Assembly (NCBI GenBank): GCA_029717555.1
Contig: JAMDHS010000041.1
Location: forward strand, 170,332 to 190,331
Length of the DNA: 20,000 bases
From: Peribolospora baueri
Lineage: Eukaryota
Direction: 5' to 3'
The notes below the pieces were generated by a model, which was not told where the DNA came from, made no database searches, and saw nothing but the letters and a program-made list of their open reading frames with translations. The position numbers were made by a program, and so were the translations under genes. Below, piece by piece: positions 1 to 20,000 of the stretch (its first letter is position 1; each line of letters opens with the position of its first letter).

Positions 1-187
1 CTGCATGGAAGAGGCGTCGAACCATGCACCGGTCGTCGTCTGTCGACTGACTGTCTACAGAGGTGGTGTAAGAACTTGGACGGGCCTGGTGTAGGCTCTA
101 CCCCACACACTCTCTCTCTGTGTCTCCCCCCTCCCGCCCATCCATCCCATCGGCCGGCCGGCGTGGGTGTTCATTGGCTTGCCTCGC

Positions 188-217
188 CTTGGCTTGGCTT
201 GGCTTGGCTTGGCTTGG
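188..217. repeat. (CTTGG)6 pentanucleotide microsatellite
   Basis: Read directly from the sequence. Confidence 0.9.
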
Positions 218-605
218 CTGTCCGGCGGGGGAGTCGCGCGCGCGTGCGCGGTAGGGTGGGGTGGTGTTCTCCTGGCTGGGGACGATAGCGCACGGAGCCA
301 TACGACGAGAACGGAGCTGGGGCGGTAAGGTAAGGAAAGAGCATGTATACGCGAGATATACAACCACACAACACTACCTGACTGGCCCTACGTCACCGGC
401 CTGCCTTCCCGGCTAGGGCTCGGTGACTGGCCTTGATGGACGGCGATGGATGGTCTCCGCCGGCCTGGCCGTGCGTTCGCTTGTCCGCCCGTGCGCTCGT
501 TCGTGCACTGGCTCGCTTGTGTGTCGATGCTGTCTGCAGTATGCAGTGTGCTGTGCGCTCTCTATGGCGTATGCCCTACCCTGCGTTCCGTGCGCAGCGC
601 TTTTC

Positions 606-692
606 CGATTTGATTCGACTCGACTCGTCTCGACTCGATTCGATTCGATTCGATTCGATTGCGCGTGCGCATGAGCATGAGCATGAGCATCA
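606..692. repeat. Compound microsatellite: ~11 x CGAYT followed by ~4 x GCATGA
   Basis: Read directly from the sequence (cgactcgactcg...cgattcgatt; gcatgagcatgagcatga). Confidence 0.9.
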
Positions 693-1255
693 GCGCCTCT
701 CTCTCCCGTCCGTCGACCCCGGATTCTGTTTCCTCTTGCGATCCCTGCCCCGTGCGCTGAACGATCAAGCGAGCCGGCTCTCGTCCGCGCTCCTCCGTGC
801 GTATCGGCGACGGCCCGCCTGCCCCGGTCGTCGTCGTCGGCGTCGCTCGCTCGCCTGGCCGCCGCCATCCGCTTCCTTGCCATTCAGGTCCCGACGGTCG
901 GCGGCCACGCTCACTTCCTCCTTCTCTCCTCTCCTCTCCACGACGACCTCTTTCAGCTTCATCTTTTCCTTCCCACCTCCAACATCCCCGTCTCCTTCCC
1001 CGCTCCCAACACTTCTTTCTCCGTGGCGCCTAGCGTAGTCAGCCCGTGTCTGACCACCCCCCACCTCCGCCTCCGCCTCCGCGTCTCCTCTCCCTCGCAC
1101 AACCCCCGACGCCGGCTCCCCCGCAAATTCCAGCAACGAACGTCGGCGATCCGCGTCATCCGCTCCAGTGGTACCACCGCTATCACGCCGTCGTCGCCGT
1201 CGCCGTCGTCTTCCTTCTTCCCAGTCCACTCCACTTCCCCCACGCCCGTCCTACG

Positions 1256-1267
1256 TTATATTATAAT
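1256..1267 (+). promoter_or_regulatory. TATA-like element upstream of the IML2-like distal first exon
   Basis: TTATATTATAAT in otherwise GC-rich DNA, followed by a CT-rich leader and ATG 1529. Confidence 0.4.
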
Positions 1268-1528
1268 CACCACCCACGCGCATCTCCTCTCACTCGCTCC
1301 CCCTTCTCTGCACACCTCTGCACCGCCCCACCTTCCTTCTCTCCCACCTGCCATCTTGCTCTCTCTCTCCCTCCCAGCGTCCCTTCTTTCTACTTGACTT
1401 GACCCGCGCTCTTCTCCTGCCCTCTTCGCTCCCACCACCGACCGCATCCACACGCTCTGCCTCTGCATCCCACCCAACTCTCTACGTGGCCGAACCCGCT
1501 GCCATCCACTCCCACCACTCTCGCATCC

Positions 1529-1680
1529 ATGCCTACCGCCGCCGTCATGCCCGAAACGACCACCGCCGCCGACGCGCCCTCCCCCAAGCAAGCCCTCGCC
1601 GACGCCGCCCTCGCGCGGGCGTCGAGGAAGGAGAGGCGGTCGAGCTTGCAGCGTATCGGCACGGGCAAGATGAGCGTCAG
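1529..1680 (+). CDS. Probable alternative/upstream first coding exon of the IML2-like gene
   Basis: ATG 1529 opens MPTAAVMPETTTAADAPSPKQALADAALARASRKERRSSLQRIGTGKMSV plus AG with C-ending codon bias, then a strong donor GTAAGC at 1681. The phase-2 end joins in frame at the acceptor ctccctcctcAG|G (2187/2188), restoring R-K-R-N of the main ORF. Confidence 0.7.
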
Positions 1681-1694
1681 GTAAGCCACTCTCT

Positions 1695-1709
1695 ATCCAT
1701 CCATCCGTC

Positions 1710-1746
<37 letters not shown>

Positions 1747-1756
1747 TTTCTTCCTT
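1695..1756. repeat. (ATCC)n/(CTTT)n microsatellite in the putative first intron of the IML2-like gene
   Basis: Read directly from the sequence. Confidence 0.85.
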
Positions 1757-1915
1757 CTGTCCATCCCTCCGTCCGATGGTTCCTCGCGCCCGATGAGATC
1801 AATATCTGTCGTGTCGGCATCTGAAGTGAATCAGGGCGTCGTGATGCCGCGAACTGCGCCGGCGATAGCCGCGGCCGTCTCGGTGCATCAGGGCGAGACG
1901 AGGCGGGGACTGTAG

Positions 1916-1929
1916 TATATAGTATATAT
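1916..1929 (+). promoter_or_regulatory. TATA-like element upstream of the IML2-like proximal ATG 2096
   Basis: TATATAGTATATAT followed by a CT-rich tract and caaATGG at 2096. Confidence 0.4.
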
Positions 1930-2095
1930 CTTCTCGGACGGGCACTGTCCACCTGGCAAGCTTGCTTGCGATCGACGCCGCCCTCCGCTTCCATCTCCTC
2001 CCTTTCCTTCGAGTCCCGCTCTCTTCTCTCTTCTCTCTTCTCCCTCTTTTCTTCCTTCTACTCCCCCCTCTTCCCTTCGTCTTCTCCCTCTCCAA

Positions 2096-5000
2096 ATGGC
2101 CTCCGAACCCCGCTTTCTCACCTCGGACCCCTACTCCTCCTCTCGTCGGCCCCCCTCCCGCTCCTCTTCCATCTCCTCCCTCCTCAGGAAACGCAACTCG
2201 CACGCCTCCTTCAACGACGACGCCGCATCCACCTACCGCGACGATGGCACCGCCGCCTCCATCCGCTCGTCCACCGTTTCCAAAGGAAGCAAGCTCTCCT
2301 CTCTCTTCTCCCGCTCTAATAGCGCACATCTCGATACCAATGGCAAAGCCAACGGCACCACCCCCCGAGACGACGCCCTAGACGCCGACCTTTCCACCCT
2401 GCCCATCCGCCCGCGCACCCCCTCGACGAGCTCCAGAAACGCCACCTCCAAGACCATCGGTAAGATCTTCCGCCGCTCCTCTCGATCCACCGCTCCCTCC
2501 CGCGTTTCCGACATCGACGCCGCCGACGACGCCGCGCCCCCGCCGTCGCTCCCCGTCAGCGCCAACGGACACGCCCCCAACGCCGACGACGCGCAGCCGG
2601 CCAAGGCGGAGGATGTCCCGGCCCCGGCCACCACCGCCGTCGAGCAAGGCAAGCTCGACGTGCCGCTCTCAGCGTCTCCCACCGATATCCGTGACCAGGA
2701 CGCTGCTGCCCCCGACTCGCCCGTAAGGGAAGGCCTCGGCTTTGCCGAGAACGGCGAGTCGGACAGCAGCAGCGAAGATGAATTCTTCGAGGCCTACGAA
2801 GCCGACCTGGCCGCCATCGCCGAGGACGAGGAGGACGACGATGTCGCGTCCCCTTCCACGGCCGCCGCCGCTGCTCGGTCCGCTCCCGCAGCCAACATCA
2901 CCGACCACGCCGGACGAGCGTCGCCTGAGCCGTCCAACGAAACCGACCTGGAGGGCATCCGCGCCCGCAACCCAGAGCTGGCCAAAGCGCTTGAGGGCAT
3001 CCCCACGGAGGATCTGTTCAAGGCGGTGAGCGAAAAGGCCAAGGAGCAGACGGGCAAGGCGTTCCGATTGACGTTCCAGGACGTCGTTCAATCCGAGGAC
3101 GAGATGAACGCCGACCTGGGCGAGGCCAAGAAGGCCATGGACCTCTTCCTCAACTCGAGGATGCTCGAGGCCGAGTCCATCTGCATCCGTCACGCCAGCT
3201 CGCAGCTGTACTACTCTGTCGGTTACGCCCTGATTCAGTTCATCAAGTCGCTCATGACCTTTGAGCCCGCCGACCTACACCAGGCCATCGATCACGCCAA
3301 GGACAGCTTGCACATCTCGTCGCTCCTCCGCAAGCACGTCGGCTCCATCTCCTCCGTCACCCGCTTCGTCCGTGGCACCGGCCCCAGCCCGTCCGCCATG
3401 GCCGGCATGACCCGCGTCCAGCGCCACGCCGAGCTCATCTACGGCGAGAGTCTGCTTCTCAAAGCGGTCGTAGGAATCGCCTACTCGGGTGACTTTTTCG
3501 CCTTTGTCAAAGAGGCTCTCAACATGCGTAACGCTTACGGAATTTATAGGAGCTTGGCCAAGTACGTCGAGTGGGCAGACGCTCAGGCCGTCAAGCGTGG
3601 AGATCCGAGGGATTTGAGCTTGGATGAGGACTTCCGCAGCGGCGTTTACCTCGGTAACGGCCTCATTAGCATGATCCTCGGTCTCTTGCCCGGAAAGGTC
3701 CTCAAGGTCATGGAGGTCAGTCGACGTTCCGTTCCGGTCGCGGTGGTCCCATACTCAGCTTAAACTGACACTTTTCCTTTCCTTTCCTTTCGTTTCTAGG
3801 TCTTCGGCTACACCGGCGACAAAGTATACGCGCTCAACACGCTCGCCAAGGCCGCCGACTGGTCGCATGATCCGGATGAGAGGGAGCCAGGGGTCGAACC
3901 GGAGAACGAGGGCGTTAGGAGGCAGATTGTGAGTTTTGGAAGGGGCCCGTCAAGCTCGTCGGCTCCGTCGCTGACATGCGTGCTTCATCTTTTCGCCCGT
4001 GCCAGTGCGACCTGGCCATCCTGTTGTACCATCTCCTCTTCTGGACCTACCTGCCCCTTTCCAACCCATCCGTCGACATTGACTTTGCCGACAAGGTCCT
4101 CCACTACAACCTCCGCAGGTACCCTAAAGGCATCTTTTTCCTCTACTTTTCCGGACGCCTTTACTCTAGCCAGTGTCTCGCCGAGAAAGCCATCAATCAG
4201 TTCCAGACTGCCTTGGGCGCTCAGAAGGAGTATTTGCAGTTGCAGTGAGTAGATCGGCCCGGCCTGGGCAGCGAACGATCGTCATCACTGACTGTCCTGT
4301 CCCCTCGATCGCCCTGATCGTCGCTTCCCAGGCACATCTGTCAATGGGACATTGTACTCTGTCGCCTCGGCTTGTGCGACTTTAAAGAGGCTTACAAAGG
4401 TCTTACTATCCTCCGTGCCGAGTCGAACTGGTCCAAGGCCGTCTAGTGAGCGCCTTTCCTTCCTCTGCCTGTCTCCGCGCCTGCCTTATCTTGGCGTCGC
4501 GCCTCGCCGTCTCCACCCACTGAAGCGTGGCGCTTTCTACGCCCGTTTTTCCGTCGTCATGCAGCACGTACGGCATGGCCTGTTCGCTCTACGAGATGGG
4601 CGAGGACCCGAAGAAGGCGGCCGAGCTGTTCGCCTCGGTGCAAGACGCGATGCGGCGCATTGGTGGCAAGTCCATCCCCGCCGAGGTGAGCTCTCCGTCC
4701 CGCTCTCCGTTCGATTCGACTCGACGCTGAGTTTACCCTACCCGTACCGCTCGACGTCTCGCAGAAATACGTCGCCCGCAAGGCAAGAAAATTCCAGAAG
4801 CAGGGAAGGCTCATCATCCCCGGCATCGAGTTCTCCTACCTCTACCACTGCCTCAGCATGGCACCCCGATGGTCGCTCGCCGAGAACACGCTCGTGCGCA
4901 TCAGCGATGCGTTGGCAGAGTTGCATGCGGTGGAAGATCCGGAGACGTATGGCAAGGATGCGGACGAGTATTGGGACGGTGAGCTCGCGTCCGACGCCAC

Positions 5001-5789
5001 ACGCTCCACCGGCTCGCGGTCGTGTTGACCATTTTTGCTGGCTTCCGTTCGTTCTCCGACCGACCGTGGGACAGATTTCGCCCTCTGCCACTTCATGCGC
5101 GCCGTCACGTTGAAGTACATCGCTTATCCCGAGCCGCATGCCAAGGTCAACCCTCCGGAGAGCCCGTGAGTGCCCATCTATGACTCTTGGTGTCTCTTCT
5201 CTTCTCTTCTCTTCTCATCTCATCTCGTCTCGTCTTGTCTCGTCTCATCTCATCTCGTCTCGTCCATTCCAGCATCCCTATCGAAGAAGCGACAGAACAG
5301 GCGCTCCTGTCGCTGGAGAACGTGATGAAGAACGGCGGAAAGATCAAGCACGATCATTGGCTCGTTTACTTTGGTGAGCGTCTGCGACCTTCTCCTTGCG
5401 GTCGTCGGCGCGAAGCTGCGCTGAGGTAGCGCGCTGTTGACTGATTCGATCCGTCCCTCGCAGCACACTACGAGCTCGGAAGGTTGTACGCGGCGATGGG
5501 CGAAGACGAAAAGGCGGCGGAGCAGTTCGAGCTCGTGCTCAGCCAGAAGCCGCTCGAGGACAGAGGCCGAAAGGGCAAGTACAGCCTGCAGAACATGTGT
5601 CTGCTTCGGAGCAACGGTGCCCTCGATTCGGTGAGTGACCGGGCCCAAATGATCGGCTCTGTTGAATCACCTCGCCGAGTATTGTCATGCATCATCGTCT
5701 CACCCGTCGTTTCGGTTCTATCCCCCGGCTTCGTATGCGCGCAGCTCAAGACGAAAGAAGGGCAAGGAAACGGACGACCGGCTCATTGA
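2096..5789 (+). CDS. IML2: Iml2/TTC39 (DUF3808) family TPR-like protein, ~946 aa from ATG 2096 (~966 aa if the upstream exon 1529-1680 is spliced to 2188)
   Basis: Exons joined in frame at GT..AG introns: 2096-3715, 3800-3928, 4006-4244, 4332-4445, 4565-4685, 4765-4978, 5075-5165, 5273-5373, 5464-5630, 5745-5789 (2841 nt, ends TGA). TTC39/Iml2-like segments: AMDLFLNSRMLEAE, FIKSLMTFEPADL, HAELIYGESLL, NMRNAYGIY, FRSGVYLGNG, VFGYTGDK, YPKGIFFLYFSGRL, ESNWSKAVY, GKSIPAEKYVARKARKF, AHYELGRLY. Long S/A/D-rich disordered N-terminus. Confidence 0.85.
5193..5264. repeat. Degenerate (TCTCN)n pentamer microsatellite within IML2-like intron 5166-5272
   Basis: tctcttctcttctc...atctcatctcgtctcgtc. Confidence 0.85.
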
Positions 5790-6509
5790 ACTAAGTCTTG
5801 AGGAGATCTCTTGCCGACGCGTTTCTCGTCCTCGCCGGTCGATCCGTGGTGACACTTAGAACGCTTCGCCTTCTCTACTTTGCTTACACTACCTCTTTTC
5901 GCCTTGTCGACTGATCTCCTCTCTGTGCTTGTGCCCAACCAACTATCCGCGCCGTCTTCTCCTTCGACGGCGTGCACTTATCTCACTCTTCTTGTCCTAT
6001 CTCTCGCTCTCTTATTCCACTTTTTTGTCTTCTCAATCACCCCGGATCGTCTGTCTGTATTGCCCTTTTCCTTGCCCTTCTTCTCAAGCCAGATCGTCCC
6101 TTTTCCTTTCCTTTCTCGACTCGTCCCATGTCCCAGTGCGACCTATCCTGTCCTACCGCCCTCGTCGTCCTTGGGCCACTCCCTCTCTTCTATGCTACGC
6201 TCCTCCCGTTCCGTTTCTTGACTTTTTTCTTCTTCGTTTCGTTTCGCGAGGCGGAGGACGCGTCTCGGTACATTGCACATGTGATGTATGTCTTTTTCGA
6301 GGTCTGACCGACTTGTTGTGGATGAAATACCATTTCCGTGGGATGCTGGAAATGAATTGAGTGGATGTGTCTTTCCTTGTCCGACTTGTCCTTGTCGTCG
6401 TCCATCCTTCGGTCCTCTCTTCCGTCCTCGTCCCGCCCTCGCTTGCCACAAGGACGCGCGCGCGCGGACGACGGGAGTGTTCGACGCTCGTAACAAATCA
6501 GTGTCGCGT

Positions 6510-6529
6510 GATTGAGCACGTGCTCAATC
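6510..6529. promoter_or_regulatory. Perfect 20-bp palindrome centred on an E-box (CACGTG)
   Basis: GATTGAGCACGTGCTCAATC is its own reverse complement and lies ~210 nt upstream of the CBS-domain gene ATG. A regulatory role is inferred. Confidence 0.5.
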
Positions 6530-6740
6530 GAACTCGCAAGGGCCCGGGGGTGCGTCCTGACATCGTGGTTAACCCCTCGCCGTTCCTTCTCCAGCACAGA
6601 CTCTATCCAGCCGACCTCGCCGCCGCCCACGTCTCAACGCAGGCTTCTCTTCTGTCGCTCCCTCCCCACGGCGCCCGCGCAACGAGATCCACACCACTAC
6701 ACCCCACCCTGCCCTTTTTTTTTGTCCATTACCAAAAAGC

Positions 6741-7868
6741 ATGGCCACACCCACGGCAAACGGCCACGTCAACGTCGCCTCTCAAGGCCACTCCCACTCC
6801 CACTCCAACCACTCCACCATCGCCGTCCTCGGTCCGTCCAGCAATACCGTCCTGCCCGCGACGAGCGCGGCGGATAAGGCGGTTAGGTATCGTGGGGTGA
6901 GTCGACGGTCGGGTGGGAATGAATGCGAGCGTTTGGCTTGCTTGTTGGGGGATAAGTGGGAGTGGAAAGTGCTCTAGATTGGCTTGGACTGTCTGGATGG
7001 ATGGACGGGGGCGGCTACGTGGATAACCTCAGTAGCTCCCGTCGGCTCACGTTTCTGAGCTTGATCGATGGCCTTGGCAACCGGCAGTCCTGACTCGCCC
7101 TCTCTCTCTACTTTTTATCGCTTTGATTCACTTTTTTTTGTGCTCTCTTCTGCATGCACATAGGCCGTGGTAGAGGACTTGCAGCTGCCCCCGGCCGTGT
7201 GCCTGCCGACAGACGCGTCGGTCTCCGCCGCCCTAGAACGTGAGCGAGCGGCACTTCTTCTCGCTCCCTGACGTCTCTCCGGCTTTAGAGATGCTGACGA
7301 ACGATTCGATCCCTTGCACGATGGACGATGGACGATGGGTGATGGACAATGGAACGTCCTTCCAGTCGCGTATGACCACGACTTCACCCAGCTACCACTC
7401 CTCTCCCCTAAGAGTCGCAAGCTGGTCGGCTACGCTGACATGCCAGCGCTCAAGGCACGCCTGGATGAAGGTACGCTCGACCTCGCCGATCAGGTGGGCA
7501 AGGCCATGATAAGGTTCAAGAGAGGCGGCGATAGGGAGTTTGTCGTCATCGAGCCCGGGACGGGCTTGGCTGAATTGGAAGGTGGGTATAGAGACAGGGC
7601 GAAAGGGACGACGTCTTCCCTTTGTTCCTTATCAAAACCCTCATCACTGACCGTACCCCGATTCCGGCCCGACCCGAACAAAATCGTTCTTTTAGATTTC
7701 CTCGTCCGACACCCCTTCGCCCTGATAACTTCCCCAACCTCCTCTCCCGACGGCACCCGATTCGTCCTGGCCGTCGCCACGCGCGATGACTTGGCCAAGT
7801 TTGTGGAGCGTCGATTCGGTACGAGTTCGACGGCGATGGCCGCGGCCGCGCCGGCGAACGGTATTTGA
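6741..7868 (+). CDS. Small stand-alone CBS (Bateman) domain-pair protein, ~206 aa
   Basis: Exons 6741-6896, 7164-7239, 7366-7581, 7696-7868 join in frame. YRGAVVEDLQLPPAVCLPTDASVSAALELAYDHDFTQLPLL...KLVGY and FVLAVATRDDLAKFV resemble the C-terminal regulatory CBS pair of cystathionine beta-synthase. No PLP catalytic domain is present. Confidence 0.75.
7319..7353. repeat. Degenerate (CGATGGA)n heptamer repeat in intron 2 of the CBS-domain gene
   Basis: cgatggacgatggacgatgggtgatggacaatgga. Confidence 0.75.
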
Positions 7869-8951
7869 GCGGGAACGGGGAACAGGAACGGGAAAGGTGG
7901 TGGCGGCTGCAAACTCGGGTGGAGGTTTGGGAGTGGGCAAAAGAAAAGCGAGAAAGATGTGATGTGGTTTTTTATATCGCATCCCGCTTCGGTCCGAGTA
8001 CGGACGCGACTATTCAATGCGACGCGCTTTTTCTCGGATGTGCGCGAGGCACACTGCTGGAAGAAGAGCGATGGTCGGATTATGGAGAGCCAGAGGGAAA
8101 GGAGAGGAGAATGGCAAGGCAGACCCGATAAGGAATCGGTCGATAGGTCTACACGTCTTCAGGCGGGCTTCCCGGTAGCCACCAAAGTTACTTGGGGGTT
8201 CGTCGTAAGCCTTGGATCTTGGGCCGAGGCACACTGCTGCGTCTCCGTCATCAGGGACCATTGGCCTCATTGGCAGGCAACACACTAACTCTGAGCGGCC
8301 AAAGTGCTCCGGCCCGGACGCCCATGACGCCGAGTCCAAGATGAGCGAGGTTGCACCCAGGGGCCCAAGTCGGCCCTACTGGACATGTTAGCCTGGAGAC
8401 GCAGCCGTAGACGGACGGAGAGAATGGGTAAGAATGAAGATGACAGTGGTGCTGGCTCGTGATTGGTCGTTTGCCCGCAGGGGGGGACGTAAGACGGATG
8501 GTAGCAGTTCCTTCCCCATTACCATGAGACCTCTGTTATTGTCTTTGTTTTCTTCTGCCTCTTGCGTTCAGGTCGACGTCGAGATTGGGTCGGTAGGACT
8601 CTCGCAGTGACTGTCAATGGCACCCCATCTGCGAGACATAGAAGCTGCTCGTGATCAGCGATTCAAAAAGCTCTATTATTTCATTTACATTCGTCTCCGA
8701 ACACTCTATTGGTCGACTGCGGCCAGCTCGGTGTCACTCGCTGCCACAGCCACCGGATGCCGACTGACAACGACTCGTCGCTCCCGCTCGGTCGTCCGTT
8801 CTTCACTCTCCAGTCCGGAGACGATACCTCGTCTTTCTTGACGACGTACGCACGCAGGACGACAATCGCCATCTTTCCCTTCGTTACAGCAGCCTGCCGC
8901 TACGGCGGCGAAGGCGGCAACGACGACGACGAAGCTTAGGAGGCGTAAAGC

Positions 8952-11900
8952 ATGTCCCACCCGCCCCCTTTGCCTCCCAAGGATGCAGTGACAGGAGGGT
9001 CAGTATCAGCAAAAGAAACAAGCGAGGAAGGGGGGATTGAAGGATCACACGATGCGGGAGATGAGCGAACGAGAGCGCCCGCCATCGGCGTGAGCGCCGG
9101 CAGCCGCACTCCCACCTCCCTCGACGTGCCTCCTTCCATCGAGATCCCCCAGGCGTCCTTATCCCCCTTGTCCATCTTTCCCTTGCCCACCCTGTCACCT
9201 GGCGAACCGCGCACCGACCTGCGGTACCTAGCGGATATGTCTCAGTATCGTTCCAGTGCTTCGACGACCCGTCCCACCCCTTTCCCTCCCTCTCAGACGC
9301 AGGCTATGGCGGCGGGTAGGTCCCCAATGCCACCGCCGCCCCCACCCGGTGCTCCTTTACCTCTCCCTCTCCCTCCACGGCCTCCGATGGCGGAGCTTCA
9401 GGGAAGCATGGCCGCAATGGCGGTCCAGTCGCCGAGCGATGGCCTCGCTAGCGACGCGCTGTCGCCTTCCGCCGACCACCTCCAAGCCGGTGCGGCAACC
9501 GTATCAGTGGCCGACGCAGCGCCGTCGGACAACAAGGGATCGTCGCCGCCACCACCTGCATATGGATCCCACGCCTTCCCCGAAAATCCACCTCCCTTTC
9601 AACCGGGGCGCTTCCCCCGCTGGCGAGGATGGCTTGAGAAGCGCGCTCTGGATCGAAGGTTGGGAGCCGAGCAGGACGCACAGGAGGGCTCCGGGCCGAA
9701 GCGAAAGCTCAGCTGGGGTCCCACTGTTGAACGCGGCATCAGCTTTAAGGGTCCCTCTCATCAAGGCCGTCCGGGGGGCTCTTCTTGCGATCAAGCACGA
9801 CCGCGCTCCCCACTTCACGTCACCTCCTTCGGCAGCCGGTTCATCCCTCAGCTCTCCTCGGCCCCTCTCTGCGCCGTGCCTCTCAGCGTGCCGCGCGGAC
9901 ATGGCACGGGGAGCAGCTATGAGGCGCTGCATGGCGGGAGAGAGAGGAAGGTGCTCGTCGTGGGCACCGTGGAAGGGCTTTGGGCGGTCGAGTTTCGAGA
10001 CGAGACGAGAGGGAGTGAGGAGATGATGATGGGTCGGGAAAGAAATCAGGAAAAGGGGTGGAACGGGCCTGTGCGATGCGTTCAGGTGGGTAACAGCGGC
10101 CTACGGGGCTATCCTTCTGTTTTAGCGCCTGCGCGGGCGAAGCAGTCTTTCTTACTCCCACCTTATCTCTTCTCGACCGCACTTGCCCAGGTCTGGTCTG
10201 GCCAAGGCGTCCATCAGCTCTCCGTGCTCCATTCTGCTGCACCGCCGAAGCCGGCGACCGCTTCACACCCTTTCGCCCTGGGAGAACCAGCCCCGTCGTC
10301 TCCCTCGCCAGCTTCCTCTATCCTGATCGCCCTTACCGTCCCTGTGCCTTCCGCCTCCCGCCTCACGAGTACCCTCAGCTCCTTCTCCTCCTCTCTTGCT
10401 GCTCAATTTTCCGAGGTATTCAAGCCCAAAGAGGAACGAGGGGGGGAGGCGCACGCTGGGTCTGGCAATGCCGGTCATGGAGATTGGGGTAAAAACGGAC
10501 CCTCCACGCCTCAGCGGACGAGTCAGGCGGCCATCCAGGCTTCCGGTGGAGGCACAGTTAGGATGTGGAACTTGGAGGCGATTAGGAGGGTAGTAGCATA
10601 CGCTCTCGATGAAGAGGTGAGCGGGAACAACGTAACAGCACTTGAAATCCGTCACGACCTTGCTTCCTCCACTTATGGCCCTTCGCTTCTCCCAGTCTCC
10701 TCGCCCCTTGGACCTCTCGGCCCGCTCGGAGGCGCAAGCCGCGTCAGACGACCGCAAGGGCAAATCGCTCGCTTCGGCCTTCCGCAAAGCTTGGTCGCAG
10801 ATCGGCGAAGGTCCGTACGGTCGTATGGACCGCGACGACAAGGCCGCAAAGGTTGCCGCCGCTCGCTCTCAAAGCCCCAAGGGAGGTGCGTCAGCTCGAG
10901 CGGAGAGGGCCAAGGCCTCGGAGTTTTTTGTGGAACCCTTGCCTCCAGGAGCAGGGGCCGCACAGAGCAAGCTCGCACAGCGCGCCCTCGAAGGTCACGC
11001 GACGGAGGGTGATGATGACTGGCTCATCTGGGGTGGTACCGGGGGCACCGCTGCGTCTTCGCCGGTTTCGCCGGTAATGATGCCCCAAGATCGCAAGCGC
11101 ATCTCCCTCGACGGCCTCACGCCGCCGCTTACCCCTCCGTTGCTCAGTCCAGGTGTACCGGGAAGGAAAAGGGTTAGTGGCTTCTTAGGCTCTTCCTCCC
11201 CTGAGCCGGAACCGAATCCGAGGGAGAGGGCGTACGCGAGAGCCCTGCGCCTTGCGCTCTCCAGTGTCCCCATCAGCAGTTCCGGCTCCAACCAGGGTAG
11301 CAGCTCGAGCTTGGAGTACGGTCCACACCTCGTCCAAGTCTCCACGCGATCCACACACCGTTCCACCAATCCCATGGTCGATCCTCTCGCGCGCCAATCC
11401 GAACTCGAAGCCGCAGGCTTCGCTAGCCGTCCCACCCCGACCGTGGACTCTGGACCGGGGCAGAAAGGCAAGGGCAAGGAGGATTTCGGCACTTCGGATG
11501 GAGAAGTCGCACCACAGGGCGTGAAGTGGGGAAAGCCTGTGCTCTTTTTCTCGGTACATCAGGAAAAGGGAGCGTGGTATCTTGCTCTGGCGACCAGCAA
11601 GACGGTGCTGCTATACGAAGCTGTCGAGCCGAAAGGCGAGGACAAAAGGGCATGGAGCTTTGTCAAGGTGGGCGAGCGGTTCCTTTTCGTCACTGGCTCG
11701 GTTGGCTGTCCCTTCGTGTTCAGATGACGCTTACCGTGTGTCGCCGGTTTGATCTTTTACGTTTCAGGAGCTCTATGCGCCTTTCCCTCCACGAACGATC
11801 TCCTTCCTCACAACGCAGACCACCGACCTAGGTCGCTCAGCTTCCACCGCCGGGCCACGAGGAGCCCAGGCCGCGTCCTCGCGACACAGTCGCACTGCGT

Positions 11901-13306
11901 CGACACCGGCCATGACCAACATTGGCTCAAGCTCGGCTTTGTACGGCCCCGGGGCTCTCCGACCTGGAGGGAGCATGCCACGGCGAGAAGACTTGAGCAT
12001 CCTCGTCACCTTTGGCAAGAGCGCTGTTCTCATCCGTCTCGCTGACTCGCAGGTGCGAGAGGTGGATCTGGCATCTACGAGCAGGCCTGGTAGCGTCATT
12101 TCATTCGATGGTGACGCCGGCTCGTCCGTCGCGTCTGGGTCGAGGACCAGAAGGCTCAGTGGCGGCGCGGCGAGCGTCGCTTCGAGTCACGCTGTTAATA
12201 AGGAGCACTGGCTTGCCGCTGAGATCGTGGAGGCCAAGCTTCGACCGGCGCCGCGGCGTCGCACTGGCGTGCAGCTCAGGGACGAAGTATTGCCACCAAC
12301 TGGTCGGCGTGACCAGGTCAGTCAACCGTCGGGGGCGAGGTCTGGACAACAGGAGGTGGATCCTCGTTTTCCACCTGGCGAGGCTCCACGTCGTGATGAT
12401 GGTCATGCTTTTGATGGGCAGGCGGGTGACGGTGGTGGTGCGGAAGATGGCTCAGACGGATGGACGTCCTCCGATGATGACAACGACGATGACGATGATG
12501 AAAACGGCGACGCAGCACGCGGATTTGATTCTTTCGCGGGCGGACGACGGTCACACCGATCCAGCCTGGGTGGGAAAGACAAGAGCATCAAGATGAGCGT
12601 ATGTCTCCTTACCAAGGGCCACCAGACCCAGGTGTTTCCTCTCCCTCTCGCGCCGGACATTTCCGAGAGCCGGCCGCTCAAGGTCGTTCGCTGGCAAGAG
12701 CCACCGACGAGATTGACTGCGTTCGCACGAATCGTGGACGTGCAGAGGCGCAGCGGGGCTGCGGCGTCGCGTGAGGCCGGTGGCGTAGGTGGAGGAGGTG
12801 GAACCGGGACTGGCTCGACGTCGGAAAATCATCAGGAGCGAAAGCAACGAGCGAGGACGTCGGGCAGTCACACGTCTTCATCCTCCTTGGCAGCTACGTT
12901 AACGGTGCTCCTAACTGTGGTCGCCTTCCTCCCCTCCCGTGTGGAGTTGCGTCGCACGATGATCAACGTAGAGGCACAGCTCCCTCCTCGACTCGCCTTT
13001 TCTCCCGGCTCCGGCACCTCTGCCGCTCTCAAGGAATTGCTCTCGTCTTCCGCACCCGTCGCTCCGGGCCTGCTAGCCCAGCCTGAGCTCTCGCTGAATG
13101 TGGAGACCGAGTTTGAGACGGGTATGCTCGTCACTGACGCAGAGCCGGAAAGCATGGCACCGAATTTGGGACGAGCAGTGGCTATGGGCATGGGCCCGTC
13201 GTGGGAGCGCAGCTCGCCAAATTCGAGTCTGAGGACGGGCGCCTGGGCTTGGGAGATGAAAGGCTGGGAGGACTGGAGGGTGTTGTGGATCGACGCGCAG
13301 AGTTGA
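8952..13306 (+). CDS. Large hypothetical protein (~1356 aa) with Pro-rich N-terminus and a probable divergent CNH (citron homology)-like beta-propeller
   Basis: Exons 8952-10085, 10191-10616, 10696-11667, 11768-13306 join in frame (4071 nt). Beta-strand-like blocks VLVVGTVEGLWAV, VWSGQGVHQLSVL, VRMWNLEAI, LFFSVHQEKGAWYLALATSKTVLLYE, FVKELYAPFPPRTISFL and VVRWQEPPTRL resemble CNH-domain segments. The gene model is more certain than the domain call. Confidence 0.7.
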
Positions 13307-13743
13307 TGGGGTGGTCCGACGTTGGCCGGTGATATGAGCTCTCCATGAGAGCTGTTCGTTTTCCTCCTTGACATTATGTTCGCTTTTGGGACTTTCGTCT
13401 TTCTTGCTTTCATTATCTCCTCTTTCTTTTCTTTTCCTTTTTTGTCGACGGACTTACTTTCGCGCATGAGTTTTCCTTCTAGTCTCGCCCCATCCCACCT
13501 TTCCTTGAGCTTGCAAGCGTCCTGACACTTTTTTCGCATGTCCTCTTCCTTCATCATCGCTGTTGTGACATCTCTTTTGGATTATACCGTACCAACCCAT
13601 CGCCTTCACTCGCACGGACCACGAGCTCGCCGCAGCTTGGGCCGGACGGAGCCCCACAATGAATTGACCACTCGAATTGAATTAAGCGAACAGCAACCAC
13701 TACCTCGACCGCGAGACCATTCCACCCGTTCACCCTGCTCGCA

Positions 13744-15598
13744 ATGCCCTCCCCGCCCGCCCTGCCTCGCGTAGGCGCCCACCTCCTTCTCTCCTTCCCA
13801 GCGCCTCAGGTGCTCCTCATCAAGCTGAACCGGCCCCAAGCCCTGAACGCCATGACGGACGCGTTGCAGGACGATATCAGGCGGACAATCGTTTGGGCTG
13901 AGCAGGAGCCGGAAGTCCGCGTTATGGTCCTCACCGGAGAGGGAAAGGCTTTGTGGGTTGCCACGGACGACCTTGTCCTCGAGTGGCATTTGAAGCTGCC
14001 CGATTGTCTCTTTTGGTGTCAAGCTGGTGCGGACACGCTGACGGGAAGTTTCACTTTCCTTTCGTACGTACCTCTTGTTTGCTGTGTCAGCTGCGCTGGG
14101 CAAGATCTCAAAGAGTAAGCTGAGTTCTCAGTATTACCACCAGGGTGTCGCGAGCACGAGCACGCGCCGGCCATTAGACGGAGGCTTGGCCAACCTCGTG
14201 CGTGCTCTGACTCACCAACTCCTTGTCGTCTGATCACCACTCGTCTTCTAGTTGGCTAGGCAGGTACACATCCAACCCAACTGCCTCTGCACAGATTGCT
14301 CGATCGTCCGATTCGATCAAGAAGGGCGGCTTTGGGAGTGTGAGTGCGAGGAGGATGAGCAAGCCCATGATCGCTGCCGTTGATGGTATCGCTATGGGAG
14401 GCGGGATGGAAATGGTGGTGAGTGATGCGAAAACTAATGAAACAGCATCTGTCGGTGTTGATCATTGTCTCTCTGCTTGACGCTTCCTTTCAACCCTTTT
14501 CAGGTCAATTGCGACCTTGTCATTGCCTCGTCCAGGTCTCGATTTGCTTTGCCTGAGGTGAGCAGATTCCTTCCCTTTCTTGTGGTACTGTGACACAGCG
14601 CTGGATGCCCATAGACTACTCGTCAATGCTAAGGCGCCATGGCAAGGAGACAAAGAACGACAGGCCCAAAGTCAACGTATACGTCATCAGCGGCGGAGAG
14701 CTCATAGAAGTTTGTACCACGCTCGACTACTTCAAAGCGATGAAGCAGACCACAGAGTTCTATGTCTGACCCTTAGGCGAAGGTCGCGTGAAACTTTGTG
14801 CTCTGCTTCACGACTCTGAAGTAGACAAATTTGCTGCTACCTACGTCCACGGACTCTCGGTAGCTCCATTGCTGATTACGTAGACGATGACCTTGGGGGC
14901 CTGTCGTTCTCTGCCTCCTTACCTGATACTGTGTGTAACGTCTTGCTCACTCGTTCTTACTATGCCTCATAGGTCTGCCGCGGCGTCATAGCGGCACAAG
15001 GGGCCATCCCTCGCCTTTCCCTGATCGCCGGACATCAGCGCGCAGCAGAACTGCTCTTGACTGGACGAGCGGTGAGCGCACAAGAGGCGCACGACAGGTT
15101 TCGGTTTGTGAACCAGGTCGTCTCCGTCGCCACCGGCGAGCGGGATGGTCATGAAAAGGTCGTCCGAGAAGCCTTGCGGTGGGCGGAGATGATCGGGAAG
15201 AACAGTCCTGATGCTGTTCAAACAACGGTGAGTAAGGGGGTGACAAACAGTCAACTTGATCGTACCTATTACCTTGCCTTATTTTTGCCGTCGAATATGT
15301 CCGTTTGTTTCCCCACGTTGCAGAAAACTGCGCTTCTTCTCTCCCTCGAGGAGAATGTCCATGATGCGACGATGGAGTGTTTGGAGTCGGAGGCCGCCCA
15401 GAAGCTATACGGAGGCGAAAACATGATGGAGGGGCTTAGGGCGTTCAAAGAGGTTGGTGCTTTCTCTTTACGCTGTCTTTTAGACGTCTCCTCCGAGGCA
15501 CGCTTCGGAGTTGCGCTTACGGACTTCCTTCGTCTGTTGCATGGTGTGTCGAGCAGAAGCGCGAGCCACGCTGGACAAAACCATTCTCCAAGCTCTAG
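13744..15598 (+). CDS. Enoyl-CoA hydratase/isomerase (crotonase superfamily), peroxisomal, ~292 aa
   Basis: Exons 13744-13952, 14091-14114, 14252-14417, 14504-14557, 14973-15227, 15324-15452, 15557-15598. Motifs LNRPQALNAM, LTGEGKAFCAGQDLK, KPMIAAVDGIAMGGGMEMV, CDLVIAS, FALPEV, ELLLTGR, EGLRAFKEKREPRW. Both catalytic Glu positions are present. The protein ends -FSKL* (PTS1). Confidence 0.92.
14641..14923. repeat. Long imperfect inverted repeat (fold-back) within intron 4 of the enoyl-CoA hydratase gene
   Basis: ggcaaggagacaaagaacgacaggccc (14641) pairs with gggcctgtcgttctctgcctccttacc (ends 14923). ctacttcaaagcgatgaagcagaccacagagtt (14727) pairs with aactttgtgctctgcttcacgactctgaagtag (ends 14824). 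The apex is gaccctt-aggcg-aaggtc near 14777. Confidence 0.9.
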
Positions 15599-16049
15599 AC
15601 ACGCCCTCGTGAATGCTATCAGAACACTCTGCCCGTTTGAATTTCAAATTTATCCAGTTTAAAGTCTACTTAGAGCGCTTCAGACGCGAGCATGTTGTGA
15701 GGGGTTGAAAACCGAGAAAGTCTTGTCAGCTCGTCGCACCATTCTCTCGAGTGAGTCCCCGAGCGACCTCGTTTCGGCCGAGGCCCCTTGCAATGGTGAA
15801 GAGTTCGGTTTGATCACAGGTCATTGTAACGTTGCGAAGAAGCAGAAAGGGCGGGGAAAAGATTCATCATTGGTTGCTGTCGCTTCCTAGCGTCCGTTTT
15901 GCTTTTCACGGTGATGCGTCTTTTAATGACGCTGACTGCGGCGAGGCACCAACCATGAACGTGCGACGTGAATCTTTCCGATCAAACGTCCACCATTTCT
16001 TCTTCTCCCACCATCAGCCGCCACTGCTCTCAGCAAGCCCCTGAGCGAC

Positions 16050-17960
16050 ATGGAGGTGGGCGCAGCAAGACGAATATCCTCATCATTTCAAATTGCAGCG
16101 CGCAGAGCGTCGCCCCGAAGAGCTCTCGGCCGACCACCGTCCTGTCATTCCCGTTCCACCTTCCTACCCTTGCCGCCTTCATATGCCGCCCCACTCTCCA
16201 CGTCTCGCTCTCGGCCAAGATCCTCTCAATCAGAGACGCGGTTGAAATGGTATCCCATTCCTCTTGGCTTGGGTATGGCCTTGTTGGTGATCACCCACGC
16301 GCGACACAAATGGAACAAGGAAAAAATAGTTGACGAGCGCGGAGAGGTCATCCGGCCAACCGGGCCGTGGTCCGTGAGTGCTGTGCTGCGCTTAGTTCAT
16401 AGCTTCATATCATGTGGCAAATGATCTAAAGATTTCCTTCTCTACCCTCCGACGATTCTCCCTCTTGCGATCAGGTTTATGTCATCGGCGCCCTTCCCCT
16501 CAACACCCTCTCCCGTGTCTGGGGATACCTGAACTCACTCACCCTCCCTATCTGGTTCAGGCCCTTTGGTTTCAAGCTTTACTCATGGGTCTTTGGCGTC
16601 AATTTGGATGAAATTGAGAACGATGATTTGACGAGCTACGATAGTTTGGGCACCTTCTTTTATCGCCGACTCAAGCCTGGCGCGAGGCCGATCGACAAGG
16701 AAGCTGCACTGGTGAGTCGGCGACTTCCGGAGGCTTCAGCGGTCGTCTTGATCTGTCTCGTTAATTTTTCTTTCCGAACTCCCTCCAGGTGTCGCCTGCG
16801 GACGGAACGGTGCTTCACTTTGGAAGTATAGAAGGAAGAAGGATTGAGCAGGTAAAGGGTGTGGCCTATTCCTTGGACGCATTCCTGGGCCTCGGATCCT
16901 CGCCGCCCGCCGAGAGAGGGGGCGGTGCCCGCATAGTGCAGTTCGACAACCGCGACCACGAACTCGTGGATGATGAGCGTTTCGCTTCCGTCAATGGCAT
17001 CGAATACTCGCTCGATCAGCTATTGGGCGACGAGCGGCGACTGGGTCAGCAGGACTCGCTCGCCAAGGGTTGGGCCAAGCTCAGTAGTTGGAGATGGTGG
17101 AGGAGTTGGATGTGGCGCGACGCGGGACAAAAGTTGGAGGACGCGGCGACGACAGACGCGGACACGCTCGCCGTCACACGGCCTGAGAAGCTCGGCCCAC
17201 CGGAGAGGGCGGCCGAAGAGGTGGATGCCAGCGTGGAGAGCCCAGACTCGGCGGAGAAGCTGGGCAGGTACGCCAGCGTGGCGTACGAGATGGGCACCGC
17301 CGCTTTGCCGCCTGTTTTACAGCCTCGCAGCCCCGGCAAGGAGGCGGTTCAGCCAGGGCACAAGCTGTTCTACACCGTCATCTATCTCGCGCCGGGTGAT
17401 TACCATCGATTCCATAGCCCCACGAACTGGGTCGTGGAGCGAAGACGGCACTTTCCAGGGGATCTCTACTCGGTCTCGCCCTGGATGGCTTCTCGACTCT
17501 CCAATTTGTTTGTCCTGAACGAGCGAGTTGCGCTGATCGGGAGGTGGAGATACGGCTTTTTCAGCATGATCCCCGTCGGCGCTACCAACGTCGGTAGCAT
17601 CAAGATCCACTTCGACAAGGTGGGTCGTCTTTCTTCCTCCAAGCTGGTGTTGTTGACGGTCGTCTGTATTCACGTTAAACGCTTTTGTACTCGTTTTTCT
17701 CGATGTACCAGGCGTTACGCACCAACACGGTCGACAAGCGTCCCCCTCTGGGCACCTTTTCCGAAGCATCCTACGCGGCTGCCTCTCGTGTTCTCGGTGG
17801 CCAGCCTTTGCCAGCGGGCGAAGAGATGGGAGGCTTCGGACTCGGCTCTACTGTCGTCCTCGTCTTTGAGGCTCCCGAATCATTCCGCTTTGTCGTCAAG
17901 CAGGGTCAACACGTTTGTGTCGGGCAGCCGATCGGGGTCGTCGAGGAGTCTTCCCGATAG
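16050..17960 (+). CDS. PSD1: Phosphatidylserine decarboxylase proenzyme, mitochondrial type, ~546 aa
   Basis: Exons 16050-16373, 16475-16711, 16789-17619, 17712-17960. Arg/Ser-rich presequence and a hydrophobic segment ([15 protein letters not shown]). Motifs [57 protein letters not shown], and the [15 protein letters not shown] autocleavage motif (LGST). Confidence 0.96.
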
Positions 17961-18556
17961 GCATAGAGCATGTTAGCCTGCAGTTGTATGCTCCTGTCAT
18001 TATCTAGTTTTGACCAGATTTGTACTCATACCGCGCACGAATCACGATATCTTAAGAGACATGATAAATCTGCCAAGTCGGGCTCCTACGATCAGGAGTT
18101 TTCGCGCAAGCGGCATCATTAACAGATCTCGAGCGAGACCGACGGTCTGCAAAACACACCTCAGTCAGCCTGTAAAAGCTGGACTGTAGTTCGTGGTACA
18201 TATAGGCAAAAGAACAGGAAAAGAGAGCGTCTATAGAAGGGAATTGGTAGTAAGCACATACGTGACGACGGCGATTCGTTAGTCGACCAGCCGACGTCGA
18301 TCGTCGATCACCGTCAGTGCAGTCGTCGATCGCGCCGATAAGAACTTCTTGCCGCCTGCGACCATCAGCAGCGTCCATGCTTCGGCATTGAAAGGGAAAG
18401 AGGTGAGTACAAGAAGGAACGAGTCGGCGCAAGGACAAGGTGGATGCCGTCGTGCGTCAACCTCGTTGAGTCTCCTTGGGCGTCGCTAACGACGGAGCAT
18501 TCCGCATCGTCGTCTCTATTTCCAATCTACCAAGACCAAGACGAGCAGTTGCAGAG

Positions 18557-19305
18557 ATGGTAAGCTCTGTCTTTGATGTCTCCCGCCCGTTTGCGCTCGT
18601 GACCGAAATCGTGTTTGGTGTTCCGTTCCCTCGGCTTTTTTGCTTCCCGTTTCTCATCGCCTGCTGCTGTCCACAATCACGTCCAGGCCCCCACCGAGCC
18701 GATCCCGCCGAACACGGCCAACTCGTTCTCCCTCCAAATCAAACACGCCAAGCAGACGCTTTTCATCATCGCCCTCTCCACCACGAGCGTTTCCGACGTC
18801 TTATCCCAAGCTGCGACTGCTCTGAGACAATTCGAGTCGGCAGAAGAGGGCAAAGGTGTCAAGGAGGAGGACATGGCCCTCTGGAGGGGTGAGCAGGTGG
18901 AGGATGGGTCTGGGCCTTTGGAGACGCGAGGCGGTACTGGGCTGGAAGGGGAGAAGGGAGGCCAATGGGTGTTCAAGATGTTCGAGAACCGGGCGGACAG
19001 CTTGAAGAAGGTCGGCATCGCGGAAAACGAGACCCTATTCTTGAGCTTTAAGGACGAGGACGGTGAGTGGCCCTCCATCGTCACCGTCGTCATCGTCCTG
19101 CCGTGCAGCTGCTCGAGGGCCACTTGTGGCGCAACCGCAGAAACTCACTCGTTCATTCACTTCCGTGTTGGCGCTCGCCTCTCATTGCCGTCTCTTGTTC
19201 TCTATCCCCTCGCCTCATGACATCACAGGCAACTTCCCAGCGCCCGTACCCGAGTTTCCGCCTCTGTATGACTACGAGGAAGGCGACGACGAGATGGCCA
19301 CGTAG
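18557..19305 (+). CDS. Small ubiquitin-fold protein resembling Elongin B, ~151 aa
   Basis: Exons 18557-18559 (ATG only, then GTAAGC), 18687-19062, 19229-19305 join in frame. FSLQIKHAKQTLFI...TTSVSDVLSQAATAL...EDMALWR...SLKKVGI...TLFLSFKDEDGNF..P.PEFPPLYD parallels the Elongin B layout. Confidence 0.65.
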
Positions 19306-20000
19306 CCGCGTTTGCAACGAGATCCCCACGAGCTGACGGCAGACGACGTGCAATTGTCTCTCCGAGCATGCACGGGGTGTTTTCGTTTTCGTCCTCTCTC
19401 GATCTGCTCCCCTTCTTCGCGGTGACTTCGGCAGTGTGCACCACCGAGCTTCAGTCACTCTGCAGTCCTCGCTTTGTCGGTGACGCCCCATTCACGCCGT
19501 CGCGCAATGATACGTTTGTTAGATACGGGGACGGATGCGTCTACTCGTCGCAAACCCGCCGTATCGACTAGATGGACGACCATACGGGAAGGGGAAGAAA
19601 ACGGGGAGCGGCGCATGTCCACCTCCCACCTCCGTATCCTGTTCGTGCGTCGTCGGATCTTCGTCTCCGTCCAGAAGTCAAAATTAAAATAAAATTACAA
19701 AAAGAAGGATCGGGATGGTAGACAGGTCAGGTCGCCTCGAGTCCATGCGATGAATGGTTCGTCAGACTGTTCCTTTGTGAGCGACCTCGCCCCAATGAGT
19801 CGCCTGCCGATATCGCGGTGGCAAGGCGTTAACGACATTCTGAACATTAGGTGCGAGCGCCTGGCCCGTTTGGTCGATAGGCCTTGACGTGGGCCTACGA
19901 CCTAGCACCACCGTTGGAGGGCGAATCAAGCATCTGAAGTCCCCGTCACAGCGACAGACAGACCATGGGACACCCGCCCGAACAACCAGGAACGCGCCGA

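Follow-up and report, generated by a model that had tools for sequence, protein, structure and literature searches.

A 283-nt imperfect palindrome inside intron 4 of an enoyl-CoA hydratase/isomerase-family gene, probably a decayed fold-back insert

Why should one intron of a gene consist largely of a single inverted repeat, and does that repeat do anything for the gene or for the cell? We took up this question for intron 4 of a gene on the + strand of a 20-kb window (the whole stretch of 20,000 nucleotides that was analysed), combining gene modeling, folding of both strands against shuffled controls, alignment of the two arms, and searches for further copies, insertion marks, coding content, and known RNA families. 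Three readings had been offered from inspection of the DNA (the sequence-only reading): a source of small RNAs, a structure that shortens the effective intron, and a decayed fold-back element.

The host gene (13744-15598, + strand), a fungal gene of fatty-acid breakdown, is modeled with seven exons (13744-13952, 14091-14114, 14252-14417, 14504-14557, 14973-15227, 15324-15452, and 15557-15598), and the gene model, Pfam, and homologues together describe its product as a 292-aa protein of the enoyl-CoA hydratase/isomerase family ending in SKL. Exon 5 was matched by the Pfam family ECH_1 (enoyl-CoA hydratase/isomerase; E 3e-07), and a protein search with this exon returned two proteins at E ≤ 0.001 among 198 candidates, both 55% identical. 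In the gene model, intron 4 (14558-14972, + strand) is 415 nt long, lies in phase 0 between ...FALPE and VCRGV..., and begins with GTGAGC and ends with CATAG. The homologues P0001 and P0002 are collinear with the spliced product and run without a gap over the exon 4/5 junction at residue 151; positions 14558-14972 are therefore a true intron that adds nothing to the protein. The six introns of the modeled gene measure 138, 137, 86, 415, 96, and 104 nt, so that intron 4 exceeds the others 3.0-4.8 times, in agreement with the roughly three- to fivefold excess noted from inspection.

The fold-back, to which we assign no strand, spans 14641-14923 and is an imperfect palindrome of 283 nt, as delimited by repeat finding, folding, arm alignment, and self-comparison. 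Its coordinates and anatomy had already been drawn in the sequence-only reading, and both the repeat finder and the folding of the two strands upheld them. The best-kept part is the left terminal arm (14641-14667, 27 nt), which the repeat finder scored as 89% complementary to the right terminal arm (14897-14923, 27 nt); the right terminal arm was also recovered by a search with a degenerate arm motif. Further in, the left outer arm continues over 14668-14703 and pairs, with bulges, with about 14862-14896, the continuation of the right outer arm, as seen in both the dot-bracket structures and the arm alignment. An asymmetric and poorly paired middle follows in the folds and the alignment alike, its left side (14704-14726) differing by indels from its longer right side (14825-14861). 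The inner arms (14727-14759 and 14792-14824, 33 nt each) are 82% complementary according to the repeat finder and stand 32 nt apart, leaving an apex (14760-14791, 32 nt) that the folds endow with its own short stem-loop near 14777. The arms align end to end around this 32-nt apex, and the apex region is symmetric too. When the 20-kb window was compared with its own opposite strand, two HSPs were obtained at E ≤ 0.01, one of which was the fold-back (E 1.75e-17, 68.4% over 301 columns). The fold-back is the sole substantial inverted repeat in the window.

How far the symmetry extends toward the splice sites bears directly on what kind of object this is. Outside the palindrome lie a 5' part of 83 nt (14558-14640, + strand), which includes the 5' splice site and was delimited for the flank duplex test, and a 3' part of 49 nt (14924-14972, + strand), in which a pyrimidine-rich stretch and the 3' splice site can be read from the sequence. 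The 3' part also holds, in its last 27 nt, CTCAC (14946-14950) and TTACT (14957-14961) on the + strand, which we read as putative branch-point motifs from their likeness to the general CTNAC-type consensus. Without 14641-14923 the intron would be 132 nt long, and the other five introns of the gene are 86-138 nt. The 83-nt and 49-nt flanks did not pair with each other better than chance (duplex -19.9 against a shuffle mean of -21.1, with 309 of 500 shuffles as good), and the joined 132-nt flanks folded with a z-score of -0.87 (59 of 300 shuffles as good), next to -0.22 to -1.07 in the other five introns. Because the flanks are complementary only at chance level and fold, when joined, as the other introns do, intron 4 looks like an ordinary intron of about 132 nt with a discrete 283-nt fold-back inside. 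We also considered whether the symmetry reaches the splice sites themselves, since the fold of the whole intron joins the 5'-splice-site sequence GUGAGCAGAU to the region around the branch point. This pairing was dismissed, since GTGAG and CTCAC are complementary by consensus and flank pairing is no better than in shuffles.

The hairpin suspected on inspection folded better than every shuffled control, on both strands. For the + strand of 14641-14923 we obtained -133.0 kcal/mol (shuffle mean -81.3, sd 5.0, z -10.3, 0 of 200 as good), and for the - strand -156.7 kcal/mol (shuffle mean -86.7, sd 4.9, z -14.3, 0 of 200 as good). Either strand forms one long hairpin, that of the - strand being better by 23.7 kcal/mol; with DNA parameters the energies were -66.2 (+) and -73.8 (-) kcal/mol. 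The - strand hairpin has 113 pairs, 13 of them G-U, all on the main axis, and the + strand hairpin has 103 pairs, 7 of them G-U, with 90 on the main axis. Over the outer 27 positions the - strand is paired throughout, the three mismatch sites becoming G-U wobbles. The hairpin stays intact when intron 4 is folded whole (-165 kcal/mol, z -7.5, 0 of 100 shuffles as good), and per nucleotide the + strand of this intron folds at -0.398 kcal/mol, compared with -0.185 to -0.314 in the other five. Raw energy is not unique to the fold-back: in sliding windows of 283 nt, the - strand of a region of 70% GC near 2501 attains -160 kcal/mol. These windows advanced in steps of 100 nt and none landed on the fold-back, so the valid tests are the shuffle z-scores and the self-comparison.

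The two arms record what has happened to the palindrome since it arose. When the left half was aligned globally to the reverse-complemented right half, 100 columns matched, 14 differed by a transition and 13 by a transversion, and 29 held gaps, most of the gaps sitting in the middle region (14704-14726 and 14825-14861). Substitutions thus occupy 27 of 127 aligned columns (about 21%), in addition to the indels. The earlier impression that arm differences are mostly transitions does not survive this count. With transitions and transversions nearly equal in number (14 and 13) and gaps in 29 columns, the divergence looks unselective in kind, as expected of decay rather than of maintained pairing. 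If the arms started out identical, as we infer, a divergence of about 21% would point to an old event. It had also been proposed that the differences give G-U pairs on the + strand at some sites and on the - strand at others. Wobbles of both kinds do occur, but the split is uneven: read from the alignment, seven A/G and four C/T transitions make wobbles on the - strand, and two T/C and one G/A make them on the + strand. This division of 11 to 3 comes from a small sample and is of borderline significance (binomial p = 0.057); among our observations it alone departs from what simple neutral decay would predict. A RIP-like source for the one-sided transitions was rejected, as four contexts inspected by eye were mixed (one of TG-to-TA type, one GG, and two AG) in what is a tiny sample. 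The hairpin is still very stable after about 21% of arm divergence, and in this one sequence some constraint on structure may be at work.

If the block arrived as a mobile element, it might be expected to have left marks or relatives. No exact repeat of at least 4 nt was found within 12 nt of either end of the fold-back, nor was any one-mismatch flank repeat of at least 7 nt in the same range, and a relaxed scan of 15 nt on either side of each end gave a best score of 3, which 300 of 300 flank shuffles equaled or exceeded. At the divergence observed here, a duplication of 8-10 bp should still be visible, and one of 2-3 bp may have been lost. Given the lengths of duplication that transposon superfamilies make, the negative scans argue against families with long duplications. 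A blastn search of the window with the element and with the intron returned only self and self-reverse matches. Likewise, a 24-nt degenerate arm motif matched the two arms only (0.00 matches expected in the window), and allowing up to three mismatches added nothing in the window beyond the two arms. The same motif had 0 matches in bacterial and archaeal genomes, a result that says nothing about the fungus. Repeat finders detected no direct-repeat family or tandem array inside 14641-14923.

Coding content was sought in the open frames over the fold-back, an 85-aa frame, which crosses the left arm, and a 70-aa frame; the other four frames contain stops. Neither frame held a Pfam family (the best E, 0.11, falls short of the cut-off), and the 85-aa frame had 0 matches at E ≤ 0.001 among 1.84 billion representative proteins. 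Derivation of an arm from coding sequence was set aside on these results, by Pfam for both frames and by the protein search for the 85-aa frame. The sequence-only reading had seen neither a transposase nor a clear target-site duplication, and the open-frame searches together with the strict and relaxed flank scans confirm both absences. As for known RNA families, Rfam had 0 matches at gathering score in the window, so that the fold-back belongs to no family recognized there. In a permissive Rfam scan of 14450-15050 the sole hit was CRISPR-DR60, whose 16.3 bits fall below the gathering score of 45; its E of 6.1 amounts to chance. An origin of the tRNA or SINE-like kind was set aside, as 0 tRNA genes were found. 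A complementary target for the fold-back was also sought in the 20-kb window, where the best non-self match was 12 nt long (E 0.67) and further non-self matches did not exceed 19 nt (84-100% identity, E ≥ 2.3).

Taken with the geometry of the intron, these observations make a decayed palindromic insertion or inverted duplication, tolerated by looping out of the pre-mRNA, the explanation that we favor, at a probability of roughly 0.55. According to this explanation, the gene would already have had an ordinary intron of about 132 nt, and this intron would have gained a palindromic DNA segment of about 283 bp, either by insertion of a non-autonomous fold-back or MITE-like element or by inverted duplication in situ, and the two arms would then have drifted apart to their present 21% or so of substitutions plus indels. 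The segment itself would have no sequence-specific function. Transcribed within the host pre-mRNA, it would fold on itself, and the folded stem would keep the distance from the 5' splice site to the branch point at about 109 nt instead of about 391 nt, both counted to CTCAC as the presumed branch point. Intron 4 would thus still be spliced out normally despite the insert, and the insert would be tolerated because looping out leaves splicing normal. The palindrome, its limits at 14641-14923, the ordinary flanks, the intact gene model, and the want of coding content are demonstrated here; the event, its neutrality, and the loop-out during splicing are what we infer, and a mobile-element origin and an in-situ origin are inseparable on this sequence. 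Repetitive elements lodged inside regular fungal introns are on record (PMC3609843). Against decay speak the better preservation of the terminal 27 nt (89%) and the wobble bias toward the - strand. The older proposal of a decayed fold-back element is upheld as far as the confined symmetry, the ordinary flanks, the want of coding content, and the lack of an Rfam family go, but its MITE form finds no target-site duplication to rest on. If the favored explanation is true, the locus is of small consequence: it would add a further case of a palindromic insert carried by an intron without harm, and one that, by folding on itself, hardly alters the effective intron length.

The fold-back is of a kind already known, and it matches none of the families tested here. 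It most resembles a fold-back or MITE-type intron insert. Like MITEs, it is short (283 nt), non-coding, lodged in an intron, and bounded by inverted termini (27 nt, 89%); unlike them, it has no target-site duplication, no second copy in the window, and no link to a transposase. We do not file it as a MITE, because the duplication test failed and multiplicity is known within the window alone. With fold-back (FB-like) elements it shares long inverted arms that make up nearly the whole length of 14641-14923. Such elements carry tandem sub-repeats within their arms, whereas the arms here have none.

Other explanations compete with the favored one over origin or over function. A variant of it, scored for origin only, dispenses with the mobile element: a replication template switch or the fold-back repair of a break would have copied about 140 nt of the intron in inverted orientation, one arm being original intron. 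We regard this route as unlikely. It accords with the lack of a target-site duplication, the lack of a further copy in the window, the symmetry of the whole length including the apex and not of the termini alone, and arms free of tandem sub-repeats. On the other hand, it would require an original intron of about 270 nt, twice as long as the others in this gene, nothing nearby matches the arms as a possible template, and on this sequence its product is indistinguishable from a single-copy transposon relic. The geometry that makes the insert tolerable could also be read as its purpose, the hairpin having been kept by selection for bringing splice signals together, for timing, or for intron retention. 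The stem does separate the 5' splice site from the branch-point-like motifs and by closing would bring them from about 391 nt to about 109 nt apart, and bridging helices matter in some yeast introns; in those of the RPS17B type a helix likewise lies between 5' splice site and branch point and makes the effective distance shorter (PMC2536676). Those helices join short complementary segments in naturally long introns, whereas a stem of about 130 bp here far exceeds the needs of bridging and hides its own 283 nt. Stripped of the block, the intron has a normal length already (132 nt), and all that the hairpin does is cancel its own cost. The suggestion of a structure that shortens the effective intron is borne out as geometry, and we hold a selected splicing structure to be very improbable. 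We think it just as improbable that intron 4 as a whole is an introner-like element, recently gained from a proliferating family of internally symmetric introns. Fungal introner-like elements are described as multi-copy and as surpassing regular introns in length and in stability of folding (PMC3609843), and intron 4 likewise exceeds its neighbors in both respects. Symmetric proliferating introns without flanking duplications also exist in Hypoxylaceae, whose sister (stw)introns carry inverted repeats of 45-55 nt at the intron termini and no flanking duplications (PMC8469720). In being long, stably folded, internally symmetric, and free of a flanking duplication, intron 4 is like both groups, and its exon junction reads AG|GT, the only one among the six introns of the gene to do so. 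However, the repeats in those systems are terminal, include the splice sites, and occur in many copies, whereas the palindrome of intron 4 is internal between ordinary flanks, beginning 83 nt in and ending 49 nt before the 3' end, so that the whole intron is not bounded by terminal repeats. No other copy is present in the window, and a 2022 survey found fungal introners in Pezizomycotina only (PMC9860276). Were this block present in many genes, it would have implications for the growth or origin of fungal introns.

A function in trans is the remaining rival: an hpRNA or milRNA-type source, in which the excised intron or an antisense transcript would form an imperfect duplex of about 130 bp that is cut by Dicer and directed at a target elsewhere. 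We consider such a source quite unlikely. In its favor are the very stable long hairpin on both strands and the wobble bias, as 11 of 14 transitions keep pairing on the - strand, where the outer 27 positions are fully paired; antisense transcription would explain why G-U pairs are kept there. A stem-loop in transcribed, non-coding genic sequence is also what fungal milRNA and long hairpin-RNA loci have. The idea is compatible with a transposon origin as well; miRNA genes derived from MITEs are known, Made1/mir-548 being an element of MITE type turned miRNA gene (PMC1784062). However, the bias toward the - strand sits within a set of differences in which transitions are not enriched (14 against 13 transversions), and the - strand, which folds better, runs antisense to the host gene, with no - strand gene recognized adjoining. 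The two nearest identified genes, the host gene and a phosphatidylserine decarboxylase gene, are both on the + strand. Nor is there an Rfam miRNA or other family, or a complementary target within the 20-kb window. Well-supported fungal milRNA loci, according to a re-analysis of fungal hairpin small RNAs (PMC9757828), are short hairpins with an inter-duplex distance below 20 nt, and loci wholly inside an intron are very rare, Cryptococcus being the exception. Compared with these, the fold-back is much longer, at 283 nt and 103-113 pairs, so that it is neither a short hairpin nor one with closely spaced duplex arms, and it adds to this the missing target in the window and the missing Rfam match.

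The likely place of the organism among fungi also counts here. For the phosphatidylserine decarboxylase exon, 3741 proteins scored E ≤ 0.001 among 8000 scored candidates. The best named matches came from Violaceomyces, Thecaphora, Pseudozyma, and Sympodiomycopsis at 54-57% identity, and other best matches reached 61%. From these matches the organism looks like a basidiomycete of the Ustilaginomycotina type. RNAi has been lost in part of this group, for example in Ustilago maydis, and kept in relatives such as U. hordei (a review, PMC7763443), which weighs against the small-RNA reading. A working long-hairpin locus in such a basidiomycete, spliced from the pre-mRNA of a peroxisomal enoyl-CoA hydratase or transcribed antisense to it and processed by Dicer into siRNAs or milRNAs that act on a target elsewhere, seems to us decidedly unlikely. 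Such a locus could at the same time be a member of an undescribed, palindromic, intron-dwelling family that leaves no target-site duplication. If small RNAs do arise from it, the intron would house an RNAi locus of the long-hairpin kind, in a group of fungi whose RNAi is patchy.

Two minor inverted sequences were encountered elsewhere in the window. A 19-nt inverted pair (5755-5773 and 6064-6082) has GGCAAGGA in common with the terminus of the fold-back; kinship between the two was dismissed, as the interior of the pair does not fold as a palindrome. The other HSP of the opposite-strand self-comparison is a 20-nt perfect palindrome at 6510-6529.

Besides the intronic element, the imperfect 283-nt palindrome at 14641-14923 in intron 4 of the host gene, self-comparison of the window returned only one inverted repeat at E<=0.01. 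This is a perfect 20-nt palindrome (6510-6529, GATTGAGCACGTGCTCAATC) with a CACGTG core, which could be a site for a dimeric transcription factor. An inverted pair of 19-nt segments, 95% complementary and 290 nt apart, was also noted in CT-rich surroundings at 5755-5773 and 6064-6082. The pair folds with a z of -5.5, and the interior between its two arms is non-palindromic. The pair and the intronic element's terminus have GGCAAGGA in common, probably as a coincidence.

The segment at 2501-3000 is 70% GC and lies within a long open frame (1916-3763), the C-terminal part of which matches the Pfam family Iml2/TTC39. The product of this frame at 2501-3000 is of low complexity and rich in Ala, Pro, Asp, and Ser. 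On the minus strand of the same segment, 283-nt windows reach about -160 kcal/mol, on a par with the intronic hairpin in raw energy. Short tandem repeats occupy four sites (174-219, 606-660, 1710-1756, and 5192-5264), of which three are pentanucleotide arrays, (TTGGC)x9, (CGATT)x11, and (GTCTC)x14.6; the other is a tetranucleotide array, (CTTT)x12.

The gene model for the host enoyl-CoA hydratase ends in ...KPFSKL, encoded by the last exon (15557-15598). Because SKL is the classic signal for targeting to peroxisomes, the protein is probably peroxisomal. In the protein alignment, its exon 5 carries an 8-residue insertion relative to the homologues P0001 and P0002.

Three stop-to-stop frames on the plus strand (8949-11012, 10636-11727, and 11753-13306; 687, 363, and 517 aa, respectively) matched no Pfam family at E<=0.01, and they may belong to a single large gene, or to two, of unknown family. 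A phosphatidylserine decarboxylase exon was observed at 16765-17976. The named matches to this exon were all from Ustilaginomycotina, at no more than 57% identity, and the highest identity found in the protein collection was just 61%; the collection thus contains no close relative of the source organism.
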